A stretch of 64,000 nucleotides of DNA from Clostridia bacterium. Its GTDB lineage: Bacteria; Bacillota; Clostridia; RGIG7378. Under the pieces are notes generated by a model. It was not told the origin of the DNA. It was given only the letters and a program-made list of their open reading frames with translations, and ran no database searches. Every line of letters begins with the position of its first letter. The stretch's first letter is position 1. Location of the stretch: NCBI GenBank assembly GCA_017559445.1, contig JAFYSJ010000003.1, positions 1,913 through 65,912 on the forward strand, in the 5' to 3' direction. A program made the position numbers and the translations under genes. Below are positions 1-64,000 of the stretch, one piece after another.

Positions 1-1
1 G

Positions 2-3000
2 ACGAGAATTAGTGTTACATATACACATACAGGAACAAGTCAGGCAAGAATTTATCCATATTTGGTTTTGAATGGAAATGGAACTATATATATTGATTCA
101 CTTCAGTTAGAGGAGAGCAAGACAGCTACAAGATTTAACATAGTCAGAAACAGCGATTTTGCTAGTTCTAATACAAGCTCTGGTATATTGGGATGGGATC
201 TTTCTGATTCCACCAGAATAAGTAGAGTAAATATATCTTCAGCCACAGACACTTTGGATAACAATGTAATCAAGATGGAAGGAGATCCTAATAGCCGTGC
301 ATATGCATCTCAGGAGATTAGTATTTCCGGCAAAAGTGGAGATACATTTGTAGTATCAGCTTGGGCTAAGGCAGATTCTGCACGATTAGGTGAAGTACAA
401 ACTTATGCACAAGATAGAATGTTTGGAATAAAGGTGCAGCTTTATAATAATAGTAACCTAATAAGTCAGGATATCTTCTCCTTTAATCCAGATATAGACT
501 CTACTAACAATTGGCAATATTTAGCTGAAGAGGTAAAAGTAAATGGAACAGTTACCTCTATTAAAATAACTCTTCTTTACGACTTTAACCTTAATACTGC
601 ATATTTTGACGGAATCCAAATATATAGGGAGAAGTTCGGTACAGAATACACATATAACACTGATGCAAACATAAGCCAGATTATTGATGCAAATGGAGGA
701 GAAACAACTTTAACCTATACTACACAGAATAAAAACAACATAGAGACTGTTAAACTTCCGGACAAAACAGAGTATGGATATGTATACAATGCGTATAACC
801 AAGTAATAAAGGAAACAACACCAGAGGGCATAGTATATTCCTATGTTTATGATGACTATGGCAATAATATAAAGTCCTTTGTAGGAACAACATCAAATCC
901 AAAGCAAATAGGCATTGAAGCACAGTATACTTTTAATGGTGAGTATTTGTCTTGGATTACAGATACCGTAGGAAATAAGACTAGATATGGATATGATACG
1001 GCTACAGGACGTCTTATATGGGTTCAGTATCCTAATGATACAACCTCTACTAGAACTGAATACAAGTATGATTCTAGAGGAAGACTTGTGTCTACATCTA
1101 AATCTAATGGAACGGCTACGCTAAAGGAGACAAATGCTTATTCAGAGGGAATGTTAAGCGTGCTAACTCATACAGGACAATCTGCTACAGATGATACAGA
1201 CTATTCATTCTTGTATAACAATTGTGACCTCATAAGTAGTGTAAAGGTTGGTTCTAGAACATTAGCATCTTACACCTACAATAACGCATATGAGAAGCAG
1301 CTAACAACCCTCGTATATGGTAATGGTCATAGCATTAATTATGTTTACGATGAGCACGGAAGGACATCTAGTATAACATATGGTTCAAATGGCAATTCAG
1401 GTCTTACATATACCTATGATCAGGAAGGTAGACTTTCTGAGGTTACAGATTCGGATGCTGCTACTATTACGAAGTATGTTTATGACGAAACAGGTAGATT
1501 AGAAAAATATAGGATAACTTCTGGAAACAATGTTTTGTATCAGGAGGAGTATAGCTATAACCAACTGAATAATGTAACTGGCATAAAAGCCATTGTAAAT
1601 GATAAGTTTTTAATCTCAAATTATAGTTATAACGACAATAATGTATTGACTGAAATTGCAGAAACTTTTGGTTCTAATTCTATATCACAAAGACAGGTTT
1701 ATGCTTATGATACTCTTGGTAGATTGGCAACTATTTATTCTAAAGAGGGTGCCACGAATGTAGTGACTACAAGTTTGGATTACAAAGCACCGAATAATAG
1801 TCATGCAAGCAGCATGCTTGTATCTACTACAACTGTAGTATCACAGTGGATTAATACCTATGGTGGAACAACATCTAGCTATTATTATGAATACGATGGT
1901 AATGGCAATATTACTGAGATATCTCCTGATAATGTGTTTAATGATGGGGATGGTGTGGAATTCCAATATGATTCCATAAATCAGTTAACTAGAGTAAATG
2001 ATAAAATAAATAACGAGACATGGGTTTATACTTATGACTTAGGTGGCAATATAACCTCTAAGAAGAGATATGCATATACAACAGGCACCTTGGGCTCTGT
2101 ATTAGAAACCGTATCCTACTCTTATACAGATAGCAGCTGGGCAGACTTGCTTACATCTTATAATGGCAAGTCGATAACTTATGATGCAATAGGCAACACG
2201 TTAAGTGATGGCACGTGGACTTATACATGGGCGCGTGGCAGACAGCTAGCAAGTCAAAATGACGGCACAACAACATGGTCTTATACATACGATGCAACTG
2301 GTCAAAGACTTACTAAATCTAATGGAACACTTACATATCACTATATCTATAACGATATGCAGTTAATGTATATGAAGGTGAAAAATGGTTCTACTGTAGT
2401 ATGTGAGATGTATTTCCAGTATGGACAGCTTGGCCTCATGGCCATACAATATATTAGTAGTAGCTTGACAGACACATACTATGTAGTAACTAATGCTCAG
2501 GGTGATGTTGTTGCTCTGGTTGATGGTAGTGGAACAAAGGTTGTCGAATATACCTACGACGCATGGGGTAAGTTAACAAACATGACAGGCTCTAAGGTTG
2601 GCACAGTAGGTAAGTATAACCCCATCCGCTACAGAGATTATGTCTACGATACAGAAACACAGCTGTATTATCTCAACACTAGATACTACAATCCTGATAT
2701 GTGCAGGTTTATTAATGCAGATGGCTATGCAAGTACAGGAGATGAGCTTACAGGATCTAATATGTTTGCGTACTGTGCAAATAATCCTGTGAATATGACC
2801 GATCCAACAGGTGAGTTGCCAGATTGGGCAAATAAATGGATTGCTATTGTTACGGTAGCTACTGTTGTAGCTGTAGCTACGACAATAACAGTTATGACCT
2901 ATGGAGCAGGTTCTGTTGCTGGTGTTGCGATGATAAGTGCTACATTAACTTTATTAGCAAAAACAACCGAAGTCGCCGTGTTGCAAGTAAAAAAAGGGGT

Positions 3001-3307
3001 ATTGGAGGAAGATGATAGTAATCAAATCACACAAGATACAATTGAAGCAATTTATGATAACGGCTTGAAAATAATAGGTTTTACCCCTTTCACCAAGACA
3101 GTAGGAATAGGAGCTAATCATTTTTTAACAGCAACGGTTGTTAAGGATTTTGGAGGAATTCAGACATTGAATCAAACACTACAATCAACTGGTGGTAAGG
3201 CAATGCCTTATGCATTTGCTGCGATTGCGTGGGTAAACACAATTAATTCTGCATTTTCTAATGATCCTGAAAGTAGAGCTAAGTCAAGAGGATATGTATT
3301 AAAATGA
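2..3307 (+). CDS. RHS/YD-repeat polymorphic toxin (WapA-like), 5'-truncated by the window
   Basis: Frame is open from base 2, so the track start at 62 is not the real start. Many YD/YTYD repeats; RHS core end YYLNTRYYNPDMCRFINAD...NMFAYCANNPVNMTDPTG, then a 164-aa variable tip (2813-3307). Confidence 0.93.
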   Translation, partial: TRISVTYTHTGTSQARIYPYLVLNGNGTIYIDSLQLEESKTATRFNIVRNSDFASSNTSSGILGWDLSDSTRISRVNISSATDTLDNNVIKMEGDPNSRAYASQEISISGKSGDTFVVSAWAKADSARLGEVQTYAQDRMFGIKVQLYNNSNLISQDIFSFNPDIDSTNNWQYLAEEVKVNGTVTSIKITLLYDFNLNTAYFDGIQIYREKFGTEYTYNTDANISQIIDANGGETTLTYTTQNKNNIETVKLPDKTEYGYVYNAYNQVIKETTPEGIVYSYVYDDYGNNIKSFVGTTSNPKQIGIEAQYTFNGEYLSWITDTVGNKTRYGYDTATGRLIWVQYPNDTTSTRTEYKYDSRGRLVSTSKSNGTATLKETNAYSEGMLSVLTHTGQSATDDTDYSFLYNNCDLISSVKVGSRTLASYTYNNAYEKQLTTLVYGNGHSINYVYDEHGRTSSITYGSNGNSGLTYTYDQEGRLSEVTDSDAATITKYVYDETGRLEKYRITSGNNVLYQEEYSYNQLNNVTGIKAIVNDKFLISNYSYNDNNVLTEIAETFGSNSISQRQVYAYDTLGRLATIYSKEGATNVVTTSLDYKAPNNSHASSMLVSTTTVVSQWINTYGGTTSSYYYEYDGNGNITEISPDNVFNDGDGVEFQYDSINQLTRVNDKINNETWVYTYDLGGNITSKKRYAYTTGTLGSVLETVSYSYTDSSWADLLTSYNGKSITYDAIGNTLSDGTWTYTWARGRQLASQNDGTTTWSYTYDATGQRLTKSNGTLTYHYIYNDMQLMYMKVKNGSTVVCEMYFQYGQLGLMAIQYISSSLTDTYYVVTNAQGDVVALVDGSGTKVVEYTYDAWGKLTNMTGSKVGTVGKYNPIRYRDYVYDTETQLYYLNTRYYNPDMCRFINADGYASTGDELTGSNMFAYCANNPVNMTDPTGELPDWANKWIAIVTVATVVAVATTITVMTYGAGSVAGVAMISATLTLLAKTTEVAVLQVKKGVLEEDDSNQITQDTIEAIYDNGLKIIGFTPFTKTVGIGANHFLTATVVKDFGGIQTLNQTLQSTGGKAMPYAFAAIAWVNTINSAFSNDPESRAKSRGYVLK

Positions 3308-3534
3308 AGGAAGTATTAAGAGAAGTTGTAAAAATAGTATATGCAATATTGAGTGGAGGGGCAGCTTTAGTAGTTATTCTTAGCATAATATGCGAACTTG
3401 TAGGTGTTGCAAAGTATGAAAAACTTTTGAGCATATTGGGTATTTCAAATGGCTTTGAGAAAACTTTCATTTTTTCTGGAATTATAGTATTCCTTTGGAT
3501 AATGTCCTATATGATAAAAAATAAAATGGGATAA
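3304..3534 (+). CDS. Small two-TM protein, putative immunity protein of the RHS tip
   Basis: 76 aa, two hydrophobic segments; start overlaps the RHS stop (ATGA coupling); canonical immunity position. Confidence 0.65.
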   Translation: MKEVLREVVKIVYAILSGGAALVVILSIICELVGVAKYEKLLSILGISNGFEKTFIFSGIIVFLWIMSYMIKNKMG

Positions 3535-3810
3535 ATAAAGGAAGAAAATGGACTGCGGCGAAAATACGTCCCCCGCTATGGTAGCCAGTACGGTAGGTAT
3601 TTAACTGATCCAGGAACTTCTATCAATCAATTGGCATTAACTCCGGAAAATTCGTGTAATTTAACTTCCTATGTGGTAAATCGACCGTTTACTTTTAGAA
3701 CGGGAGTTGTTGACTCTTGTGCATGGGGGCCTGGTGGCGGTGTTCAGTACTTTTCTTGGATGTCTGTTCAACGATTGGTGCAATTTGGATTTTTGACACC
3801 ACTAGGATGA
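3535..3810 (+). pseudogene. Start-less orphan toxin tip, TNT/DUF4237-like NAD(P)+ glycohydrolase domain
   Basis: Manual translation: ...YVPRYGSQYGRYLTDPGTSINQLALTPENSCNLTSYVVNRPFTFRTGVVDSCAWGPGGGVQYFSWMSVQRLVQFGFLTPLG*. It carries the TNT motifs RYG-x3-G-x-Y and GGGxQY. An in-frame stop lies at 3532-3534 and there is no ATG before the domain. Confidence 0.75.
3549..3564 (+). repeat. 16-bp direct repeat TGGACTGCGGCGAAAA, copy 1
   Basis: Identical to 4468-4483; lies at the junction just before the TNT fragment. Confidence 0.85.
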
Positions 3811-3826
3811 GAGGGAGGTAACTATA

Positions 3827-4279
3827 ATGAAACAAATTAACATATGGGAGTATCTCATGCTTGACTCGTTTGATGTTGAAATGCCTTTTTCAAAATCAAA
3901 AACAGAGTTTATTAGTTATTCCCGTAAAAACAATATTCCAATAGACATACCTACTGAAATGCAAATTGTTGTCAAATCAAAATTACTGTTTCTTGATGTT
4001 GATTTTTTCATTTCATTTCAATTTAACGGGGAGAGATTAATTGCTATAACGATATCTCCTAATACAACAGTAGAAGGTAAAACTTTGGACTGTCGTTATA
4101 AAAAAATACAAAAAGCTTTAGAAAACGAATTAGGGTATCCTCATAATCGATTGAGGTCAATTATGAATTTGTTAGATCCTGATAATCGTTTATCGTATTG
4201 GAAGAAAGATGGGATTAAAATTGAACATTATCTTCTGAATCGGTTTGGAATGGAAGAAATCATTAACATTACATTATGA
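3827..4279 (+). CDS. Hypothetical protein, putative immunity protein of the orphan TNT tip
   Basis: 150-aa soluble ORF with SD GGAGG, 16 nt after the TNT fragment stop. Confidence 0.6.
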   Translation: MKQINIWEYLMLDSFDVEMPFSKSKTEFISYSRKNNIPIDIPTEMQIVVKSKLLFLDVDFFISFQFNGERLIAITISPNTTVEGKTLDCRYKKIQKALENELGYPHNRLRSIMNLLDPDNRLSYWKKDGIKIEHYLLNRFGMEEIINITL

Positions 4280-4313
4280 GCACGGTTTAAAATACACTAT
4301 CCCAGCAAGCATC

Positions 4314-4384
4314 GCGTTTGGTCACCCAAACGCAGACTTGTCAGGAATATTCCTGAAACCTTTAAAGGCTTGGGACTTTCCCAA
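4314..4384. repeat. Cluster of four closely spaced inverted repeats
   Basis: GCGTTTGG-tcac-CCAAACGC (4314-4333), TCAGGAATATTCCTGA (4341-4356), CCTTTAAAGG (4359-4368), TTGGGA-ctt-TCCCAA (4370-4384). Confidence 0.7.
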
Positions 4385-4396
4385 CAACCTGTCTTC

Positions 4397-4467
4397 AGCT
4401 ATTATTATGAATACGATGATAATGGCAATATTACTGAAATATCTCCTGATAATGTGTTTAATGATGG
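4397..4467 (+). repeat. 71-bp copy of the RHS core (1877-1947)
   Basis: 69/71 identical by manual alignment; encodes SYYYEYDDNGNITEISPDNVFNDG. Confidence 0.92.
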
Positions 4468-4483
4468 TGGACTGCGGCGAAAA
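4468..4483 (+). repeat. 16-bp direct repeat TGGACTGCGGCGAAAA, copy 2
   Basis: Begins exactly where identity with the RHS core ends. Confidence 0.85.
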
Positions 4484-4682
4484 CAGGTAACACCCCCTAT
4501 ACTACCATATGGGTATAGGCATTGAACCGCAATAATCTCATAGGGAGTAGTGTATAATCTAAGCAGAACAGCTAGAGACTTGTGTCAATGCGGTGAGAGA
4601 TGTTGAGAAACACATACCATCCACGTATCATACACCTAAATATACGGCATACAATTTAATAGAAAAACAAAGGCAGGCAAAT

Positions 4683-5858
4683 ATGACCAAGTTACTAAAG
4701 GGAGTTTTGACTGTCTTTTTTGTTGCCCTTCTTTTGACAGGATGTGGAGCGGAAGAGGACACAATCAAGATTGGCATAATATCTCCAAATACAGGGGCTC
4801 TAATGGTGTATGGCCAGTCCATGACAGACGCATATAAAATGGCCGTGGATGAGATTAACAAGTCGGGCGGAGTCTGTGGACGACAACTGGAGTTGGTCAT
4901 TAAGGACGACAAAATGGAGGCCACAGAGACGGTTAATTGTATGAACTCTCTTGTGGCAGACCAGGTGGGTCTGGTTATTGGTTCTGTTACATCTGCCTGT
5001 ACTGCTGCTATTACAGATATAGCGAACCAAGAAGAGGTTATTTTGCTTACACCCACAGCTACAGAGGACAGCATTGCAGGAGGAGATGACTTCGTATTTA
5101 GGGTGTGCTTTGCAGATAGTTTCCAAGGAGCAATTGCAGCAAAGTGTGCAAAGGGAATGGGATATTCCGAGGTTGGAGTCCTTTATTGTGCCTCTGACGC
5201 CTATTCCAAGGGTATATATAACGCCTTTGTTAAGGCTTGTGAAATTTTAGACTTACAAATAGTAGATGTGGAAACAGTGGCAGATGTAGCCTTGACCCAG
5301 GACTACTCCAATCAGTGGTCTGCCTTGGCCAGATCTCAAGTAGGATATGTCTTTGCACCCTTTTATTACTACACCGTAGGTCCATATCTGGTGCATCAGG
5401 CAAGGCAAGCTGGGTTCCAAGGGATCATAATGGGAGGAGATGGGTACGATGGCGCCAATGGTCTCCAATACCAGACAGGAGATTTGTCTGACTTTAATAA
5501 TGTGCTTTTTATTAACCACTATTTCCCTGGAGAAGGCAAGGGAGCAGACTTTTCACAGAAATTCATAGAACTTTATGGATATTTCCCAGATGCGTTCACA
5601 GCCCTAGCATACGATTCAGTCTATGTTTTGGCAGATGCCATAGAGAGAGCAGGGTCCTGGGAGCCATCTAAGGTAAGAGAAGCCTTGGGAGATGTGGATT
5701 ACAGATATTCCTGCGTTACAGGTGATTTTGCCTTTGACAGAACAGGTACTCCAATTAAGGGAGCAGTTATTGTGGAGTATATTTTTAACCCATTGAATCT
5801 AGAGGAAAACAAGGTGGAAACTAGACTTCGTGGAAGAATAACCGTAGGGGAGCAGTAA
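4683..5858 (+). CDS. livK: Branched-chain amino acid ABC transporter substrate-binding lipoprotein
   Basis: Lipobox LLTGC, IKIGIISPNTG, PTAT, ALAYDSVY; ATG at 4683 preferred because the signal peptide starts there. Confidence 0.88.
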   Translation: MTKLLKGVLTVFFVALLLTGCGAEEDTIKIGIISPNTGALMVYGQSMTDAYKMAVDEINKSGGVCGRQLELVIKDDKMEATETVNCMNSLVADQVGLVIGSVTSACTAAITDIANQEEVILLTPTATEDSIAGGDDFVFRVCFADSFQGAIAAKCAKGMGYSEVGVLYCASDAYSKGIYNAFVKACEILDLQIVDVETVADVALTQDYSNQWSALARSQVGYVFAPFYYYTVGPYLVHQARQAGFQGIIMGGDGYDGANGLQYQTGDLSDFNNVLFINHYFPGEGKGADFSQKFIELYGYFPDAFTALAYDSVYVLADAIERAGSWEPSKVREALGDVDYRYSCVTGDFAFDRTGTPIKGAVIVEYIFNPLNLEENKVETRLRGRITVGEQ

Positions 5859-6761
5859 ATGGAGAAATTTATTCAAACTCTATTTACGGGACTACAGATG
5901 GGCAGCATATACGCCCTTATTGCCATTGGATATACCATGGTTTACGGCATAGTCAGGCTGATTAACTTTGCCCACGGCGACCTGATCATGGTAGGAGGGT
6001 ACGCTTTGTTGTGGGCAATTCCAGTTTTGAGGGGGATGGGACTGCCCCTTGGAATAGCTGTTTTGCTGGCAGTAATTGTCTGTGCAGTTGTGGGGGTTGG
6101 AATGGAGGTTTTGCTGTATGCTCCTGCCCGCAAAAGAGGTCGAAAAATGTCAGCCCTAATTATGGCCATGGGAGTTAGCCTCATGCTTCAAAATGTTGCT
6201 CAATACTATTTGCGAGCAACAGGAACATTGTACGGGGCTGTGGTGCCATCTTTTCTGCCAGTAGGAAGGTTTCGATGCTTAGGTGTTTCCATGGCATGGA
6301 CAACTCCTATAACTATTACTGTTAGCCTTGCGTCCATGGGATTGTTGCAATGGATGGTTAACAAAACGCACATTGGCAGGGCCATGAGGGCAGTTTCTCA
6401 AGATGCGGAAGCGGTGGCATTGGTGGGAATAAGTAGGGAGAAGGTAATTGCATGGACCTTTGGAATAGGAGCGGGACTTGCAGGAGTGGCTTCAGCTCTA
6501 TGGTATTCTGTATATCCAGGTACATCTCCTGTGGCAGGAACTAGTTTAGGGTTATTTGCCTTTGTAGCAGGTGTCTTAGGTGGGATTGGCTCTCTGCCAG
6601 GTGCCATGGCGGGGGGATTGCTAATCGGGTTAATTTATTCCTTCACAGTAAGCTATATATCTTCCAGCATGTCGGAGACAGTTGTGTTTCTGACATTGGT
6701 TGTTGTGCTTTTGGTAAAGCCTGAAGGAATACTGGGCGAAAATAGGAGAGAAAAGGTATGA
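5859..6761 (+). CDS. livH: Branched-chain amino acid ABC permease
   Basis: GSIYALIAIGYTMVYGIVRLINFAHGD; GRAMRAVSQD. Confidence 0.93.
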   Translation: MEKFIQTLFTGLQMGSIYALIAIGYTMVYGIVRLINFAHGDLIMVGGYALLWAIPVLRGMGLPLGIAVLLAVIVCAVVGVGMEVLLYAPARKRGRKMSALIMAMGVSLMLQNVAQYYLRATGTLYGAVVPSFLPVGRFRCLGVSMAWTTPITITVSLASMGLLQWMVNKTHIGRAMRAVSQDAEAVALVGISREKVIAWTFGIGAGLAGVASALWYSVYPGTSPVAGTSLGLFAFVAGVLGGIGSLPGAMAGGLLIGLIYSFTVSYISSSMSETVVFLTLVVVLLVKPEGILGENRREKV

Positions 6762-7774
6762 GGGGCAGACGTTTTCTCTTAGTTGGCGCAGTAGCCGTAG
6801 TAGTGTGTCTATTTGGAACCGAAAGTATATTTTTCTCCCGAAGAGTAGTGCCGTTAATATGGCAAATTAGCTTCATGGTTTTGGCATCTTTGGCACTTAA
6901 CCTAGTTGTTGGCACAATGGGACAGTTATCTCTAGGACATTGCGGCTTTATGGCAATCGGTGCCTATTCGTCTGCCCTTTTGTCACTTTGGTGCCAGAGA
7001 CAGGGTGTTTTCCATGCAAAAGCAGGAATAACCTACTTGTTGGTTGTGGTTGTTTCTATACTTTTTGGCACGATTCTATCCTGGGGCATAGGGTATCTGA
7101 TAGGAATACCGGCCTTACGGCTAAAGGGAGACTATTTGGCCATATTAACACTGGGCTTTGGCATGATAGTGGTGAACGTGATCAACAATCTGTCTTTTGC
7201 AGGTATGGAGGGATTGAGCTTAGGGTCGAGTTCCTCTGTTTTGTATAGGAGCGGACTAGGTTTTAGCAATTCCATGCTGTGTAGGTGGATATGGCTCCCT
7301 GTGGTTACAGTAGGAGCGGTTTTGTATGTCTTAGACTGTTTCTTGAATTCACCCATGGGCAATAACATTAGGGCCATATGTCATGATTCAATTGGTGCAG
7401 CTGCCTGTGGAATAGATGTGGCAGGATGCAAGATAAGGGTCTTTGCCATGTCTGCTGGATTGGCAGGCCTTGCCGGTGGAATATACGCATGTAGCATGAC
7501 CACACTTACGACGGCCACCTTTGGCTTTGCAAATAATGGAATACTGAGCTCCTCCTTTTTGGTAGCCATATGTGTAATGGGAGGTCTTGGTTCGGTTAGG
7601 GGAGTAATAGTGTCTGCAACAGTAATGTGTATCCTGAACTATGGCTTGGGCCAAATGGGACTTAACCAAATGCCGGGATTCCTTGGGGTGGTATTTAGTT
7701 ATCCCATGTTAGTCTATGGCCTTTTGCTAATGGCATTTGTTCTGTATGTGCCAAGGAGGAAACGTGGAAGGTAG
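6758..7774 (+). CDS. livM: Branched-chain amino acid ABC permease
   Basis: GQLSLGHCGFMAIGAY; LRLKGDYLAILTLGFG. Confidence 0.92.
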   Translation: MRGRRFLLVGAVAVVVCLFGTESIFFSRRVVPLIWQISFMVLASLALNLVVGTMGQLSLGHCGFMAIGAYSSALLSLWCQRQGVFHAKAGITYLLVVVVSILFGTILSWGIGYLIGIPALRLKGDYLAILTLGFGMIVVNVINNLSFAGMEGLSLGSSSSVLYRSGLGFSNSMLCRWIWLPVVTVGAVLYVLDCFLNSPMGNNIRAICHDSIGAAACGIDVAGCKIRVFAMSAGLAGLAGGIYACSMTTLTTATFGFANNGILSSSFLVAICVMGGLGSVRGVIVSATVMCILNYGLGQMGLNQMPGFLGVVFSYPMLVYGLLLMAFVLYVPRRKRGR

Positions 7775-8528
7775 AGGATTAATTCAGACAGAAAACGTGA
7801 GTATATCCTTCGGGGGAATCCATGCTGTTTCGGACCTTAACATGGGAGTTTGTCAGGGACAGATAGTAGGAATAATGGGCCCTAACGGAGCCGGTAAGAC
7901 CACAGTCTTTAATTTGCTAACGGGAGTATATGCCCCAACAAGTGGGAAAATATATGTAAATGGTATTGGTATGGAGGGTAAATCCATGGACCAATTTGTC
8001 AAAGCTGGTGTTGCAAGGACCTTTCAGAACATAAGGTTATTTGGAAATATGACTGTGTTGGAAAATGTCATGGTTTCTGTAGCCAATAAAGGGCGAATTA
8101 GTCTAAAAAATAGTCTGTTTAAAACAGAATATTACATAAGGAGACAGAATGAGGTAAAAAATGAGGCTTTTGAGCTCCTTAAACTCTTTGATTTGCATGC
8201 CAAGGCTCAGGTTTTGGCAGGAGAATTACCATATGGACAGCAGAGACAACTGGAGATTGTCCGAGCATTTGCAACTGGGGCAAAGGTGATTTTGCTAGAT
8301 GAACCTGCAGCAGGAATGAATCCCACTGAGATCATGAAGCTTAAATGTGACCTTAGGCAGTTGGTAGATAGGATGGGACTAAGCCTTGTGTTAATTGAGC
8401 ACCACATGGATCTGGTAATGGGACTTTGCGATTACATCTATGTTTTAGATTTTGGCAAGGTGATTTGCCAAGGGACACCAAGGGAAGTTCAGAGAAATCC
8501 TAAGGTAATTTCTGCCTATCTTGGATGA
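7764..8528 (+). CDS. livG: Branched-chain amino acid ABC ATPase
   Basis: GPNGAGKTT, RTFQNIRLF, LPYGQQRQLEI, LLDEPAAG, AYLG end; GTG start after AGGAGG. Confidence 0.93.
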   Translation: MEGRGLIQTENVSISFGGIHAVSDLNMGVCQGQIVGIMGPNGAGKTTVFNLLTGVYAPTSGKIYVNGIGMEGKSMDQFVKAGVARTFQNIRLFGNMTVLENVMVSVANKGRISLKNSLFKTEYYIRRQNEVKNEAFELLKLFDLHAKAQVLAGELPYGQQRQLEIVRAFATGAKVILLDEPAAGMNPTEIMKLKCDLRQLVDRMGLSLVLIEHHMDLVMGLCDYIYVLDFGKVICQGTPREVQRNPKVISAYLG

Positions 8529-8611
8529 ACGCAAAAAATGTCATCTTTTAAGTTTGTTTAAGTTGATGTAATATATAGTTTATATTACGAACTATGACTC
8601 ATGGAGGGTAC

Positions 8612-9886
8612 ATGAAGATTAAATCAGTTGCAGCATCCTACGATTACGTAATGTCACTTAAGCCACCTAAGGCATTTAAGGCTAAGAGACCTAACCTGTT
8701 CTTTACTTTGCTTAAGAAAACAGTTTCTCTCTTTATGACTGTGCCTTCTAACTTTAAGGTGCAGGAGTTTAACATGGATAAGCTGGATCCCAAGGAGCCA
8801 TGCTTTGTTCTTATGAACCACTCCAGCTTCGTAGACCTTGCAATTGCTGAGAGCATTTTGTTCCCCAGAAGATATAACATCATCGTAACATCCGACGGCT
8901 TTGTTGGTAAGAACTGGCTCATGCGTCAGATTGGATGTATCCCTACACATAAGTATGTAACAGATCCTAAACTTATTTCTCAGATTAGAGGAGTTTTTAA
9001 TAAGCTTAACAGCTCCCTTTTGGTTTACCCAGAGGCAAGCTATAGCTTCGACGGTACATGCACAACATTGCCAGAGAGCCTTGGCGCCATGGTTAAGATG
9101 GCACGTAAGCCTTTGGTAATCGTAACAACACATGGTGCATTCGCTAGAGATCCACTGTACAACAACATTCAGGTTCGTAAGGTAGATATTAATGCAGAGG
9201 TTACATACGCTTTGACACCAGAGCAGCTTAAGGAAATGAGCACTCAGGAAATTAACGAAGTTATCCAGAAGTATTTCTCCTTTGACAACTGGAAGTGGCA
9301 GCAGGAGAACAAGGTTAAGATCGACGTGCCATGGAGAGCAGATTACCTTAACAGAGTTCTCTACAAGTGCCCCAACTGCGGTCACGAGGCTTGCATGGAA
9401 GGTAAGGGTATCAAAGTTACATGCCATGACTGTGGTAAGACATGGACTTTGGACGAGTATGGATATCTTAAGGCAGACGATGGCGTACATATCTTTAACC
9501 ACGTTCCAGACTGGTACAAGTGGGAGAGAGACATGGTTCGCAGAGAGATTTTGGACGGTAAGTACCAATTGGATCTTGATGTAGATATTGCCATGATGGT
9601 AGATACCAAGACTCTTTACAGAGTTGGATCAGGTAGACTTGTCCATAACAGAGATGGCTTCGAGCTTACAGGCTGTGATGGTAAGCTCCATTACACACAA
9701 AAGCCTTTGGCTTCTTACTGTTTGTATTCTGACTTTAACTGGTACGAAATCGGAGATGTTATTAGCATCGGAGACGACAAAGTTTTGTACTACTGCTTCC
9801 CTAAGAACTGTGGCGACGTAGTTGCTAAGGCTAGATTGGCGGCAGAGGAAATGTACAAAATCGTGAAGGCCGAAACTCGCAAGTAA
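8612..9886 (+). CDS. PlsC-like lysophospholipid acyltransferase with C-terminal Cys-rich extension
   Basis: NHSSFVD catalytic motif, YPEASYSFDG block, CPNC/CHDC zinc-ribbon-like pairs. Confidence 0.8.
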   Translation: MKIKSVAASYDYVMSLKPPKAFKAKRPNLFFTLLKKTVSLFMTVPSNFKVQEFNMDKLDPKEPCFVLMNHSSFVDLAIAESILFPRRYNIIVTSDGFVGKNWLMRQIGCIPTHKYVTDPKLISQIRGVFNKLNSSLLVYPEASYSFDGTCTTLPESLGAMVKMARKPLVIVTTHGAFARDPLYNNIQVRKVDINAEVTYALTPEQLKEMSTQEINEVIQKYFSFDNWKWQQENKVKIDVPWRADYLNRVLYKCPNCGHEACMEGKGIKVTCHDCGKTWTLDEYGYLKADDGVHIFNHVPDWYKWERDMVRREILDGKYQLDLDVDIAMMVDTKTLYRVGSGRLVHNRDGFELTGCDGKLHYTQKPLASYCLYSDFNWYEIGDVISIGDDKVLYYCFPKNCGDVVAKARLAAEEMYKIVKAETRK

Positions 9887-9949
9887 CTTTTCTAAAGGGT
9901 GGCAATGTGATATTATTTGCCATATGCCATCTAAACATAGGAGATAGTT

Positions 9950-10684
9950 ATGGATTTTAACAGACTTTCTAGACCACTTGAGTGCCACGTAACTAGAGTG
10001 ACACACAGAGGTCAGACTGCATATTTTATTCACGCAATTGACGACCTGCCAAATGGCTCATCTAGGTCTTATTATTTGATAGACAATAACGGCAAATACT
10101 ATGCCTTCGACAAGGAGGCTACTGCTTTTGCGTTCTGCCGCAGTTTCAAGCATTTGCCAGCATCCCCATATACAGATTACGTTGACACAGCACCAGTGTT
10201 GTCTTGGCTCAATGACAAGAATCCACAGGAACTTTTCTATCACCCAATGGGTATTGCTTTTGCTTTCTGCGAGGCAGTTACAGAGGGATTGGATAAGCTT
10301 AAGGGACAGAAGTATGTAGATGCTTCCATGATTAGCTACATATACTATAACTGTGAACCCGAGTATGTTAGAACAGGTGCTAACCCCTCTCCTGAGTTCA
10401 ACGAATTCCAGGTAAAGTATATTACAGAGACCTTTGAGCATGCAGTAAGGGCCTTTGATAAGATGTTTGATAAGATGAATTTGGATTCCTCCGACACAGA
10501 GGATAATAGACCTAAGGTTCCATCCGACGAGGATATGGCAACAGCTCTTGACCATTGCGAAAAGATTGTGGTTAAGGCAGCCAAGAGACTTAAGTTCGAC
10601 ATGGGATACGAGTATCTTTCTGTTAGAGACATCAAGATGCTCCTTAGCGACTACATTTCAAGGACAGTTCCAGAGGTAGAATAA
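9950..10684 (+). CDS. Hypothetical protein
   Basis: 244-aa ORF, SD AGGAG, host-like codon usage, stop overlaps next start; no motif recognised. Confidence 0.75.
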   Translation: MDFNRLSRPLECHVTRVTHRGQTAYFIHAIDDLPNGSSRSYYLIDNNGKYYAFDKEATAFAFCRSFKHLPASPYTDYVDTAPVLSWLNDKNPQELFYHPMGIAFAFCEAVTEGLDKLKGQKYVDASMISYIYYNCEPEYVRTGANPSPEFNEFQVKYITETFEHAVRAFDKMFDKMNLDSSDTEDNRPKVPSDEDMATALDHCEKIVVKAAKRLKFDMGYEYLSVRDIKMLLSDYISRTVPEVE

Positions 10685-11949
10685 TGAAAGTTTTACTTTA
10701 CAATGATTCTTTCCCACCATTGATTGACGGCGTAGCAAATACAGTCGTTAACTATGGATCCGTTATTACAGAGAAGTATGGCGAGGCTATGGTAGCAGTG
10801 CCAAAGTACCCAGATGCAGACGATTCTCACTACTCATTTCCAGTTTTGAGATATGCAAGTTTGGCTACAGAGAAGCTTGTTGGTTATAGAGCAGGTTTCC
10901 CCTTTGGAGCAGATTCCTTGCGTATTCAGCAGGATTTCAAGCCAGATTTGCTTCACAGCCATTGCCCAGTAGCATCTACTCTTATGGCTAGAGCAGTTCG
11001 TGAGCTCACAAATGTGCCCATGATTTTTACATACCATACTAAGTTCGACATCGACTTTAATAGAGCCATTAAGAACAAGTTTATCAGCGAGCAGTGCATT
11101 AAGCTCATGATTAAGAACATTGAGGCATGTGACGATGTTTGGGCTGTTAATGAAGGCGCAGCAGAGAACCTTAAGAGCTTAGGTTATAAGGGCGAAGTTA
11201 CCATTATGAAAAATGGTGTAGACATCGACAGAACTCCAGTTTCTGAGGAGGCTATTCGCAACATTAATACACAGTGGAACTTGCCAGACAACGTGCCAGT
11301 ATTCCTCTTTGTAGGTAGAGTTATGTGGTACAAGGGTCTTAAGATTATTTTGGATGGTCTTAAGGGTATAGCCGAGAAGGGTCTTGACTTCCGCATGGTA
11401 TTTGTGGGAGACGGTGATAACAGAGCAGATGTTATGAAGTATTCACATGAGCTCGGCTTGATCGACAAGTGCATTTTCCCAGGCATTATTCAGGATAGAG
11501 CAGTGCTTAAGGCATGGTACACCAGAGCAGATGTATTCTTGCTTCCTTCCGTATTCGATAACAACCCATTGGTAGTTAAGGAAGCTGCAGCTTGCGGTAC
11601 TCCCAGCGTTCTCATTGAAAACAGTAGCTCCGCAGATGGTGTTACAGATGGATATAACGGTGTGCTTATTCCAGAGGATTCCAACGCTATGACAGAGGCT
11701 CTCATGAGATTTTACAATGATCCCGAAATGGCCAAGAGAGTTGGATATGCGGCATCCCAGACACTTTATTGTTCATGGGAAGATTCCATTGCAAAGGCAT
11801 ACGACAGATATAACTATATCTTGGATTTGCACAAGAGAGGCGAGCTCGTTAAGCCTAAGGCTAGCATGGATGGTATGATTTCCATGGCAGTTGAATGCTA
11901 CAAGGGAATCGACAAAGTAAAGAGTATTTATAGGGACGACACAGTATAA
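10684..11949 (+). CDS. GT4 glycosyltransferase (diacylglycerol glycosyltransferase-like)
   Basis: DSFPPLIDGVA, HSHCP, TYHT, FLFVGR, EAAACGTP. Confidence 0.85.
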   Translation: MKVLLYNDSFPPLIDGVANTVVNYGSVITEKYGEAMVAVPKYPDADDSHYSFPVLRYASLATEKLVGYRAGFPFGADSLRIQQDFKPDLLHSHCPVASTLMARAVRELTNVPMIFTYHTKFDIDFNRAIKNKFISEQCIKLMIKNIEACDDVWAVNEGAAENLKSLGYKGEVTIMKNGVDIDRTPVSEEAIRNINTQWNLPDNVPVFLFVGRVMWYKGLKIILDGLKGIAEKGLDFRMVFVGDGDNRADVMKYSHELGLIDKCIFPGIIQDRAVLKAWYTRADVFLLPSVFDNNPLVVKEAAACGTPSVLIENSSSADGVTDGYNGVLIPEDSNAMTEALMRFYNDPEMAKRVGYAASQTLYCSWEDSIAKAYDRYNYILDLHKRGELVKPKASMDGMISMAVECYKGIDKVKSIYRDDTV

Positions 11950-12449
11950 TGAATCTGAGTCAAAGACAAGTTGAAAATAGAGTAGTTGAACTTTTGATCT
12001 ACAAGGGATGGCAGGTGGCTTTTGCCGAATCATGCACAGGCGGATTGGCAGCGGCTAGAATCGTGGATGTTCCAAATGCGTCTAAGGTTCTCAGCGCATC
12101 CTTTGTCACATATTCTCCAGAGGCAAAGCAGCAGTTCGTAGGAGTTATGCCAGGAACTATTGAGGAATTTGGCATAGTAAGCGAGCAGGTTGCATTGCAG
12201 ATGGCAGTTGGAGCAGCAAAGGCAGCTGGTGCCCAGGTTGGCGTTGGCATAACAGGCATTGCTGGACCTGAGGGAGGCACTGAAAAGATACCAGTTGGTA
12301 CTGTTTGTGTAGGTATTTGTGCAGGCAACAATATTAGGTCATTTACAATTCACTGTGGTGATATGTGCAAGACACGCAACGAGGTGAGACAGTTCGCTGT
12401 AGATGCTGTCATGGGATACTTGGAGCAGACGATTAAAATTAGCTTTTAG
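11949..12449 (+). CDS. pncC: CinA C-terminal domain / NMN deamidase
   Basis: AESCTGG, AVGA, GITGIAGP, VGTVCVG. Confidence 0.88.
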   Translation: MNLSQRQVENRVVELLIYKGWQVAFAESCTGGLAAARIVDVPNASKVLSASFVTYSPEAKQQFVGVMPGTIEEFGIVSEQVALQMAVGAAKAAGAQVGVGITGIAGPEGGTEKIPVGTVCVGICAGNNIRSFTIHCGDMCKTRNEVRQFAVDAVMGYLEQTIKISF

Positions 12450-12494
12450 TGAACCGGCTGCACCTCGTGAAATGTGCTGTATACGTGAAAAATG

Positions 12495-12535
12495 AGTGCT
12501 TAATTGATGGAAAACCATTGATTAGGCACTTTTTT
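12495..12535 (+). terminator. Intrinsic terminator
   Basis: AGTGCTTAATTGATGG-aaaa-CCATTGATTAGGCACT stem (three G-U pairs) followed by a T run. Confidence 0.75.
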
Positions 12536-12628
12536 GTTGGACAAATTTCGACAGTAATCGAAAAATAGTGTTTAATGGCTGAATAGTGAAAGAAGAAAAA
12601 CGAAAATCAGATTGTAAACAGGGCTTCC

Positions 12629-12780
12629 GGCTCACTAACGAGCTTTGCTCGTGGCCTACTAGCCGAAGGCGGCCACTAGCGAATGCAATGAGCGGCCACT
12701 AGCGCAGCGGTCACTAGCAACGCAGTTGCGGCTCACTAACGAGCTTTGCTCGTGGCCTACTAGCCGAAGGCGGCCACTAG
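12629..12780 (+). repeat. Modular linker/GNA-hairpin array 1
   Basis: 8 linkers GGYY(Y)ACTA alternating with 7 mini-hairpins; includes a 52-bp direct repeat (12628-12679 and 12729-12780). Confidence 0.92.
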
Positions 12781-12800
12781 AGAATGCGTCACACTAATGC

Positions 12801-12829
12801 TTTACGCTTTCCCTTATAGGTGTTAAAAT
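12801..12829 (+). promoter_or_regulatory. Putative sigmaA promoter of trpS
   Basis: TTTACG-17 bp-TAAAAT with TG extended -10, 32 nt before the trpS ATG. Confidence 0.55.
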
Positions 12830-12861
12830 AACTGGATAGATTATATAAGGACGGTACTAAT

Positions 12862-13842
12862 ATGGCTGGCACAATTTTAAGCGGCATGAGACCTACAGGT
12901 AGACTTCACCTGGGTAATTATTTTGGAGCATTAGAGAACTGGGTAAGACTCCAGGATCAGTATAATTGTTATTTCTTCGTAGCAGATTGGCACGCCCTTA
13001 CAACAGGATATGATTCCACAGAGGTTATTATACCTAACACATATGAGATGGTAGCAGATTTCTTGGCAGCAGGACTTGATCCAGAGAAGTGCGCTATTTT
13101 CCGCCAGTCTGATGTTAAGGAGCATGCAGAGCTTCACTTGCTCATGTCCATGATTACTCCCTTGTCTTGGCTTGAGCGTTGTCCCACATACAAGGATATG
13201 ATTCAGCAGCTTAGCAACAAGGATATCAATTCCTATGGCTTCCTTGGCTATCCCGCACTTATGTCCTGCGATATTTTGATGTACAAGGCAGATGCAGTTC
13301 CAGTAGGAGAGGATCAGCTTCCTCACCTTGAGTTTACAAGAGAGATGGTTAGAAGATTTAACCACCTTTATGGACCTGTTTTCCCAGAGCCAAAGGCACT
13401 TATGACAGAGGCAAAGGTTCTTCCTGGTACAGATGGACGTAAGATGTCTAAGAGCTACAATAATACAATTGCTTTGGCAGATGATCCAGATACAGTACGC
13501 ACTAAGGTTATGTCCATGATTACAGACGCTTCCCGTATTAAGAAGACAGATCCAGGACATCCTGACATTTGCTCTGTTTACGCATATCACAAGGTGTTCA
13601 ATCCTGAGCAGGTTCCAGAGATTACTGAGCAGTGCAAGGGTGGATGCATCGGTTGCGTACAGTGCAAGAAGGCATTAGCAGCAAAGATTTCTGAGTACCT
13701 TACACCTATCTACGAGCGCAGACAGGCTATCGTAGCAGACAAGGGTTATATTGATGATGTTTTGGAGGCAGGCAGAATTAAGGCAGCAGCTAGGGCAGCA
13801 GCTACTATGGACGACGTTCGTTCTGCAATGCATTTTAAGTAA
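12862..13842 (+). CDS. trpS: Tryptophanyl-tRNA synthetase
   Basis: SGMRPTGRLHLGNY, VPVGEDQ, KMSKS. Confidence 0.97.
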   Translation: MAGTILSGMRPTGRLHLGNYFGALENWVRLQDQYNCYFFVADWHALTTGYDSTEVIIPNTYEMVADFLAAGLDPEKCAIFRQSDVKEHAELHLLMSMITPLSWLERCPTYKDMIQQLSNKDINSYGFLGYPALMSCDILMYKADAVPVGEDQLPHLEFTREMVRRFNHLYGPVFPEPKALMTEAKVLPGTDGRKMSKSYNNTIALADDPDTVRTKVMSMITDASRIKKTDPGHPDICSVYAYHKVFNPEQVPEITEQCKGGCIGCVQCKKALAAKISEYLTPIYERRQAIVADKGYIDDVLEAGRIKAAARAAATMDDVRSAMHFK

Positions 13843-13845
13843 AGT

Positions 13846-14640
13846 ATGGCTATCGGTGATAACATTCAATGGGAATTGCAACCAATTAGACTAGAGGACT
13901 TTGAGGGTCCCCTAGATCTTTTGTTGTACTTAATTGAGCGCAGCAAGATTGATATTAAGGATATTCCGATTGCAGCTATCACAGACCAGTACATGTCTTA
14001 CCTCTACAGAGCAGAGAGCTTTGACGTAGAGGAGGCATCTTCCTTCATCGTGGTTGCAGCATACCTTATGCAGCTTAAGACCAAGATGATGCTCCCAGTT
14101 CCTAAGCAGGAAGAGGAGGGAGATCCAAGAGAAGAATTGGCTCGCAGTTTGGAGATGTACAAGAGAGTGCGCCAGGTTTCCCTTATGTTCAGGGAGAGAG
14201 AGGCAGCATACGGCGGCACAAGGGGTAAGGCACCAGAGCCATTGCCATCTAGAATTGATTTCTCCAATGATGACATCAAGGTCAAGGAGTTCATTGCTGC
14301 ATACGAGGCAGTTATTCGTCGTAGACAGTGGAGACTTGAAATTGAGAGCAAGCCAGTTCCTAGAGTTGTCAAAAAGGAGCGAGTACCCATTAAGCGCGTA
14401 CTTAACTCCATTGCAGGTAAGCTTAAGGCTAAGGGCGAATTCGTATTTAACCAGGAGTTTGATCCAACTGCAGAGGACAAGTCCGAGGTAGTAGCAGCAT
14501 TCATGGCAGTGTTAGAGCTTTCTAGAATGCAGCAGGTTAAGCTTAAGCAAAACAAGTTGTTCGGAGATATTAACGTACATGCAGTTAAGGACGAAATCGA
14601 TTTGTCCGGTGCAGGTACAGGATTTGGAGAGGAGACCTAA
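13846..14640 (+). CDS. scpA: Segregation and condensation protein A
   Basis: FEGPLDLLLYLI; FMAVLEL; followed by scpB. Confidence 0.95.
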   Translation: MAIGDNIQWELQPIRLEDFEGPLDLLLYLIERSKIDIKDIPIAAITDQYMSYLYRAESFDVEEASSFIVVAAYLMQLKTKMMLPVPKQEEEGDPREELARSLEMYKRVRQVSLMFREREAAYGGTRGKAPEPLPSRIDFSNDDIKVKEFIAAYEAVIRRRQWRLEIESKPVPRVVKKERVPIKRVLNSIAGKLKAKGEFVFNQEFDPTAEDKSEVVAAFMAVLELSRMQQVKLKQNKLFGDINVHAVKDEIDLSGAGTGFGEET

Positions 14641-14641
14641 A

Positions 14642-15307
14642 ATGAGCAAAATACTGGATGACCAGATAACACCAGCATACGGCACCGATAGAGTTTCCAG
14701 CGGTAAGTCCATGGAGCAGATAAAGGGTATTGTTGAGGCATTGCTCTTTACTGCTGGTGAGCCCGTATCCATTAATCGTTTGGCAGATACAATTCAGGCA
14801 GACATTGCTCAGATTGAGGATGCCGGACTTCAGTTACAGTTAGATTATTCAGGAGATAGCAGAGGCCTTAGGGTTATTCGCATTAACAATGCATTCCAGA
14901 TGGTTACAGATTCTGCTATGTTTGATTACATTTGTCAGTTGGCTGAGATCGAAAAGAGACAGCAGCTGTCACAGGCAGCATATGAGGTTTTGTCCATCGT
15001 TGCATACAAGCAGCCAGTTATTAGAGCTGTTATCGAGAAGATTCGTGGTGTAGGCAGCGACAGCTCCATTGCAAAGCTTATGGAGAGAGGACTTATTTAC
15101 GAGTCCGGCAGATTGGATATTCCAGGACGCCCCATTACATATTCCACAACAGACGAATTCCTTCGTTGCATGGGATATAGCTCCTTGGCAGATTTGCCAC
15201 CATTCCCAGACACAGAGGAGGATACAGGAGAGCAGATGTCTTTGTCTGACGAAATGTTCTCTGATGTTCAGTTGGAACAGCCTACAGAGCTACCTAAATT
15301 AGATTAA
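14642..15307 (+). CDS. scpB: Segregation and condensation protein B
   Basis: VEALLFTAGEP, LSQAAYEVLSIVAYKQPV, PGRPITYSTT. Confidence 0.94.
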   Translation: MSKILDDQITPAYGTDRVSSGKSMEQIKGIVEALLFTAGEPVSINRLADTIQADIAQIEDAGLQLQLDYSGDSRGLRVIRINNAFQMVTDSAMFDYICQLAEIEKRQQLSQAAYEVLSIVAYKQPVIRAVIEKIRGVGSDSSIAKLMERGLIYESGRLDIPGRPITYSTTDEFLRCMGYSSLADLPPFPDTEEDTGEQMSLSDEMFSDVQLEQPTELPKLD

Positions 15308-15314
15308 TACGTAT

Positions 15315-17732
15315 ATGAATCAGCGTACACTTAAGGCATTAGAATTTGATAAGATAACCAACATTTTGGCCGGCTACGGAGTAACTCCAGTCGGCATTGA
15401 GTTGTGTCAGGAGATTGTGCCTTCCACAGATTACCAGCAGGTGCAGAGCATGTTGGCCGAGACAGAAAGTGCTGTGCAGTTTGTGATTAAGTGCGGTAAT
15501 CCACCACTTTTCCCACTTAAGGATATTCGTTCCACTCTTGCAAGACTTGCCAAGGATGGCCTTATGAGTTCCTGGGATCTTTTGGGAATCGCAGAAACTT
15601 TGAGACTTTCTCGCCAGTTGGTATCTTACTGTGCCGACTCCAAGGACAGGAGAAATCTTCCCGTAGAGGAGGATGCAGTAGATCCTGTCGAGGAGATGAT
15701 TTCAACACTTTTCGTGGACAAAAAGTTAGAAAATGCAATTTCCTCCGCCATTATCGGAGAGAATGAGTTTGCAGACGATGCATCTCCAGAGCTCTATTCC
15801 ATTAGACGCAAGATTGTGGATTTGCAAACAGGCATTAGAGATAAACTTAACGAGCTTATTCGCTCATCTAAATATTCCAAGTACATGCAGGATACACTTA
15901 TCTCCATGAGAGGAGATAGATATGTTGTGCCTGTAAAAGCAGAGAACAAAAACGAAATTCCAGGCATTGTTCATGACACATCTTCCAGTGGTGCTACAGT
16001 ATTTATTGAGCCCATGGCAGTTGTGGAGGCAGACAACAAGATTCGCGAGCTTCGAATTAAGGAGCAGCTTGAGATCGAGCGCATTTTAGCCCAGTTAACA
16101 TCCATGGCCTTTGGTTCTTTGACAGGCCTCATGTTGGACGTTGAGGTTTTAGCTCATATTGACTTTGTTTTTGCTAAGGCAAAGTTTGCATTGGACTATG
16201 AGTGTGCCACACCAGTTCTCAATGATAAGGGAATTATCGACATTCGCAGAGGTAGACACCCTCTTATTCCTAGGGACAGAGTTGTACCAATTGACTGTTA
16301 TTTAGGTGAAAAATTCAGAGTATTAGTTATTACAGGTCCCAACACAGGTGGTAAGACAGTTTCTCTTAAGACTGTTGGACTTATGCAGCTTATGACTCAG
16401 GCTGGTTTGCAGATTCCTGCGTCTCACCAGAGTAGAATGTCTGTGTTCGATACTATTTTTGCAGATATTGGAGATGAGCAGAGCATTGAACAAAACTTGT
16501 CCACCTTCTCTGCACATATGACAAATATTGTAGATATCCTTACTTCCATCGAAGGCAGGACATTGGTGCTTTTGGACGAGCTTGGTTCAGGTACAGACCC
16601 GACAGAGGGTGCAGGCTTGGCCATGTCCATTTTGGAGCATCTTAACAAAATTGGCGTTATTTGTATGGCAACTACTCATTACAGTGAGCTTAAGGTTTTT
16701 GCCTCCACAACTCCAGGAATTGAGAACGGATGTTGCGAATTTGACGTCAAAACATTACAGCCAGTATATAAGCTACTGATCGGAATTCCTGGCAAATCAA
16801 ACGCATTTGCTATTTCATCCAGATTGGGACTTTGGGACTTCCTTATTCAGAGAGCTAAGGAAATGGTTACTCAGGATGAACTTAAGTTCGAAGACATGCT
16901 TGTTAGCATCGAGCAGAATAGACAGGAAGCAGAGGAAGACAGAACTCGCGCAGCTCAGATGCTCCAAGAGGCAGAGACTCGCATGGCTCAACTTGAGAGG
17001 GAGATCGGCCAGCTTGAAAATCGTAGAGATACTATTATTGCAGATGCCAAGGCAGATGCACGTAAGATTGTATCTAGAGCTAAGGACGAAATGAGTGACA
17101 TTTTGGATGAGACTCGTAAGCTGTATGAGGATTACCGCAATCAGGACTTTGGCAAGGCCCAGGAGGCACTTAGAGCCAAGGTTAGAGAGCAGGAGGGTCA
17201 CATTAGCGAAGCTGGTGACTATTCTCCAGTAGATACAGGCACAGCTCCAGATCCATCCACACTTAAGGTGGGTCAGACAGTTAAGTTGGCAACACTTAAT
17301 CAGATGGCTCTTATTGAATCTTTGCCTAACAAAAATGGTCAGGTTCAGGTGCGAATCGGTTCCCTTAAGACCATGGCAAAGGTTGCAGATTTGAGAGTGG
17401 TAGACCAGCCTAAAAAGGTAGCTCCACAAAAAACTGTGAGAACACCTAAGGTTGCGCCACAGCCTGCAAGGTCCATGAAGGCAGCTACAACAGATGCCAG
17501 AATCGACATCCGCGGCGAAATGGTACTAGATGGCATTGAACGTTTGGATAAGTATTTGGACGATGCCCTTATGGCAGGCCTTGGTTCCGTAACAGTAGTT
17601 CACGGTAAGGGTACAGGTGCTTTAAGGAGCGGAATTCATGACTTCCTCAGAAGGCATCCTAGAGTTAAGAGCTTTAGACTTGGTGTTGCAGGTGAGGGAG
17701 ACACAGGCGTAACTATTGTAGAATTGAAATAA
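15315..17732 (+). CDS. mutS2: Endonuclease MutS2
   Basis: ITGPNTGGKT, IGDEQSIEQNLSTFS, C-terminal Smr domain (HGKGTG). Confidence 0.96.
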   Translation: MNQRTLKALEFDKITNILAGYGVTPVGIELCQEIVPSTDYQQVQSMLAETESAVQFVIKCGNPPLFPLKDIRSTLARLAKDGLMSSWDLLGIAETLRLSRQLVSYCADSKDRRNLPVEEDAVDPVEEMISTLFVDKKLENAISSAIIGENEFADDASPELYSIRRKIVDLQTGIRDKLNELIRSSKYSKYMQDTLISMRGDRYVVPVKAENKNEIPGIVHDTSSSGATVFIEPMAVVEADNKIRELRIKEQLEIERILAQLTSMAFGSLTGLMLDVEVLAHIDFVFAKAKFALDYECATPVLNDKGIIDIRRGRHPLIPRDRVVPIDCYLGEKFRVLVITGPNTGGKTVSLKTVGLMQLMTQAGLQIPASHQSRMSVFDTIFADIGDEQSIEQNLSTFSAHMTNIVDILTSIEGRTLVLLDELGSGTDPTEGAGLAMSILEHLNKIGVICMATTHYSELKVFASTTPGIENGCCEFDVKTLQPVYKLLIGIPGKSNAFAISSRLGLWDFLIQRAKEMVTQDELKFEDMLVSIEQNRQEAEEDRTRAAQMLQEAETRMAQLEREIGQLENRRDTIIADAKADARKIVSRAKDEMSDILDETRKLYEDYRNQDFGKAQEALRAKVREQEGHISEAGDYSPVDTGTAPDPSTLKVGQTVKLATLNQMALIESLPNKNGQVQVRIGSLKTMAKVADLRVVDQPKKVAPQKTVRTPKVAPQPARSMKAATTDARIDIRGEMVLDGIERLDKYLDDALMAGLGSVTVVHGKGTGALRSGIHDFLRRHPRVKSFRLGVAGEGDTGVTIVELK

Positions 17733-17754
17733 TATTAGAATTTGGAGAATCAAA

Positions 17755-19581
17755 TTGGGTACTAGACAGGATATTAGAAATATTGCGATTATCGCCCACG
17801 TAGACCATGGTAAGACTACTTTGGTTGACAAGATGCTTAAGCAGAGCGGTATTTTCCGTTCCAATGAGGTTGTAGAAGACAGAGTTATGGACTCCAACGA
17901 CTTAGAAAAAGAGCGTGGAATCACAATTTTGGCAAAGAATACATCTGTTAATTACGGTGAGCATAGGATTAACATTATCGACACTCCAGGCCACGCAGAC
18001 TTTGGTGGCGAGGTAGAGCGTGCACTTAACATGGCAGATGGCGTACTCTTGTTGGTAGATGCCTTTGAGGGAACAATGCCACAGACAAGATTCGTTTTGC
18101 GCAAGGCATTGGCAATGGGTCTTAAGATTGTAGTTGTAATTAACAAGATTGATAGACCAGAGGCAGATCCAGTTAAGGTAGTAGACGAGGTTCTTGACTT
18201 GTTCATCGAGCTTGGAGCAGATGAGGACCAGCTTGAGTTCCCAGTTGTATATGCATCTGCAAGAGATGGATATGCATTGGCAGATCTTGGTGATGAGCCC
18301 AAGGATATGCGTCCAATTTTTGAGGCAGTCCTTAAGCACATTCCTGCTCCAGAGGGAGATTTTGACAAGACACCTAAGATGCTTGTTTCCAACATTGAAT
18401 ACGACGAGTACGTTGGTAAGATTGGTATTGGTAAGGTAACAAATGGTACTTTCACAACAGGTCAGTCCATTCAGATTATTGACAGAGATAACAAGCTTCG
18501 TAACGGCAGACTTTCCAAGATGTTCTTCTTTAGCGGTCTTGGTAAGACAGAGGTTAACACAGCTTCTGTAGGTGATATTGTTGCAGTTGCTGGTATTGAC
18601 AACATCTCTATTGGAGAGACTATTTGTGTATCTGGAGACAACGAGGCTCTCCCATTTGCAGATATTGAGCAGCCCACAATCTCCATGACTTTCTGTGTAA
18701 ATGACAGTCCATTTGCAGGTCGTGAGGGTACATATGTAACATCTCGTCATATTAGAGATAGACTTATGTTCGAGCTTCAGTCCAACGTTTCTCTTATGGT
18801 TGAGGAGACAGATTCTCCTAATGCATTTATCGTAAAGGGTAGAGGTGAGCTTCACCTTTCTGTACTTATTGAGACAATGAGACGTCAGGGTTACGAATTG
18901 GCAGTTACTAGACCTAGAGTTCTTTATAAGAACGACGAAGAGGGCAACCTTTTGGAGCCTATCGAGCTTTTGGTAATCGACGTACCAGAGGAGTATGTAG
19001 GTACAGTTATTGAGGCCCTTGGACGTCGTAAGGCTGAGATGACTCAGATGCATACACCAGATAGAGGATACACTAGATTGGAGTTCAGAATTCCATCTAG
19101 AGGCCTTATTGGATATAACGCAGAGTTCCTTACATCCACACGTGGTCATGGTATTATGAACCATTTATTTGAGGGATATGAGCCATACAAGGGAGATCTT
19201 AACGCAAGAAGCCATGGTTCCATGGTTGCTTGGGAAAATGGCGATACAACAGATTACGGTTTGTTCAACGCACAGGACAGAGGTACACTCTTTGTAGGTG
19301 CTGGACAGAAGGTATACAAGGGAATGATCGTAGGTGAGTGCTCTAAGGGCGATGACCTTGATATTAACGTATGTAAGAAGAAGCACCTTACTAACATGCG
19401 TGCATCTGGTTCTGATGAAGCACTTAGATTGGAGCCACCAAGAATCATGTCTTTGGAGAAGTGCATCGAGTTCATTTCCGATGACGAGCTAGTTGAGATC
19501 ACACCTAAGAGCATTCGTTTGCGTAAGCAGGTGCTTGATACAGAACAACGTGCTAAAATGAGAGCGAAGGCCAAAGTTTAA
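17755..19581 (+). CDS. typA: Translational GTPase TypA/BipA
   Basis: [45 protein letters not shown]; TTG start. Confidence 0.97.
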
Positions 19582-19594
19582 TTAAGAACACCGT

Positions 19595-19722
19595 GGCTCA
19601 CTAGCGAGTGAAACGAGCAGATACTAGCAACGCAGTTGCGGCCTACTAGCGCAGCGGTTCACTAGCCGAAGGCGGCTCACTAGCGCAGCGGTTCACTAGC
19701 GTAGCGGCTTAATCGCGTAGCG
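19595..19722 (+). repeat. Modular linker/GNA-hairpin array 2
   Basis: 7 linkers alternating with 7 GNA-loop hairpins; same vocabulary as array 1 in a different order. Confidence 0.92.
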
Positions 19723-19747
19723 AAAAACTACACCAAAGGTGAAAGTA

Positions 19748-20881
19748 ATGTTTAAGAAAAAGACACCAGAACAAATTAATAGAGAGAAATGGCGCAAGTT
19801 TTCATCTCGAATCATCAGGTACGTAGCCCTGTTGGTTTTGTTCCTTGGCGTCTTTGCAGCATGCTTTGATTTTTCATACAAATATGCCATGAAGACCGAG
19901 GAGAACAGACTTGTTCTAGAGCAGGCAGAGGGCATGGAGGTAATAGATGGTGAGGAGATTATGATCCCCTACGATTCCACAACCACATCCATTGCAAATT
20001 TGCTCAAAGAGGCTGGATACATCGACAACGTGGCCATGTTTAGATTGCTTTCCAAGATTAATGGATACGACGGCCAGTATCAGGCTGGATATCACATTAT
20101 CTCCAAGCGTATGAACTATAACGAGTTAATGTTCACCCTTACACAGGACGCAATTACAGTAACAGTAATGATTCCTGAGGGTTATTCCATTGACCAGATT
20201 GCAGATCTCCTTGAAAAAAACAAGGTTTGTCCTAAGGAAGAGTTCCTTAGAGCAGTAGAGGAAGAGGTTTGGACATACAAGTTCTTGCAGGATATTCCAG
20301 AGGGCAAGGATAGACTACTTGAGGGTTTCCTTTATCCCGACACTTACTTCTTTACTGTAGGATCCAACGGAAGAACTGTTCTTAACAAGTTCCTTTCCAA
20401 CTTTGAGAACAAGTTTAAGAACAAGTACTATACTCAGATGGAAAAGCTTGGCTTGGATATTAACGAAGTTTTGACCTTGGCATCCATTGTAGAGAAAGAG
20501 TCTTCTAGTTCCAGCGAGAGACGTATTATCGCAGGCGTTTTGTACAAGAGAATGAACGAGACATCAGGTAGCTTAACTAAGCTTCAGTCCTGTGCCACAA
20601 TTCAGTACATTGCCTATAGAGATACAGGAAAGCTTAAGGACGTTATTTACAATAGCGATACATTGATTGACGATCCATACAACACATATCTTAACGCAGG
20701 ATTGCCACCGGGACCTATCTGTAATCCTTCCATCGACGCCATTTTGGCTGTATTGGATATGGATAAGGACACACCTTACTGGTATTTCTGTGCCACAGGC
20801 AAGGGCTCATCTGTTTTTGCAAAAACATATAATGAGCACATGGCAAACGTTAAAAAGTACAACTATATTGTATCTGATTAG
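19748..20881 (+). CDS. mltG: Endolytic transglycosylase MltG (YceG)
   Basis: N-terminal TM, LEGFLYPDTY, LASIVEKE, PYNTYLNAGLPPGPICNP. Confidence 0.95.
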   Translation: MFKKKTPEQINREKWRKFSSRIIRYVALLVLFLGVFAACFDFSYKYAMKTEENRLVLEQAEGMEVIDGEEIMIPYDSTTTSIANLLKEAGYIDNVAMFRLLSKINGYDGQYQAGYHIISKRMNYNELMFTLTQDAITVTVMIPEGYSIDQIADLLEKNKVCPKEEFLRAVEEEVWTYKFLQDIPEGKDRLLEGFLYPDTYFFTVGSNGRTVLNKFLSNFENKFKNKYYTQMEKLGLDINEVLTLASIVEKESSSSSERRIIAGVLYKRMNETSGSLTKLQSCATIQYIAYRDTGKLKDVIYNSDTLIDDPYNTYLNAGLPPGPICNPSIDAILAVLDMDKDTPYWYFCATGKGSSVFAKTYNEHMANVKKYNYIVSD

Positions 20882-20892
20882 AGAGGTTTTTA

Positions 20893-22164
20893 ATGAAGCA
20901 AAAGAATATAGAGCTATTGTCACCGGCAGGAGATGTGGAAGCACTTAAGGCTGCCATAGACTACGGTGCAGATGCAGTATATATGGGTGGCTTGGGCTAC
21001 GGCCTTAGATCTCCAGCTGAATCTAGAGTAGATTTGGACCAGCTTAGAGAGTGCGTGGAGTACGTTCACAGCCATGGCAAAAAGATCTATTTTACATTTA
21101 ACATTTATTCCAGAGACGATGATGTTGAGGGTATGACTCAGGCTATTCGCAATGCTGTGGATATTGGAGCAGATGCCCTTATTGTAGCAGACCTTGGTAA
21201 CCTTGCTCTGATTAGACAGGTAGCACCGGAGATGCCAATTCACGTAAGTACACAGGCTAACATTACAAACAGCTTGTCTGCTCTTACATATGTTGGCTTG
21301 GGTGCAGAGAGAGTTGTTTTGGCCCGTGAGTGCACCATGGAGCAGGCATCCAAAATCTGTGATTCCCTTATTGAGTACGGCAAGACACATGACTTCACTC
21401 CAGAGGTTGAGACCTTTGTGCATGGAGCAATGTGCGTCTCATATTCCGGCAGATGTCTTCTTAGCAATAGATTGACACAAAGAGACGGAAATAGAGGCGA
21501 GTGCGCACAGCCTTGCAGATGGAAGTACCATTTGTATGAGGAGTCTAGACCTGGTCAGTACTTCCCTGTGGAGACAGATGACAGAGGTACATACATCATG
21601 AACTCCAATGACTTGTGTATGATAGACCACATTCCAGAGCTCATTGAGGCAGGCATTACATCTCTTAAGATTGAGGGACGTATGAAGACAGCCTACTACG
21701 TAGCAGGTGTTACTGCAGCATACAGAGCAGCGATTGACGCATATTTGAGAGATCCTCAGGAGTACTACGATAGGTTGCCAGAGTTTGTTGAAGAGGTATC
21801 CAAGACAAGCCACCGCAGATACTACACTGGTTTCTATTTGGACGGTAGAGTTGGCTATGAGGGACAGAATCAGGATAGTAGCCAGTACATTAGAGGTTAC
21901 ACATTCATCGCATCTGTAATGGAGCAGGGTGATACACCTGGTAAGCTCCTTATTATGCAGAGAAATCGCTTTAAGGTAGGCGAGGAGCTTGAGGTTTTGG
22001 CACCATATTTCAAGCCCTTTACATTTACAGTCACAGAAATCACAGATGCTAAGACTGGGGAGCCCATGGAAGTTGCACCCCATGCTATGCAGAAATTGTA
22101 TATTAATTGTCCTATTACTTTGCCAGAGGGAGCAATCCTCAGACGAAAAGAGGACCAGGAATAA
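20893..22164 (+). CDS. U32 family peptidase (tRNA hydroxylation, TrhP-like)
   Basis: ELLSPAG, HGAMCVSYSGRC, CAQPCRW, SLKIEGRMK. Confidence 0.92.
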   Translation: MKQKNIELLSPAGDVEALKAAIDYGADAVYMGGLGYGLRSPAESRVDLDQLRECVEYVHSHGKKIYFTFNIYSRDDDVEGMTQAIRNAVDIGADALIVADLGNLALIRQVAPEMPIHVSTQANITNSLSALTYVGLGAERVVLARECTMEQASKICDSLIEYGKTHDFTPEVETFVHGAMCVSYSGRCLLSNRLTQRDGNRGECAQPCRWKYHLYEESRPGQYFPVETDDRGTYIMNSNDLCMIDHIPELIEAGITSLKIEGRMKTAYYVAGVTAAYRAAIDAYLRDPQEYYDRLPEFVEEVSKTSHRRYYTGFYLDGRVGYEGQNQDSSQYIRGYTFIASVMEQGDTPGKLLIMQRNRFKVGEELEVLAPYFKPFTFTVTEITDAKTGEPMEVAPHAMQKLYINCPITLPEGAILRRKEDQE

Positions 22165-22166
22165 TT

Positions 22167-22871
22167 TTATAAGTGTTCATCAAGGTTGCGTCGGAGCTTT
22201 TCTAACGCAGCCTTTTCTATTCTAGAAACATAGCTTCTAGATATTTTGAGTTTATCGGCCACGTCGGATTGGGTCTCACATTTTCCTGTGGTGAAGCCGT
22301 ATCTTAGTAAGATGATCTCTTTTTCACGAGGGTCCAAAATGTGGATTGCCACATTCATCAAATACTCCAGTTGTACTTTGTTCTCCAAATCAACTTGGGG
22401 CGAAATCTCTGTGGATTCTATTAGCTCCTGATATGTCATTTCTTCACCATCCTTGTCCTGGGTCAGGGTATCGCTCAGGAGGATGTTGTTTTTGTTGTGT
22501 TTTTCGGAGCGAATACTCATTAGAATTTCGTTATTTATACACCTGCTGGCATATGGAGCAATGCGGGATTGCTTTTTTGAATCAAAGGAGTCAATTGCCT
22601 TAATAAGTCCAATGGTTCCTATGGAAATTAGGTCACTGGGATCACTGTCTGGAGCATTGTACTTTTTGACAATATGTGCAACTAGTCTTAGGTTGCGCTC
22701 GATTAACTCCTCACGGGCAGCTCTGTCTCCTAGGTCGTAGTACTTATGTATTAAATTTGATTCCTCCTCAGGGGACAAAACCTTAGGGAATGCTTTCCCC
22801 ATGGATAATTGCCCAGTTACGGGGAAAAGTCTTGCAAGAAGCTTAAGAATATAAAGAAATAACTCTATCAT
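22167..22871 (-). CDS. sigK: Sporulation sigma factor pro-sigmaK, uninterrupted
   Basis: Hydrophobic pro-sequence, FPKVLSPEEE, LIERNLRLVAHIVKKY, DLISIGTIGLIKAI, ISRSYVSRIEK. Confidence 0.9.
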   Translation of the reverse strand: MIELFLYILKLLARLFPVTGQLSMGKAFPKVLSPEEESNLIHKYYDLGDRAAREELIERNLRLVAHIVKKYNAPDSDPSDLISIGTIGLIKAIDSFDSKKQSRIAPYASRCINNEILMSIRSEKHNKNNILLSDTLTQDKDGEEMTYQELIESTEISPQVDLENKVQLEYLMNVAIHILDPREKEIILLRYGFTTGKCETQSDVADKLKISRSYVSRIEKAALEKLRRNLDEHL

Positions 22872-22939
22872 GGTTTGCTCCAAACCTTTTGATAGAGTTT
22901 ATGTTTTGCTTGCTTGTCTGTGGGCCTGTCAGCCTAAGA

Positions 22940-24097
22940 TTATTTGTTTTTCTCCATTTCCAAATAATGATCGTAGGAGAAGTGGTGCCAATAATCATTA
23001 AGAGTAGGATGCTTTGAGTAAAGTCTAATCATGTTGATGAGCAAGATTGTGCAAATTGGGAAGACGAACATGCCCAGAACACTCATTGTGTTAAAGCCAA
23101 CGTATACGGCCAACAATGTGATCAGTGGATTAAGACCGATGTTGTTACTTACAAGTCTTGGCTCAATGAACTGTCTAACTACAAGGCATGTTACATAAAG
23201 AGCGATTAAGGCAATGGCCAATCCGAATCTGCCCATGATCAAAGCATAAAGTGCCCATGGAATAAGGAATGCACCACAACCAAAGATTGGGAGAGCATCT
23301 ACAATTGCAATACCAACACACATAAAAATCATGCTAATCCAGCTCATTTCGAATAAGTTGAAGAGTTTCATAATGGTGAAAGCGATCATAAGTTCACCAA
23401 AGCAAATGCCGATGATCATAAGCTGTGCTCTAACATAACCCCAAAGGGCATGGATAGTAGTAGCTTTGAATCTCTCAGCTGCAGTCTTAATAACCTGAGG
23501 AGTGTTGTTTCTAATGAAGTTTGCCAAAATCTCCTGATCGTAGAGCATGATGAATGTGGAGAGAATCATCATAACTACAAAGATAAGAGCTCCAGGTACG
23601 CCAGAAACAGTAGTTGTTGCAATATTTACAGCAGCGTTAATAACGGAAGATACGATGGAGGACAAGCTGCCAGAGAAGTCAGTAAGAGATGTCTGAACAC
23701 TCTGTGGAAGCGCCTTGGTCAACTCGGTAATTCTAGCTGTAATAGAAGAGATGCTACCAGTAACAGTTGCGATAATGGCATCCTTATCAGCGATGAGATC
23801 AGTAACCTTCTGTCCAACCAAAAATCCAATTCCAACGAAGATGCCAATCAAAATTGCGTAGAAAAGAATTACGCAAATAATGGCAGCCAACTTGCTTGGA
23901 AATTTAGCCTTTTTGTGAAGGAACTTATGTGGCTTTCGCAAAATAAGAAAAATCAAATATCCAATAATAAATGGCAATGCATACTTAAAAATAGTGGCGC
24001 CTAAAATAAGGCCCAATGCGATTAACAGCGCTGTACCAACGGCCTTTAAGATGCTAATTAACAAATATTTGTAGTATCCCTGCTTGGTTGTGTTCAT
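22940..24097 (-). CDS. ytvI: Sporulation integral membrane protein (AI-2E family)
   Basis: YVRAQL, VDALPIFG, RQFIEPRLVSNNIGLNPL. Confidence 0.88.
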   Translation of the reverse strand: MNTTKQGYYKYLLISILKAVGTALLIALGLILGATIFKYALPFIIGYLIFLILRKPHKFLHKKAKFPSKLAAIICVILFYAILIGIFVGIGFLVGQKVTDLIADKDAIIATVTGSISSITARITELTKALPQSVQTSLTDFSGSLSSIVSSVINAAVNIATTTVSGVPGALIFVVMMILSTFIMLYDQEILANFIRNNTPQVIKTAAERFKATTIHALWGYVRAQLMIIGICFGELMIAFTIMKLFNLFEMSWISMIFMCVGIAIVDALPIFGCGAFLIPWALYALIMGRFGLAIALIALYVTCLVVRQFIEPRLVSNNIGLNPLITLLAVYVGFNTMSVLGMFVFPICTILLINMIRLYSKHPTLNDYWHHFSYDHYLEMEKNK

Positions 24098-24178
24098 GTT
24101 TTACCTCGTCATATATCTTCATACAAAATATAACATTTTTTATTACTTATTTATATAACGAAATGCATATTTTTTTGT

Positions 24179-24547
24179 TCAAAAAATGGTGGTGAGAATA
24201 GGTATTCCCATGTAGCCCAGGGTGTCCAAGGCCCGCAATGCCTTGTCTTTATAATTGCTGGCTTCTGCAAGGAGGTTTTCATGGACCAGGTAGTCTAATG
24301 TGGCAATGATGTCGTCCAATTGGTCGACGGTTTCTTGCTTTGTTATCATGTGCAAAATCGGCGATTTGCAATCCCAAAGGGTTTTGAATTCATCAAGTGA
24401 CTCAGGAGTTTCCAAGGAGGCGGAGGAAAGTTCCTTGGATAGGGATTTACATATGTTTAGCCCCACCAAACTGCTTGTTATTCCAAGAGACAAGGTGATG
24501 AATGCCACCAATATTAAGACTATGATGGTTTTGTGATATTTGTTCAT
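24179..24547 (-). CDS. DUF4363-like small protein
   Basis: N-terminal TM; typical partner downstream of a DUF421 gene; overlaps its stop. Confidence 0.6.
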   Translation of the reverse strand: MNKYHKTIIVLILVAFITLSLGITSSLVGLNICKSLSKELSSASLETPESLDEFKTLWDCKSPILHMITKQETVDQLDDIIATLDYLVHENLLAEASNYKDKALRALDTLGYMGIPILTTIF

Positions 24548-25170
24548 TTGGAGTCTCCTTTGCATTGGATAAATAGGCTACCATCTGGTTCTATGGTACA
24601 GATAAAAACTTGGGATGGGTCGGTGATGCCGTGACTGTTAAGACGGCTAATTAGCCACTCTTCTGATTTGTCAAAAATCCTAAGGCTTTCTTTTACGATT
24701 TCGCCGTCGATGATTAGCTCTGTTGGGTAGGACGGAGTTGCGTAGGTGTTCACCTGACCGTTTGACTCCATTATGGCCCATTTGACGTTGGAAATTCCAT
24801 CGATTCCTGCGCATCGTAACTGGCTCATAAGATCCGTTGTTGTGATTAACTCCCTTTGCATGTTTGAAACATCAATTTTGCCATTTTTGATGAGTAGGGA
24901 TGGACGCCCACATAGAAATTCCCTAAACTTGAGACTTTTGAGAGATAGGGCAGATATGGCAAGCTGCAATGTTAGCACAGTTGCTAAGGGCAGAATGCTA
25001 TAAATAAGTGGTATTCCAGGGTCTTCCATTGGCAGCACTGCCAGCTCAGAAACAATCATGGTCACAATGAACTCGTAGGGCTGTAATTCGCCAATTTGAC
25101 GCTTGCCCATGAGCCTAATTATTACCAAAGCAAGACAAAATAGTATTATAGTTTTAAGTATCATTAGCAT
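24544..25170 (-). CDS. DUF421 (YetF-like) membrane protein
   Basis: RLMGKRQIGELQPYEF, GRPSLLIKNGKI, AIMESNGQ. Confidence 0.88.
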   Translation of the reverse strand: MLMILKTIILFCLALVIIRLMGKRQIGELQPYEFIVTMIVSELAVLPMEDPGIPLIYSILPLATVLTLQLAISALSLKSLKFREFLCGRPSLLIKNGKIDVSNMQRELITTTDLMSQLRCAGIDGISNVKWAIMESNGQVNTYATPSYPTELIIDGEIVKESLRIFDKSEEWLISRLNSHGITDPSQVFICTIEPDGSLFIQCKGDSK

Positions 25171-25277
25171 AATTCATCCTCCAGTACTAATATTTTTGAC
25201 CAATTCGCGCCTTATTAATCATAATTGTGAACGAATATAAAATAATTGAGTAATTGGACATATTTGTGTTTAGAAGG

Positions 25278-25297
25278 ACAAATGCATTTGTTATAAT
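25278..25297 (+). promoter_or_regulatory. Extended -10 promoter with overlapping 14-bp palindrome
   Basis: ACAAATGCATTTGT is a perfect palindrome directly followed by TATAAT (TG at -15/-14), 29 nt before the response regulator ATG. Confidence 0.5.
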
Positions 25298-25326
25298 AAA
25301 AGCATCAAGAGATACTTGGAGGGCAT

Positions 25327-26031
25327 ATGAACAACAATCAAATCACAGTTTTAGTTGTAGATGATGATAAAAATATTTGCGAGCTCATTAGACTTTATAT
25401 GGTCAAGGAGGGCTTTAGAGTATTGTTGGCATACGACGGAAACACCGCTTTAGATATTATTAAATCAAGAGAACCAGACATTGTGGTTCTTGACATTATG
25501 TTGCCTGAAATGGATGGATATCAGGTGCTGACTAAGATGCGCCAGTTCACAAACATTCCAGTAATTCTTCTCTCCGCAAAGGGCGAGGTTACAGACAAGG
25601 TTATTGGCCTTGAACTGGGTGCAGATGACTATATGACTAAGCCATTTGAAACTAAGGAATTGGTAGCTAGAGTTAGAGCACGAATTCGTGGAAAAGAGAA
25701 TAGCTACGAAGAGGAATGCAAGCCAGTTAATATTGTTAACTTGCCAAATCTTTGTGTGAATAAAGAAAATTACACAGCTACAATACATGGCAAACAGGTT
25801 GAGATGCCCCCAAGAGAGTTGGAACTTTTGTTCTTCTTGGCATCCAATCCTAATAAAGTTTTCACAAGAGAACAGCTTTTGGAAAAGGTGTGGGGCTTTG
25901 AGTTCTATGGCGATTCCAGAACAGTAGATGTTCACGTTAAGAGAGTTCGCGAAAAGTTAAAGCCAGACAATGACGTATGGTCTCTTAGAACTGTATGGGC
26001 AGTAGGCTATAAATTTGAACTTAAGGTATAA
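25327..26031 (+). CDS. OmpR/PhoB-family response regulator
   Basis: VVDDD, LDIMLP, GADDYMTKPF, SRTVDVHVKRVREK. Confidence 0.96.
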   Translation: MNNNQITVLVVDDDKNICELIRLYMVKEGFRVLLAYDGNTALDIIKSREPDIVVLDIMLPEMDGYQVLTKMRQFTNIPVILLSAKGEVTDKVIGLELGADDYMTKPFETKELVARVRARIRGKENSYEEECKPVNIVNLPNLCVNKENYTATIHGKQVEMPPRELELLFFLASNPNKVFTREQLLEKVWGFEFYGDSRTVDVHVKRVREKLKPDNDVWSLRTVWAVGYKFELKV

Positions 26032-26033
26032 CC

Positions 26034-27554
26034 ATGAAAAAGACTCGTAAGCCACGTCCCCTATGGACCAAACTTGTATTTGCTCTAATGATTCTAGTTG
26101 GAGTTGGCTTTGTTGTGGCTGGAATTACTCTGGTTTTCCAGATGGACTCTTACGTTCGTTCCCGTAAGAATGCTGCAGTTTCTAGCTCCATTGAGCGAGT
26201 GGCAGATGAGCTTGATGCTTATATTAAGGCTTATTATGGCATAGCTGATGATACAGGCAACCATAGAATAGAGCATTTGAGAGCTACTATTAGCCGTGAG
26301 CTAGAGCAGATGCCAGATGCCCAGGTTTGGATTATAGATTCTCAGGGCTATGTTGTTATGGCTTATCCTGATTTTGCCGGAGAATTTGGTGATGAGGGAA
26401 ATACAATTCTGCCAGGTGTTATTAGATTGCCACAGGAAGCCATGGATCTTCTGGAAATTGAACCAAGAACCCAGAAGCAGATAGAGGGAGATTTTTATGG
26501 CCTTTTGAAAAAAGGTTTTCATGAAGAACCGAATGAAAAATGGGATGTTGTTTGCACAAGGGTTGAGGTTAAGACGGCAACCAAAACCGTGTCTTATTTA
26601 GTGGCGTTTATTGTGCCTTTGAGAGTAATGACCTTGGCCAGCATACCAGTTGGACAGATGTTTGGAATAGCTTTCATTGTAATGGCTATTTTCTGCTTTG
26701 TTTTATCTATATTGATTGCTCGTCCTATGACTCGTCAGATTACAGGCATGAGAGTTGCGGCCCAAAAAATTTCCACAGGAAATTATGATGTGGAGCTGCC
26801 AGAAACTTCTTCTGATGAGGTAGGAGAGTTAGTTAAGAGCTTTAACCAAATGGTAGAGAGCCTTCAGAACTTGGAGACCATGAGAAGCCAGTTCGTATCC
26901 AATATTTCTCATGAACTCAGAACGCCTATGACAAGTATTTTGGGCTTCATCGAGGGTATTTTGGATGGGACAATTCCAGAAGATCAGCATGAATACTATA
27001 TTTCTATAGTTAGAGATGAGGTTCGCAGACTTCATAAGCTGACCACCGAGTTAATGGAACTCACTAAGATGGAGTCAGGCAGCTCAGGAATTGCCAAGAC
27101 TAGGACCAACATAAGTGAGCTTTGTAGACATAGCCTTATTAGCCTAGGTCCACTTTTTGACGAAAAGGGATTAGAGGTAGAGGCAGACTTGGGAGATCAG
27201 GAGCTGTACGCCATGTGCGATGCAGACATGATTAGGAGAGTTTTGATTAACATCATCCACAATGCTATTAAGTTCACCCCCTCTGGCGGAGTAGTTTCCA
27301 TTAGAATAACTCCTGTCAAAAACAAGGTTGTAGTAGCAGTGGAGGATTCAGGAAAGGGACTTAGCCAGGAGGATATCCAGCATATTTGGGATAGATTCTA
27401 TAAGGCAGATAAAGCCAGAAGCCAAAATGCTGAGGGCATGGGTTTAGGCATGTCCATTGCATGGAACATTATTAAAGAACACGGAGAAACTATTAGAGCT
27501 TATAATAGCGAAAAGGGTGGAGCAGTGTTTGAATTTACATTAAGCAAGGAGTAA
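26034..27554 (+). CDS. Sensor histidine kinase (HAMP-HisKA-HATPase)
   Basis: Two TMs, SHELRTPMT, N-box NAIKFT, DSGKG, GMGLGM. Confidence 0.96.
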   Translation: MKKTRKPRPLWTKLVFALMILVGVGFVVAGITLVFQMDSYVRSRKNAAVSSSIERVADELDAYIKAYYGIADDTGNHRIEHLRATISRELEQMPDAQVWIIDSQGYVVMAYPDFAGEFGDEGNTILPGVIRLPQEAMDLLEIEPRTQKQIEGDFYGLLKKGFHEEPNEKWDVVCTRVEVKTATKTVSYLVAFIVPLRVMTLASIPVGQMFGIAFIVMAIFCFVLSILIARPMTRQITGMRVAAQKISTGNYDVELPETSSDEVGELVKSFNQMVESLQNLETMRSQFVSNISHELRTPMTSILGFIEGILDGTIPEDQHEYYISIVRDEVRRLHKLTTELMELTKMESGSSGIAKTRTNISELCRHSLISLGPLFDEKGLEVEADLGDQELYAMCDADMIRRVLINIIHNAIKFTPSGGVVSIRITPVKNKVVVAVEDSGKGLSQEDIQHIWDRFYKADKARSQNAEGMGLGMSIAWNIIKEHGETIRAYNSEKGGAVFEFTLSKE

Positions 27555-27559
27555 CTAAT

Positions 27560-28834
27560 ATGAGTTACAACAGAGAAATAAATGTTGAATATGATAGCTT
27601 AGTTTATTTCGATAGTTCTAAGCCGAGACGTACTCTTAAGAGAAAAACATATGGTTTTAGCAGTTTGGTCATTACAGCTGTTGCGGCAGTCCTTGTATCC
27701 ATTATGATAATGAGCATCTGCCTGGTGGCCTTTTTGCCAATGATATTGGACAATTTGGGATATGCCAAAAAGGAGGATATCAAGGGACAGCAAGTAACAA
27801 TTGTGCCAGGGCAGGAATATTCAGATGTTGAGGCAGTTGCAGTTAAGGCTTGCCCGTCTATTGTTGGAGTTGTGGTAACATATTTGGCTACGGGTGATTC
27901 TCTTTTTGGGTCCTATGAGTCTCAGAGCCAAGGTTCAGGCATTGTTTTAGATGATCAGGGACATATTTTGACTAATCATCACGTTGTCTCCAAGGCTATC
28001 TCTTCTGGAGGAACACAGATTGCTGCAGGTTGCTCTATTAAGGTAATCCTACCAAATAACACAGAGGTTTATTACGACGCAACTGTTGTGGGATACGATT
28101 CCAAGACAGATTTGGCAGTTATTAAGGTTAGTGCGCCAGGACTTGTGCCTGCCTCCATAGGAGATTCATCTTCGCTTAAGGTTGGACAGAAGGTAGTTGC
28201 CATCGGTAACCCCATGGGAATCGACTTTATGGGATCAGTTACAGTAGGTTATATTAGCGGCCTTGATAGAAGTGGCACTGGCATGAACGAATTTAGCTTG
28301 ATTCAGACAGATGCAGCTATTAATAGTGGAAATAGCGGTGGCGCCTTGGTAGATATGTCTGGTAACGTCATTGGTATTAACTCCCTTAAGGCAGCTAACT
28401 CCAATTATGAGGGAATGGGATTTGCAATTCCAATTAATGAGGCCATGGGAGTTGTGGAGGAGTTGATCGAGTACAATCATCGCAAGGGTCAGCCATATCT
28501 AGGAATTCAGATGAGCACAACATATACAGAAGCCATGGCTAGTCAGTACGGTTTGCCTGCAGGAACCCTGGTTTCGGAGGCAATTTTAGGTGGCCCTGCT
28601 CAGACGGCCGGAATTCAAAAGTATGACATTATCACTGGTATCACAATTACTCAGGAAGGCATACAGAAAACCTGGGATGTTAAGTTTTACACAGATTTGA
28701 CTGGTGTTTTGGCATTGTGCGAGCCAGGAGATACAGTAACACTTAATGTATATAGAGATCCGGATTTGAATGGCAAGGATTACACAACACTTCAAGTTCA
28801 GGTAGTTCTCGGAGAAATGGATTTTTCAAATTAA
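27560..28834 (+). CDS. htrA: HtrA/DegP serine protease with PDZ domain
   Basis: TNHHV, DLAVIK, IQTDAAINSGNSGGAL, C-terminal PDZ. Confidence 0.94.
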   Translation: MSYNREINVEYDSLVYFDSSKPRRTLKRKTYGFSSLVITAVAAVLVSIMIMSICLVAFLPMILDNLGYAKKEDIKGQQVTIVPGQEYSDVEAVAVKACPSIVGVVVTYLATGDSLFGSYESQSQGSGIVLDDQGHILTNHHVVSKAISSGGTQIAAGCSIKVILPNNTEVYYDATVVGYDSKTDLAVIKVSAPGLVPASIGDSSSLKVGQKVVAIGNPMGIDFMGSVTVGYISGLDRSGTGMNEFSLIQTDAAINSGNSGGALVDMSGNVIGINSLKAANSNYEGMGFAIPINEAMGVVEELIEYNHRKGQPYLGIQMSTTYTEAMASQYGLPAGTLVSEAILGGPAQTAGIQKYDIITGITITQEGIQKTWDVKFYTDLTGVLALCEPGDTVTLNVYRDPDLNGKDYTTLQVQVVLGEMDFSN

Positions 28835-28842
28835 GATTTAGG

Positions 28843-28868
28843 AGGGAGTCGTAGATGCGGCTCCCTTT
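28843..28868 (+). terminator. Intrinsic terminator after htrA
   Basis: AGGGAGTCG...CGGCTCCCT hairpin with a short T run. Confidence 0.55.
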
Positions 28869-28922
28869 AGTCATTTATATAAAGAAACTGCATATGCTTT
28901 TACAAAAAGATTTTGGGGACAT

Positions 28923-29807
28923 ATGAAAATAATAAGTACAAGAAGGGTTGGAAATATTCTTATTCCTGTAGTAGCAGGAGCTTTGCTAGTAGCCACATTT
29001 TGTTTGATAGAGGCAGTTGCAGGCAAAGAGGAGTCAAGGCTTAGCTTAGAGGATAACTGTTGCCTAACATATTTGGCGCAAAATGTCTCAGGTACAGATG
29101 ATTTGACAGTGTCGTCAAATGTAATAGGATGGGGTTTGACATGGAGAAAGGGTAGTACAGAGCCTGTGACCGACCCAGGATCAGCTGAGATTTTGGCAAA
29201 ATATGGAGCGGTTTACAGGGGAGATGAGACTTCGCCAGAAATATTTTTGACATTTGATCTTGGTTATGAGGCAGGATATACGCCACAAATTTTAGATATA
29301 TTAAAGGAGAAAAATGTTAAGGCGATTTTCTTTTTGCTAAAGAATTACGTGGATAGGAACCCGGAATTAGTCCAAAGGATGATAGATGAGGGACATATCA
29401 TAGGCAATCACAGCATGACTCATAAGAGCTTACCTACGGTGGATAGTGTAACATTAGACAATGAAGTAGATGGATTTAAGGAATTAATGGAAACAAGGTT
29501 TGGCTACACGACCAAATTTTTTAGACCGCCATGTGGGGAGTATAATGAATCTGTATTATCTGCACTGCAACAAAAAGGTTATACAACATTATTTTGGAGT
29601 TTTGCATATAAGGATTGGGATAAAAATCAGGCAAAAGGATCTGATTATGCTTATAAAAACATAACTTCTAAGTTTCATAACGGCATGGTTTTGTTGCTGC
29701 ATTCTACAACACCAGATAACGTAGGAGCCTTGAGTAAGGTTATCGATACAGCAAGGGAAGAGGGATATATTTTGGGTGCTCCCGACAAACTATACAATAA
29801 TAAGTAG
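28923..29807 (+). CDS. pdaA: Polysaccharide deacetylase, PdaA-like (spore cortex muramic delta-lactam synthesis)
   Basis: IFLTFDLGYEAGYT, GNHSMTH, FRPPCGEY, FWSFAYKDWD, LLH. Confidence 0.85.
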   Translation: MKIISTRRVGNILIPVVAGALLVATFCLIEAVAGKEESRLSLEDNCCLTYLAQNVSGTDDLTVSSNVIGWGLTWRKGSTEPVTDPGSAEILAKYGAVYRGDETSPEIFLTFDLGYEAGYTPQILDILKEKNVKAIFFLLKNYVDRNPELVQRMIDEGHIIGNHSMTHKSLPTVDSVTLDNEVDGFKELMETRFGYTTKFFRPPCGEYNESVLSALQQKGYTTLFWSFAYKDWDKNQAKGSDYAYKNITSKFHNGMVLLLHSTTPDNVGALSKVIDTAREEGYILGAPDKLYNNK

Positions 29808-29938
29808 TATAGGTATAAAAACTTGGAAAATGTCACTAAGAGGAGACAGGGAAGGGCTTTACAAAAAGACCCTTTTGCGTTATCTTAATAATGTATTTAA
29901 AGCGGCGATTAGCCGTAATTTTTAAGGAGGATAGTATC

Positions 29939-31369
29939 GTGAAGATTACAAAGAAGCTTATTGCTCTCTTGCTTGTCGCAGCTATGGCATTGTCTTTCGC
30001 AGCATGTGGCGGTGACAATACACAGGACGTTGCAACTTCCGGTGGTAACAACGTAGCAACACCTACACCTGATGTTGGTGGTTCTACTGCTAACAACCCA
30101 GAAGGCGTTGACATGCAGGGCAGAGTTATTAAGAGAATGTACTGGTGGGCAGAGTCTGAGCCAGACCCAAATTCCAGCCTTGCAGCTGAGGCACAGTACA
30201 ATTACAATCAGTCTGTTTATAAGGCATACAATTTCACAATTAAGTATGTTGAGGGTAACTACGACACATACGTTGCTGATATTGTAAAGAGCGTTAGCTC
30301 CACTCAGGATGGTAAGAACCTTAAGACAGATATCACAGACTTGGCACCAAAGTGGTTGTTCCCTGGTCTCATTTCTGCAGGTTACCTTTATGCTTGGGAT
30401 GATTCTCAGTATTTGAATGCAAATGATGAGAAGTGGAACGCTGAGGTTAGAGACGTATGTACATACAATGGTAAGGTATACGGCGGTTGGTTGATGCCTT
30501 TCTATGCTAGAGACGTTTTCTACTTCAACCAGACAATGTTCGAGATCGAAGGTCTTACTTCTCTTTACACATTGATGGAGAACAAGCAGTGGAACTGGGA
30601 TAAGTTCGAAGAGTACTGCAAGAAGTTGACACAGGACACAAACGGTGACTCCGTAACAGATATTTATGCTTTCGGTGGTTCCGCTATTGAGTCTCACTTC
30701 ATCTTCAACAACGGTGGTAAGACACTTGAGTACGATGAGAACGGCAGACCTGTATACTGCATGGACGATGCTAAGACAATCGAGGCACTTCAGTTCTTCA
30801 CAGACATGCAGAACGCTGGCTACTATGCATCCGCATCTCCAGATGGTAACACAGCTTGGGACTGGTATGTAACAGACTTCGCAAACGGTAAGATCGCAAT
30901 GCTTTCTTTCGGTTTCTATCAGTCTAAGACATTCACAGGTAACGAGACAACTCCTGGTACAATGGCAGATAAGCACGGTATCGCAGCAGTTCCTTTGGGA
31001 AATAGCAACCTTGACGGCGAGTACAAGTGGGCAGTACCAGACTTCAACGTAACAGCAATTCTTGCTGCTTCTTACAACGTTGATGAAGTTGCTCTTGCAT
31101 TCGACAGATTGTCCACAACAGATATTTCCAAGGAGTACTGGGAAGATCAGTACGAGTCTGAAGTTAAGGACAAGGAGACTCTTGCTTGGGTAAAGAAGAT
31201 CTTCTGGGAAGATGTTAACGAGATCGACTACTTGCTCATCTACACAGTTACAAATGATGGCTGGTATGATTACAGCAGCAGATTCTTGACAGAGGGTGTT
31301 CAGTCCGTTATCGAAGAGGTAAAGGAAGCACAGCAGGCACTTCTTGACGATTTGTTCAGCAACAACTAA
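29939..31369 (+). CDS. Extracellular solute-binding lipoprotein (family 1, carbohydrate type)
   Basis: Lipobox SFAAC, FYFNQTMF, WNWDKF..YCKKLTQDTNGD, FANGKIAM; GTG start after AAGGAGG; strong codon bias. Confidence 0.85.
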   Translation: MKITKKLIALLLVAAMALSFAACGGDNTQDVATSGGNNVATPTPDVGGSTANNPEGVDMQGRVIKRMYWWAESEPDPNSSLAAEAQYNYNQSVYKAYNFTIKYVEGNYDTYVADIVKSVSSTQDGKNLKTDITDLAPKWLFPGLISAGYLYAWDDSQYLNANDEKWNAEVRDVCTYNGKVYGGWLMPFYARDVFYFNQTMFEIEGLTSLYTLMENKQWNWDKFEEYCKKLTQDTNGDSVTDIYAFGGSAIESHFIFNNGGKTLEYDENGRPVYCMDDAKTIEALQFFTDMQNAGYYASASPDGNTAWDWYVTDFANGKIAMLSFGFYQSKTFTGNETTPGTMADKHGIAAVPLGNSNLDGEYKWAVPDFNVTAILAASYNVDEVALAFDRLSTTDISKEYWEDQYESEVKDKETLAWVKKIFWEDVNEIDYLLIYTVTNDGWYDYSSRFLTEGVQSVIEEVKEAQQALLDDLFSNN

Positions 31370-31382
31370 TAGTTAATCTATT

Positions 31383-31420
31383 AATAAAGAGCTAACCGAA
31401 TGGTTAGCTCTTTTATTTTT
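31383..31420 (+). terminator. Intrinsic terminator
   Basis: AAAGAGCTAACC-gaat-GGTTAGCTCTTT followed by TATTTTT. Confidence 0.85.
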
Positions 31421-31545
31421 GTAAAAAACTACAAAAATAAGGGCTTAAATCACCAAAAAATACTATATTTCTACTATTTTTTAGATGACATATTTTATTT
31501 ATTGGAGTAAAATAAGGTATACGATTATGTATAGGAGGATCAATC

Positions 31546-32817
31546 ATGCGCAAATCAATGATTAGCATCTTGCTTGCAGGCGGTCAGGGTTCACGTCTGG
31601 GCGTTTTGACTAAGCACGTAGCTAAGCCTGCTGTTTCTTATGGCGGCAAGTATAGAATTATCGATTTCCCACTTAGTAACTGCATCAACTCTGGTGTTGA
31701 CACTGTAGGTGTATGTACACAGTATCAGCCCCTTAAGCTTAACCACCACATTGGTATTGGTAAGCCTTGGGATTTGGATAGAATTAATGGAGGCGTTACA
31801 GTATTGTCTCCTTACCTTAGAGCTGAAGTAGGTCAGTGGTATCTTGGTACAGCAAACGCTGTATGCCAGAACATTAACTACATCGACAGCTATGATCCAG
31901 ACTATGTTCTTATTTTGTCTGGTGACCATATTTACAAGATAGATTACTCCAAGATGCTTGATTTCCACATTAAGCAGGGAGCAGATGCTACTATCTCCGT
32001 TATTAACGTAACAATGGAGGAGGCTACTAGATACGGTATCATGAATACAGAGCCAGATGGACGTATTTATGAGTTCGAGGAGAAGCCTGCACATCCTAAG
32101 TCCACATTAGCTTCCATGGGTATTTATATCTTCTCTTGGAAGACTCTTAAGGATTACTTGCTTAAGGACGATGCTATTCCTACATCTGACCATGACTTTG
32201 GTAAGAATATTATTCCTAACATGCTTAACGATGGTAAGAGCATGTGGGCATATGAATTTGAGGGTTACTGGAAGGACGTTGGTACTATCGAAGCATTCTG
32301 GGAGTCCAACATGGACCTCATTAAGAAGAATCCTGAGTTTGACCTCTTTGATCCTCAGTGGAAGATTTACACTCCTAACCCAGTTGAGCCAGCTCACTGG
32401 ATTGCTCCTACAGGTGTAGTTAAGACATCTGTTGTTGCTGAGGGTTGTGTAGTTAAGGGTACAGTTCGCAACTCTATTATCTTCCCCGGCGTAGTTGTTG
32501 AGGAAGGCGCAGAGGTTGTTGATTCTATCATCATGTCCGGCACAGTTATCGGCAAGAATAGCCGCGTTCTTAAGTGTATTACTGGTGAGAATGTAACTCT
32601 TGAGGATAACGTAGTAATGGGCGAGGGCGATAATGTTATTAACACAGATAAGCCTAAGATTTACTTCGCTGGCATTACTGTTGTTGGTGATAACGCCACA
32701 ATTCCTGCAGGCGCTAAGCTTGGTAAGAACGTTATGGTAGACGAGGACGTTGAGGCTTCTGACTTTGATAGCCTTGAGGTTGCCTCCGGCGCAAGCGTTT
32801 ACAGAAAGGAGAAGTAG
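31546..32817 (+). CDS. glgC: Glucose-1-phosphate adenylyltransferase
   Basis: [41 protein letters not shown]. Confidence 0.97.
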
Positions 32818-32818
32818 G

Positions 32819-33949
32819 ATGAACAAATCTATTGTAGGCGTTATTATGGCGTCAGACATCGGCAATACTTTTAGAGAATTGACAGACATCCGTTCAGTAT
32901 CTGCTATTCCAGTATGCGGTAAGTACAGAGCAATTGACTTCACAGTATCTAACATGGCAAATGCTAACGTTAATACCGTTGGTATTTTGATTCAGCACCA
33001 GTTCCGTTCTATCATGGACCACATGGGTGCAGGTAGTGACTGGGATTTGGATAGACGTAATGGCGGTTTGTTCTTGTTCCCACCTGTATTTACAGATATG
33101 TACCACCGTGGTTTGTACAAGGGTACAGGCGAAGCTCTTTACAGCAACATCGACTTCTTCAAGGATTGTAAGCATGACTGGGTTATGATTGCTAAGGGCG
33201 GCACAATTTACAACCAGGATTACAACGACATCTTTGATTTCCACACAGATTGTGATGCAGATATTACTATCGGTTACAGATGCATGGATGACATTTCCGA
33301 GGAGGATTTGGCAACTCATACATTGATCGAGGTAGATGAGGATAACAACCTCGTTAACTTGGAGGATAGACCAGCTCGTCCAAGAGGCAACAAGGCATTG
33401 ACAGGTACAGTATTTATGCGCAAGTCCTTGCTTATTGCTCTCCTTGAGGAGAATGCTTCCAAGAACTTCACAGACTTCAACAAGGATATCTTGCTCCGCA
33501 ACATCGGTCGTCTTAAGATTAAGTGCCATGAGTTCAAGGGCTATTGGAGATCTCTCAATAACTTGAGCTGCTACTACAACATTAACATGGATATGCTTAA
33601 CCCAGACATTTATGAGGACTTGTTCCGCAAGGAAAACAAGATTATGACTAAGGTTAAGGACGAGACTCCTGCTAAGTACACAGAGAACGCAGAGGTTAAG
33701 AACTCTATCGTTGCTGATGGTTGTATCATCGACGGTAAGGTTGAGAACAGTATCTTGTTCCGTGGCGTTGTAGTTAAGAAGGGTACAGTTATTAAGAACT
33801 CCGTTATCATGCAGGGTACAGAGATTGGTGAGAACTGTTATATCGACTACTCTGTATTTGATAAGAGCATCATCATGGGCAATGACAAGCAGGTTCAGGG
33901 ACTTCCTGGCAGACCTTACGTTGTACCTAAGGAGACAATCATTAGATAA
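32819..33949 (+). CDS. glgD: Glucose-1-phosphate adenylyltransferase subunit GlgD
   Basis: GlgC paralogue lacking the GGQG motif; GKYRAIDF, KDETPAKY. Confidence 0.93.
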   Translation: MNKSIVGVIMASDIGNTFRELTDIRSVSAIPVCGKYRAIDFTVSNMANANVNTVGILIQHQFRSIMDHMGAGSDWDLDRRNGGLFLFPPVFTDMYHRGLYKGTGEALYSNIDFFKDCKHDWVMIAKGGTIYNQDYNDIFDFHTDCDADITIGYRCMDDISEEDLATHTLIEVDEDNNLVNLEDRPARPRGNKALTGTVFMRKSLLIALLEENASKNFTDFNKDILLRNIGRLKIKCHEFKGYWRSLNNLSCYYNINMDMLNPDIYEDLFRKENKIMTKVKDETPAKYTENAEVKNSIVADGCIIDGKVENSILFRGVVVKKGTVIKNSVIMQGTEIGENCYIDYSVFDKSIIMGNDKQVQGLPGRPYVVPKETIIR

Positions 33950-33972
33950 TTTAATAGCACTAGCTAGTTTAG

Positions 33973-34001
33973 AGCACGGCACTTCGGTGTCGTGCTTTTT
34001 T
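33973..34001 (+). terminator. Intrinsic terminator
   Basis: AGCACGGCAC-ttcg-GTGTCGTGCT with UUCG loop and T run. Confidence 0.88.
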
Positions 34002-34151
34002 GTGTTTGTGAAATAGGGTGTGTGGCGGATTTTGTTTGTTTTAGTTGTTTTGCGTGGGGATTTTAGCGAAATAAGGGGAAATATATCGAAAGATCAAAAA
34101 TAACCTTCCATTCACTATCTTAGATAATAGTCTTACAATTTTCTTAGGGAG

Positions 34152-35087
34152 GTGGCTATGGGAATTTCGTTAGTAACACTTTGTTTAGATGAAATGCTAT
34201 CTTGCAAGATTTTGGATTATATTCAGAGACATTGGCAGGGAGAACCTGTGTTTAGATATATATCTGGAACGGAAGCGGAGATATTAGAACATGTATGTGT
34301 ATCTTGTGCTCCAGGGGATAAGGTTGTGGTATTGGCAGAGGAGACATTGATTCCTGATGTAAAAGATTTTTTGGAAACTGTAAATAGCAGATACAACCTT
34401 GGGGAGAATAGCGTATTTATTGGAGCCCTTTGTATAGGAGAAGTCTGTAAATATGGTGCCAAACTCTATGGATCACCTGAAAGCATATTATCATTGGCAT
34501 ATTCATTAGTAAGCCTTAGCCAAAGCAAAAATGGAGTAGTCTCAATTATATATCCTGCAGGTAGAGCAGCTAGACTCCTTAGGGATGTGGATTTGTGCGA
34601 TATGACAGAGTCATTAGGGCGACAGGTAACTATCTTGTGCACAGATGAATATGGAATTAGTCAGGAGAAATATGGTAATTTTCTAAAACTTCTTTGTAAT
34701 GGAGTTTTGGGAAATGTGGGGCAATTGAGCAAATATACAGAGGACCATTTGGGGCTTAGAGTACTGGATGCTAAGGATTGTGCTCCTGAAATATATGAGT
34801 TAACTAGAAGTGAGACTAAGGACTTGGTTAATTGTTTAACTAAAGAAATAGATGGTGTACTCTTAGCCGTTTTGGGCAGTGGAGCCACGTCCCTTAATTT
34901 GGAGATAATGAGGCGAAGCAGAATTATTTTGTGCATAGGAGAAAAGAGGGATATTAAGCCCATAGTTACAAGATACTTTGGGGAAGAATCAGGAGAAGTT
35001 TTGTCTAAGGTGGTAGAAATTACCGTAGAGGAGTATGCGAGCATCCACTCTTTGGGAGATTGGAGTCAATTGTGGCACAGAATTTAG
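34152..35087 (+). CDS. Hypothetical protein, possibly degenerate CpaE/TadZ-like
   Basis: First gene of the Tad cluster; no intact Walker A seen; call rests on position. Confidence 0.45.
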   Translation: MAMGISLVTLCLDEMLSCKILDYIQRHWQGEPVFRYISGTEAEILEHVCVSCAPGDKVVVLAEETLIPDVKDFLETVNSRYNLGENSVFIGALCIGEVCKYGAKLYGSPESILSLAYSLVSLSQSKNGVVSIIYPAGRAARLLRDVDLCDMTESLGRQVTILCTDEYGISQEKYGNFLKLLCNGVLGNVGQLSKYTEDHLGLRVLDAKDCAPEIYELTRSETKDLVNCLTKEIDGVLLAVLGSGATSLNLEIMRRSRIILCIGEKRDIKPIVTRYFGEESGEVLSKVVEITVEEYASIHSLGDWSQLWHRI

Positions 35088-36184
35088 AGCAATTAAGTGA
35101 AGAAATTCGCAGCCAGATTTTATCTAGAGAAGATCATTTTGTGGAAGACAGTCAACAAATGGAGGACAAGGTTTTAGCTGAGGTCCTTAGGAGTACATCA
35201 GGAGGGTACTTACCATTAGTGACTAGACTTAAATTAGTAAGGCAGATAACAGCATCCCTAGTGGGACTAGATGTGTTAGAGCCCCTTATGCAAGATCCTA
35301 GTGTGGATGAAATAATGGTCATGGGACATAGCAAAATCTATACAGAGAGGCATGGACGACTGGTAAAGGAAAACATATCTTTCTATGACAACGACAGACT
35401 CATGAATGTAATTCGAAAAGTGGCTATAGGCATGGATAGGCAAGTGAATCAGTCTTGTCCCATAGCAGATTTAAGATTACCAGATGGATCGAGAGTTAAT
35501 GTTGTGTTGCCTCCAATTAGCATGAATGGACCTGTGGTTACTATTCGTAAGTTTAGCCCAAGTCCTTTTACATTAGAGAGGCTAGTGGACTTAGGCAGTA
35601 TTACAAAGGAGCAAGCTATTTTACTTAAAGAGTTAGTAGAAGGGCGCAAGAACATCTTTGTAAGCGGAGGCACAGGCACAGGTAAAACAAGTTTGCTTAA
35701 CGCCCTATCTAGACAAATTCCAGGAGACCAGAGGGTTGTGACCATAGAGGACTCTGCAGAGCTAATGTTCTCAAATGTAGACAATCTAGTCAGGTTAGAA
35801 TGTAGAACTGCCAATGTGGAAGGTCAGGGGGAGATTTCCATGGATCAGCTAATTAGGACAGCTTTGAGACTTAGACCGGACAGGATAATCGTGGGCGAGG
35901 TAAGAGGCCCTGAGGTTGTAAGTATGTTGCAAGCTATGAATACAGGTCATCTTGGATCTATGTCTACAGGACATGGTAACTCGCCACAGGATATGCTTAG
36001 GAGACTTGAGACAATGTTTTTAATGGGTATGGATATCCCAATTTCTGCTGTTCGTAGACAAATAGGTAGTGCAATCGACTACATAGTACACCTAGAGAGG
36101 ACCAAGGATTACGGACGAAGGGTTTCGGAGATTTGTCGAGTAATAGAAGATGGAGAAGATAACAAGGTTATTAGAATTTGTTAA
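35060..36184 (+). CDS. cpaF: Tad secretion ATPase CpaF/TadA
   Basis: ADLRLPDGSRVN, SGGTGTGKTS, TIEDSAEL, LRLRPDRIIVGEVRG, MNTGHLGSMSTGH. Confidence 0.94.
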   Translation: MESIVAQNLEQLSEEIRSQILSREDHFVEDSQQMEDKVLAEVLRSTSGGYLPLVTRLKLVRQITASLVGLDVLEPLMQDPSVDEIMVMGHSKIYTERHGRLVKENISFYDNDRLMNVIRKVAIGMDRQVNQSCPIADLRLPDGSRVNVVLPPISMNGPVVTIRKFSPSPFTLERLVDLGSITKEQAILLKELVEGRKNIFVSGGTGTGKTSLLNALSRQIPGDQRVVTIEDSAELMFSNVDNLVRLECRTANVEGQGEISMDQLIRTALRLRPDRIIVGEVRGPEVVSMLQAMNTGHLGSMSTGHGNSPQDMLRRLETMFLMGMDIPISAVRRQIGSAIDYIVHLERTKDYGRRVSEICRVIEDGEDNKVIRIC

Positions 36185-36887
36185 GGTTAGGGCATCTAGA
36201 GAGACTATATATATGAGTATATATGGAGCGATTGTCGGTTGGTGTCTTTATAGACAATGGGTAATGACACTGATATGCACTGGAATTTTGTTCTTCTTAT
36301 CTATTTGGATGCCAGACAGAACAAGGGGGCATAGGCAAGAGCTTAGGCAAACAGCTGATATATTAGAAGCAATGGCAAGCAGTATATCCTCTGGAAGCAG
36401 TTTGCCTAGGGCTATTGGTACAGCATGTAGTCAGGTGGAGAAAATGTATGAGTCCATGGGAGAAAAAGAAGCTAGAATCGCTAAAATGCTGCGATTAGGT
36501 AAAATGCTTGGAGATACAAGTGGTAATGGTGCTTTTGAGAACCTGGGCAAGGAACTTAAATCTTCTGAAATACAAGCCTTCGCCAAGGCTCTTGGAATTT
36601 TAGAAATAAAGGGAGGAAATGTATCCAAGCTATGTTTAGATACATGTGATGGACTTCGTAAGAAATGCGATTTGTTAGATGAGGTTGAGACATTAAGGAC
36701 AGATATGGATTTGTCTCGTAGGATTTTATTCCTAACAGTTCCAGCAGTTGTGGTAATGTTACATATTCTCGCGCCTGAGTTTATGGCACCCTTGTATGTG
36801 GGGATGGGAAGGCTGTTGTCTGCAGGGGTATTTGTAGTAATAGTGGCAAGTTGGATATTAAGCAGGAAGATATGCAAAATAGAGTAG
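36150..36887 (+). CDS. TadB-like (T2SS F domain) membrane protein
   Basis: TMs, SSGSSLPRAI, KGGNVSKL; follows cpaF. Confidence 0.7.
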   Translation: MEKITRLLEFVKVRASRETIYMSIYGAIVGWCLYRQWVMTLICTGILFFLSIWMPDRTRGHRQELRQTADILEAMASSISSGSSLPRAIGTACSQVEKMYESMGEKEARIAKMLRLGKMLGDTSGNGAFENLGKELKSSEIQAFAKALGILEIKGGNVSKLCLDTCDGLRKKCDLLDEVETLRTDMDLSRRILFLTVPAVVVMLHILAPEFMAPLYVGMGRLLSAGVFVVIVASWILSRKICKIE

Positions 36888-37636
36888 ACAAGTTTATTGC
36901 TAGAATTTCAGGGCCAGGAGTTAGACTACTTAAGATGCTTGGTTACAAGGAGTATGGCGTAGTAGATACATATATTAGATCATATATGTGCTTAAGGGCA
37001 GGGTATGAGGATCCTAGGCCAAGAGAGTTTGCAGGAAGTTGGTTAATGGTGTCGTTAATTGGAGGAGCCTTAGGACTTGTGTTAGCTGGCTTTGGTATGG
37101 TGGCGGAGGCTGTATATGTAGTTTTGTTTATTAATGTGCTACCTTTTGTGATTTTAAGGGGATATAGGGCCAAAGTTATATCGATTAGAGAACAAATAGC
37201 TAGGGATATGCCACAGATGCTAAATACACTGGTTATTTTATTAAATACAGGATTGTCTCTGTCATCAGCCTTAAAGGGTGTGGTGAAATTTCAGGATGAG
37301 TCTAATATCCTAATTAAGTATCTAAATGACACACTGTCTTCCGTAGATAAGGGAATGCCTTTAACAATGGCCTGGAATGAATTTGCCAATAGGTGTTCTA
37401 CAGTGGAGTGTTCTAATCTTGCCACTCTGGTTATTAGAGAAAATACATTAGGGGTTAAGGGGATAGCCGATAGTTTAAATGCTATATGTATATCATCGGA
37501 ACAAGCTAGGAGGAGGCAAATTCTTAAGGCAGGAGAAGTAGCTAAGACTTGGTTGTTGCTGCCACAGACTATGATATTTGCCAGTGTTTTGTTACTTATT
37601 GGTTATCCGGCCTTTGTAACTTTAGGGGGTATTTAA
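36851..37636 (+). CDS. TadC-like (T2SS F domain) membrane protein
   Basis: LVILLNTGLSL, AWNEFANRC, AKTWLLLPQ. Confidence 0.75.
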   Translation: MDIKQEDMQNRVDKFIARISGPGVRLLKMLGYKEYGVVDTYIRSYMCLRAGYEDPRPREFAGSWLMVSLIGGALGLVLAGFGMVAEAVYVVLFINVLPFVILRGYRAKVISIREQIARDMPQMLNTLVILLNTGLSLSSALKGVVKFQDESNILIKYLNDTLSSVDKGMPLTMAWNEFANRCSTVECSNLATLVIRENTLGVKGIADSLNAICISSEQARRRQILKAGEVAKTWLLLPQTMIFASVLLLIGYPAFVTLGGI

Positions 37637-38610
37637 TGGAAATATATAGGATGGAATTAAGTGAAGAAACTAAGGTTTTGACATATCAGGTAAAGGTTGG
37701 CGAAGCCTGTGCTCCCACAGGTTTAATAGTTCCTAGATTATCCTTCGAAAATGGCAAAAAGGTATTTATCTACTCTATAGATGGCTATATGCCAATTTTT
37801 AAAACTAGAATTTCTAAGGGTGATGTAATTGAGACAGAAAATAAACTTGATGAAATTAAGAGGGGTTTACAGGACACGTTGTTGGATTCAGAGAAAGTAT
37901 TGTTTTCTGAGGAAACTGTATTTAGGGATAGCCATGGGAATCTCGCCTTTTTGTATTATCCAGCAGAGCCTGTTCCCTGCGAGTTGAATTCTGGAGTCTT
38001 ACCAGAGTTGGATCAGGTGTATAGGCAAGAATTTGATACAACCAAGGGCATTAAGGACATAACAATTCATGTGGGATTTTCCATAGGGGCATATGGTGTG
38101 TTTGCCTTATTAAATAATGTAATAAGTGGGGCGGCTATAGTCTCTGTTGGTCTCTATGCAGTATTGTGTATATTGTACTATTTTTGGCCCAGGATTAAAG
38201 AAAACTTGATTTGTACGGAAGGGATAGTGGAACAGGATCAGCAAATACCATCTCCAGTATATTTTGCAAGAGATTCTATTGAAATTTCTCAAGAAGATAT
38301 AGAGTCAGTATCTGTGTGTGCAAAACTTACAAGTATCTTCGACGAAAATGTGGAATATGACATATTGGGTTCGAGTTTTTTGATTGGTAGAAATGCTAAT
38401 TTAGTGCATTTGTACATACAAGACCCTCAGGTAAATCCTGTCCATGCGGAGATTTTGTGTGAAAGTGACGAATTTTACATAAGAGATAGGTGCAGTAGAA
38501 ATGGAACATATGTAAATTGCACAAAAATAGAGCCTGAAACAAGGGTTCCACTATATGGAAATGAGCAAATTAGGGTAGGAAATGAGACTTTTTTGTTCAA
38601 AATACGCTAA
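37636..38610 (+). CDS. DUF6382-like N-terminus, two TMs and C-terminal FHA domain
   Basis: FLIGRN...HAEI..YIRDRCSRNGTYVN FHA motif; usual end-of-Tad-locus gene in Clostridia. Confidence 0.75.
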   Translation: MEIYRMELSEETKVLTYQVKVGEACAPTGLIVPRLSFENGKKVFIYSIDGYMPIFKTRISKGDVIETENKLDEIKRGLQDTLLDSEKVLFSEETVFRDSHGNLAFLYYPAEPVPCELNSGVLPELDQVYRQEFDTTKGIKDITIHVGFSIGAYGVFALLNNVISGAAIVSVGLYAVLCILYYFWPRIKENLICTEGIVEQDQQIPSPVYFARDSIEISQEDIESVSVCAKLTSIFDENVEYDILGSSFLIGRNANLVHLYIQDPQVNPVHAEILCESDEFYIRDRCSRNGTYVNCTKIEPETRVPLYGNEQIRVGNETFLFKIR

Positions 38611-38742
38611 AAGATTGGATATTATGTACACAATCCCCATATGGCTTTTGTGAAATTTACATAATAATTGGACTCATAACTCGAAAAAGTATGTGAATTG
38701 TTGAATATAGCCAAAAGGGGGTAAAGTGACTATAATTCGTAG

Positions 38743-38846
38743 TGTAAGTTAATTAACTTACATTTTGTTCCTCCTTTAGAAATAAAGCTGATCTGATATA
38801 ATATATTTACTTTGCGAAGCTCTGGTTAAGACGCTTCCTTTTTTTT
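38743..38846 (+). ncRNA. Candidate ~100-nt sRNA (5' hairpin, CU-rich anti-SD tract, terminator)
   Basis: TAGCCA-17-TATAAT at 38708-38736; 20-bp palindrome 38743-38762; TTTTGTTCCTCCTTT; GAAGC/GCTTC hairpin plus T8. Confidence 0.4.
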
Positions 38847-38903
38847 GCCCAAAATCCGAAAATAAAAATGATGGAATATCTCCTAAGGCTGTGGATGGTC
38901 TTA

Positions 38904-38932
38904 TTGCCAATGGAGTAGAACTAATATATAAT
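38904..38932 (+). promoter_or_regulatory. sigmaA promoter of the SRP RNA gene
   Basis: TTGCCA-17 bp-TATAAT, 10 nt upstream of the RNA. Confidence 0.75.
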
Positions 38933-38942
38933 TACCGATAAT

Positions 38943-39077
38943 GTGCCTGCTTGATGGTATCAGTCGGGTCTTGCGCAATGAAATCCTGTGAACCTTGTCA
39001 GGTCCGGAAGGAAGCAGCAATAAGCAGATCCTTTCATGTGCCGTAAGTTAGCCTTGCTGATACCATTAAGCAGGCAT
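38943..39077 (+). ncRNA. ffs: Signal recognition particle RNA (small bacterial type)
   Basis: GTCAGGTCCGGAAGGAAGCAGC domain IV; ends pair (TGCCTGCTTGATGGTATCAG with CTGATACCATTAAGCAGGCA); upstream of dnaX as is usual in Firmicutes. Confidence 0.95.
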
Positions 39078-39098
39078 AAAGTCATTAAGGGGGTAAGT

Positions 39099-40745
39099 AT
39101 GGCATATACAGCAATGTATCGTAAGTATAGACCATTGGTTTTTTCTGACGTTGTTGGTCAAGACCATATTGTTAGAGCTTTGTCCAATAGCATTGCAACA
39201 GGTCGCATTTCCCATGCTTATCTTTTCTGTGGTACTAGAGGTACTGGTAAGACTACAATGGCCAAGATTTTTGCTAGAGCCATTAACTGTCTCGATTCTC
39301 ATGATGGCAATCCATGTAATGCCTGCGATGTATGTAAGGGGATTTTGGACGAGAGCATTGTGGATGTTATGGAGATCGACGCTGCATCTAACAATGGCGT
39401 AGATAGCATCCGTGACATTAGAGATGATGTAGCTTACACACCTACAGTTGCTAAATACAAGGTGTACATTATTGACGAGGTACACATGCTTTCAGGAGCA
39501 GCTTTCAATGCTTTGCTTAAGACATTGGAGGAGCCACCGGAGCATGCAGTATTCTTGCTTGCAACAACAGACCCTCAGAGATTGCCAGATACAATTCTTT
39601 CCCGTGTGCAGAGATTTAACCTTAAGCGTATTTCTGACCAGGATATTGCAGATAGACTTATGTATATCGCAGAGGATATGGGACTTTCTCTCACTAGGGA
39701 GACAGCACTTTATATTGCCAGATTGGCAGATGGTGCATTGAGAGATGGTATTAGCATTTTAGATAGATGCTATTCTGCAGGGGCAGACATTACCATGGAC
39801 TTGGTTGCAGAGACTACAGGCACTCTTAGCCGCAGTTTTGTTTACGAGGCATGTACTCATTTGCTTATGAGAGATCCAGCGGCAGTACTGGACGATGTGT
39901 CCAAGGTTGTTGCACAGGGACGTAGACTTGCAGATTATACAGATAGTTTGCTTGATGCCCTTAAGGATTTGTTAGTTTACTCATTGTCTTCTGACAAAAG
40001 TAGCTATAACCCAACAGAAAATCGCACACAATTCATGGAGCAGAATTGCCAGTTGTCTTCACCAGAGGGACTAGTTAAGTTAATCGCTGGTATTAATGAG
40101 GCAGCAGGTAACATGCGTTATAGTAGCGCTCCAGAGATTACTTTGTCAGCAGCTCTTGTTAGCCTTATGACAGAGGATACATCCAATGTACCAACAATTA
40201 ATGCAGGCGGTTTTGCTAGATCCTCTGAGAGCGATCGTAGAATTGCAGCACTTGAGCGTAGAGTAACAGAGCTTACGGCTAAGCTTGAGGAGGCCATGGT
40301 TAATGGCGTACAGGCAACACAGGTAGTGGTAGATACACCTAAGGTTCCAGAACCTAAGGCAGAAGAGGTGGCAGAGCTTAGTAAGTCTGACACTTTGGAC
40401 AAGTATCCACCTTACAATGACAGATCAGAGCTCATAATGAGAGTTAAGGACACTAGGAGCATGTTCCTAGCTGTATATATTAAGGACAGACCCATGGTGG
40501 CACCATCTGACCAGCTTGTGGCAATTGTCTTTGATAAGGAGAAAGAGGATATCCGCAGAACAGTTGCGACAGCGGAGAACCTTAAGCTTTTGTCTGACTT
40601 GGCAACAGATATTGCAGGACATCCTGTGAGGGTTGTGCTTGTTAGCAAGGAGAACGCTGACAGACAGTTGGCAGATGTTGAGAGAGATTTACAGGGAGCC
40701 CGCGAGTTGGCAGAGAGCCTGGGCACTTCCCTGACTATAGAATAA
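39099..40745 (+). CDS. dnaX: DNA polymerase III subunit gamma/tau
   Basis: YRKYRP, GTRGTGKTT, EIDAASNNGVD, IIDEVHML. Confidence 0.97.
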   Translation: MAYTAMYRKYRPLVFSDVVGQDHIVRALSNSIATGRISHAYLFCGTRGTGKTTMAKIFARAINCLDSHDGNPCNACDVCKGILDESIVDVMEIDAASNNGVDSIRDIRDDVAYTPTVAKYKVYIIDEVHMLSGAAFNALLKTLEEPPEHAVFLLATTDPQRLPDTILSRVQRFNLKRISDQDIADRLMYIAEDMGLSLTRETALYIARLADGALRDGISILDRCYSAGADITMDLVAETTGTLSRSFVYEACTHLLMRDPAAVLDDVSKVVAQGRRLADYTDSLLDALKDLLVYSLSSDKSSYNPTENRTQFMEQNCQLSSPEGLVKLIAGINEAAGNMRYSSAPEITLSAALVSLMTEDTSNVPTINAGGFARSSESDRRIAALERRVTELTAKLEEAMVNGVQATQVVVDTPKVPEPKAEEVAELSKSDTLDKYPPYNDRSELIMRVKDTRSMFLAVYIKDRPMVAPSDQLVAIVFDKEKEDIRRTVATAENLKLLSDLATDIAGHPVRVVLVSKENADRQLADVERDLQGARELAESLGTSLTIE

Positions 40746-40756
40746 AGGAGTTTACT

Positions 40757-41089
40757 ATGGCAAGAGGATTTGCAGGCGGCTACGGCGGCGGAAATAATAT
40801 GCAGCAGCTCATGAGACAGGCACAGAAGATGCAGCAGGAGATGGAGAGAGTTAAGAACTCCATGAGCGAATTGTTCGTTGAGGCAGAGAGCGCTGGTGGA
40901 GCAGTTAAGGTTGTTGCAAACTGTGAGAGACAGGTAACAGAGCTCGTAATCGACCCATCTATTGTAGATCCAGATGATGTAGAGACATTGCAGGATTGCA
41001 TTATCGTTGCAATTAACGAGGCAATGGAGAAGGCTGAGGCAAAGTACAATGCCGAGATGTCTAAGGTAACAGGCGGTATCAGTTTCTAA
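40757..41089 (+). CDS. ebfC: YbaB/EbfC nucleoid-associated protein
   Basis: [23 protein letters not shown]; lies between dnaX and recR. Confidence 0.93.
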
Positions 41090-41090
41090 T

Positions 41091-41693
41091 ATGAGAGCAT
41101 TTGCGCGCCCTATAAATGAGTTAATAGAGGAACTTGGCAAGTTGCCAGGTATTGGCCAGAAGTCTGCCCAGAGACTAGCATTTCATATTTTGAATATGCC
41201 AGATTCTAAGGTGAATTCTTTGGTTGGTGCCATTAAGACAGCTAGAGAAAAGACCAAGTTATGTTCAGTCTGTTGCAATATTACAGACGAAGACCCATGC
41301 CCTATTTGCTCATCCCCAACTAGGGATAGAAGTGTCATTTGCGTAGTTCAGGATCCTAAGGACGTGGCAGCTATTGAGCGCACCATGGAGTACAAGGGTC
41401 TGTATCACGTTTTGCACGGCGCCGTTTCCCCCATGACTGGAATTGGCCCAGATGATATTAAAATTAGAGAGCTGTTGGTGAGATTAGGTGATGACCAGGT
41501 TAAGGAAGTTATCCTTGCAACTAACCCCAATATTGAGGGCGAAACCACAGCATCTTACATTGCTCGTCTTATGCGAACAATGAATGACATTAAGGTAACT
41601 AGAATTGCACACGGTATCCCAGTTGGTGGAGACCTTGAGTATGCAGATGAGGTTACTTTGGTTAGAGCCATTGAGGGCAGAAGAGAGATTTAA
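41091..41693 (+). CDS. recR: Recombination mediator RecR
   Basis: [16 protein letters not shown]4 zinc finger, Toprim, [12 protein letters not shown]. Confidence 0.97.
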
Positions 41694-41714
41694 TTTATTA
41701 GGAGTATTATATAA

Positions 41715-42977
41715 ATGGAGAAGAGAATACCATTTGATTTGGCAAAGGCTAAGGAGATTATCGCTGAATATCCCACACCTTTCCACATTTACGACGAAGA
41801 GGGCATCCGTAAGACAGCTAGAGCCCTTAATGACGCATTCTCATGGAACGAGGGATACAGAGAGTATTTCGCAGTTAAGGCATGTCCAAACCCATTTATC
41901 TTGAAGGTTTTGCAGCAGGAGGGTTGTGGTGCAGACTGTTCCAGCTACACAGAGTTGGAGCTTTCTAATGACGTAGGTTTCATAAATGAGGACATTATGT
42001 TCTCTTCCAACGAGACACCTGCAATTGAGTTCGAAAAGGCACGCCAGTTGGGAGCAATCATCAACCTGGACGATATTACACATATTGATTTCCTTGCAAA
42101 GCACGGTGGCATTCCAGAGAAGATTTGCTGTAGATACAATCCAGGCGGAGATTTCTTTATTGGTAATACAATCATGGGCAACCCTGGTGAGGCTAAGTAC
42201 GGAATGACTAAGGCTCAGCTCTTTGAGGCATTTGCTAGACTTAAGGAAATGGGTGTTAAGGAGTTCGGTATCCACTCTTTCTTGGCAAGTAACATGACAG
42301 AGCAGGGTTACTATCCTTCTCTTGCTAGAACTGTATTCGAAATCGCAGTTGAGCTTCACAAGACATTGGGTGTTAAGATCGGTTTTGTTAACTTGTCTGG
42401 TGGAATTGGTATTCCATATACTCCAGATGGTACACCAGTAGACATTAAGCTTGTTGGCGAAGGCGTACATAGAGTTTATGACGAGACAATTACAGCAGCA
42501 GGTATGGAGCCAGTTGCTATCTATACAGAGCTTGGCAGATATATGACAGGTCCTTATGGATACTTGGTAACATCTGTTGTTCACGAGAAGCATATTTACA
42601 AGGATTATGTTGGTGTAGATGCATGTGCATGTAACCTTATGAGACCTGCAATGTATGGCGCATATCACCACATCACAATCTTGGGCAAGGAGAATAATCC
42701 TTGTGACCACAAGTATGATGTTGTTGGTTCACTCTGTGAGAACAACGATAAGTTCGCAGTAGATAGAATGTTGCCATTCACAGAGCCTGGAGACATTATG
42801 GTTATTCATGACACAGGAGCTCACGGTTTCGCTATGGGTTATCAGTACAATGGTAAGCTCCGTTCTGCAGAGCTTTTGCTCCGTCCAGACGGAACAGTTA
42901 AGATGATCCGTAGAGCAGAGACTTCTAAGGATTACTTCCAGACATTAGATTTTGCGAAGGGAAATTACGACGTATGA
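41715..42977 (+). CDS. lysA: Diaminopimelate decarboxylase
   Basis: PTPFHIYDE, FAVKAC, KYG, GGGIG-like NLSGGIG, CENND, GAHGFAMGYQYN. Confidence 0.93.
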   Translation: MEKRIPFDLAKAKEIIAEYPTPFHIYDEEGIRKTARALNDAFSWNEGYREYFAVKACPNPFILKVLQQEGCGADCSSYTELELSNDVGFINEDIMFSSNETPAIEFEKARQLGAIINLDDITHIDFLAKHGGIPEKICCRYNPGGDFFIGNTIMGNPGEAKYGMTKAQLFEAFARLKEMGVKEFGIHSFLASNMTEQGYYPSLARTVFEIAVELHKTLGVKIGFVNLSGGIGIPYTPDGTPVDIKLVGEGVHRVYDETITAAGMEPVAIYTELGRYMTGPYGYLVTSVVHEKHIYKDYVGVDACACNLMRPAMYGAYHHITILGKENNPCDHKYDVVGSLCENNDKFAVDRMLPFTEPGDIMVIHDTGAHGFAMGYQYNGKLRSAELLLRPDGTVKMIRRAETSKDYFQTLDFAKGNYDV

Positions 42978-43813
42978 TGCTTTTAGATGGTAAGAAGTTA
43001 GCTCAGGAAATTAAGGAAGATCTTAAGATCCGTGTTGCAAATATGGCAAACAATGGCGTAGAGACAAGTTTGGCTGTTGTTTTGGTAGGCGATAACCCTG
43101 CATCCCACACATATGTAAATATGAAGGAGAAGGATTGTCATGATTTGGGCATTAGATCCCTTAGATATGACCTTCCAGCAGATACAGATGAGGCTACATT
43201 GCTTGGCCTTATTGACCAGCTTAATGCAGACGAGGGTGTACACGGTATTTTGGTACAGTTGCCATTGCCTAAGCACTTGGATGAGCAGAAGGTTATTAGA
43301 GCAATTGATCCTGCTAAGGACGTAGACTGCTTTACTCCTGTAAACGTTGGACTTCTTGCTACAGGTAAGCCTGTATTTGCACCTTGCACACCTGCAGGTA
43401 TTGTTAGACTTATTAAGGCTAATGGTCTTGAGATTGCAGGCAAGGATGTTGTTATCGTAAACAGAAGTAACATTGTAGGTAAGCCGCTCATGCACCTTAT
43501 GCTCATGGAGAACGCAACAGTAACAATTGCTCACTCTCGCACAGCAGACCTTAAGGAAGTATGTAAGAGAGCAGACATTTTGGTTGCAGCAGTTGGCCGC
43601 AAGGAAATGTTCGACGAGTCTTATGTTAAGCCTGGAGCAGTAGTTATTGACGTTGGCGTTAACAGAACCCCAGAGGGTAAGTTAGCAGGAGACGTTGCCT
43701 TTGATAAGGTAGCACCTATTGCTTCTGCAATTACTCCATGCGTTGGTGGTGTAGGTCCCATGACAAGAGCAATTCTTATGGAGAACACAGTGAGGGCAGC
43801 AGAGAACAGATAA
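42974..43813 (+). CDS. folD: Methylene-THF dehydrogenase/cyclohydrolase
   Basis: GILVQLPLP, KDVDC, PCTP, NRSNIVGKP, GGVGPMT. Confidence 0.96.
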   Translation: MMLLDGKKLAQEIKEDLKIRVANMANNGVETSLAVVLVGDNPASHTYVNMKEKDCHDLGIRSLRYDLPADTDEATLLGLIDQLNADEGVHGILVQLPLPKHLDEQKVIRAIDPAKDVDCFTPVNVGLLATGKPVFAPCTPAGIVRLIKANGLEIAGKDVVIVNRSNIVGKPLMHLMLMENATVTIAHSRTADLKEVCKRADILVAAVGRKEMFDESYVKPGAVVIDVGVNRTPEGKLAGDVAFDKVAPIASAITPCVGGVGPMTRAILMENTVRAAENR

Positions 43814-45483
43814 TGAACATGTTAGACTACGACCCTAAGGAACTGTTCGGATTCGTTCCGGATCACGAGCAGCTGGCGGCCATCCAAGCTCCCTTTGGAG
43901 TGAATGTGGTTTTGGCTGGACCAGGAGCGGGTAAGTCTACAGTTATCGTTTGTCGAATTTTGTACCTTGCTAAGGTTAGAAAAGTAAATACAAGAGATAT
44001 TACCGTATTGGTATTTAATCGAGATGCAAAGGAAAGCCTGTCTAGACGATTAAAAGTCGTCTGTGACAGGCTTAATTTATTGCCTCCAGAAGTGTGTACT
44101 ATCCACAGCAAGTGTTACCAAATAGTGAGAACCAACAATTTTCGACAGATTGCCATAGAAGAAAAGGGCTTGGATTGGTATAGGCAAAAGTTGGGCAAAG
44201 ATTTCATTACAGAGGATATTCGCAAGGGAGATTACGAAAGACTTGCAGCTACAATTAGTAAAATCAGAGAGAACAACTTAAACCCAGGGGAAATAATAGA
44301 CCCGACTTTTGGGGCATTGGATAAGGTATTAGAAATTTTGGAAGATGGAGAGGGAGACGAAAAACTTTCCTTTGATGAAATGAGTTCTAAAGCATTAAGG
44401 TTTCTAAAGCAGGGTAAGGGAAGCAAAGTCCCCCACCTTTTGGTGGACGAGGCCCAAGATATTACAGAAACGCAGTTTAGGATAATAGAGACTCTAGGCC
44501 AGCAGGATATTTTTATGGTTGGAGATGGAGATCAGTGTATTTACGGATTCCGACACGCAAGTAGTAGATACATAGACAGTCCAGAGGAATATTTTCCTAA
44601 ATTTACTAGGTTTTATATAGGCACAAACTACAGGAGCACAGAGCAGGTGGTGAGTATATCATCTGTTTTTATAAATAAGTTAAGTCCAGGCAGGAAAAGG
44701 CCAATGCTTAGAGCGGTGGAAGGAAAGGTAGGACCAACTCCAGAAATAAGGGTTGTATCTAGGCAAAGGGATCAGTTTAGAATGGTGCGTGATGCATGGG
44801 AAGATTGCAATATAAATGATCAAAGCCTATGTGTTATATATAGAAATAATAGTACAGCAGTAGCTTTGGCAAATTTCTTAATTTCTAACGGACTATGGGC
44901 AAATCACATTGGTGGTGGAGGCGATTTCTTTAGCTTACCGGTCATCAGGGATATTTTAGTTAAGGTGAAAAGGTTCGCATATGGAACTGAAGAGGTTATG
45001 TTGTCCCCAGAAGAATTGATTCGTCATATTGCTGTATCTACAGGCATAATTCCTGAAGTTTCTAAGTTTGCAGTTTACGAAAGAATGCAAAAGACAAACT
45101 TCATCCATGACTACATGTTGCTTTTGGAAATAGCAAGCAGTTGCAGAAACATTAAGGAATTTTTGGAGAGAATTGAGAAAATAAAGGGACTTTTGTCTAA
45201 CAAGGGGCAAGGAAAAATGACCATTGCTACCGCTCACTCAGTTAAGGGATTAGAATTTCACACCGTTTTCGTGATAGATATGGTTCAGGGAGTTTTTCCA
45301 GCAATCCAAGGAGAAGAGAAAGACTTGGAAGGAGAGGCAAGACTTATGTATGTTGCTATGACACGTGCAACTAACAGATTAGTTATGACATGCCCTGAGA
45401 TTATTCGAGGACGTCCCTGTGAAAAATCAGAATTTTTGACCCTGCTATTGGAAATACTAAATAAAAGCAAAGGTGGGCATTAA
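43813..45483 (+). CDS. UvrD/Rep-family SF1A helicase
   Basis: LAGPGAGKS, LVDEAQD, VGDGDQCIYGFR, NYRS, TAHSVKGLEF, EARLMYVAMTRA. Confidence 0.92.
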   Translation: MNMLDYDPKELFGFVPDHEQLAAIQAPFGVNVVLAGPGAGKSTVIVCRILYLAKVRKVNTRDITVLVFNRDAKESLSRRLKVVCDRLNLLPPEVCTIHSKCYQIVRTNNFRQIAIEEKGLDWYRQKLGKDFITEDIRKGDYERLAATISKIRENNLNPGEIIDPTFGALDKVLEILEDGEGDEKLSFDEMSSKALRFLKQGKGSKVPHLLVDEAQDITETQFRIIETLGQQDIFMVGDGDQCIYGFRHASSRYIDSPEEYFPKFTRFYIGTNYRSTEQVVSISSVFINKLSPGRKRPMLRAVEGKVGPTPEIRVVSRQRDQFRMVRDAWEDCNINDQSLCVIYRNNSTAVALANFLISNGLWANHIGGGGDFFSLPVIRDILVKVKRFAYGTEEVMLSPEELIRHIAVSTGIIPEVSKFAVYERMQKTNFIHDYMLLLEIASSCRNIKEFLERIEKIKGLLSNKGQGKMTIATAHSVKGLEFHTVFVIDMVQGVFPAIQGEEKDLEGEARLMYVAMTRATNRLVMTCPEIIRGRPCEKSEFLTLLLEILNKSKGGH

Positions 45484-45493
45484 ATGTCCACCT
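45471..45493. terminator. Hairpin between convergent helicase and SASP genes
   Basis: AGGTGGGCAT-taa-ATGTCCACCT. Confidence 0.6.
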
Positions 45494-45513
45494 AGCTATT
45501 TTAATCTTGTAGA

Positions 45514-45711
45514 TTACTTATTAGACATATTGTTCTCAGCCATCTCTACCAACTTCTTGGTCATAGAACCGCCAATACGTCCAGCATCCTTAGAAGAAAT
45601 ATTACCGTTGTAGCTCTTGTCGAGTGTAACACCGATCTGGTTTGCTACTTCATACTTCATCTGGTCAAGAGCCTGCTTTGCTGCAGGAACTTCGATTGAT
45701 TTGTTAGACAT
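45514..45711 (-). CDS. alpha/beta-type small acid-soluble spore protein
   Basis: ALDQMKYEVANQIGV, GRIGGSMTKKLVEMAE; SD GGAGGTGA. Confidence 0.95.
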   Translation of the reverse strand: MSNKSIEVPAAKQALDQMKYEVANQIGVTLDKSYNGNISSKDAGRIGGSMTKKLVEMAENNMSNK

Positions 45712-45832
45712 TTTAATCACCTCCGTAACCATATATTTCCCCTAAATTTAATTTCTATTACATGGATTTTGGTGTTGAATGTAACTTTCTGTAAATGCTA
45801 TAATTACGATGAATACATATGAGGAGTTACAC

Positions 45833-47935
45833 ATGACTTATAAATCTATTCTTAAATCTCTTGCATTGCTTGTTGTATGTAGCATGTTGTTCTGCCCTGC
45901 TTTGGGACAGGCTGCAACAGGAACTATTACTGGCACTGATGTTAATATGCGTCAGGGCGCTGGTACTAATACAGCAGTTCTTACTACATTGGGCAAAGGT
46001 GATGTAGTTAATGTTCTTAGCACACAGGGAGATTGGGTAAAGGTTTCCTTTGGTGGATATACAGGCTATGTATATGGAACATATGTTAAGACAACATCCG
46101 TTGGCAATGGCGTTGTTACAGGCGACTACGTTAACATGAGAGACGCAGCAGGTACTAACTCCAATGTTATTACATGCTTGAGAGCAGGTACTCAGGTAGA
46201 GGTAGTTGAGAAGGTCGGTACATGGTACAAGATTAAGTATAATGGCAACACAGGTTATATGTCTGCTAACTATATTAGCACTACATATACTCCTCCAACT
46301 CAGACAACAGCAACACCAGCTCCTACAGCCGCTCCAACAGCAGCTCCAACTGCGGTGCCAACAGCTGTTCCTACAGCTAAGCCTCAGGATGGCGCAGGCA
46401 CAGGTATTTTGACAGGTGACTATGTTAACTTCCGTACACAGGCCACAAGCTCCAGCTCAGTTATTGATTGTTTGAGAGCAGGATCCAAGTTCACAGTATA
46501 TGAGAAGACAGGCACTTGGCTTAAGATTAAGTATAACGGACAGGTTGGTTATATTTACGCTTCCTACGTTAATGTTACATGGTACACAACAGCAACACCA
46601 GCTCCAACTGCCACACCTACTACAGGTACAACAGTTACTTTGAGCACAGGTACAGGTAAGGTTACAGGTGACGTTGTTAACGTTAGATCTGGCGCAGGTA
46701 CAAGCTACTCCGTAGTTACAGCACTTACAGCTGGCACAACAGTTAAGGTAACAGGTAAGGATGGCGTATGGTACAAGATTACTAGCGGTAGCACAACAGG
46801 CTATATGCATAGCAACTATGTTTCTGTAGTTTGGGATACAATTACTGTTACACCTACACCAACAGCAGCACCTACAGCAGCACCAACTGCAACTCCAACT
46901 GCTACACCTACAGAGGTGCCAACAGTAACACCTACACCAACAGCAACTCCAGTTCCAACACCTACACCAGTACCAACACCTACTGTTAAGCCAACAGCAA
47001 CTCCTAATCCGGATGCTGATTTCACAGTAAATGACAGCGGTATTATCGTAGTTGACAAGGCTTTGACTGAGTATGTTTATGCAACTATTAAGGTTACAGG
47101 TGACGTTGTTAATGTAAGAGCAGGCGCAGGTACTAACTACGATGTAATCTATACAGTAAAGAAGGGCAACGAGATTATGCTCTTTGATATTGTAGGAGAC
47201 TGGGCTCTTATTGCATATAACAATCAGTTTGGTTGGATTAGTAAGACTTTGACAACAGCAGCAGATTGTACAAGACTTAAGATTACCGCCTCTGATCTTA
47301 ACGTAAGAGAAGTTGTTCTAAGTGGTAAGGTTATTGGTCAGCTTCAGAAGAATGATATTGTACTCGGTTGTCAGGCTAGCCTCGGTTGGTACAACGTAAT
47401 GAGCTACGATGGTAAGTATAATGGTGGCAAGTGCTGGATTTCTGGCAACTATACAACTAAGGCAGATGACGGCAAGGTTATCAACGAGACAGTTCCTAAG
47501 TACATTAGAGAGAACGGTATCGTAACAGCTGAGGTTATTAAGGAAACAGACAGAGACAAGATTGTAAACAAGGCTAAGGAGTACTTGGGCGTAACATACG
47601 TTTACGGCGGAGAGACACCTAGCGGCTTCGATTGTTCTGGTTTCATCTACTACGTATACGAGCAGGTTCTCGGACTTAAGCTTGAGAGAGTAGCAGCTAA
47701 CCAGGCAACACAGGGTGTACACAAGACTCTCGGTGAATTGCAGCCCGGCGATTTGGTGTTCTTTGATACAAACGGCACAAGCAGCTACATTAACCACGTT
47801 GGTATTTACCTTGGAGATAACATGTTTATCCATGCATCCTCCGGTAGTGGCAAGGTTGTTATTTCACAGTTGTCAGGATTCTATTCCAAGACATACATGA
47901 CTGGTAGAAATGTAATTGATTACATGCCATATTAA
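45833..47935 (+). CDS. Secreted cell-wall endopeptidase: six SH3b domains plus NlpC/P60
   Basis: Signal peptide, repeated TGDxVNxRxxAG SH3b starts, Pro/Thr linkers, GFDCSG and HVGIY..HAS catalytic motifs. Confidence 0.93.
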   Translation: MTYKSILKSLALLVVCSMLFCPALGQAATGTITGTDVNMRQGAGTNTAVLTTLGKGDVVNVLSTQGDWVKVSFGGYTGYVYGTYVKTTSVGNGVVTGDYVNMRDAAGTNSNVITCLRAGTQVEVVEKVGTWYKIKYNGNTGYMSANYISTTYTPPTQTTATPAPTAAPTAAPTAVPTAVPTAKPQDGAGTGILTGDYVNFRTQATSSSSVIDCLRAGSKFTVYEKTGTWLKIKYNGQVGYIYASYVNVTWYTTATPAPTATPTTGTTVTLSTGTGKVTGDVVNVRSGAGTSYSVVTALTAGTTVKVTGKDGVWYKITSGSTTGYMHSNYVSVVWDTITVTPTPTAAPTAAPTATPTATPTEVPTVTPTPTATPVPTPTPVPTPTVKPTATPNPDADFTVNDSGIIVVDKALTEYVYATIKVTGDVVNVRAGAGTNYDVIYTVKKGNEIMLFDIVGDWALIAYNNQFGWISKTLTTAADCTRLKITASDLNVREVVLSGKVIGQLQKNDIVLGCQASLGWYNVMSYDGKYNGGKCWISGNYTTKADDGKVINETVPKYIRENGIVTAEVIKETDRDKIVNKAKEYLGVTYVYGGETPSGFDCSGFIYYVYEQVLGLKLERVAANQATQGVHKTLGELQPGDLVFFDTNGTSSYINHVGIYLGDNMFIHASSGSGKVVISQLSGFYSKTYMTGRNVIDYMPY

Positions 47936-47942
47936 AATTCAG

Positions 47943-47970
47943 GTCCTCGCAGAAATGCGGGGACTTTTTT
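47943..47970 (+). terminator. Intrinsic terminator
   Basis: GTCCTCGCA-gaaa-TGCGGGGAC followed by T6. Confidence 0.85.
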
Positions 47971-48026
47971 ATTGCAAAAATAGGTATATAATTAAATTAG
48001 GGAAGAAGTAATGGAGGGTGAGAGTT

Positions 48027-50135
48027 ATGAGGAAGATGCACGTTTTAATAGTTGTTCTAATTGCAATATTAACTTTAGGAGTACAGACTGCTTTTGCGGA
48101 TGAAAGAGCTACTTCTGGTAAAGCAGGTGACGATGTTACATGGTTCTTTGACGAAACCACTGCCACCTTAACATTTTCCGGAACAGGCAGATTAGAATCT
48201 CGTTATACAACTTCTAGAGAAGAATGGTATTCTTGGTCGGAAGAAATAAAATATGTGGTAGTTGAAGAAGGTATTGAAGATTTGTATGGCAGCGTTTTTT
48301 GTAGGCTAGAAAAGATGGAACAGGTATCATTACCAAGCACGTTAAAGTGTATAGGAGATGGTGCCTTCCTTCATTGCTATGGCATTAAGGAAGTTGTCGT
48401 ACCTGAAGGTGTTACGATTATAGATAATAGTGCTTTTAAGTTTTGCAAATCATTGGAACGCATATCATTGCCAGACAGCTTAGAAACTATTGGTCACAAT
48501 GCATTTACAGGATGTACTTCTTTACGATCCATTAGTATTCCGGATAAAGTTAAGCTTGTAAGAATGTCTTCATTTGCGGATTGTACAGGATTAGTTTGTA
48601 TAACGTTTGGAAAGGGCGTTGAATCTGTGGATTCAATGACACAAACCTCAGAATCTAGAATTAGGACACTTATTTTCACTGGAAGTGCGCCAAAAATTGA
48701 TGATATATTTCTCTACAGGGTCACAGCAACAATTTATTATCCGGAAGGGGATAGTTCCTGGGACAACTGGTTTAATGTTAATGATTTAGGTAATACAGTA
48801 AAATTGGTTCCAGTAAAGGACCCATCTGCCATAGTTCCTAACTTGGATTTAGATGTATATGAAGGATTTTGTGGCCAGGATGCCTATTGGTCTTTAAAGG
48901 ATGGTGAGCTCAGAATTACAGGAAAAGGATCTATAACTTCTGCCCCGTGGCATTTTATAGGAAAAGAAGTCAAAAAAATTGTTATAGAAGATGGAATAAC
49001 AAGCATTGATGGTACATATATTTTCTATACTTGTCGAAATGTTGAGGAAATATATATTTCAAATAGTATGGAAAGTATTGTATCGAGTGCATTTGAAGGA
49101 AGTGGAATAAAGTCAATTGTGATTCCAGGCTCGCTAAAAGTAATTCCCTCTGAAACTTTTAGTAATTGTAGTAAGCTTGAGACAGTTGTGATTTTAGATG
49201 GAGTTGTGTCTATTGGGGAAAGGGCATTCTCTTTTTGTGAAAATCTAGTTTCAATTGAACTGCCAAACTCATTAGAACGAATAGAAGATGCGGCCTTTAT
49301 GGGATGTTCGTCATTAAAGACTCTTATTATTCCTCCTAACATTAAGTTTATGGGTGAGAAGTCATTAGCAGGAACAAGAAGTTTGGAACATATTTATTTC
49401 ACAGGAGAAAAACCTGAAGTTTCACCATATATAACTTATAGTTATTCGGGATTTACAGTACATATACCTAGTTACGTTGAGTCCTGGAAACTTTATAGAG
49501 AAGGTGAATATCATAGCATAGGCGGTATAATCTATGTGGTGAAATATGATTGTCAGCACTCATATGGTGTTTGGACTAAAGCAGACGGGGACAACCATAC
49601 GAGAAAATGTTTAAATTGTGGATACGTAGCATCTGAGGAACACTCTTGGACAGAAAAGAGTATAGATAAAACTCCAACATGTACAGAAGCTGGTTCTAAG
49701 ACTATGAATTGCAAAACCTGTGGTGCCGTAAAGACAGAAACCATTGACCCTCCAGGCCATGCAGTAGATAGATCCTTGAACTATGAGCAAAGTGATACAC
49801 ACCATTGGAAGATTTGTCTAGATTGTGGTGGTAAGGTAGACGAACAAGAGCATCAAGGAGAAGAGGAGTGTGAGGTATGTAGGTATAAGCCGGAGCCAAC
49901 TCCTACACCGGAGCCAACAGCTACTCCAACACCAACAGCAGAACCTACGCAGGAACCAACAGCTACATCAGAACCAGGAGATGAGAATGTAGTTGTCACA
50001 CCAACTGCAGAACCAAATCAAGAGGTGGAAGAACCAAAGCCAAAAGAGAATGGCAAGGTGTGGGTATATGTAGTTGGTGGAGCAATCTTAGCAGGAGCCG
50101 CAATTACAGTGCCTATTGTTTTAAAGAAAAAATAA
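48027..50135 (+). CDS. BspA-type LRR surface protein with Cys/His repeats and C-terminal membrane anchor
   Basis: Signal peptide, LRR_5 repeats (LPxxLxxIGxxAFxxC), CxxC/His repeats, PT/PE linker, TM plus KKK. Confidence 0.88.
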   Translation: MRKMHVLIVVLIAILTLGVQTAFADERATSGKAGDDVTWFFDETTATLTFSGTGRLESRYTTSREEWYSWSEEIKYVVVEEGIEDLYGSVFCRLEKMEQVSLPSTLKCIGDGAFLHCYGIKEVVVPEGVTIIDNSAFKFCKSLERISLPDSLETIGHNAFTGCTSLRSISIPDKVKLVRMSSFADCTGLVCITFGKGVESVDSMTQTSESRIRTLIFTGSAPKIDDIFLYRVTATIYYPEGDSSWDNWFNVNDLGNTVKLVPVKDPSAIVPNLDLDVYEGFCGQDAYWSLKDGELRITGKGSITSAPWHFIGKEVKKIVIEDGITSIDGTYIFYTCRNVEEIYISNSMESIVSSAFEGSGIKSIVIPGSLKVIPSETFSNCSKLETVVILDGVVSIGERAFSFCENLVSIELPNSLERIEDAAFMGCSSLKTLIIPPNIKFMGEKSLAGTRSLEHIYFTGEKPEVSPYITYSYSGFTVHIPSYVESWKLYREGEYHSIGGIIYVVKYDCQHSYGVWTKADGDNHTRKCLNCGYVASEEHSWTEKSIDKTPTCTEAGSKTMNCKTCGAVKTETIDPPGHAVDRSLNYEQSDTHHWKICLDCGGKVDEQEHQGEEECEVCRYKPEPTPTPEPTATPTPTAEPTQEPTATSEPGDENVVVTPTAEPNQEVEEPKPKENGKVWVYVVGGAILAGAAITVPIVLKKK

Positions 50136-50143
50136 ATCCCCTT

Positions 50144-50170
50144 AAAACCACAGTGAAAGCTGTGGTTTTT
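50144..50170 (+). terminator. Intrinsic terminator
   Basis: AAAACCACAG-tgaaag-CTGTGGTTTT. Confidence 0.82.
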
Positions 50171-50184
50171 GCTTGTCTAAGATA

Positions 50185-50240
50185 TGTCGAACCATGTCGT
50201 ATAAGCTCCTTATTTCTGTATTGAGATTTCATTTGTCGGA
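50185..50240 (+). promoter_or_regulatory. Putative Spo0A boxes upstream of comEC
   Basis: TGTCGAA (50185-50191), TGTCGTA (50195-50201), TGTCGGA (50234-50240). Confidence 0.45.
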
Positions 50241-50256
50241 TTATTAGAATGTACTC

Positions 50257-52605
50257 ATGATGAGTGAAAGAGAGTATACGGGAAGAATTTTGGGCCTGTG
50301 CCTTTGCACTTTTGTAGCAGGGGTCGTATCGTATGTAGATAGGACAGCCATAGGGGTGTTGGCAATGTTGCTCTGCATCTGGGTCTTGCTATGCAAAAGA
50401 AGTGTGAAAGGCAGAAGGTGGATTGCGGTAGCTTTTAGCTTTGTGTTGCTTTTTACCTTAGGGTATGTGCGAATATGGATGTTGGAGATTAATGCCATAG
50501 ATAAAATGCATAGGCTAGAAGGACAGGAAATATCTGCAATAGCAATAGTCCAACGTGTAACAGATGATGGGTATCTGATTAAGATTGTTGAGGCAGATTT
50601 GGAAATCATAGGAAAGCCTTATTTGATTTGCCAAGAGGAGTTTTTGCTGGGGGATGTAGTCTCCGTTACTGGAGTATGTGAACTGTATAATGGTGCAACA
50701 AATCCTGGGGAATTTAGTTACATGGACTATATGAAATCCTGTGGCAATTTCTTTTACGTGGATGGAGCGGCAGAGTTATCGCAGACGGTCCTATCTTGGA
50801 ACTTAAGACTTTGGGCTAGATTATGCCAAATGTCTGGAACCATCACGTCTTGGGCAAAAGGTATCATAGAGGAGCTATATGGTGAAAACGCCCCTGTAGT
50901 AAAGGGTATGATCCTAGGTGACACAGATTCTATGAATGCTGCTGAACTTGCCATGTATAGGACTGCAGGCATTGGACACTACTTCGCCGTAAGTGGATTA
51001 CATATTGGTTTGCTGGCTGGAGGTATTGCTTGGGTCTTTGGACTAATAGGAATTGGCCATAAGGGAAAGTCAGTGGCGGTTACAGTGTCTGTTGCCGTGC
51101 TCCTAACGTTGTGTGGATTTACTCCAAGCAGCATAAGGGCGGCCTTTATGCTGGGCATGGCAGCCTTAGCCCGTTTATTGTACAGGCGTAGTGATACAGT
51201 TACTGCAGTTGCATTATCTGCTGGTATAGCACTGGCCATAAACCCTTATTTGGTGTATAACTCGGGATTCATTTTATCCCATGGTGCAATTATGACCTTT
51301 GCTATTTTAAATAGCAAAATAGTGTTGCCGATAACCCGAAGGTTAGGAGAGAGAAAGCAGAAGATAGCCAGCATAATTGCTGGGCCAGTTTTGTTTTGGC
51401 TTGCGACAGCTCCTATGTCAGGCAAAATTTTTGGTTCCGTGGCCACATATGGAATATTAAGCAATTTGCTATGTTCTGGACTTCTAACTGTTGCTTTTGG
51501 ATTAGCTTTAGGGTCCTTGGCTGTAGGTGGAGTGTGGTTGGGAGCGGGCAGGGTACTGGCTCAAGTGACAGCTATGGTTATTTCCTTAGTAAAAAGCATA
51601 TGCCAATGGATTGTGGGTCTCCCTTTGCCAGAGATAATTGGAATAAAAGCCACATTTCTAGGGTATGCCTTGGTGCTTTTGCCTGTTCTTGGATTAAGCC
51701 TACGCCATGTGGCGGGGAAAGAGCAAAGGTTAGAATCCCATAGATGGATTGCAGCTTGTTTAGTGGTGCCGGCCTTCATATGTTCCTTTGTTACGGTGGC
51801 AAAGGTTTGGAATTCACCCAAAATGCGAGCAACCTACCTTTCTGTTGGGCAGGGTGATAGCGCAGTAATGGAGTTTAGAAACGGAGCGGTAATGGTGGTA
51901 GATGGCTCCACCCAGTACTACGGCACTAGACTTTTAGATTATTTGCAAAGCCGAAACATTAGGCATGTGGACGCAGTTGTACTGTCTCACGGTCATTTGG
52001 ACCACGGTGGAGGACTTCTTGAGTTAATGGATTTGGCCTTGGATGGAAAAATAAGTATTGGCAAAGTGTATTTGTCCAAGGTAGATGAGACTGATATAGC
52101 AAGAGATTTGGGGCAAAAGGCCAATGATCTAGGAGTTGATGTCGTATGGTTAGGAGCGGGAGATAGCTTTAATGTGGCAGGTAATAAGGTGGATGTACTG
52201 TGGCCAGTAGAGAGACACGAAGCTCTAATTGATGAGAACAATTACTCTTTGGTGCTCCGTTTGCAAGTTGGTCAGGATAGCTTTATTTTCACCGGTGATA
52301 TTGAATCCCAGGTAGAATCCTTTATAATTGACTATGTAGGTCCATGTGACGTACTTAAGGTGGCACATCATGGGTCTAGTACATCTACACAAGGCGATTT
52401 TCTCAAGGCAACCATGCCGGAGATTGCTTTAATATCTGTAGGAAGCAACTCCTATGGACACCCGTCGTCAGACACCTTATATAGGCTAAATCAAGCTGGT
52501 AGTTACATTCATGTAACTAAGGAGTCAGGAGCCCTAGTGGTGGAGACCAATGGTAATGGGTGCAGAATAGTTAATTGGAAGGGTTTATGGGAATTAAGGA
52601 ACTAA
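50257..52605 (+). CDS. comEC: DNA uptake channel ComEC/Rec2
   Basis: HYFAVSGLHIG, SSIRAAFM, VGQGDS, SHGHLDHGGG, KVAHHGS. Confidence 0.95.
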   Translation: MMSEREYTGRILGLCLCTFVAGVVSYVDRTAIGVLAMLLCIWVLLCKRSVKGRRWIAVAFSFVLLFTLGYVRIWMLEINAIDKMHRLEGQEISAIAIVQRVTDDGYLIKIVEADLEIIGKPYLICQEEFLLGDVVSVTGVCELYNGATNPGEFSYMDYMKSCGNFFYVDGAAELSQTVLSWNLRLWARLCQMSGTITSWAKGIIEELYGENAPVVKGMILGDTDSMNAAELAMYRTAGIGHYFAVSGLHIGLLAGGIAWVFGLIGIGHKGKSVAVTVSVAVLLTLCGFTPSSIRAAFMLGMAALARLLYRRSDTVTAVALSAGIALAINPYLVYNSGFILSHGAIMTFAILNSKIVLPITRRLGERKQKIASIIAGPVLFWLATAPMSGKIFGSVATYGILSNLLCSGLLTVAFGLALGSLAVGGVWLGAGRVLAQVTAMVISLVKSICQWIVGLPLPEIIGIKATFLGYALVLLPVLGLSLRHVAGKEQRLESHRWIAACLVVPAFICSFVTVAKVWNSPKMRATYLSVGQGDSAVMEFRNGAVMVVDGSTQYYGTRLLDYLQSRNIRHVDAVVLSHGHLDHGGGLLELMDLALDGKISIGKVYLSKVDETDIARDLGQKANDLGVDVVWLGAGDSFNVAGNKVDVLWPVERHEALIDENNYSLVLRLQVGQDSFIFTGDIESQVESFIIDYVGPCDVLKVAHHGSSTSTQGDFLKATMPEIALISVGSNSYGHPSSDTLYRLNQAGSYIHVTKESGALVVETNGNGCRIVNWKGLWELRN

Positions 52606-53579
52606 ATGACATTTTGAAGAGTAAGCAAGTACCTCAGGTTATTCTGCTTTATGGCACTGAGGATTATTTGCGTAACTTCTATAGTACAGCTTTGGCTGAT
52701 ATTCTAGTTCCGGACAAGGACGATTTTGCCAATAGAGTCGTCTTAGGTGAAAATTTGTCGTTAGAGACTGTAAAAGACACCTGCGATGAACTTCCCTTCT
52801 TTTCTGAGCATAAAGTCGTAATTATAAAGGACTCAGGACTTCTTAAAGGTAAGGCCACAGGAGATTGGGACTTTGTTAAATCTATGGATCCGTCTATTAA
52901 GCTCATCATTTCTGAGAGAGAGGTAGACGCTAGAGGCAAGGGGTATAAGCTCCTTACTCAGCATGCCTTCTGTTGTGAGCTAGGCGAGCAGGATCAGGTT
53001 ACTCGCGAGAAGTGGCTGGCCAAGAGACTTAGATCCCAGGGAGTTTTGGCAGATGCAGACATTATTCGTCGCATTGTGGAGCTCTGCGATACAGACATGT
53101 ACACCTTGGCCAATGAGTCAGATAAGCTCATTGCATATGCAGGAGCAGGTGGACAGATTACATTGGAGGATGTGGACGCCCTTTGCACCGCATCCATTAA
53201 GAGCGTTGTTTTCGATTTGACAGACGCAGTTTCTACAGGTAGACCAGACAGGGCATACCAGGTCCTTGAGGATATGAGACAGCTTAGAGAGGCAGATCAG
53301 AAACTCTTTATTACAATGGCAGGCCACATTTCCAAAATGCTTAGGTACAGGCTCATGTTAGAAAAGGGCACAACAGATACAGAGATTAACGCAGTGATGA
53401 AGATGCACCCATATGCATTCCGTAAAATGAGTAGCCAGAGCAAGAGATTCTCTACAGCTACCCTTAGGGAAATGCACAAGTTCTGCGTAGATGCAGACGA
53501 AAAGTCCAAGGGTGGATATTTGGATGCTGGTAAGGCCATGGAGCTCTTAATTGCCATGGCGGGGAGCAAACAGAAATGA
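52587..53579 (+). CDS. holA: DNA polymerase III subunit delta
   Basis: LLYGTEDY, LPFFSEHKVVII, NESDKL, VFDLTDAV; follows comEC. Confidence 0.92.
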   Translation: MGIKELNDILKSKQVPQVILLYGTEDYLRNFYSTALADILVPDKDDFANRVVLGENLSLETVKDTCDELPFFSEHKVVIIKDSGLLKGKATGDWDFVKSMDPSIKLIISEREVDARGKGYKLLTQHAFCCELGEQDQVTREKWLAKRLRSQGVLADADIIRRIVELCDTDMYTLANESDKLIAYAGAGGQITLEDVDALCTASIKSVVFDLTDAVSTGRPDRAYQVLEDMRQLREADQKLFITMAGHISKMLRYRLMLEKGTTDTEINAVMKMHPYAFRKMSSQSKRFSTATLREMHKFCVDADEKSKGGYLDAGKAMELLIAMAGSKQK

Positions 53580-55306
53580 TAAGTAGAGAAGAGTGGTTCG
53601 TAAGAGGAGCCAACATAGAGGATATATCTAGATTGCAGCGAGAGGCAGGTTTGTCTCCAGTCATGGCTAGGATCATGGCAGGTAGAGGCATCAAGGAGCC
53701 AAGGGAGGCTCAGATGGCACTTCGCAAGGACACAATGGGACTTTTGGATGGATTTGCCATGGCAGATATGTCTAAGGGTGTTGAGATTGTGGCCAACGCA
53801 ATTAAGCGTAAGGATAAAATTTTAATAGTTGGAGACTATGACGCAGATGGAATTACTGCCACCAGCGTTTTGATTCGCGTCCTTAAGGACTTGGACGCCC
53901 TTTTTGCATACAGGATTCCCAACAGAGTTACAGATGGGTATGGCATTAACGTAAACATCATAAACGAGGCTATTCTAAGCGGAGTAAAGGTTATCCTTAC
54001 CTGCGATAACGGCATTGCTGCCACAGAGCAGATTAACTATGCCATTTCTGCTGGTCTTAGCGTGGTAGTAACAGATCACCACCAGGTTCAGGGATTTTTG
54101 CCCCCAGCCCATGCAGTAATTAATCCACATAGAGCAGATTGCCCGTACCAGTTTAAGGAGCTTTGCGGAGCTGGAGTTGCATACAAGTTTGCCCAGTGCC
54201 TCTATAGCCAAATGGGCGTGGATACATACGATGACGAGTATCTTTTGGAGCTTGTTACCATAGGAACAATTTGCGATGTTGTGCCCATGACTGGCGAAAA
54301 TAGAATCATCGCAAAATACGGATTAAACCTTTTGAACAATCCCAGAAATGTTGGCCTCCAGGCTTTATGCAGAGCTAATGGAATCGAAGACAAGCCTCAG
54401 ACAACCTATACGGTGGGTTTCGTTATTGGACCATGCCTTAATGCTACAGGACGTCTTGAGGATGCGTCCTTGGCAGTTAGACTTTTGACAGAGACAGACA
54501 TGGAAAAGGCTGTGGAGTTAGCAGGTGAACTTACTGCACTTAATAGGGAAAGACAGCGCATTACAGATCAAGATGTGGCAACAGCATTAGAGCAAATAGA
54601 TGCAAGAGAGGCCGAAAGCCCAGTTATTCTGATTTACTCGCCTAAGATTAGTGAGAGCGTTGCTGGTATCGTGGCAGGTAGACTTAAGGAGACTTATGCA
54701 AGGCCTGCTATTGTGCTTTGTGATAGCGGAGAAGAAGGAATAGCCAAGGGATCTGCCAGATCTGTGGAAGGAATCAACATTTATGAGATTTTGGCGAAGT
54801 GTAGTGACCTTATGACTAAGTTCGGTGGTCATCCCATGGCTGCAGGACTTTCCATTGCAGTGGAAAATATTGATAAACTTAAGAAAAAGGTAAATGACAT
54901 AGCCCTATCCAATGGTGAGATTGTGACTAAGGTTATGATTGACGTGCCAATGAAAATCGCATCTGCCACATTAGAGATGGCACAGGATGTGGCAAAGTTG
55001 GAGCCCTTTGGCAAGGATAACGAAAAGCCAGTATTTGGAGACAAAAACTTAAAACTTGTGGCCCATAAGCCATTGGGTGTTAAGGGTAAGGCAACGGAGC
55101 TTCAGCTGGCAGACCAAACAGGCCGTGTAGTAAGGGCAGTTTTGTTTGGTGACTCCGCAAAATTCGCAGGCTTTGCAAACCAGGCAGCACAGGCTGGGGA
55201 CACAATGCTGGATGTATGTTATAATCTTAACGTTGATTCATATGCAGGCCGTGAGAGACTTGGCATTTTGATTACCAACTATAGACTTTCCAGGAGGAAT
55301 GGTTAA
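53576..55306 (+). CDS. recJ: ssDNA exonuclease RecJ
   Basis: GDYDADG, TCDNGI, TDHH, LCGAGVA, KGSARS, GGHPMAAG. Confidence 0.96.
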   Translation: MISREEWFVRGANIEDISRLQREAGLSPVMARIMAGRGIKEPREAQMALRKDTMGLLDGFAMADMSKGVEIVANAIKRKDKILIVGDYDADGITATSVLIRVLKDLDALFAYRIPNRVTDGYGINVNIINEAILSGVKVILTCDNGIAATEQINYAISAGLSVVVTDHHQVQGFLPPAHAVINPHRADCPYQFKELCGAGVAYKFAQCLYSQMGVDTYDDEYLLELVTIGTICDVVPMTGENRIIAKYGLNLLNNPRNVGLQALCRANGIEDKPQTTYTVGFVIGPCLNATGRLEDASLAVRLLTETDMEKAVELAGELTALNRERQRITDQDVATALEQIDAREAESPVILIYSPKISESVAGIVAGRLKETYARPAIVLCDSGEEGIAKGSARSVEGINIYEILAKCSDLMTKFGGHPMAAGLSIAVENIDKLKKKVNDIALSNGEIVTKVMIDVPMKIASATLEMAQDVAKLEPFGKDNEKPVFGDKNLKLVAHKPLGVKGKATELQLADQTGRVVRAVLFGDSAKFAGFANQAAQAGDTMLDVCYNLNVDSYAGRERLGILITNYRLSRRNG

Positions 55307-56046
55307 TGGCTAGATATTACGTAGAGCCCCATAATTTTACTGAAGATACAGTGACCATAGTGGGCGATGACGTTAAGCATATTCGCAATGTTCTCCGCGG
55401 AGCCGTAGGGGACAAGCTTACTATTTGCGATTGCTGTGGCACAGTGTATGACACAGAGATTGCATCTATTGATACAGAGATTGTGTGTAAAATTTTGGAC
55501 AAGAAACCAGATGAGAATGAGCCAGATGTAAGGCTTACAGTTGTCCAGGCAATTCCCAAGGGAGACAAGATGGAGTCCATTATCCAAAAGTGCGTTGAAC
55601 TTGGAGTTTCTAGAATTATCCCAGTGTACTCAGAGTTCACAGTAGTTAAGGCAGACCCTAAGGGTGACGCAAATAAGCTTGTTAGATGGCAGAGAATAGC
55701 CAAGGAGGCAGCCAAGCAGTGCTGTAGAGGTATTATTCCCACAGTTGATGCACCAGCTAAGCTTAAGAATGTGGCTAAGCCAGATGAGGATGAGGTAGGA
55801 CTCATGGCCTGGGAGAGAGGCATGGGTGACCCAAGAGATATTATTAAGTCTTGTGGTAACAAGGTTAGGATTTTGATTGGTTCTGAGGGAGGTTTTTCTG
55901 CACAGGAGGCACAATGGGCTCAGGACAATGGATATACATTAATTAGCATGGGACCTAGAATTTTACGCAGCGAAACAGCAGGTCCTGCACTTAGCGCAGC
56001 AATTATGTTTGCCACAGGCAATTGGAATAACAGACAGGAGAGATAA
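55306..56046 (+). CDS. rsmE: 16S rRNA m3U1498 methyltransferase
   Basis: HIRNVLR, KCVELGV, IGSEGGF, MGPRILRSETA. Confidence 0.96.
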   Translation: MARYYVEPHNFTEDTVTIVGDDVKHIRNVLRGAVGDKLTICDCCGTVYDTEIASIDTEIVCKILDKKPDENEPDVRLTVVQAIPKGDKMESIIQKCVELGVSRIIPVYSEFTVVKADPKGDANKLVRWQRIAKEAAKQCCRGIIPTVDAPAKLKNVAKPDEDEVGLMAWERGMGDPRDIIKSCGNKVRILIGSEGGFSAQEAQWAQDNGYTLISMGPRILRSETAGPALSAAIMFATGNWNNRQER

Positions 56047-56051
56047 GTCAG

Positions 56052-56930
56052 ATGATTAGGAGCATGACAGGCTTTGGACGTGGAGAAGCCAGCGACAGCA
56101 CATACAAGTTCAGAGTTGAGATTAAGTCCGTAAACAGCAGATACGCAGATATTACAGTTAAGGGGCCCAGAATCTTCGCACCATACGAGGACAAGATTAA
56201 GGCAACTATTACTAAGAAGCTTCGCAGAGGTAAGATGGACGTTTTTGTGTACTACGAGACACTTAGCGTTACAGAGGGCATGGTTGCAATTAACGTACCT
56301 TTGGCCGCAGCATACAAGAGTGCCATCGACAACTTGGCTGTAGAACTTGGCATGGAGAATGACAATCGTCTTTCTAATATTATTCGCATGCCCGACGTTT
56401 TCGGATCCAATAGCATGGACACAAACCTTGACGATAACTGGCCAACACTTGAGGCAGCAGTAAATATGGCAGCAGACCAGCTCCAGAGTATTAGCGCAAG
56501 AGAGGGTATGTTCCTCATTGATACAATCCGTCAGGGTAAGGAAAAGATTATGGAGAAGGTGGCAGAGATTGAGGAGAGATCTCCAATTGCTATTGCCGCT
56601 AACTTCGAAAAGTACAGAGCTCGTATTGAGAAACTCTTGGGCGACACGTCTGTAGATGAGGCAAGACTTTTGCAGGAGGCTGCAATTATGTCTGAGAAGT
56701 ACGATATTAACGAGGAAATTGTTAGACTTCGCAGCCACTTTGTTCGCATGGAGGAGATCATCGCTGAGGACGACATGATCGGCAAGAAGCTTGACTTCCT
56801 TATTCAGGAAATGAACAGAGAGACAAACACAATTGGCTCCAAGGCAAACGATACAGAGATTTCTCGCAGAGTAGTGTTCATGAAGAACGAGATCGAGAAG
56901 ATTCGCGAGCAGGTTCAGAACATCGAGTAA
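56052..56930 (+). CDS. yloC: YicC/YloC family endoribonuclease
   Basis: MIRSMTGFG, KSVNSRY, EEIVRLRSH, GKKLDFLIQEMNRETNTIGSK, REQVQNIE. Confidence 0.96.
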   Translation: MIRSMTGFGRGEASDSTYKFRVEIKSVNSRYADITVKGPRIFAPYEDKIKATITKKLRRGKMDVFVYYETLSVTEGMVAINVPLAAAYKSAIDNLAVELGMENDNRLSNIIRMPDVFGSNSMDTNLDDNWPTLEAAVNMAADQLQSISAREGMFLIDTIRQGKEKIMEKVAEIEERSPIAIAANFEKYRARIEKLLGDTSVDEARLLQEAAIMSEKYDINEEIVRLRSHFVRMEEIIAEDDMIGKKLDFLIQEMNRETNTIGSKANDTEISRRVVFMKNEIEKIREQVQNIE

Positions 56931-56950
56931 GATAGGTAACTGGAGGCACA

Positions 56951-58390
56951 ATGGTACCGTACGAAGGTAGAGAGCCATATATTTTCATTAGCTATGCCCA
57001 CAAGGATAGCGATGTAGTCATGCCTATTATTGAGGCCATGGCTGATTATGGTTTTCGTATTTGGTACGACGAAGGTATTGAAGCTGGTACTGAGTGGCCT
57101 GAGTACATAGCAGAGCATTTGGAGAATGCAGGAGCGGTTATTGCTTTCTTATCTGATGCATCCTTGGGATCTATTAATTGTCGTCAGGAAATAAATGAGG
57201 CAATCAATATGCAAAAGGATCTGTTGGCTATTCATCTTCATGAGGTGAAGTTGACTCCAGGTATGCGCATGAGACTTAGCTTGATTCAGGCTATGTTTAT
57301 GTATCGCCACAAGGATATGGATAGTTTCTATGGTGCCCTCTTTAGAGCACAGATTTTGGCTCCTTGCTTAGGTGAGAAAAAGGTTGTTGAACAGCCAGTG
57401 ACGCCTAAGACAGAGGCGGTCCCGGTGGTAGAGAGCATTGTGGAACAACAGGTTCAAGAACCGGAGAACACATTTGAGGAATATCCAATTTCTGATCCAG
57501 AGGATTTCAAAATTCACGATGGAGTCCTTGATGAATACACTGGAAGCAGTGTAATTGTCCTTGTGCCAGAAGGAGTAAGAGAAATTGGCTATAACGAGCA
57601 GAATTTTTGCTTAGTATTAATGGTGAATTCCAAGGCAAAGAACGCCTTTGGTAGAAATAAGGACATTACAGAAGTTATTGTACCAGAAGGTGTTGAGTAC
57701 ATAGGCCATATGGCGTTTTATGGTTGTGAAAACTTAGTTCGCGTCGTATTGCCAAAGACCTTGAAGAAAATAGATAAAAATGCATTCCAAAACTGCTACG
57801 AATTGAAGCAATTGGAGATTCCAGAGGATAGTAATCTTCAATTCATAGGTGAAAGTGCCTTTGAAAACTGCAGTAGTCTTGATAAACTAAGCTTGCCAAA
57901 GTCTTTAAATTACATAGGAAAGAATGCTTTTAGAGCTTGCAGAAGTCTTCAGTCTGTTAGATTTCCATTGGATGGAGCTTTGGAAAAAGTTGGTGAGGAT
58001 ACATTCTTTAATTGCTCGGCACTTGAAAAGGTGACACTTCCTAAATGTGTGATTGTTGTTGAAAAGAGGGCATTTTATGGTTGCAAAAGCCTATGGGATA
58101 TTAACATGCCACAATCCTTAAGGGAGATAAAGGAAGCGGCTTTTAAGAACTGTGAGAGACTTGAACTAGTAGATTGTGCGTGGTTGGGTGTGCTTAAAGT
58201 TATTGAAAAAGAAGCTTTTAGTGGATGTACAGCCTTGAAAACTTTAAGACTTTCCGATACAGTTGAAATGATAGAGGAAGAAGCATTTGTAGGTTGCATT
58301 TCTTTGGATCGTGTAGATATACCTAGGAAGACAAAGATGCCAATGTTTAAACAGGTGTTTCCAAAGCATACAACAGTAAAACGTGTTTAG
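56951..58390 (+). CDS. TIR domain fused to BspA-type leucine-rich repeats, no export signal
   Basis: IFISYAHKD, IWYDEGIEAGTEW, CRQEI (conserved Glu); acidic linker; about 9-10 LRR_5 repeats. Confidence 0.9.
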   Translation: MVPYEGREPYIFISYAHKDSDVVMPIIEAMADYGFRIWYDEGIEAGTEWPEYIAEHLENAGAVIAFLSDASLGSINCRQEINEAINMQKDLLAIHLHEVKLTPGMRMRLSLIQAMFMYRHKDMDSFYGALFRAQILAPCLGEKKVVEQPVTPKTEAVPVVESIVEQQVQEPENTFEEYPISDPEDFKIHDGVLDEYTGSSVIVLVPEGVREIGYNEQNFCLVLMVNSKAKNAFGRNKDITEVIVPEGVEYIGHMAFYGCENLVRVVLPKTLKKIDKNAFQNCYELKQLEIPEDSNLQFIGESAFENCSSLDKLSLPKSLNYIGKNAFRACRSLQSVRFPLDGALEKVGEDTFFNCSALEKVTLPKCVIVVEKRAFYGCKSLWDINMPQSLREIKEAAFKNCERLELVDCAWLGVLKVIEKEAFSGCTALKTLRLSDTVEMIEEEAFVGCISLDRVDIPRKTKMPMFKQVFPKHTTVKRV

Positions 58391-58411
58391 AAATTAAGGA
58401 GACTTTAGAAT

Positions 58412-58696
58412 ATGAAATTAGTTAGCGTAGGATTTGGAAACATGGTTTCCAGTGATAAGTTAGTTGCAATAGTTGGACATCAGTCAGCACCAGTTAAGCG
58501 TATGATTCAGGAGGCCAGAGATTCAGGCTATCTTATTGACGCCACATACGGCCGTAAGACTAGAGCAGTAATCATTATGGACAGTGGACATATTGTGCTT
58601 TCAGCTATTCAGCCAGAGACAGTAGCTGGTAGATTTGAGAACAACGGCGACATGCCAATTAACGACGAAGAAGTAGAGGAAAACCAGGACAATTGA
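58412..58696 (+). CDS. remA: RemA (DUF370) regulator
   Basis: [32 protein letters not shown]. Confidence 0.96.
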
Positions 58697-58709
58697 GCCT
58701 GGTTTTTTT
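58680..58709 (+). terminator. Intrinsic terminator overlapping the remA 3' end
   Basis: AAAACCAGG-N9-CCTGGTTTT followed by more T. Confidence 0.7.
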
Positions 58710-58799
58710 GTGATTTGCTTGAAATGAAGGCCTTTTTGGTATATTATTAGTTAGTTAAATTAGCATTTATGGGTTCACGCCCAGAATCGGAGGAGAAAA

Positions 58800-59075
58800 A
58801 TGATTTTAAATCCATCCATTACAGGATTGCTTGAGAAGGTAGACAGCAGATATACACTTGTTGTTCTTGCTGCTAAGAGAGCAAGAGAGATCAACAATTC
58901 TAGACTTGGTCAGCCCGAGCCTGATGATGATGTTAAGGCAGTTACAATTGCTGTTAATGAGATCATCGAGGATAAGATCACTTACACAAGAGAGCCTAAG
59001 GCTTGCTGCTGTGAGTGCGTAGAGGAAGCTTCTGAGGAGCAGGTAGTAGAGGAGTCTGCAGTAACAGCAGAGTAA
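58800..59075 (+). CDS. rpoZ: RNA polymerase omega subunit
   Basis: [37 protein letters not shown]. Confidence 0.94.
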
Positions 59076-59106
59076 TTCCCACAGAATACATTTTTTGGAG
59101 TAGATT

Positions 59107-60495
59107 ATGGCAGTTGAGAAGACAATGGAGAAGATCGTTGCCCTGGCTAAGACTAGAGGTTTCGTATTCCCAGGATCAGACATCTATGGTGGTTTGGCCA
59201 ACGCATGGGATTTTGGCCCCTTAGGTGTAGAGCTTAAGAACAATGTTAAGAAGGCGTGGTGGCGCAAGTTTGTACAGGAGAGCAAGTACAATGTAGGCGT
59301 TGACTGCGCTATTTTAATGAATCCCCAGGTATGGGTTGCAACAGGACACGTTACATCTTTCAACGATCCTTTGATCGATTGCAAGGCCTGTAAGGCAAGA
59401 TACAGAGCAGATAAGCTCATCGAGGATTGGGCAGCAGAGACAGGCACTGAGGTAAATACAGAGGCCATGACAAATGATGACTTCACAGCATTTATCGCAG
59501 AGCACAACATTCCATGCCCTACATGCGGCAAGCATGATTTCACAGGTATCCGTAAGTTCAACCTGATGTTCAAGACATTCCAGGGTGTTACAGAGGATTC
59601 CGCTGCTGAGGTATATCTCAGACCAGAGACAGCACAGGGTATCTTTGTTAACTTCAACAACGTACAGCGTTCCACAAGACGTAAGGTTCCCTTTGGTATT
59701 GCTCAGGTAGGTAAGTCCTTCCGTAACGAGATTACTCCAGGTAACTTCATTTTCAGAACACGTGAGTTTGAGCAGATGGAGCTTGAGTTCTTCTGCAAGC
59801 CCGGCACAGACCTTGAGTGGTTCGAATACTGGAGACAGTACTGCATTAACTGGATCCAGACACTTGGTATTAAGCCAGAGAACATGCGTCTTCGTGACCA
59901 TTCTCCTGAGGAGTTGGCTTTCTATTCCAAGGCAACAACAGACATCGAGTACTTGTTCCCCTTCGGTTGGGGCGAGCTTTGGGGTATCGCAGATCGTACA
60001 GACTACGACCTCAAGCAGCACATCGACCACTCCCACAAGGATATGCAGTACTTTGATCCTACAACTAACGAGCACTACATTCCTTACGTAGTTGAGCCTT
60101 CTTTGGGTGCTGATCGCGTAACATTGGCATTCCTTTGCGAGGCATATGATGAGGAAGAGGTTGGCGAAGGCGATGTACGTACAGTTCTTCGTTTCCACCC
60201 CGCATTGGCTCCTATTAAGGTTGCAGTTCTTCCTCTTTCTAAGAAGTTGGGAGATAAGGCATACGAGCTTTATGAGGACCTTTGCAAGGAATACATGTGC
60301 GAGTATGACGAGACAGGTTCCATTGGTAAGCGTTACAGAAGACAGGATGAGATCGGTACTCCTTACTGCGTAACATTTGACTTTGATTCCTTGGAGGATA
60401 ATTGCGTTACTATTAGAGAGCGTGATTCCATGGAGCAGGTTAGATTGCCAATTGCTGAGCTTAAGTCTTGGTTGAGTGACAAATTCGTTTTTTAA
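59107..60495 (+). CDS. glyQS: Glycyl-tRNA synthetase, alpha2 type
   Basis: [48 protein letters not shown]. Confidence 0.97.
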
Positions 60496-60524
60496 ACTAG
60501 AAATATAATTTGGAGGTAAGAAAA

Positions 60525-63152
60525 ATGGCAAAGAAGTATTGTTACCTTTTCAAAGAGGGCGACGCAAGCATGAGAGAATTGCTTGGTGGTAAGGGTGCTA
60601 ACTTGGCAGAAATGACCAAGATTGGTCTTCCAGTTCCTCAGGGTTTCACAATCTCCACAGAGGCATGTACTCAGTACTACGAGGATGGCAAGCAGATTAA
60701 TCCTGACATCCAGGCTGAGATTGCAGAGTACATCGTAAAGATGGAGGAGATTACAGGTAAGAAGTTTGGTGATCTTGAGAATCCTCTCTTGGTTTCCGTT
60801 CGTTCTGGTGCTCGTGCATCCATGCCTGGTATGATGGACACAATCCTTAACCTTGGTCTTAACGAGCAGGTAGTTGAGGTTATGGCAAAGAAGTCTGGCA
60901 ATCCTCGTTGGGCATATGACTGCTACAGAAGATTTATCCAGATGTACTCCGACGTTGTTATGGAAGTTGGTAAGAAGTACTTCGAGGAGCTTATCGACGA
61001 GATGAAGAAGGCTAAGGGCGTTACACTTGACGTTGACCTTACAGCTGATGATCTCAAGGAGCTCGCTAACCAGTTCAAGGCTGAGTACAAGGCTAAGATT
61101 GGTAAGGACTTCCCCTCCGATCCTAAGGAGCAGTTGATGGGTGCTGTTAAGGCTGTTTTCCGCAGCTGGGACAACCCACGTGCAAACGTTTACCGTCGTG
61201 ACAACGATATCCCATATTCTTGGGGTACAGCTGTTAACGTTCAGGCTATGGCATTCGGTAACATGGGTGATGACTGTGGTACTGGTGTAGCATTCACAAG
61301 AGACCCTGCAACAGGTGAGAAGAAGCTCATGGGTGAGTTCCTTACAAACGCTCAGGGTGAGGACGTTGTAGCTGGTGTACGTACTCCAATGCCAATCGCA
61401 CAGATGGCAGACAAGTTCCCCAAGGCATTCGAGCAGTTCCAGAACGTTTGCCAGATTTTGGAGAACCACTACCACGACATGCAGGATATGGAGTTCACAA
61501 TTGAGAACGAGAAGCTCTATATGCTTCAGACACGTAATGGTAAGAGAACAGCTCAGGCAGCTTTGCAGATTGCAGTTGACCTTGTAGCAGAGGGCCACAA
61601 GACTAAGGAAGAGGCAGTTCTTATGATCGATCCTCGTAACTTGGACACATTGCTTCACCCTCAGTTCGATACTAAGGCACTTAAGGCAGCAGAACCTATG
61701 GGTAAGGGCTTGGGAGCATCCCCAGGTGCTGCATGCGGACAGGTTGTTTTCTCTGCAGAGGATGCTGAGACATGGAACAACGCTGGTAAGAAGGTAATCC
61801 TTGTTCGTTTGGAGACATCTCCAGAGGACATCACAGGTATGAAGGCTGCTCAGGGTATCTTGACAGTTCGTGGTGGTATGACATCCCACGCTGCTGTAGT
61901 TGCTCGTGGTATGGGTAAGTGCTGCGTATCTGGTTGTGAGAAGATTATCATGGACGAGGAGAACAAGAAGTTCAGCCTCGCAGGTAAGACATTTGTAGAG
62001 GGAGATTACATCTCCATCGATGGTTCTACAGGTAACATTTACGATGGTATTATCCCAACAGTAGATGCTGAGATTTCTGGTAACTTTGGTATTATCATGG
62101 GCTGGGCAGACGAGTTCCGCACACTCAAGGTAAGAACAAATGCAGATACACCTTCAGATGCTAAGAAGGCTCGTGAGCTCGGCGCTGAGGGTATCGGTCT
62201 TTGCCGTACAGAGCACATGTTCTTTGAGGCAGAGAGAATTGCAGCATTCCGTGAGATGATCTGCTCTGACACAGCTGAGGAGAGAGAGACAGCTCTTGCT
62301 AAGATCCTTCCATATCAGCAGTCTGACTTCGAGGCTCTTTACGAGGCACTTGAGGGTGAGCCAGTTTGCATCCGTTTCCTTGATCCACCACTCCATGAGT
62401 TCGTTCCTACAGAGGAAGCAGATATCGAGGCACTTGCAAATGCACAGGGCAAGTCTGTTGAGGACATCAAGGCTATTATTACAAGCCTTCACGAGTTCAA
62501 CCCAATGATGGGTCACAGAGGTTGCCGTCTTGCAGTTACATATCCTGAAATTGCTAAGATGCAGACATCTGCAGTTATCCGCGCAGCTATCAATGTACAG
62601 AAGAAGCATTCTGACTGGACAGTTCGCCCAGAGATCATGATTCCATTGGTAGGCGACGTTAAGGAGCTCAAGTTCGTTAAGAAGGTTGTTGTAGAGACAG
62701 CTGAGGCTGAGATTAAGGCTGCAGGCGTTGAGTTGGCTTACGAAGTAGGTACAATGATCGAGATTCCAAGAGCATGTCTTACAGCTGATGAGATCGCAGC
62801 TAACGCAGACTTCTTCTGCTTCGGTACAAACGACCTTACTCAGATGACATACGGCTTCTCTCGTGACGACGCTGGTAAGTTCTTGAACGCTTACTATGAT
62901 GGTAAGATCTTTGAGAACGATCCATTCGCAAGACTTGACCAGACTGGTGTTGGTAAGCTTATGGAGATGGCAGTATCTCTTGGTAGACCAGCAAACAAGG
63001 CTCTTCACGTAGGTATCTGCGGTGAGCACGGTGGTGACCCAACATCTGTTGAGTTCTGTCACCAGATCGGCTTGGATTATGTATCCTGCTCTCCTTACAG
63101 AGTACCAATTGCTAGACTTGCAGCAGCTCAGGCAGCTATCAAGAGCAAGTAA
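60525..63152 (+). CDS. ppdK: Pyruvate, phosphate dikinase
   Basis: GGKGANLAEM, SVRSGARASMPGMMDT, GGMTSHAAVVARG, CGEHGG. Confidence 0.98.
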   Translation: MAKKYCYLFKEGDASMRELLGGKGANLAEMTKIGLPVPQGFTISTEACTQYYEDGKQINPDIQAEIAEYIVKMEEITGKKFGDLENPLLVSVRSGARASMPGMMDTILNLGLNEQVVEVMAKKSGNPRWAYDCYRRFIQMYSDVVMEVGKKYFEELIDEMKKAKGVTLDVDLTADDLKELANQFKAEYKAKIGKDFPSDPKEQLMGAVKAVFRSWDNPRANVYRRDNDIPYSWGTAVNVQAMAFGNMGDDCGTGVAFTRDPATGEKKLMGEFLTNAQGEDVVAGVRTPMPIAQMADKFPKAFEQFQNVCQILENHYHDMQDMEFTIENEKLYMLQTRNGKRTAQAALQIAVDLVAEGHKTKEEAVLMIDPRNLDTLLHPQFDTKALKAAEPMGKGLGASPGAACGQVVFSAEDAETWNNAGKKVILVRLETSPEDITGMKAAQGILTVRGGMTSHAAVVARGMGKCCVSGCEKIIMDEENKKFSLAGKTFVEGDYISIDGSTGNIYDGIIPTVDAEISGNFGIIMGWADEFRTLKVRTNADTPSDAKKARELGAEGIGLCRTEHMFFEAERIAAFREMICSDTAEERETALAKILPYQQSDFEALYEALEGEPVCIRFLDPPLHEFVPTEEADIEALANAQGKSVEDIKAIITSLHEFNPMMGHRGCRLAVTYPEIAKMQTSAVIRAAINVQKKHSDWTVRPEIMIPLVGDVKELKFVKKVVVETAEAEIKAAGVELAYEVGTMIEIPRACLTADEIAANADFFCFGTNDLTQMTYGFSRDDAGKFLNAYYDGKIFENDPFARLDQTGVGKLMEMAVSLGRPANKALHVGICGEHGGDPTSVEFCHQIGLDYVSCSPYRVPIARLAAAQAAIKSK

Positions 63153-63174
63153 TTGAAAGCTTAATAGATAGATC

Positions 63175-63206
63175 AATCCCCTTAGAGAAATCTAGGGGGA
63201 TTTTTG
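63175..63206 (+). terminator. Intrinsic terminator
   Basis: AATCCCCTTAGA-gaaa-TCTAGGGGGATT followed by TTT. Confidence 0.82.
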
Positions 63207-63256
63207 TATTGGAATCTTTATCTAAATCGATATAATGAAAACAGGAGGGCAGGGAA

Positions 63257-63751
63257 ATGAAAAAATATGTATTTGAATTTAAAGGAACAAAAGAAGAGTT
63301 CATAAAAAAACTTGATACATATCCGAAACATAATTACTATGATGGTAATAAACGCTATATCTTTGACGATTACATTGTAAATATTATTGGTAGCACCATA
63401 CAGTTTGGTATAGAGAGATGTGGTCATTCAGGTGGTAATTGGTTTATCCCATATATTACAGAGTTTGAAGATCGAATTGAGATATGCGGAACAATTGAAT
63501 ATATGCTCCCTGTTGATAATCGTAGCAAATTTAAGAAAACCACAGACAAAATTCAGGAAATATTTCTGTATATTGTTTTGGGACCTCTAGTTTTATTGGT
63601 ATTTGCTCTTGTAAAATTAATTTCATTTATAAAATGGATGATTAGAAAGATTTGTCACAAACCTGATGCACCTAAGCCCAAAACTACTGAAGAAAAATTG
63701 TTCAATCTGATGGAAAATTATTTTGGTTGCGTAAGAATGGAAAGTGACTAA
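63257..63751 (+). CDS. Hypothetical membrane protein
   Basis: 164-aa AT-rich ORF, SD upstream, one TM segment. Confidence 0.7.
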   Translation: MKKYVFEFKGTKEEFIKKLDTYPKHNYYDGNKRYIFDDYIVNIIGSTIQFGIERCGHSGGNWFIPYITEFEDRIEICGTIEYMLPVDNRSKFKKTTDKIQEIFLYIVLGPLVLLVFALVKLISFIKWMIRKICHKPDAPKPKTTEEKLFNLMENYFGCVRMESD

Positions 63752-63795
63752 TAAAATAATGGATTTTAAAGATATGATAAAAAGGAGATATAATT

Positions 63796-64000
63796 ATGGG
63801 ACTGTTTGATATTTTTAAGAAAAGGAAGATTGAATTAACAGAGGAACAGCTGAAGTGGAACAAACTGTGGAGCCTTTGGGAGGAAGATAAAGTGGAATCA
63901 CCGTATGCTGAGCTCATGAGATATCAAAGTGAAATAAATAATGGTGGGCACTCTCAATATTTTTTCAACGTTGAAAACACAGGAGATATTCGAAAAGATA
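63796..64000 (+). CDS. DUF4375/DMP19-like protein, 3'-truncated by the window
   Basis: SD AAGGAG; manual translation MGLFDIFKKRKIELTEEQLKWNKLWSLWEEDKVESPYAELMRYQSEINNGGHSQYFFNVE contains the NGGxxQYFxN motif. Confidence 0.6.
   Translation, partial: MGLFDIFKKRKIELTEEQLKWNKLWSLWEEDKVESPYAELMRYQSEINNGGHSQYFFNVENTGDIRKD

Follow-up and report, generated by a model that had tools for sequence, protein, structure and literature searches.

A probable decayed orphan toxin-immunity module with an intact candidate immunity gene against TNT-type NADases in a Clostridia Rhs locus

The DNA directly downstream of the main rhs gene in a small Clostridia genome very probably holds a decayed orphan toxin-immunity module of an Rhs polymorphic-toxin locus, in which the toxin has been reduced to a dead stub of the TNT type while the immunity gene behind it is intact. 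The source genome is a MAG of 1.68 Mb in 40 contigs (C numbers), and the stretch studied, referred to as the window, comprises 64,000 nucleotides and corresponds to C35:1913-65912. The arrangement of the locus is familiar from other systems and in itself ordinary; what is new is the family to which the 150-aa immunity candidate belongs. The closest named relatives of the rhs/TNT locus (loci are given L numbers) come from MAGs assigned to the Acutalibacteraceae, Eubacteriales and Oscillospiraceae. Coordinates of the features within the window are collected in Table 1.

Table 1. Features of the Rhs locus and of the remnants on its 3' side, in window coordinates
Feature	Position	Strand	Evidence or remark
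Main rhs gene, 3' 1101 codons	2..3307	+	RHS_repeat, E=9e-28; full ORF is 1008-5219 of L002 (the contig C35 locus)
76-aa ORF with two TM segments, presumed immunity partner of the main rhs tip	3304..3534	+	Overlaps the rhs stop; homologous tip and 77-aa pair in L003 13382-14154
IS3-family left terminal inverted repeat (IRL), first 21 nt	3549..3569	+	Reads 'GLRRKY' in the toxin frame; nhmmer IRL positions 1-21
TNT-type NAD+ glycohydrolase tip remnant, last 78 codons and stop	3574..3810	+	Pfam TNT; no start codon, no RBS
150-aa gene, candidate cognate immunity protein of the TNT clade	3827..4279	+	12-16 nt after the TNT stop in relatives
Long-stem hairpin element, 5' two-thirds of ~135 nt	4298..4395	+	93% identical to L003 16218-16315 and L030 6473-6569
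rhs mid-core piece, 71 nt	4397..4467	+	69/71 identical to 1877-1947; left over from another rhs gene or orphan
IS3-family solo left end (IRL), 56 nt	4468..4523	+	nhmmer E=1.2e-16, model 1-56; borders the liv operon

The window opens inside the main rhs gene, which starts 904 nt upstream of it, encodes 1403 aa in full and ends in a DPTG junction and a hydrophobic tip. The 76-aa ORF that overlaps its stop is the presumed immunity partner of this tip. Farther upstream, at L002 740-1010 (about 900-1170 nt before the window), the main rhs gene is apparently split by a frameshift: an N-terminal rhs ORF with CBM96 and DUF6531 domains stops at 753, and reading resumes in another frame into the 1403-aa ORF, which reflects either a pseudogene or an assembly error. 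A long Ala/Val/Gly-rich hydrophobic helical stretch directly follows the DPxG cleavage motif both in the main tip (window 2813-3307) and in the TNT tips of L003, L029 and L030. Its recurrence suggests a shared membrane-insertion or translocation segment placed upstream of differing toxin domains.

Beyond the 76-aa gene lies an open frame of 91 codons (3535-3810) between a TAA (3532-3534) and a TGA (3808-3810), with the translation IKEENGLRRKYVPRYGSQYGRY...GPGGGVQY...LTPLG. No ATG or GTG occurs within this frame and no Shine-Dalgarno sequence stands at its head; the sole internal start, a TTG at 3631, comes after the RYG motif. The first-pass annotation had described a start-less frame with TNT motifs followed 16 nt later by a 150-aa gene with its own Shine-Dalgarno sequence, and had taken the two for an orphan module downstream of an rhs gene; both descriptions were confirmed, with the module lying 3' of the 1403-aa rhs gene and its 76-aa partner. 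The same annotation had assigned the frame to the TNT family and proposed a profile search as a check. That search matched Pfam TNT (PF14021) with E=1.1e-16 and 61.5 bits against a cut-off of 27, over profile positions 8-86 of 88, and returned the stub as the only TNT match in the whole genome. An intact tip from a relative also matched solved TNT-domain NADases (8r17, E=1.4e-7; AfNADase, 6yge, E=8.5e-4). When aligned to AfNADase via this intact relative, the stub was found to keep the catalytic Arg (RYGS), the aromatic Tyr (GRYL) and the Gln (GGGVQY). In AfNADase, loss of R129, F137 or Q194 inactivated the enzyme (PMC7955114).

The frame had been read as toxin throughout, which holds for residues 14-91, where homology to intact TNT tips runs from 3573 onward, but not for the first 13 codons, which consist of the junction and IS3 inverted-repeat DNA. 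At the breakpoint, relatives have ...LEPGTTLD-RYGS where the window has ...GLRRKYVP-RYGS. The idea that 'GLRRK' is an original part of the toxin or of the Rhs core was rejected, as intact relatives have 'LEPGTTLD' at that place. The stub is 91-92% identical in DNA to the L029 and L030 tips and 79% to that of L003, and from the Arg codon on its amino acid identity to L029 and L030 is 94%. A complete seven-stranded TNT palm is not present: the match begins at profile position 8, and the conserved Asp (AfNADase D128) is missing. In an AlphaFold model of the L030 tip, which has a pLDDT of 57 overall and is usable for the TNT palm only (pLDDT 75-91), strands 217-221 and 226-230 precede or include R229, and the window fragment begins at the R229 equivalent. 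According to this model, the stub lacks strand 1 and about half to most of strand 2 of the palm. It is also without the pre-toxin region, the Rhs core and any export part.

What remains of the toxin frame is well preserved, with 0 stops, 0 frameshifts, a dN/dS of 0.11-0.19 against intact relatives, and window-specific changes amounting to 1 non-synonymous and 3 synonymous substitutions. As far as its sequence tells, the stub is most probably a dead, non-functional NADase remnant because the start, the RBS and fold strands are missing, and not through mutational decay, of which there is no excess of damaging changes; the truncation looks recent because neither stops nor frameshifts are found. 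We give almost no credence to the proposal that the frame is still translated, through read-through of the TAA at 3532-3534 or from the TTG at 3631, into a small NADase or a regulator. While the 76-aa ORF and the TNT frame share one reading frame with a single TAA between them, and the TNT frame keeps the catalytic R, Y and Q and has no internal stops, a shared frame is a one-in-three chance and was judged a coincidence of the IS-mediated junction, the DNA ahead of the TNT frame being accidental IS sequence. There was no sign of a code change or of recoding. Of the seven strands of the palm, a read-through product would be missing the first and half of the second, and a product initiated at TTG 3631 would also be without the RYG...GRY motif.

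The cuts that produced this stub are marked by the ends of an insertion sequence. The 16-mer TGGACTGCGGCGAAAA occurs at both 3549 and 4468, and 10 copies were counted genome-wide (6 exact and 4 with one mismatch), as compared to 0 for a control. These copies extend to a consensus of ~57 nt, and nhmmer located about 19 IRL-type copies in the genome. Two of the copies mark the ends of insertion sequences. At C28:113148-113720 an RBS and orfA come directly after the repeat, which has its inverted partner at the far end, making this an internally deleted IS; C38:1-1244 is a near-complete IS with orfA and a frameshifted orfB and ends in 5'-TG...CA-3'. OrfB contains HTH_21 (E=4e-13), rve (E=2e-27) and rve_2 domains. 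The imperfect 5'-TG...CA-3' terminal repeats, the two overlapping ORFs and the DDE/rve OrfB that define IS3 elements are all found in the C38 and C28 copies, and the element with left ends at 3549 and 4468 belongs to the IS3 family. The genome's element shares with IS3-family insertion sequences the orfA/orfB organization, the HTH_21 and rve domains and the TG...CA ends, whereas the window retains left-end remnants only, the right ends having been deleted at both sites. Three other readings of the 16-nt direct repeat were considered before this identification and did not fit by inspection: a core for site-specific recombination, a dif-like site, and a promoter of the sigma-70, sigma-54 or ECF type. 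The genome-wide occurrence of the repeat and the IS copies identify it as the IS3 left end. An imperfect palindrome at 4496-4519 (CCATATGG core), at the liv boundary, lies inside the IS3 left inverted repeat, and it is not a liv operator because it is conserved in both IS ends.

Insertion 14 nt past the 76-aa gene followed by one rightward deletion would be the simplest history of the upstream cut, because the IRL has its outer end towards the 76-aa gene. A false join through the repeated IS end would make the arrangement an artefact of MAG assembly instead, and several features invite this suspicion: the genome is a MAG in 40 contigs, other contigs end within the multi-copy IS, and L013, a contig from a sister strain, ends within the TNT stub. 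A single assembly covers the upstream junction at 3549-3573, L013 beginning at 3668. We nevertheless regard a false join as highly improbable. The 21 nt of IS at the junction are too short for a graph mis-join, and unique DNA lies next to them. In addition, L013, an independent contig that is 98% identical, contains everything from 3668 onward including the junctions at 4397-4523, which are thus identical in an independent sample.

Decay extends beyond the 150-aa gene, on the 3' side of which a hairpin piece, an rhs core piece, an IS end and the liv operon follow in this order. The full hairpin element has a 14-bp closing stem, three inner hairpins and an MFE of -60 kcal/mol; the window copy ends after ~97 nt and is the sole copy in the genome. 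The element recurs in either orientation between Rhs orphan-array modules on rumen and human-gut contigs, and is multi-copy in L033-L039. Individual copies lie at L030 6474-6598, L003 16212-16351, L035 1266-1392, 2837-2963 and 5109-5214, and L037 6404-6530 and 9135-9261. Rfam was searched with 3300-4750 and with the L030 hairpin element, and nothing rose above noise. At the equivalent place in L030, the hairpin element is followed by a large rhs gene.

The evidence linking the 150-aa protein to the toxin comes mainly from its setting in relatives. In 18 independent loci the TNT clade is constantly accompanied, on its downstream side, by a member of the 150-aa family. The gap from toxin stop to partner is 16 nt in the window and 12-16 nt in the eight loci with intact pairs, where an intact TNT tip is accompanied by a 150-aa homologue (L003-5, L029, L030 and L040-42). 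On the metagenome contigs L003, L004 and L005, ORFs of 213-288 aa comprise an Rhs core end (NNPVMGFDPYG), ~100 hydrophobic helical residues, a short linker and the TNT domain; this layout recurs in L029 (453 aa, Acutalibacteraceae MAG) and L030 (306 aa, Eubacteriales MAG), where the Pfam match covers TNT profile positions 1 to 86-87 of 88. In L003-5, L029 and L030 the homologue is found 15-16 nt past the intact tip. Truncated pairs are present in L013 and L032-39, and the toxin-less loci L014-17 have kept the last ~37 nt of the TNT gene ahead of the 150-aa homologue. Eleven metagenome loci were recovered with a TNT domain, and in every one of them the toxin stop is directly followed by a family member; L040-42 have it intact, L032 has it split and L033-39 have it cut down to 53 aa. 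The L040-42 toxins share 63% identity with the L030 tip used as query, their partners 28-30% with the window 150-aa protein. This pattern fits a cognate pair because the partner diverges faster than the toxin, as is usual for immunity proteins. In L033-L039, which are human gut metagenome contigs, the TNT clade is 73% identical and a 152-codon open frame is followed by the 53-aa immunity piece; these loci represent an independently decayed module in human-gut bacteria.

The relatives also bear on where the toxin came from. Like orphan modules, the window module is found 3' of a main rhs-immunity pair and in the same orientation, with the toxin directly before the 150-aa gene; unlike them, it has no Rhs core up to DPxG, of which relatives keep 20-300 aa. 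The first-pass annotation had supposed that the strain or an ancestor once fielded an RHS-borne tip, and this found no positive support: the relatives read carry the TNT tip on orphan-sized ORFs of 204-526 aa (122-526 aa across the loci recovered) and none on a complete Rhs protein, as judged from a tip-carrier search that spanned 0.55-1.75x the query length and from relative contigs several of which are short, so that a full-length carrier may exist. It had also proposed looking for relatives with the tip fused to the RHS core; those read keep 20-300 aa of core, and a complete Rhs carrier was absent among them.

The 150-aa ORF starts 16 nt past the TGA of the stub, with GGGAGG 8 nt upstream of its ATG. 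Its product has no signal peptide or TM segment in its sequence and is predicted to be cytoplasmic. The gene has a dN/dS of 0.12-0.36, which indicates purifying selection. No promoter-like site was found on the + strand from the rhs stop to the 150-aa gene and no terminator-like site in 2700-4750; expression by read-through from the rhs transcript is plausible, because no terminator-like site separates the two genes. A total of 75 clusters of homologues at 50-99% identity was recovered, and an HMM search of 1.84 billion representatives yielded 90 members of the family at E<=1e-3, while a scan of GTDB species genomes yielded only 3 loci with the family. Its range so far comprises gut and rumen Oscillospirales-type Clostridia only (about 90 clusters at 50% identity).

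No Pfam, NCBIfam or PADLOC HMM matched the window 150-aa protein, and 55 diverse family members searched against Pfam gave just three isolated, spurious matches. A phmmer search against all PDB chains gave 0 matches at E<=10. The AlphaFold (AF2) model of the protein has a pLDDT of 89.9 and a pTM of 0.84, and a Foldseek search with it found no neighbour in the PDB (best E=0.096, TM<=0.28); against BFVD, matches at TM~0.5 were to uncharacterised phage proteins only and were uninformative. The protein is not IFT-like because it has neither a sequence match nor a fold neighbour in the PDB. The earlier impression that it stands outside recognised immunity families was thus upheld by the Pfam, NCBIfam, PADLOC and PDB searches, and the 18 loci add a constant association with the TNT clade.

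A protein with no recognised immunity domain, many of whose family members are encoded far from any toxin, might instead be another passenger of Rhs arrays, such as a tip chaperone or adaptor, or a hitch-hiking small gene. We consider this unlikely. Where a TNT toxin is present, the family always lies directly 3' of it at a gap of 12-16 nt, the canonical immunity position; the partner diverges faster than the toxin; the protein is cytoplasmic by sequence; and persistence of the gene after toxin loss suits an antidote, not a chaperone. Toxin-less copies of the family are found in arrays, among small genes unrelated to one another. Many family members have no nearby toxin, and it is only for the TNT-linked subset that guilt by association is a strong argument. 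With immunity as the preferred function, we lean towards the view that the 150-aa family is a structurally new inhibitor class of TNT-fold NAD+ glycohydrolases, giving stand-alone protection in toxin-less strains.

From these observations we infer the following order of events. Behind the main rhs gene and the 76-aa partner there would once have stood an orphan cassette made up of an Rhs core end, a hydrophobic helical pre-toxin region, a TNT palm of ~95 aa and the immunity gene. An IS3-family element may then have inserted 14 nt past the 76-aa gene, and a rightward deletion would have removed the IS from nt 22 on, the Rhs core end and the pre-toxin region, as far as the Arg codon of the 'DRYG' motif in TNT. 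The 150-aa gene would have survived as an orphan immunity gene with its own Shine-Dalgarno sequence. A second IS copy and a further deletion would have erased the next rhs unit, leaving 71 nt of core and the 56-nt solo IS end. The 150-aa protein most likely binds and blocks TNT-type NADase tips from neighbouring strains.

Orphan rhs-CT/rhsI modules, as well as cdiA-CT/cdiI modules, are said to have been described downstream of main rhs genes in Enterobacteria by Poole et al. in 2011 and Koskiniemi et al. in 2014. The locus resembles these enterobacterial modules in having a toxin-tip fragment and an immunity gene 3' of the main rhs-immunity pair, in an immunity gene that outlasts its toxin, and in the module arrays of related loci. 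It differs in that the stub has lost the Rhs-core homology normally kept for recombination and in that an IS3 end marks the cut; the host, moreover, is a small-genome, rumen-type Clostridia MAG, whereas the known orphan modules come from a proteobacterium. The TNT domain of Mycobacterium tuberculosis CpnT and its partner IFT (Rv3902c; PDB 4QLP) form a TNT-type toxin-immunity pair. The stub shares with CpnT the PF14021 family and the Arg/aromatic/Gln triad, but the window toxin is a truncated interbacterial Rhs tip and the 150-aa protein is no relative of IFT (4QLP chain B).

Two bacterial systems are closer in setting. Streptococcus intermedius TelB/TipB pairs an LXG type VII secretion NADase with an immunity protein (PMC5555719). 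The likeness to the window lies in a contact-dependent, TNT-like NADase toxin of a Firmicute with a small adjacent immunity protein, and the difference lies in the carrier, which is LXG/T7SS as opposed to Rhs; TipB was not recovered in searches with the 150-aa family. In Serratia marcescens SJC1036, Rhs1CT1036/RhsI1-1036 includes a TNT-like Rhs NADase for which the name 'Tne4' was proposed (PMC10539506). Common to this system and ours are a TNT/AfNADase-like palm as the Rhs C-terminal tip, a downstream immunity gene and an orphan immunity copy. The Serratia toxin is T6SS-delivered in a Gram-negative organism, while in the Clostridia tip a long stretch of hydrophobic helices separates DPxG from TNT. 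In Serratia, an orphan immunity gene against the TNT-like Rhs NADase was found experimentally to protect a toxin-less strain (PMC10539506). The same authors stress that, although NADase immunity proteins have no relationship to one another, each of them occludes the active site (PMC10539506). Because these other, unrelated immunity proteins act in this way, the 150-aa protein may occlude the active site as well.

The locus offers a clear example of how a polymorphic-toxin locus decays, with an IS beheading a spare toxin cassette and the antidote left intact and under selection. It fits the idea that orphan immunity genes serve as shields against the weapons of neighbours in dense gut communities. 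For a family that carried no annotation, a well-supported toxin-antidote pairing is now available and can be used to annotate about 90 clusters. The 150-aa family also presents structural biologists with a candidate new inhibitor of TNT-type NADases; if this holds true, the structure of a 150-aa/TNT complex could reveal a new way to block the TNT active site.

Many of the IS3 copies in the genome are solo left ends of ~57 nt; such ends are not confined to the window, and also occur at C14:17676-17732 (-) and C7:27403-27441 (+). In all 3 Rhs loci of the genome such ends lie directly after immunity-type genes, accounting for 4 of the about 19 copies within roughly 6 kb of 1.68 Mb. Either Rhs arrays are dispensable sinks for the IS, or the IS targets or reshapes Rhs loci.

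Follow-up and report, generated by a model that had tools for sequence, protein, structure and literature searches.

Our analysis of 64,000 nucleotides of DNA from an uncultured rumen Clostridia bacterium (this whole stretch is called the window below) leads us to favour, with a confidence that stops just short of even, the view that its arrays of tiny hairpins on a constant tag represent a new REP/BIME-like family, dispersed, fast-evolving and extragenic, which acts as single-stranded DNA (ssDNA) and whose arrays change by slippage and may in addition be mobilised by an enzyme. Between strains that are otherwise nearly identical, whole modules come and go; a limited set of hairpin units turns up at several loci in varying order; and arrays occur in either orientation.

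Array 1 occupies 12629..12779 of the + strand, with seven full units, each a linker of the form GG[CT]{2,3}ACTA followed by a hairpin, and an eighth linker that closes the series; a degenerate eighth unit then extends to 12796. Rereading the letters gave back the linkers and spacers of the initial annotation's parse, with the small correction that the final full linker stops at 12779 and not at 12780. The linkers stand at 12629-37, 12653-61, 12671-78, 12694-701, 12709-16, 12730-38, 12754-62 and 12772-79. The spacers read ACGAGC-TTT-GCTCGT, GCC-GAA-GGC, GC-GA-AT-GCA-AT-GA-GC, GC-GCA-GC, GCAAC-GCA-GTTGC and once more ACGAGC-TTT-GCTCGT and GCC-GAA-GGC, which is the hairpin order A (ACGAGCTTTGCTCGT), B (GCCGAAGGC), C (GCGAATGCAATGAGC), D (GCGCAGC), E (GCAACGCAGTTGC), A, B, with GNA loops in 5/7 and TTT loops in 2/7. 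The degenerate terminal unit (12780..12796, + strand) forms the right edge of the array and consists of a truncated hairpin GAGAATGC, which reads GCGAATGC in strain L086, and the linker-like GTCACACTA; from TCACACTAATGC on, the aligned sequence is common to all strains, including those with different array filling.

Upstream of the array lies the intrinsic terminator of cinA/pncC (12494..12531, + strand), a 17-bp stem followed by a T-run. Downstream, a promoter scan placed the trpS core promoter at 12801..12829 (+ strand; -35 TTTACG, extended -10 TGTTAAAAT), about 20 nt of sequence separating the end of the array from the -35, and trpS itself, encoding tryptophan--tRNA ligase (TIGR00233, 310 bits), follows at 12862..13842 on the same strand. 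The core promoter is conserved in all strains and in the sister species, and in the alignment conservation begins at CTTTACGC, the sequence upstream being variable. Since array 1 sits between the cinA/pncC terminator and the conserved trpS promoter, it falls outside the trpS mRNA.

Array 2 (19595..19730, + strand) has seven units and sits in the gap that runs from the typA stop (19581) to the mltG start (19748). Its hairpins come in the order GCGAGTGAAACGAGC, E, D, B, D, GCGTAGC, GCGTAGC, and its linkers include the degenerate AGATACTA and GGCTTAATC and a terminal GAAAAACTA. Because the flanking genes are co-directional and have no obvious terminator between them, array 2 is probably transcribed. 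A solo unit at 12447..12474 lies in reverse orientation on the - strand and overlaps the cinA stop codon; read on the minus strand it consists of TTCAC-GA, then GGT-GCA-GCC, then GGTTCACTA (12447-12455). The same site holds an 11-unit reverse array in strain L084, and in the sister species the cinA end carries the native TAGTGAA (TTCACTA on the other strand) with no hairpin; this native TTCACTA may possibly have been the seed for the array there. No other solo unit in the window rises above chance. The density is low, with two arrays and one solo unit in the only long stretch available, about 71 kb of the Clostridia genome, and all array copies found are extragenic.

The repeat pattern is far beyond chance. 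The expression ACTAGCGNAGCGGN{1,4}ACTA has 3 matches in the window and 0 in 100 shuffles, and 9 of the 11 matches to GGYYNACTA in the window fall inside arrays 1 and 2, all nine on the + strand. Every one of the 14 spacers of the two arrays forms an end-to-end hairpin, against background rates among random window substrings of 0.064 for 7-mers, 0.026 for 9-mers, 0.005 for 13-mers and 0.002 for 15-mers, and GNA loops close 12 of the 14, the GNA trinucleotide having a background of 7.8%. As the arrays were recovered in independent ENA, Logan and NCBI assemblies, they are no assembly artefact.

The motif of the mini-hairpin class (GC-GNA-GC, or a triloop closed as C-GNA-G, on one strand) is present by sequence, in the forms GCGCAGC, GCGTAGC, GCGAAGC, GCC-GAA-GGC, GCAAC-GCA-GTTGC and GGACC-GAA-GGTCC, and the commonest units have stems of two base pairs. 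On the ACTA strand, tandem G.A/A.G mismatches are found in no fewer than nine different hairpin types; the opposite strand would show C.T/T.C at these positions. In both phyla in which we find the design (see below) these mismatches are confined to the ACTA strand. As DNA, GCGNAGC melts at 70-76 C, while r(GCGAAAGC) melts at 39 C, and within GCNNNGC mini-hairpins form with GNA loops only (review PMC13037366). The strand-asymmetric G.A pairs, the mostly GNA loops, the two-base-pair stems and these published melting temperatures of DNA and RNA together support the initial annotation's reading of the repeats as ssDNA rather than RNA. Whole-array MFE folding, as DNA and as RNA and for either strand, gave weak z-scores of -1.5 to -2.7 that do not separate strand or chemistry; long-range pairings between repeated units mask the mini-hairpins. 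It is motif-level knowledge, and not MFE energies, that points to modules predicted to fold strand-specifically as ssDNA. The annotation had further placed the pattern on one strand only, which is true of arrays 1 and 2 and fails for the family, given the reverse solo unit at the cinA stop; nor is the predicted strand bias strict, as the arrays at trpS run in reverse in one strain. Since orientation is not uniform, a simple lagging-strand rule is not established.

The design is not peculiar to this genome. Its common form is ACTA, a hairpin starting and ending with GC, then GG, then 2-4 variable bases, and two rumen Prevotellaceae MAGs each have it at three or more loci, all on different contigs; one JGI metagenome contig has it too. 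The Prevotellaceae arrays surfaced in a scan of genome contigs with a loose 16-base pattern, for which most of the 79 loci listed are single chance matches in unrelated phyla; the exact E unit had no match in JGI metagenomes. The neighbours of the Prevotellaceae arrays are housekeeping genes (rplM, lon, ruvC, deoC), at least three of the arrays are antisense to both flanking genes, and some lie directly upstream of promoter-like sequences. In every unit of every lineage the hairpin foot is ACTA, with no GTAG or GTGG, and units run head to tail throughout each array, inverted arrays adjoining only occasionally (L071). The same architecture and tag are shared across phyla, by Clostridia and Prevotellaceae.

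Rather than being confined to two invariant loci, the arrays are polymorphic and present at other loci and in other organisms; as no described REP family matches either, none of the three outcomes that the annotation named as refuting its reading holds. Among strains with 100% identical TrpS, array 1 has alleles of 4, 6, 7, 10 and at least 10 units, which differ by whole unit blocks (duplications of ABCE) and by one unit between near-identical linkers, and one strain, also with 100% identical TrpS, has opposite-orientation arrays with different filling at the trpS locus. Array 2 has 5, 7 or 14 units despite 100% identical MltG. In L100 it lacks two units present in the window, the deletion matching exactly what lies between two direct repeats of GCGCAGC-GGTTCACTA (16 nt), and in L098 it has 14 units with mostly different hairpins, few of them in common with the window. 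Arrays 1 and 2 and the two reverse arrays of L084 all include the 13-nt hairpin GCAACGCAGTTGC, and GCGAGTGAAACGAGC is common to array 2 and L084. The annotation's notion of interchangeable hairpins is therefore borne out, units being reordered between loci and arrays differing between strains with identical flanking proteins. The comparison of trpS loci in relatives that it had proposed found them filled in strains and array-free in two sister species (MutS2 88% and 82% identical), which have no arrays at either locus nor across 7.6-22 kb of synteny. Several metagenome contigs break off inside arrays, which is how multi-copy sequence behaves.

How could such arrays arise? In our proposal a module would be a very small G+C-clamped DNA hairpin, mostly with a GNA triloop and sometimes with tandem sheared G.A pairs, followed by an unpaired tag of GG, 2-4 variable bases and ACTA, with modules set head to tail. 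Whenever the DNA is briefly single-stranded, because it serves as lagging-strand template or is strongly negatively supercoiled, the hairpins would close and present the ACTA tag between them. The repeated tags would favour polymerase slippage and misalignment, and so duplications and deletions inside an array, while a trans-acting ssDNA-specific cut-and-join enzyme (an HUH/Y1 RAYT, an IS200 type or another small nuclease) might read the tag next to any hairpin and move modules to other ACTA-containing sites, by which arrays would be seeded and reshuffled. The arrays are probably without sequence-specific cellular function, and any influence on nearby promoters or mRNA ends would be secondary.

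The trans-acting enzyme that would build or shuffle the arrays is something that we purely infer. The annotation's remark that the window holds no candidate for it agrees with Pfam and NCBIfam searches of the window genes, among which there is no HUH/Y1, GIY-YIG or other candidate gene. A six-frame regex search for the Y1 HUH motif found none in about 110 related loci (about 0.8 Mb), and we saw no gene flanked by arrays and no small nuclease gene adjoining any array. Across independent arrays, a hairpin kept its upstream linker in 7/49 cases and its downstream linker in 6/49, where the background is about 10-11%, so that no signal emerged that would define a module boundary or a cut site. A bolder version of the proposal, which we regard as rather unlikely, would see in the modules, each 15-24 nt long and made of a hairpin and GG-N2-4-ACTA, the smallest mobile DNA units so far, moved or copied singly by an unrecognised ssDNA cut-and-join enzyme specific for a short tag flanked by any stable hairpin, as opposed to a sequence-defined palindrome, and spread horizontally between rumen Clostridia and Prevotellaceae.

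The most serious alternative dispenses with an enzyme altogether. In a minisatellite that evolves only by slippage and template switching, with ectopic recombination or gene conversion now and then, tag and hairpins would persist because they promote misalignment, and not because a protein reads them. Of those array differences that could be followed stepwise, most need no enzyme, and several come down to the plain loss or doubling of a segment flanked by direct repeats. The L100 deletion between 16-nt repeats, the ABCE block duplications and single-unit difference of array 1, and the negative enzyme searches in the window genes and the roughly 110 related loci all fit this view. However, slippage cannot invert units or carry them to new loci, and yet identical 13-15-nt hairpins turn up at several positions, ordered differently and facing either way. 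Linkers of 8-9 nt are too short for RecA-type recombination. Moreover, many kinds of unit retain tandem G.A pairs and GNA loops, a pattern that would not come from template switching, the same ACTA...GG tag recurs not only in Clostridia but also in Prevotellaceae and on a third metagenome contig, and L098 and the window share few units at one locus despite identical MltG. On balance we think it unlikely, though deserving of weight, that such enzyme-free processes are the whole story.

A second possibility accepts that the arrays act as ssDNA but makes them a signal of the host, either initiation or priming sites (like G4-type origins or RSF1010 ssiA) or supercoil-extruded sites like N4 early promoters, in which the hairpins would keep an exposed tag that includes CTA free of SSB. 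Several Firmicute DnaG primases preferentially initiate at the trinucleotide CTA, which is part of the invariant tag. In both window arrays the folding strand is the G-rich + strand, that is, the lagging-strand template, and mini-hairpins, to which SSB binds poorly, are known from ssiA, the primase origin of G4 and the vRNAP promoters of N4 (review PMC13037366). Yet a required replication signal would hardly be hypervariable, absent in sister species and replaced by reverse arrays at the same locus, and none was found on phage contigs, in phage records or on plasmids, where such signals matter most. We consider this explanation improbable.

Less probable still is an element acting as RNA, whether a sponge or platform for an RNA-binding protein that reads ACUA or a stabiliser in a 3' or 5' UTR. 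The likely transcription of array 2, the reported stabilisation of upstream mRNA by REPs and the z-score of -2.7 for the + strand folded as RNA would fit such a role. Array 1, on the other hand, lies past a strong terminator and upstream of the conserved trpS -35/-10 and so outside the mRNA, several Prevotellaceae arrays are antisense to both neighbours, two-base-pair stems with GNA triloops are unstable as RNA, no Rfam match appears even at E<=10, and array content is not kept even between strains. Finally, that the 8-9-bp linker is a duplex site for a regulator or nucleoid protein binding cooperatively near promoters is very improbable: the linker is indeed the conserved part, array 1 adjoins the trpS promoter and some Prevotellaceae arrays stand just upstream of promoter-like sequences, but such a site leaves unexplained the hairpin in every spacer, the strand-asymmetric G.A pairs and the GNA loops, a spacing of 15 to 24 bp would put sites on different sides of the helix, and copy number is free to differ between strains. 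The E. coli Trp repressor operator has a CTAG core, which ACTAG resembles; we dropped this lead since array 2, the Prevotellaceae arrays and most others have no link to tryptophan genes.

Known families were sought as well. In Rfam 15 the SRP RNA is the sole match over the whole window, and searches over array 1 (E<=10), over the L084 variant (E<=1) and over one Prevotellaceae array returned nothing relevant; a T-box, another riboswitch or an sRNA was set aside on the lack of an Rfam match, and for a T-box leader of trpS the position of array 1 upstream of the conserved promoter counts against it as well. A phage or plasmid origin was likewise rejected, with 0 matches to two patterns in IMG/VR and no BLAST match in phage or plasmid collections; phage records yielded no arrays. 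The annotation had left room for a match to a described REP family; we found none with the same unit in published REP tables, and the searchable literature held nothing relevant on the exact unit strings or on mini-hairpin or GNA repeats in bacterial genomes. With no repeat-family match found, the element looks like an undescribed REP-like repeat.

If the reading as a REP/BIME-like ssDNA family is true, it extends the theme of chromosomal repeats read as ssDNA, known from REP/RAYT and Ssn, to Clostridia and Prevotellaceae, and does so in a new format, with interchangeable mini-hairpins on a fixed tag. It would imply an enzyme with structure-plus-tag ssDNA specificity, a class useful for ssDNA tools, and d(GCGNAGC) mini-hairpins, for 40 years a curiosity of biophysics, would gain a first natural role on the scale of a chromosome. 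Strains of uncultured rumen bacteria could be typed with it as a very fast marker, and recurrent contig breaks in rumen metagenome assemblies would be explained. Since array-positive and array-free sister species are both in public databases, the question is directly testable.

Among known systems close to these arrays are REP/BIME elements and their RAYT enzymes (TnpA_REP, Y1 HUH). Like REPs, the arrays consist of short extragenic palindromes predicted to form ssDNA hairpins with a conserved unpaired tetranucleotide at the 5' foot, and they too appear to be multi-copy and dispersed between housekeeping genes; both are often clustered and strain-variable. Some GTAG REP families form head-to-tail tandems, REP hairpin tips often read C-GAA-G, and RAYTs need the 5' tetranucleotide beside the REP hairpin for cleavage. 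The hairpins described here, however, measure 7-20 nt against 21-65 nt and change sequence from unit to unit, the tag is ACTA with a conserved 3' GG where REPs have GT[AG]G 0-2 nt from the hairpin foot, and orientation is strictly head to tail where BIMEs alternate. No RAYT was found in the window or the roughly 110 related loci, and the hosts are Clostridia and Prevotellaceae, whereas the GTAG/CGTC survey contains no Firmicutes. In RAYT subclass 2.6 (Bertels group 5), atypical hairpins without GTAG flank Bacteroidetes RAYTs (Quentin et al. 2018, PMC6006769). These repeats resemble ours in lacking the GTAG foot and in having copies elsewhere in the genome, one Aequorivita example having a GCTAG foot, but their hairpins have 8-10-bp stems of conserved sequence, and the hairpin table of that paper includes no ACTAGC and no mini-hairpin arrays (PMC6006769).

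The NTS/SRM repeats of Ssn (GIY-YIG) offer another parallel, with hundreds of hairpin repeats that cluster around genes and are recognised in single-stranded form by a small, site-specific nuclease, and the Neisseria dRS3 mosaic elements likewise combine a constant element with variable inserts. NTS, nevertheless, spans about 30 bp, and both its palindrome (ATTCCC-N8-GGGAAT) and its oriented flanks are conserved, while here the stem is free and only the tag is fixed, and no ssnA-like gene was seen near arrays. For IS200/IS605 elements (TnpA Y1, 'peel and paste'), a hairpin and a tetranucleotide set cleavage on lagging-strand-template ssDNA, and insertion occurs 3' of a target tetranucleotide, which could serve as a model for an ACTA-tagged module inserting beside another ACTA; those hairpins, though, mark the ends of 0.7-2 kb elements encoding their own transposase, as against non-autonomous units of 15-24 nt.

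Superficially the arrays also recall CRISPR, in that constant repeats and variable spacers alternate and strains differ in copy number. CRISPR has repeats of 24-48 nt, unique foreign spacers of similar length and cas genes, whereas our repeats measure 8-9 nt and our spacers, palindromic and reused, 7-20 nt, each genome apparently has many small arrays, and the window has no cas genes. The TAACTGA heptamers of Beggiatoaceae, Cyanobacteria and Bacteroidetes (PMC4679880) are similarly short intergenic words, patchy across phyla and with no known mechanism, but they are contiguous, have no hairpin spacers, lie mostly just upstream of start codons and are proposed to act at the RNA level (PMC4679880). 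The identical hairpin core (GC-GNA-GC, CC-GAA-GG) is found in the d(GCGNAGC) sites at the origins of phages G4, St-1 and alpha3, in RSF1010 ssiA and in N4 virion-RNAP promoters, whose biological roles are played solely as ssDNA; those are single functional phage or plasmid sites, in contrast to the chromosomal, polymorphic, multi-locus arrays with a constant linker described here.

Our reading agrees letter for letter with the parse of array 1 (12629-12779, upstream of trpS) in the initial annotation: eight linkers GG[CT]{2,3}ACTA alternate with seven spacers, in order ACGAGC-TTT-GCTCGT, GCC-GAA-GGC, GC-GA-AT-GCA-AT-GA-GC, GC-GCA-GC, GCAAC-GCA-GTTGC, ACGAGC-TTT-GCTCGT and GCC-GAA-GGC. A truncated eighth unit, GAGAATGC plus GTCACACTA, ends the array and reaches 12796. 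Tandem Repeats Finder and direct reading give seven further units at 19595-19730, in the typA-mltG spacer (array 2), and a solo unit, a single hairpin with its tag, lies in reverse orientation at 12447-12474, overlapping the cinA stop codon. The linker-hairpin-linker pattern matches three times in the window and never in 100 shuffles; nine of the eleven window matches to GGYYNACTA fall within the two arrays, all on the + strand. All 14 spacers of the two arrays are end-to-end hairpins, against a background in random window substrings of 0.064 for 7-mers, 0.026 for 9-mers, 0.005 for 13-mers and 0.002 for 15-mers, and 12 of the 14 have GNA loops, against a GNA frequency of 7.8%. The array pattern leaves no room for chance.

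The hairpins are also asymmetric between strands. GNA loops are read on the ACTA strand, and at least nine distinct hairpin types carry tandem G.A/A.G pairs there in a pyrimidine-GA-purine context, for which the opposite strand would give C.T/T.C mismatches; no hairpin type has the reverse pattern, with G.A on the non-ACTA strand. A review (PMC13037366) reports that, of all 64 GCNNNGC sequences, the mini-hairpin arises only in those with a GNA loop, that the melting temperature is 70-76 C for GCGNAGC and 39 C for r(GCGAAAGC), and that mini-hairpins are nuclease-resistant and bind SSB poorly. The commonest array units have the same two-base-pair stems as these reviewed mini-hairpins, stems that as RNA would mean little. 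Judged from sequence, the strand-specific ssDNA structure proposed at first thus appears well founded, through the tandem G.A pairs, the GNA loops and the two-base-pair stems of the ACTA strand. Whole-array minimum free energies were uninformative (z-scores of -1.5 to -2.7 on either strand, as DNA or RNA), and the folds are dominated by long-range pairings among repeated units.

The window comes from a housekeeping region in an uncultured 'Clostridia bacterium' of the rumen, as the TypA cluster representative is named. The source samples are ruminant gut metagenomes, and beyond three close species clusters the nearest MutS2 homologues are only ~51% identical. Gene order runs GT4 glycosyltransferase, cinA/pncC, terminator, array 1, trpS, scpA, scpB, mutS2, typA, array 2, mltG, U32 peptidase. 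Since GC skew is positive over the entire window and the + strand carries nearly all genes, we take this strand to match the leading strand in sequence and so to serve as lagging-strand template. Array 1 is preceded by a strong intrinsic terminator (12494-12531), and the trpS core promoter (-35 TTTACG, extended -10 TGTTAAAAT) is conserved across all strains and a sister species, all sequence upstream of it being variable among strains. Array 1 lies between the two and therefore outside the trpS mRNA; Rfam finds no T-box at array 1/trpS. That the window holds no candidate enzyme was confirmed: transposase, HUH, GIY-YIG and cas genes are all absent, and the remaining functions are ordinary.

Several other features of the region were seen. 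A small-type bacterial SRP RNA (RF00169, 74 bits) lies at 38962-39061, directly upstream of dnaX; as the mechanical dnaX ORF (39036-40745) shares 26 nt with it, dnaX probably starts further downstream. Conflict-system-like proteins include a 1081-aa RHS-repeat protein (62-3307), a TIR_2 plus BspA-type LRR protein (56951-58390) and, just past the window end, two more TIR_2 proteins (16125-18116 of the 80.6-kb contig L107). Within a protein (45809-47935) that combines five SH3_3 domains with an NlpC/P60 domain, imperfect 12/24-nt repeats (ACACCAACAGCA and similar, 46311-46983) encode Thr/Pro/Ala-rich linkers; these repeats have no relation to the hairpin arrays.

Array length varies among strains. 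Among contigs whose TrpS is identical to that of the window, array 1 has 4 units in L104, 6 in L081, 7 in the window, L080, L083, L085 and L103, 10 in L082 and at least 10 in L086; L084, L087 and L088 have a different intergenic filling, which in L084 includes arrays of 11 and 3 units, both opposite in orientation to array 1. The replacement in these three takes in the whole cinA-trpS intergenic region (L084:1073-1797), with a different terminator, the reverse arrays and a ~330-bp segment flanked by direct repeats ACACTAAACACCAAACACTAGA, hairpin-less CACTA words that resemble the tag; this segment has a GC-rich stem (GCCTCCCGCGCTTCGGAAGTAGCGGGCG) and no Rfam match. With identical MltG, array 2 has 5 units in L100, 7 in the window and 14 in L098. 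The segment missing from L100 lies precisely between two GCGCAGC-GGTTCACTA direct repeats, by its sequence a classical slippage signature. Hairpins found in L098 and not in the window are GCGAAGC, GGACC-GAA-GGTCC and GCAAGC-TCT-GCTTGC, and point variants preserve the design (for example a loop changed from GCA to GAA, or the T.G wobbles in GT-GCA-GC and GGT-GCA-GCC). Contigs L086, L089, L099 and L092 start within an array, as expected of multi-copy repeats.

When filled and empty trpS loci are compared in relatives, as the initial annotation proposed, empty sites are indeed found in sister species. Species with MutS2 identities of 88% (L111) and 82% (L112, L101, L102) have no array upstream of trpS, in the typA-mltG spacer or anywhere in 7.6-22 kb of readable synteny. 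At the cinA end the 82% species natively carries TAGTGAA (TTCACTA on the opposite strand) and no hairpin; the same position holds the solo unit in the window and eleven units in L084. This single case fits arrays having been seeded where tag-like sequence already existed. The typA-mltG spacer of the array-free species (L112:14307-14400, L101:3533-3586) consists instead of degenerate, purine-rich GTAAGAAG/GTGAGAAG repeats, so this site accumulates different simple repeats in each lineage. As array-positive and array-free sister genomes are both public, the arrays are testable with existing data.

A genome-collection scan of 596 Gb with a loose pattern listed 79 loci, mostly single chance matches; among them are at least six true arrays of the same design in Prevotellaceae, three contigs in each of two rumen MAGs. 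Their tag is GG-N3-4-ACTA (e.g. GGCAAACTA), their hairpins include a dominant GCGAAGC, GCGC-GAA-GCGC, GC-GA-GC-NNN-GC-GA-GC and GC-GA-AGCC-GTGA-GGCT-GA-GC, and they adjoin rplM, lon, ruvC, deoC and genes of that kind. A stricter pattern recovers the same and related contigs from JGI/ENA metagenomes. It also picks up JGI contig Ga0114958_10000826 (L092:1-1078), where a gene for a C5 cytosine DNA methyltransferase (PF00145, 270 bits) leads straight into an array: five or more GCGTAGC-GGCCACTA units begin at its stop codon, their tag contains CTAG and GGCC, and the contig ends before the array does. The order ACTA, hairpin (usually GC at both ends), GG and 2-4 variable bases is invariant across lineages.

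How might such arrays arise? Whole units are gained and lost, and by sequence at least some of these changes are shown to be deletions or duplications between direct repeats. We tentatively favor, at somewhat less than an even chance, REP-like ssDNA repeats shaped by tag slippage and a trans-acting cut-and-join enzyme. Transient single-strandedness would let the hairpins form and expose the ACTA tag; slippage at tags would produce the in-array changes, and the enzyme would carry units between ACTA sites. IS200/IS605 TnpA and RAYTs (Y1 HUH) recognize a hairpin plus a neighboring tetranucleotide, and IS200/IS605 inserts 3' of its tetranucleotide target on the lagging-strand template. A unit ending in its own target ACTA would recreate the insertion site each time, and head-to-tail arrays would thus arise naturally. 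An enzyme-free minisatellite, changing by slippage as in L100, comes second and is clearly less probable. Of the ~17 hairpin types in the species, the 13-nt GCAACGCAGTTGC occurs in array 1, array 2, the L098 allele and both L084 reverse arrays, GCGAGTGAAACGAGC is common to array 2 and L084, and GCAAGCTTTGCTTGC is in both L084 arrays; the neighbor units differ at each occurrence, and units are thus exchanged across loci and orientations, beyond in-place duplication. Whether hairpins co-travel with the upstream or the downstream linker gave a null result. No enzyme gene lies in the window or next to any array, ~0.8 Mb of fetched loci contain no Y1 motif, and array orientation is not uniform, so enzyme-mediated transfer stays hypothetical. 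Less likely are a host ssDNA signal, for priming or as an N4-like extruded hairpin, and an RNA function, disfavored since array 1 lies outside the transcript and since, in at least three Prevotellaceae cases, the array runs antisense to the genes on both sides. A duplex protein-binding array is likewise less likely.

The arrays are real, strand-specific, hypervariable and multi-locus, and occur in at least two phyla; no description of them was found in the literature by exact unit string or by topic. CRISPR, T-box, TAACTGA repeats and Rfam families were all excluded as their identity, and Ssn/NTS repeats differ in having a conserved 30-bp palindrome. In one Prevotellaceae MAG (L071:4640-4760) a short array stands head to head with a long one of opposite orientation, nothing between them, reminiscent of REP doublets. 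For the Prevotellaceae arrays, RAYT subclass 2.6 of Bacteroidetes is a lead, not a match: it has flanking 'atypical' hairpins without GTAG, one with a GCTAG foot, and its table holds no ACTAGC mini-hairpin units (PMC6006769). REP/BIME repeats with RAYTs are the closest kind. The arrays lack the GT[AG]G foot that defines these repeats and the alternation of a BIME; their hairpins are smaller than the REP size range and not conserved in sequence, and the GTAG/CGTC survey includes no Firmicutes. Thus the arrays are best filed under REP-like ssDNA-structured extragenic repeats, as a new variant.

Follow-up and report, generated by a model that had tools for sequence, protein, structure and literature searches.

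Among the repeat systems described from bacterial chromosomes, REP/BIME elements carry a GTAG (or CGTC) at the 5' foot of their palindrome (PMC3333891, PMC3733652), and REP surveys report no REP superfamily from Firmicutes (PMC3733652). Heptamer repeats of the TAACTGA type, known from Beggiatoaceae, Cyanobacteria and Bacteroidetes, are intergenic and often lie before a start or after a stop codon; their unit is genome-specific, their patchy spread across phyla suggests transfer, and the paper that reports them describes no hairpin-interleaved form (PMC4679880). At the level of single motifs, the mini-hairpin d(GCGNAGC) has a Tm of 76.5 °C as DNA, its RNA counterparts are considerably less stable (39 °C for the r(GCGAAAGC) counterpart), and the motif occurs at phage G4/St-1 priming sites, its tandem copies binding SSB poorly (PMC13037366).

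Here we describe an array of short hairpin modules, array 2, in a 64,000-nt stretch of DNA (hereafter the window, to which all coordinates refer) from an uncultured spore former of the Clostridia, found in ruminant guts, in whose lineage an SASP gene is present. Our main reading, to which we assign a probability of about 0.55, is that array 2 represents a single locus of an intergenic, DNA-level repeat family with many copies and fast change, and is carried as a passenger in the typA-mltG transcript.

Anatomy and setting of the arrays

Array 2 (19595–19721, + strand) fills the gap between typA, which encodes the translational GTPase TypA/BipA (17755–19581, +; TIGR01394, 937 bits), and mltG, which encodes an endolytic transglycosylase of the YceG family (19748–20881, +), and reads as seven head-to-tail modules. 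Each module opens with an 8–9-nt linker, GGYYCACTA, and closes with a short, perfect palindrome, in most cases a C-GNA-G mini-hairpin or the form GC-GA-NN-loop-NN-GA-GC. From 5' to 3', all on the + strand, module 1 (19595–19618) joins linker GGCTCACTA to GCGAGTGAAACGAGC, which parses as GC-GA-GT-GAA-AC-GA-GC with tandem G.A/A.G and a GAA loop; module 2 (19619–19639) joins AGATACTA to GCAACGCAGTTGC (GCAAC-GCA-GTTGC); module 3 (19640–19655) joins GGCCTACTA to GCGCAGC (GC-GCA-GC), an instance of the d(GCGNAGC) mini-hairpin motif; module 4 (19656–19673) joins GGTTCACTA to GCCGAAGGC (GCC-GAA-GGC); module 5 (19674–19689) joins GGCTCACTA to a second GCGCAGC; module 6 (19690–19705) joins GGTTCACTA to GCGTAGC (GC-GTA-GC); and module 7 (19706–19721), the degenerate end, joins GGCTTAATC to GCGTAGC again. 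In every module the foot of the palindrome reads ..[C/T/A]ACTA with a G after it (CTAG), and across the family the linker takes the form GG-YY(Y)-ACTA (8–9 nt), with the heptamer YYCACTA as its core. TRF reports a period of 16 with 3.8 copies over array 2.

The modular linker-plus-hairpin grammar, with a vocabulary common to array 1, had been proposed in a sequence-only reading of this DNA and proved to be real: GGYTCACTAGC with at most one mismatch has 7 matches against 1.5 expected, a count reached by none of 100 shuffles, and CTAGCGNAGCGG has 4 against 0.28 expected. The parse of array 2 given in that reading, its 13-nt and 25-nt distances to the flanking genes and its three hairpins in common with array 1 were likewise correct when read again.

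Array 1 (12629–12796, +) follows the same linker-palindrome grammar in eight modules, with an internal 101-nt block repeat and a degenerate last module, and has GCAACGCAGTTGC, GCGCAGC and GCCGAAGGC in common with array 2, on the same strand and in a different order. Upstream of it, a terminator-like hairpin with a T run (12494–12531, +) follows a cinA/pncC-like gene, and directly 3' stands a promoter-like site for trpS (TTTACG, 17 nt, TG-n-TAAAAT; 12801–12829, +), whose -10 region is kept in the sister species. Internal duplications are present within both arrays. A third locus, locus C, is found on the same 80.6-kb contig, 8.4 kb past the end of the window, and is a double array in which a gene stop is followed by an inverted array of 7–8 modules, a terminator hairpin, a forward array of 8–9 modules and a promoter with an 11/12 match; downstream of this promoter come a TrpR-like gene and then secA. 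The three array loci in ~83 kb of this genome are all intergenic, a density that agrees with roughly 10^2 per genome; at the other intergenic sites of the window region, which were checked in other strains, no further arrays were found.

The typA stop codon (TAA) ends at 19581, with array 2 beginning 13 nt later, and the mltG ATG at 19748 lies 25 nt past base 19722. The mltG Shine-Dalgarno sequence AGGTGA is read at 19737–19742 (+); a listed ORF start, the GTG at 19739, falls within it, gene callers choose the ATG, and the 377-aa MltG product from that ATG is already on record. The earlier statement that this gap holds no terminator was borne out, as a scan of 19581–19748 found no terminator-like or promoter-like site and, within array 2, no GC-rich stem of at least 5 bp is combined with a T/U run in the manner of an intrinsic terminator, no T run following any module. 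In relatives, typA and mltG are directly adjacent or overlap, so that a joint operon is probable; as the gap is also free of terminator and promoter, it is plausible that array 2 is co-transcribed within typA-mltG. The consequence for typA-mltG itself is likely small. At the gathering threshold, the sole Rfam match in the window is an SRP RNA (38962–39061), with none at array 2, and around array 2 nothing plausible appeared at E-values up to 10.

Hairpin structure as RNA and as DNA

One alternative to our main reading is that the array, as part of the typA-mltG transcript, works as an RNA cis-element, an explanation that we regard as distinctly unlikely. Such an element could slow 3'-5' decay of the typA mRNA, uncouple typA translation from that of mltG or stall the ribosomes terminating 13 nt upstream; its single-stranded GGYUCACUA linkers could be repeated sites for an RNA-binding protein, as in a CsrB-like sponge, or its UUCAC could pair with GUGAA of the mltG Shine-Dalgarno region. 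The lack of a terminator or promoter in the gap, the probable operon and the closeness of the array to the typA stop all speak for this, as does the folding of the 5–6-bp stems as RNA (predicted -4.6 to -7.9 kcal/mol). Multi-site protein-binding RNAs, moreover, have conserved single-stranded linkers between variable stems, which counts in the same direction. However, the sense RNA of array 2 as a whole folds worse than 199 of 200 shuffles (z +1.9), individual array hairpins range from 0 to about -8 kcal/mol as predicted for RNA, and four of the seven in array 2, the 2-bp GCGNAGC units, are predicted at 0 kcal/mol, as DNA and as RNA alike. The position of the arrays also argues against an RNA role: array 1 and the forward array of locus C sit between terminator and promoter, upstream of the promoter, a strain contig of the window species carries inverted arrays at the cinA-trpS locus of array 1 (L019), and two of the six Bacteroidales-type arrays are antisense to both neighbours (L008, L015). 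Against it, too, are covarying stems without wobble pairs, a sister species that carries the complement of the linker, and array content that is fully replaced between strains with identical proteins. The suggestion, made from the sequence by itself, that array 2 may affect mRNA stability is hence weakly founded, given the poor folding of the sense RNA, the position of array 1 upstream of the trpS promoter and the varying orientation.

As DNA, array 2 as a whole is not better than shuffles under nearest-neighbour folding (z +0.5 and +0.6). Single 5–6-bp stems are predicted at -3.7 to -5.8 kcal/mol as DNA (-3.7 for the module 2 hairpin), and the G.A-containing 15-mers give no predicted DNA fold, one of them giving a weak -1.9 kcal/mol as RNA. 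Since folding of the whole array gives no free-energy signal, the claim of hairpins rests on covariation and on the regular, full-length palindromes that make up each inter-linker segment, and since nearest-neighbour models lend no support to the 2-bp and G.A hairpins, their structure as DNA rests on published oligonucleotide work. Judged by these oligonucleotide experiments, the GCGNAGC modules of the arrays would be stable as ssDNA, the nearest-neighbour model assigning them 0 kcal/mol.

To describe the modules more broadly, we catalogued 67 of them from nine non-redundant arrays of the window species, which together hold ~21 distinct inserts. All of these inserts are full-length palindromes, apart from degenerate modules found where arrays end and a single variant with one mismatch. 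The loop is of the GNA type in ~46 of the 67 modules and of the TNC type in 1, which indicates that the element has an intrinsic strand. Covariation was assessed on nine distinct 15-nt inserts, two of them from Prevotellaceae: of the six stem positions, four vary in both arms and none in one arm only, every cell that is not Watson-Crick is a tandem G.A/A.G, and there are no wobble intermediates. The earlier proposal that structure is kept over sequence thus stands on a larger set. Template switching within quasi-palindromes, however, alters both arms at once without selection, so that covariation alone is no proof of selection.

Copy number, strain variation and relatives

Recruitment of contigs from four gut-metagenome runs to positions 19300–20000 gave a depth over array 2 of ~36–139x that of the flanks, a ratio that may include other species carrying identical modules. 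Each run contributed 71–129 contig pieces on array 2, many of them partial and carrying further hairpin types. In the source metagenomes, the family occupies some 10^2 places.

Strain contigs of the window species (source samples XIEF21 and TONG22), many of which break off inside arrays, reveal extensive change at otherwise constant loci. Under 100% identical MltG, the typA-mltG gap measures 166 nt in the window and in two independent assemblies with an identical array 2 (L001 and L002), 132 nt in L005 and 301 nt in L003. L005 is without modules 4 and 5, a clean 34-nt, two-module difference bounded by the repeat TAGCGCAGCGGTTCACTAGC, and L003 has an entirely different 14-module array beside the identical MltG. 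Under identical TrpS, contigs differ in the length of the cinA-trpS gap (344–725 nt), with four-module block duplications in L018 and L022, module loss in L017 and L025, and point changes in loops and stems. L003 and L022 are one contig, both of whose arrays are expanded, and of the inverted arrays that L019 carries at cinA-trpS the second is confirmed by an independent assembly (L020). Change at the level of whole modules, as the sequence-only reading had inferred, is therefore well documented (the two-module indel, the block duplications, module loss and complete turnover, with MltG and TrpS 100% identical). Polarised, CRISPR-like addition, which it had offered for testing, finds no counterpart: variants of array 1 keep both ends and change internally, and array 2 and L003 have neither end in common. 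What that reading missed is that the family is genome-wide, hypervariable and also found in Bacteroidales.

Modules also recur between loci. The 15-mer of module 1 has an inverted copy in L019, at the cinA-trpS locus, and the 13-mer of module 2 occurs in array 1, L003, L019 and locus C as well; overall, identical 13–15-nt hairpins are found at three loci and in both orientations, and one hairpin is combined with four or more different linkers at its flanks.

What fills the typA-mltG gap depends on the lineage. A relative with 93% MltG identity (L026) has ~1.5 modules (TACTA GCGTAGC GG...), two with 84% have (AGTGAAA/G)12 without hairpins (L028) and (AGGTAAG)4.6 (L030), and one with 65% has no gap at all (L034); the nearest named MltG proteins are 43–45% identical (Acetivibrio, Pseudobacteroides). 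The AGTGAAA unit of L028 is the reverse complement of the linker core TTCACT, and L028 also carries (AGTGAAA)11 straight after cinA, so that both window array loci are filled there with another unit. Within the window species, L023 has bare runs of TTCACTA/AACACTA, and in L019 AGTGAAG AGTGAT closes the inverted arrays. These heptamers at both loci, together with the bare runs in L023 and L019, indicate that the linker is a heptamer repeat with interleaved hairpins, and the filling of the same two loci with a genome-specific unit in the sister species indicates that arrays at different loci of one genome evolve in concert.

Outside this lineage, a scan of one genome per species found matching grammar at three loci of a rumen Prevotellaceae MAG, CALGGO01, and in a buffalo-rumen Muribaculaceae MAG (array loci L006–L009). 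The Bacteroidales linker is GGC[A/T]AACTA, and it alternates with GC-GAA-GC, GCGC-GAA-GCGC and GC-GA-GC-AAC-GC-GA-GC. Beside the arrays stand ordinary Bacteroidota genes (an OmpH pair, FAD oxidoreductases, a peptidase C69, a T9SS-tail protein), and the arrays are bordered by other heptamer runs (GAATGCA x4, TAAACGA, GGRGATC x4, TAAACTA x2). A scan of JGI metagenomes gave mostly chance matches, plus one freshwater contig (L014) that ends in a perfect (GGCCACTAGCGTAGC)n beside a C5 DNA methyltransferase gene. Viral contigs yielded only chance matches within coding sequence, the plasmid and phage collections yielded no match, and a literature search by exact sequence returned nothing, nor did we find a published account of a linker-constant, hairpin-variable design.

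These data bear on a purely local explanation, a minisatellite that arises by in-place slippage from one repeat with no inter-locus exchange, trans factor or function. We disfavour it as highly improbable, even though clean whole-module indels and block duplications bounded by linkers, the internal duplications of arrays 1 and 2 and the heptamer microsatellites at the same sites in relatives are what it would produce. It is hard to reconcile with hairpins repeated exactly at three loci, in both orientations and at ~10^2 metagenome places, with the pairing of one hairpin with several linkers, with a unit type that is common to both loci of a genome and differs between sister species, or with the occurrence of GC-GA-NN-loop-NN-GA-GC and of GC-GAA-GC after ...ACTA in Bacteroidales too. 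Simple slippage from one ancestral repeat, which had been named as the account that would undo module-level shuffling, thus explains part of the variation and leaves the rest unaccounted for.

Where an array of the Clostridia lineage stands between stop codon and terminator, it is inverted (L019, the left array of locus C, the L028 heptamers); where it stands between terminator and promoter, it is forward (array 1 of the window, the right array of locus C). The arrays thus point away from the terminator, a rule to which the Bacteroidales loci do not conform. The DNA-level dispersed-repeat model gives no account of this apparently non-random orientation.

A different possibility is that the arrays are DNA sites with a host function, since the filling of the same loci in sister species and the cross-phylum grammar could instead mean a conserved role. 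Such a site might be a double-stranded iteron array for a heptad-binding or nucleoid protein, similar to the 7-bp heptads of omega-type repressors on inc18 plasmids, or a single-strand signal on the lagging-strand template, where mini-hairpins that exclude SSB would expose CTA to primase, as at the phage G4 origin. The CTA trinucleotide is the preferred initiation site of Firmicute DnaG primases, and every linker here ends in CTA. The GNA strand of both window arrays is the G-rich strand and the lagging-strand template, and the linker heptamer is also found as contiguous tandem heptads. Consecutive mini-hairpins, furthermore, bind SSB poorly and are located at the primase starts of G4-type phages (PMC13037366). 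Nevertheless, the 7–15-nt inserts break the 7-bp register that heptad binders require, inverted arrays occur within the same replichore, array strand is mixed with respect to GC skew at the Bacteroidales loci and does not track it, the sister-species heptamer TTTCACT is without CTA, the arrays are dispensable in close relatives, and a chromosome has no obvious need for dedicated priming sites. We thus consider a host-function site very unlikely, and the best reading remains that the family behaves as selfish or structural repeat DNA and not as a gene-specific switch.

Possible origin and comparison with known systems

Under our main reading of a dispersed DNA-level family, modules may be gained and lost when repeated linkers misalign in the course of replication or recombination, which hairpin formation in single-stranded DNA would help. 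The palindromes, drawn from more than 20 variants of mostly C-GNA-G or tandem-G.A type, would be unusually stable as ssDNA and weak as RNA, and variants in which both arms change together could stem from template switching in the palindrome or from selection for pairing. Modules might be copied between loci by recombination or by a putative ssDNA enzyme, for which a Y1/HUH transposase of the REP-associated kind is a candidate. At typA-mltG, array 2 would most likely be a tolerated passenger in the transcript and not a dedicated regulator. The 25 commonest of the 96 Pfam families in the window are all housekeeping and include no transposase (RAYT among them) or other candidate enzyme and no Cas; the genes beside the Bacteroidales arrays likewise include no RAYT-like or other mobilising enzyme.

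It is tempting to go further and to speculate, tentatively and as a rather unlikely proposal, that rumen Clostridia and Bacteroidales share a system that, at gene boundaries, writes and reshuffles DNA mini-hairpin cassettes set between heptamer linkers. Such repeats, mobile and very small, would form a new class, driven by a putative horizontally transferred ssDNA enzyme (an HUH/Y1-like nuclease, or one that is primase- or polymerase-linked), with the bare heptamers of sister species as its ground state. That a mobilising system of a new kind stands behind the arrays has, in itself, a moderate chance.

If the family is a true one, it represents a new dispersed-repeat design in which the linker is constant, the hairpins are variable, the modules are co-oriented and the structures are stable only as DNA, and it is present in uncultured gut anaerobes of two phyla. 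It would also tie the tandem heptamer repeats of several phyla to hairpin arrays, making the origin of both testable. In practice, the arrays break metagenome assemblies, many contigs ending inside them, and serve as hypervariable strain markers; they further provide a natural test bed for GNA mini-hairpins in vivo, for effects on replication slippage and for a mobilising enzyme.

Several candidate identities were set aside. The anatomy of type III antitoxin repeats and of integron attC sites does not fit. A restriction-site role for the CTAG found at every linker was dropped, CTAG not being avoided in the rest of the window (observed/expected 0.83). A role as Chi sites gained no support: the Chi sequences AGCGG and GAAGCGG arise at the hairpin-GG junction of only some modules, and their strand skew outside arrays (32 vs 9) does not exceed the general purine and coding bias. 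The operator of omega-type heptads is WATCACW, to which the 6/7 likeness of TTTCACT is weak evidence, and the hairpin inserts break the register. A CRISPR array resembles these loci in alternating a constant short element with variable inserts whose content differs between strains; this identity was rejected given a constant part of 8–9 nt instead of 23–50, recurrent 7–15-nt palindromes in place of unique spacers, ~10^2 small loci per genome, no Cas among the reported Pfam families and no polarity.

CsrB/RsmZ RNAs have a similar beads-on-a-string layout, with variable stems and a recurring short motif. Their motif, however, lies mostly in the hairpin loops of a discrete RNA gene, whereas here it is the linker, and the arrays, which lie in untranscribed spacers too and in either orientation, do not form discrete genes and have poor predicted RNA structure.

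The likeness to the DNA mini-hairpins of Hirao and co-workers, d(GCGNAGC)/d(GCGNNAGC), is literal for four of the seven inserts of array 2 (GCGCAGC twice and GCGTAGC twice; motif as given in PMC13037366), and the rest retain either the C-GNA-G core or tandem sheared G.A. Mini-hairpins published so far are single motifs in phage origins and promoters and not chromosomal arrays, and those described here are known from sequence.

With the tandem heptamer repeats (the TAACTGA type and cyanobacterial STRR), the arrays have in common a 7-base unit, an intergenic location, genome specificity and a patchy distribution across phyla, and bare AGTGAAA, AACACTA, AGGTAAG, TAAACTA, GAATGCA and GGRGATC fill or flank array sites. 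The heptamers of the window differ in being split by a hairpin plus GG, with periods of 16–24 nt, and the unit sequences are different. Contiguous heptamers are lacking in the window and present in L028 (AGTGAAA x11–12), L030 (AGGTAAG x4.6) and L023 (AACACTA), and these bare heptamers are evidently relatives of the hairpin arrays.

REP/BIME elements offer the broadest set of resemblances, namely a short GC-rich palindrome after a conserved short head, an extragenic, high-copy distribution that is often near terminators, clustered arrays whose unit number varies between strains, and a proposed action as ssDNA (PMC3333891, PMC2817692, PMC3733652). The present family is indeed high-copy, extragenic and strain-variable (36–139x depth; three intergenic loci in ~83 kb). 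It differs in the foot of the palindrome, which is ..ACTA/CTAG in place of GTAG/CGTC, and in lacking a 20–40-nt imperfect palindrome that is conserved within the genome and has a mismatch for RAYT binding; where REPs are 30–40 nt and imperfect, the palindromes here are 7–15 nt, perfect Watson-Crick or tandem G.A, and of ~21 sequences. Orientation does not alternate either, as the modules are direct and it is whole arrays that can invert. Finally, it is the linker that stays constant while the hairpin varies, more than 20 palindromes sharing one linker. The best reading of the array family is accordingly a DNA-level dispersed repeat of new design that is REP/BIME-like in its behaviour.

Array 1 and a third locus with outward-reading arrays

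Array 1 (12629-12796), which contains an internal block repeat of 101 nt, is flanked by a cinA/pncC-like terminator (12494-12531) on one side and the trpS promoter (-35 at 12801) on the other, a position that probably leaves it outside the trpS mRNA. The region upstream of trpS in the window showed no T-box. The cinA-trpS gap of a strain variant (L019) carries an additional insert of ~160 nt (L019 1600-1760) that is missing from the window. The ends of this insert are complementary at long range (ATGACCA..GGAAC / GTTCC..TGGTCAT) and GC-rich hairpins occur within it, and it may represent a small MITE-like or structured element.

A third locus is found on the same contig (k141_2801502), ~8.4 kb past the right end of the window (L045 18343-18790). 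Here, a terminator hairpin has an inverted array on one side and a forward array on the other, such that both arrays read outward from the terminator. A near-consensus promoter comes next, and then a TrpR-like gene and secA.

Gene starts and neighboring features

For mltG, the start of the mechanically defined ORF (GTG at 19739) falls within the Shine-Dalgarno sequence, and the gene callers place the start at the ATG at 19748, where the sole product on record also begins. In the species with 93% MltG identity (L026 7936-9963), typA is called as 675 aa rather than 608 aa. This length is probably a problem of the start or frame call, since typA ends normally in the sequence, with its stop (GCATAA) 34 nt ahead of the ATG of mltG.

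Elsewhere in the window, a bacterial small SRP RNA (38962-39061; Rfam RF00169, 74 bits) is located a short way upstream of the region that holds the dnaX start. Several large surface or defense-type proteins are also encoded in the window (45809-50135, 56951-58390, and 62-3307) and nearby, namely two LRR proteins of the BspA type whose coding sequences contain tandem repeats (TRF: 46311-46983, 49890-49924), one TIR_2+LRR protein, one RHS-repeat protein, and two further TIR_2 proteins just past the window (L045 11975-13966).

Tandem repeats at and beyond the array loci

The two loci occupied by arrays 1 and 2 in the window harbor heptamer arrays, (AGTGAAA/G)11-12, in a sister species with 84% MltG identity (L028 647-726 and 9835-9921; NCBI GCA_045588325.1, JAZNEA010000051). 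The typA reading frame of this species enters the heptamer array and ends at a TGA within it. The array is separated from mltG by a run that is rich in pyrimidines and opposite in sense (CTCTTAC CTCTTAA CTATTAA).

A perfect tandem, (GGCCACTAGCGTAGC)n, with n of at least 5 copies, occurs at one end of a freshwater metagenome contig (L014 1-75, Ga0114958_10000826), and the gene immediately before it encodes a C-5 cytosine DNA methyltransferase. In Bacteroidales, the hairpin arrays are edged by unrelated tandem heptamers, namely GAATGCA x4, TAAACGA x3, GGRGATC x4, and TAAACTA x2 (L006 ~1360-1440; L008 ~6200-6230 and ~6330-6345; L009 ~1510-1545), and a period of seven bases characterizes these sites in general.

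Follow-up and report, generated by a model that had tools for sequence, protein, structure and literature searches.

A TIR–LRR_5 gene between yicC and remA in an uncultured gut Clostridia bacterium: a candidate single-chain sensor–effector

The TIR-LRR gene and its operon

In the window analysed here (the whole stretch of 64,000 nt from an uncultured gut Clostridia bacterium), a gene combining an N-terminal TIR domain with LRR_5-type repeats is wedged between the housekeeping genes yicC (also called yloC) and remA. All features described below lie on the forward (+) strand. The gene, referred to as TIR-LRR, extends over 56951..58390 (stop codon included), starts with ATG and codes for a protein of 479 aa; it was taken from the list of open reading frames and matches the Pfam families TIR_2 and LRR_5. 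A GGAGG stretch (56942..56946), located 4 nt ahead of the ATG and read from the sequence, may serve as a Shine–Dalgarno element. The upstream neighbour, separated by 20 nt, is the yicC/yloC endoribonuclease gene (56052..56930; YicC-like_N, YicC-like_C and TIGR00255, E 7e-68), and the downstream neighbour, separated by 21 nt, is remA (58412..58696; Pfam RemA-like, E 8e-35). A hairpin resembling an intrinsic terminator (58677..58712; fold of −14.5 kcal/mol, z-score −4.1, followed by UUUUUUU) is predicted to close the array comEC-holA-recJ-rsmE-yicC-TIR-LRR-remA, and a promoter-like site is found beyond it (58719-58747), ahead of rpoZ. Scans for promoter and terminator consensus sequences within the operon gave results at chance level. 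Judging from gene spacing, TIR-LRR is probably co-transcribed with yicC and remA from a housekeeping promoter; none of the RNA runs searched contains the gene, and the DNA runs informed on its presence and variants only.

The first-pass annotation placed the gene 20 nt after yloC and 21 nt before remA without ends of insertion sequences, and these coordinates hold: the gene is not flanked by direct or inverted repeats, and the sole repeats are internal ones at the LRR period. The 21-nt gap to remA is of equal length in four orthologous loci, with the proviso that intergenic distances at family loci are approximate, genes having been called with a home-made caller that places family ORFs first. 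The GC content of the gene (0.40) is slightly low when compared with that of its neighbours (0.43-0.46), chiefly in the LRR half. The same annotation considered yloC and remA to be normally adjacent. This arrangement is indeed seen in contigs of other species from the same gut metagenomes, in which the yicC stop leads directly into the RemA start (MKLINIG...), and one contig from these metagenomes skips 56931..58430. Since both genes are adjacent in other species, the TIR-LRR gene is a lineage-specific addition.

The TIR domain and its putative active site

The TIR domain corresponds to residues 1-140 (56951..57370). It is recognized by Pfam TIR_2 (PF13676; E 5e-19) over residues 11-116 with 69.4 bits for a cut-off of 28, and a model of the TIR alone reaches a pLDDT of 92.3. 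The family motif PYEG.EPYIFISYAH opens the domain at residue 1, which is where the TIR starts family-wide. The first-pass annotation had described a TIR with a conserved Glu in a CRQEI motif; the motif is present (C77-R78-Q79-E80-I81), and its Glu is invariant in 42 TIR-LRR_5 relatives. Glu80 (codon 57188..57190), the putative catalytic residue, belongs to a set of positions invariant in these relatives, namely Y10, F12, S14, Y15, H17, W38, Y39, D40, G46, E48, W49, P50, S74, N76, C77 and E80. Across 99 more diverse proteins of the subfamily, S74 is still invariant and E80, N76, C77 and G46-x-E48-W49-P50 are each conserved at a level of at least 90%. The latter segment, invariant in the 42 relatives, is the putative BB loop, of which residues 44-46 are modelled with low confidence.

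In alignments, E80 falls on the catalytic Glu of both AbTir (WTNYEL) and Cat1 (WCWDEL). However, the Trp of the WxxxE motif, four residues ahead of the Glu, is absent from the TIR-LRR family, where an invariant Asn76 (codon 57176-57178) occupies its position, opposite the Trp of AbTir, Cat1, 7uxr and TLR15. NADase activity therefore cannot be assumed, and this Asn may be the signature of a TIR clade that uses another substrate or yields another product. In a Foldseek search, the TIR model showed TM scores of 0.66-0.78 to the TIRs of SPARTA TIR-APAZ, SARM1, AbTir, SpbK and RPS4, the top match being an NAD+-bound SPARTA entry; MyD88 and TLR-type adaptor TIRs score similarly, and the BtpA TIR also matches. 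The TIRs of SPARTA TIR-APAZ, SARM1, AbTir and SpbK are enzymatically active, and Cat1 is likewise an NADase. By analogy with these enzymes, the TIR domain of TIR-LRR is a probable NAD-cleaving module.

The linker, the LRR solenoid and the cellular location

The full-length AlphaFold2 model (pLDDT 88.6) consists of a TIR fold (residues 1-140), a disordered region (143-177) and an LRR solenoid (180-479). The disordered linker (residues 141-185; 57371..57505), with pLDDT <50 at 143-177, had been described as acidic and Pro-rich, and its acidic, Pro/Val-rich composition is read directly from the sequence. It is the least conserved part of the protein among orthologues (45-55% identity), with changes in length. 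The BspA-type solenoid (residues 186-479; 57506..58387) is matched by Pfam LRR_5 (PF13306; E 5e-59, 198 bits) in two stretches and comprises a first repeat that is irregular and contains an inserted helix, then nine regular repeats of 23-25 residues and a C-terminal cap/tail (KTKMPMFKQVFPKHT.VKR) conserved among orthologues. The model contains 10-11 LRRs, in keeping with the earlier estimate of about 9-10 BspA-type repeats. The closest LRR structures are the gut-bacterial proteins 4fs7 (phmmer E 1e-59; Foldseek E 8e-13) and 4gt6, together with TpLRR (6mlx).

LRR_5 arrays are otherwise modules of surface adhesins. The other LRR_5 protein of the window (48018-50135) is of this surface type, with a signal peptide and a C-terminal membrane anchor. 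In TIR-LRR, no 19-residue window exceeds a Kyte–Doolittle value of 1.23; the protein is thus devoid of a transmembrane (TM) segment and a signal peptide, as the first-pass annotation had noted, and its location is cytoplasmic.

Age and rate of evolution

Six orthologues (59-96% identity) all occupy the same yicC-remA slot, with dN/dS values of 0.06-0.15 and saturated synonymous sites. Their identical site, together with this saturation, implies that the insertion is old. A recent mobile insertion is ruled out by the missing flanking repeats, the only slightly low GC content and the common site in all orthologues. The description of the gene as 'inserted' into yloC-remA is thus valid in so far as an extra gene is present there, but not in the sense of a recent or mobile acquisition.

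TIR-LRR is under purifying but relaxed selection. Protein identity to the orthologues is 61-70% for TIR-LRR versus 83-98% for its neighbours, and, for a pair below saturation, TIR-LRR has a dN/dS of 0.15 versus 0.02-0.05 in the neighbours; amino acid change is ∼5 times faster than in the neighbours. Gene-wide positive selection was considered and rejected, dN/dS being 0.06-0.29 everywhere, with most inter-lineage comparisons saturated at synonymous sites.

A variable LRR cassette

The least conserved folded segment among orthologues is the N-terminal half of the LRR (residues ∼190-373; 57518..58069, approximate coordinates mapped by alignment), with 47-68% amino acid identity. In a sister lineage, this hypervariable segment takes the form of a cassette of 62-75% nucleotide identity within a background identical at 98-100%; its dS is 1.24 versus 0.03 in the remaining gene, a 40-fold difference at synonymous sites. 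Within this single species-level lineage, the TIR and linker are 100% identical, with dS of 1.24 and dN of 0.32 in LRR codons 219-364. A divergent cassette in a near-identical gene implies recombination between old, divergent alleles, and the pattern points to an exchange of what may be old recognition alleles. Another lineage carries a second mosaic segment. An origin of the divergent TIR segment of P0007 in the P0002 lineage was examined and discarded, since the similarity is 77% in amino acids but 72% in nucleotides, versus 74% in nucleotides to P0003. As to the location of variability within the repeats, a comparison of five orthologues across the nine repeats, which has little power, gave no clear signal of hypervariability on the concave face; in the same comparison, x positions in general are variable (positions 12-13 and 6).

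Genomic context of the family

Neither the six orthologues nor ∼70 relatives are located in defence islands, phages or plasmids. Genes directly flanking the ∼70 family loci have ordinary metabolic or housekeeping roles, with only stray defence-like ones (one DpdF, two PemK and generic ABC/HTH matches), and no conserved partner gene is recurrent among 138 neighbours. Searches of IMG/VR, GenBank phages and PLSDB plasmids returned no full-length relatives, the matches there being to the LRR only. No system model of PADLOC-DB v2 was matched beyond weak, partial TIR-domain similarity, the best partial matches being SAVED_TIR (7e-7), PDC-S66 (1e-6) and ThsB (2e-3). Vertical conservation of the homologues beside housekeeping genes, outside defence islands, is one of the three outcomes that the first-pass annotation had listed as refuting its reading, and the PADLOC check that had been recommended yielded these weak TIR matches alone. 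On the other hand, the remark that no ThsA/ThsB-type partner is adjacent is correct at the locus, where the surrounding genes are yicC, remA, rsmE and rpoZ and none is a Thoeris-type effector.

TIR-LRR belongs to a TIR subfamily of gut Clostridia that comprises 3,222 clusters at 50% identity and is built on one constant TIR head (NCxxE type) with variable tails. Among 99 members, the tails are LRR_5 (24/99) and Sel1 (21/99), and also other LRRs, TPR, WD40 and FtsK; one quarter (25/99) have a TIR-TM-ectodomain topology, with relatives P0118 and L030 being TIR-TM-LRR_5. Conversely, closely related LRR_5 arrays bear DarT toxin or protein-kinase heads. Such swapping of heads and tails is an effector/sensor exchange typical of conflict systems. 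Several copies and tandem arrays per genome are common in the subfamily, and all 78 family loci originate from gut or rumen MAGs. Literature searches retrieved no description of bacterial TIR-LRR_5 proteins.

Relationship to known TIR and LRR systems

The E. coli systems TIR-II (TIR+TPR), TIR-V, TIR-VI as well as TIR-IX resemble TIR-LRR in being made of one polypeptide with a TIR catalytic Glu and in lacking a separate effector gene (PMC11350192). Phage protection of E. coli by these single-protein systems, whether TIR or TIR-TPR, depends on the active site of the TIR; two of them, TIR-V and TIR-IX, recognize portal proteins and are activated by the phage portal (PMC11350192). TIR-II shares with TIR-LRR a repeat-type sensor, which is however TPR rather than BspA-type LRR_5. 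TIR-LRR further differs from the E. coli systems by its location in a housekeeping operon rather than in a defence island, by Asn at the position of the WxxxE Trp and by its host, an uncultured Clostridia bacterium.

The similarity to Thoeris is weak at the level of ThsB (ThsB_TIR, PF08937, E 8.5e-5; PADLOC ThsB, E 2e-3), and an NAD-derived product is possible for TIR-LRR too. Yet neither TIR-LRR nor the ∼70 related loci adjoin an effector gene, be it of the ThsA, SLOG, Macro or another type, and fusion to an LRR is foreign to that system. The TIR NADases (SPARTA TIR-APAZ, SARM1, AbTir, Cat1 and SpbK) have in common with TIR-LRR the fold (TM 0.66-0.78) and the aligned catalytic Glu, and their activation by oligomerization is the logic expected for TIR-LRR. 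They differ by their activating partners (Argonaute, ARM/SAM, CARF and others) and by Trp rather than Asn at position −4 from the Glu. In the STAND receptors (Avs, bNACHT), the proposed logic is the same, with a repeat sensor for phage proteins and a varying N-terminal effector, but their NTPase oligomerization module is absent from TIR-LRR. Any clustering therefore has to be driven by the ligand or by the protein's own TIR and LRR.

Plant TIR-NB-LRR proteins and TLRs likewise associate TIR and LRR, variable LRRs recognizing ligands and TIR association providing the output. TIR(in)-TM-LRR(out) topology is shared by TLRs and relatives such as P0118, whereas TIR-LRR of the window has no membrane span; plant TNLs possess an NB-ARC/STAND ATPase, whereas TIR-LRR has no NTPase domain. 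Moreover, the BspA/LRR_5 subtype is not homologous to TLR and plant LRRs at the repeat-class level. The combination of TIR and LRR in bacteria and in plants or animals probably reflects convergent domain shuffling rather than shared ancestry. The repeat type and fold are those of BspA-family surface proteins (4fs7, 4gt6, TpLRR, PcpA), but the latter are typically exported and surface-anchored, while TIR-LRR has an N-terminal TIR and no export signal.

Interpretation and alternatives

The best explanation, tentative and with a probability of about 0.45, is that TIR-LRR is a cytoplasmic single-chain sensor–effector in which a ligand clusters the TIRs and triggers NAD cleavage, most likely in an immune (anti-phage or anti-mobile-element) function. 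The protein would be expressed constitutively at a low level together with yicC and remA. At rest, the TIRs would be monomeric or kept apart on the flexible linker of ∼40 residues. A foreign and probably oligomeric protein would be bound by the LRR solenoid, mainly through the variable N-terminal half of the latter, so that several TIR-LRR molecules are gathered; the TIRs would then come together through the BB loops to form a composite active site that relies on Glu80. As in TIR NADases, the assembled TIRs may cleave NAD+ or a related nucleotide, and depletion of this nucleotide or production of a signal would stop the growth of the infected cell. The one-component sensor–effector put forward in the first-pass annotation finds support in the invariant Glu, the swapped heads and tails, the expansion in copy number, the fast change and the recombined cassette, and the TIR fold and the E. 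coli single-protein systems also favour it; it is weakened by the housekeeping setting, the old fixed site and the Asn replacing the WxxxE Trp. The results of the phage, plasmid and PADLOC searches, the rejection of gene-wide positive selection and the usual role of LRR_5 arrays in surface adhesins likewise count against it. Defence genes usually show rapid turnover, unlike this gene, which has stayed at a single housekeeping position in all six orthologues while synonymous sites saturated, and the membrane quarter of the subfamily, with its outside domain, suits environmental sensing as well as immunity.

A serious rival is physiological signalling, in which the subfamily would be a receptor–output family: repeat domains, cytosolic or extracytoplasmic, would detect cues from the cell, its envelope or the host and environment, while the TIR would alter NAD+ or make an NAD-derived messenger. 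The yicC-remA operon would be what the output is linked to in this lineage, with its functions in RNA turnover and matrix/biofilm regulation. This possibility, less probable than the immune one, is supported by vertical inheritance under purifying selection at a housekeeping locus that does not change, by the tight embedding between yicC and remA, the terminator coming only once remA has ended, by the lack of association with defence islands or mobile elements, by receptor-like architectures such as that of P0118 in 25 of the 99 members and by the gut or rumen origin of all 78 loci. What is unexpected for a housekeeping regulator is an LRR cassette 62-75% identical in a gene otherwise 98-100% identical within one species; evolution ∼5 times faster than that of the operon neighbours and a type of sensor in common with DarT toxin heads are equally unexpected. 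In addition, no conserved downstream gene for reading a signal adjoins any member, and in other species yicC and remA follow each other without this gene.

The absence of the WxxxE Trp, which the aligned TIRs possess, those of the NADases AbTir and Cat1 among them, and the similar fold scores of MyD88 and TLR-type adaptor TIRs would also fit a non-enzymatic scaffold or adaptor, in which TIR and LRR would both serve as protein–protein interaction modules assembling a complex without nucleotide chemistry. This is improbable given that conservation of E80, N76, C77, S74 and G46-x-E48-W49-P50 suggests a pocket rather than a surface, and that NAD+-bound SPARTA TIRs are among the best structural matches. 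Even less credible is an effector of the Tcp/Btp kind, released or delivered towards the host or a competitor, in which the LRR would bind a target and the TIR would disturb TLR signalling or NAD+ metabolism. The animal-gut habitat, the structural match to the BtpA TIR and the proximity of the LRR to gut and oral bacterial proteins, some deposited as cell-surface (4fs7, 4gt6, TpLRR, PcpA), would agree with it; however, TIR-LRR lacks a signal peptide and a TM segment, and no secretion-system gene lies beside it, in contrast to the surface LRR_5 protein at 48018-50135, with its signal peptide and anchor. Family-wide, residue 1 is already part of the TIR, and secretion is difficult to reconcile with the presence of several cytosolic paralogues in a genome.

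Significance

If the immune sensor–effector reading is right, LRRs, the main innate recognition module of plants and animals, pair with TIR in bacteria as well, and in the simplest form, which requires neither an NTPase nor a partner gene. A large family (the 3,222 clusters) would then be overlooked by guilt-by-association searches, given that members lie beside housekeeping genes and are vertically inherited. A broader and rather doubtful reading is that gut Clostridia hold a chromosomally fixed, vertically inherited and paralogue-rich repertoire of TIR receptors, with cassettes recombining between old alleles. It would be made of one NCxxE TIR head in cytosolic (LRR_5, Sel1, TPR, WD40) or TIR(in)-TM-ectodomain(out) forms. 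If true, this repertoire would be a bacterial counterpart of the germline innate-receptor families of eukaryotes, without the STAND ATPase, and its location outside defence islands means that island-based discovery would miss it. If, instead, the function is physiological NAD-linked signalling, the family would represent a new regulatory layer in abundant and poorly studied gut anaerobes.

In the case of immunity, the naturally swapped LRR cassettes would provide matched allele pairs for mapping recognition. A database search for the donor of the divergent cassette, made with that of P0006 and in which P0004 and P0006 themselves were unlisted, returned proteins of ≤321 aa only, nearly all of them LRR_5-only and with ≤46% identity.

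The TIR-LRR gene and its operon

The TIR-LRR gene spans positions 56951-58390 (+) of the window and encodes a protein of 479 aa, with an ATG start and a GGAGG four bases upstream; the open reading frame proposed in the first-pass annotation is thus real. It is the sixth gene in a tight same-strand array, comEC-holA-recJ-rsmE-yicC-[TIR-LRR]-remA, and the spacing read at first sight, 20 nt after yicC (yloC) and 21 nt before remA, is borne out. A strong terminator-like hairpin (-14.5 kcal/mol, z-score -4.1) that overlaps the stop codon of remA closes the array, and no direct or inverted repeats were found bracketing the gene. Downstream of remA, a terminator and a promoter-like site (58697-58799) lead directly to rpoZ (58800-59075); gmk, which in Bacillus subtilis separates these two genes, is missing from this place in the window and in the orthologous loci.

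Pfam recognises BspA-type LRR_5 repeats (E 5e-59) behind an N-terminal TIR_2 domain at residues 11-116 (E 5e-19). A full-length AlphaFold2 model built on 42 relatives (mean pLDDT 88.6) folds residues 1-140 as a TIR, leaves 143-177 disordered and forms an LRR solenoid from residue 180 to the end of the chain. The solenoid is made up of an irregular repeat that carries a helix insert, nine regular ones of 23-25 residues and a cap at the C-terminus, in agreement with the 9-10 repeats originally counted. Likewise, the claimed lack of a signal peptide or membrane span holds, the maximum Kyte-Doolittle value over 19-residue windows being 1.23.

Age and inheritance of the insertion

In other species from the same gut metagenomes, remA starts within about 10-15 nt of the yicC stop, and one contig skips exactly 56931..58430. 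Since yicC and remA are directly adjacent there, the gene is an addition in the lineage of the window. The insertion reported in the first-pass annotation therefore stands, but it is old and inherited, all orthologues found sharing one slot with the same neighbours. Their protein identities to TIR-LRR are 96% (P0001), 70% (P0002), 62% (P0003), 61% (P0005 and P0006) and 59% (P0007). When the window is compared with the loci of P0002, P0003 and P0005, GlyRS is 96.5-98% identical, RemA 91-98% and YicC 83-94%, against 61-70% for TIR-LRR, with only ComEC similarly low. Synonymous sites of the gene are saturated in these comparisons (dN/dS about 0.06-0.14). In the sole unsaturated pair, the window and the contig of P0001, dN/dS is 0.15 for TIR-LRR (0.07 for the TIR, 0.17 for the LRR) and 0.02-0.05 for holA, recJ, rsmE and yicC. 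Low dN/dS, the fixed slot and the comparison with neighbours indicate a functional, long-retained gene whose protein evolves about five times faster than its operon neighbours.

Elsewhere, the TIR-LRR genes of loci L022 (5980-7600) and L019 (3401-5000) and yicC of L013 (about 5080-5960) are apparently split into two open reading frames each, possibly through frameshifts, pseudogene formation or MAG assembly errors.

Exchange of LRR cassettes

The sister-lineage alleles P0005 (locus L003) and P0006 (locus L092) have identical TIR and linker regions (197 residues, 0 changes), and their 71 differing positions all fall within residues 198-439. At the DNA level (L003 6001-7464 versus L092 4001-5464), yicC and the TIR plus linker (gene codons 1-197) are 98-100% identical (dS 0.03, dN 0), gene nucleotides about 600-1100 (codons 219-364) only 62-75% (dS 1.24, dN 0.32) and the downstream part (codons 382-487) again 90-100% (dS 0.21, dN 0.016). 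This 40-fold jump of synonymous divergence inside one gene rules out local mutation as the source of the divergent cassette and implies recombination with a deeply diverged allele. No other sampled orthologue is close to the cassette of either allele (58% or less). Among the folded parts, it is the N-terminal half of the LRR that varies most across all orthologues (47-68% identity). The TIR contains a second mosaic patch in its C-terminal half (L002 versus L095, gene nucleotides 200-400; 72-76% against a background of 93-96%), with no donor among the sampled sequences; no mosaic patch separates the window from the contig of P0001. Maintained divergent alleles of the binding domain in a cytoplasmic protein are more in keeping with an arms race over an intracellular ligand than with housekeeping regulation.

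A constant TIR head with many tails

The TIR head forms a distinct subfamily that starts at residue 1 with PYEG.EPYIFISYAH and has invariant Y10, F12, S14, Y15, H17, W38-Y39-D40, G46-x-E48-W49-P50 and S74-x-N76-C77-x-x-E80. Its profile matches 3,222 clusters (E <= 1e-30; 50% identity clusters from 1.84 billion representatives). A one-genome-per-species scan gave 78 distinct loci, all of them in MAGs from gut or rumen and almost all in Clostridia (Oscillospiraceae, Lachnospiraceae, Acutalibacteraceae, Faecousia and others); single MAGs contain several loci, and tandem arrays are common. All 99 head-containing proteins match TIR_2, and their tails are LRR_5 (24/99), Sel1 (21/99) and others that include LRR_4/8, TPR, WD40, DUF6273 and FtsK/SpoIIIE. 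In a quarter of the aligned proteins (25/99), a membrane span follows the TIR and the C-terminal domain lies outside; TIR-TM-LRR_5 forms such as P0118 and L030:5995-7113 resemble Toll-like receptors (TLRs) in topology. Conversely, related LRR_5 arrays carry other heads, namely a DarT ssDNA ADP-ribosyltransferase (P0018) and a protein kinase (P0106). Such modularity, in which a constant effector is combined with many sensors and a single type of sensor with several effectors, is that of conflict systems.

The DNA translocases of the FtsK/SpoIIIE type are fused N- or C-terminally to the head (L038:5964-9083, L042, P0145, P0206), and loci L038, L039 and L042 have a conserved neighbourhood in common. 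Four proteins (P0121, P0130, P0142, P0126) contain 4-7 tandem subfamily TIR domains, some with WD40 or Ig-like domains at the end, and are possibly gene-call fusions.

Enzymatic potential of the TIR domain

The closest structures to the TIR-only model (pLDDT 92.3) are SPARTA TIR-APAZ (TM 0.78, including the NAD+-bound state), RPS4, SARM1, AbTir and SpbK, and in profile alignments E80 coincides with the catalytic Glu of AbTir and Cat1. The Trp of the WxxxE motif, four residues before this Glu, is important for activity in AbTir and BtpA and is conserved in the aligned AbTir, Cat1, 7uxr and TLR15. Because this position is an invariant Asn (N76) in the family, NADase activity, though likely, should not be taken for granted; the invariant N76/C77/E80 triad may be the signature of an altered substrate or product.

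Genomic surroundings of the family

TIR-LRR_5 genes are co-directional with, and just after, genes for PNPase, RsmE, an RluD-like pseudouridine synthase, ArgRS, glutamate dehydrogenase and a GNAT protein. The commonest Pfam domains in 138 immediate neighbours are Metallophos/YmdB, ABC transporters, HTH_3, nitroreductase, DJ-1 and TetR; PADLOC matches are generic ATPase/HTH proteins plus one DpdF, and Pfam adds two PemK toxins. IMG/VR, GenBank phages and PLSDB plasmids contain no full-length homologue. In the neighbourhood survey called for in the first-pass annotation, the loci thus show no link to defence islands or mobile elements and share no conserved partner gene. Flanks common to groups of related MAGs point to vertical inheritance.

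At L006 (8001-12589), three tandem TIR-LRR_5 paralogues directly follow pnp (PNPase) and precede a TetR regulator; L017 has a similar pnp-linked arrangement, and in L019, too, the TIR array is followed by a TetR gene. Gut phages (human faecal, Lachnospiraceae, Ruminococcus; records H1-H15) encode LRR_5 proteins that share 27-35% identity with the LRR portion of TIR-LRR, none with a TIR.

Functional readings and known systems

We favour, tentatively (probability about 0.45), a single-chain immune sensor-effector, given the anatomy, modularity, expansions, relaxed but purifying selection, cassette exchange and experimental precedent. The E. coli systems that consist of one TIR or TIR-TPR protein require the TIR active site, and some of them sense portal proteins (PMC11350192). 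By analogy, the LRR would bind a ligand, TIR domains would cluster, NAD+ would be cleaved and growth would stop. Against the immune function stand stable vertical inheritance in a housekeeping operon, the lack of island or mobile-element association, the missing WxxxE Trp and the many membrane-receptor relatives, so that a role in physiological signalling, though less probable, stays a serious rival. A non-enzymatic scaffold is unlikely, and a secreted host-directed effector is the least likely of all.

As a candidate immune sensor-effector, TIR-LRR is closest in working to one-protein TIR-repeat defence proteins and shares the logic of STAND pattern-recognition receptors, although without an ATPase. 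It is not a Thoeris system (no effector partner), a TLR (no membrane span) or a TNL (no NB-ARC domain), and it is absent from PADLOC systems. No description of bacterial TIR-LRR_5 proteins was found in the literature searched, and public annotation goes no further than 'TIR domain-containing protein' or 'leucine-rich repeat protein'. By itself the gene is a plausible candidate member; greater interest lies in the family, with its size, vertical inheritance outside islands, TLR-like membrane forms and swapped LRR cassettes.

Other features of the window

TIR-LRR is an atypical member of the BspA family because it is not exported. A second LRR_5 protein in the window (48018-50135, +; 705 aa) is of the classic exported kind: it has both a signal peptide and a membrane anchor at the C-terminus, and it carries four LRR_5 stretches, Cys-rich CxxC repeats and a stalk rich in Pro, Thr and Glu. 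Identity between its repeats and those of TIR-LRR reaches 37%. Right after ppdK, GC content drops sharply to about 29% (63200-64000), where an open reading frame of 164 aa (63257-63751) has no Pfam match; the orthologous loci differ in gene content here (an HTH_3 gene in L002, an isochorismatase gene in L003), which marks it as a variable spot. The window also encodes a cell-wall hydrolase that combines an NlpC/P60 domain with five SH3_3 repeats (45809-47935, +) and, as its only Rfam match, a small SRP RNA (38962-39061, +).
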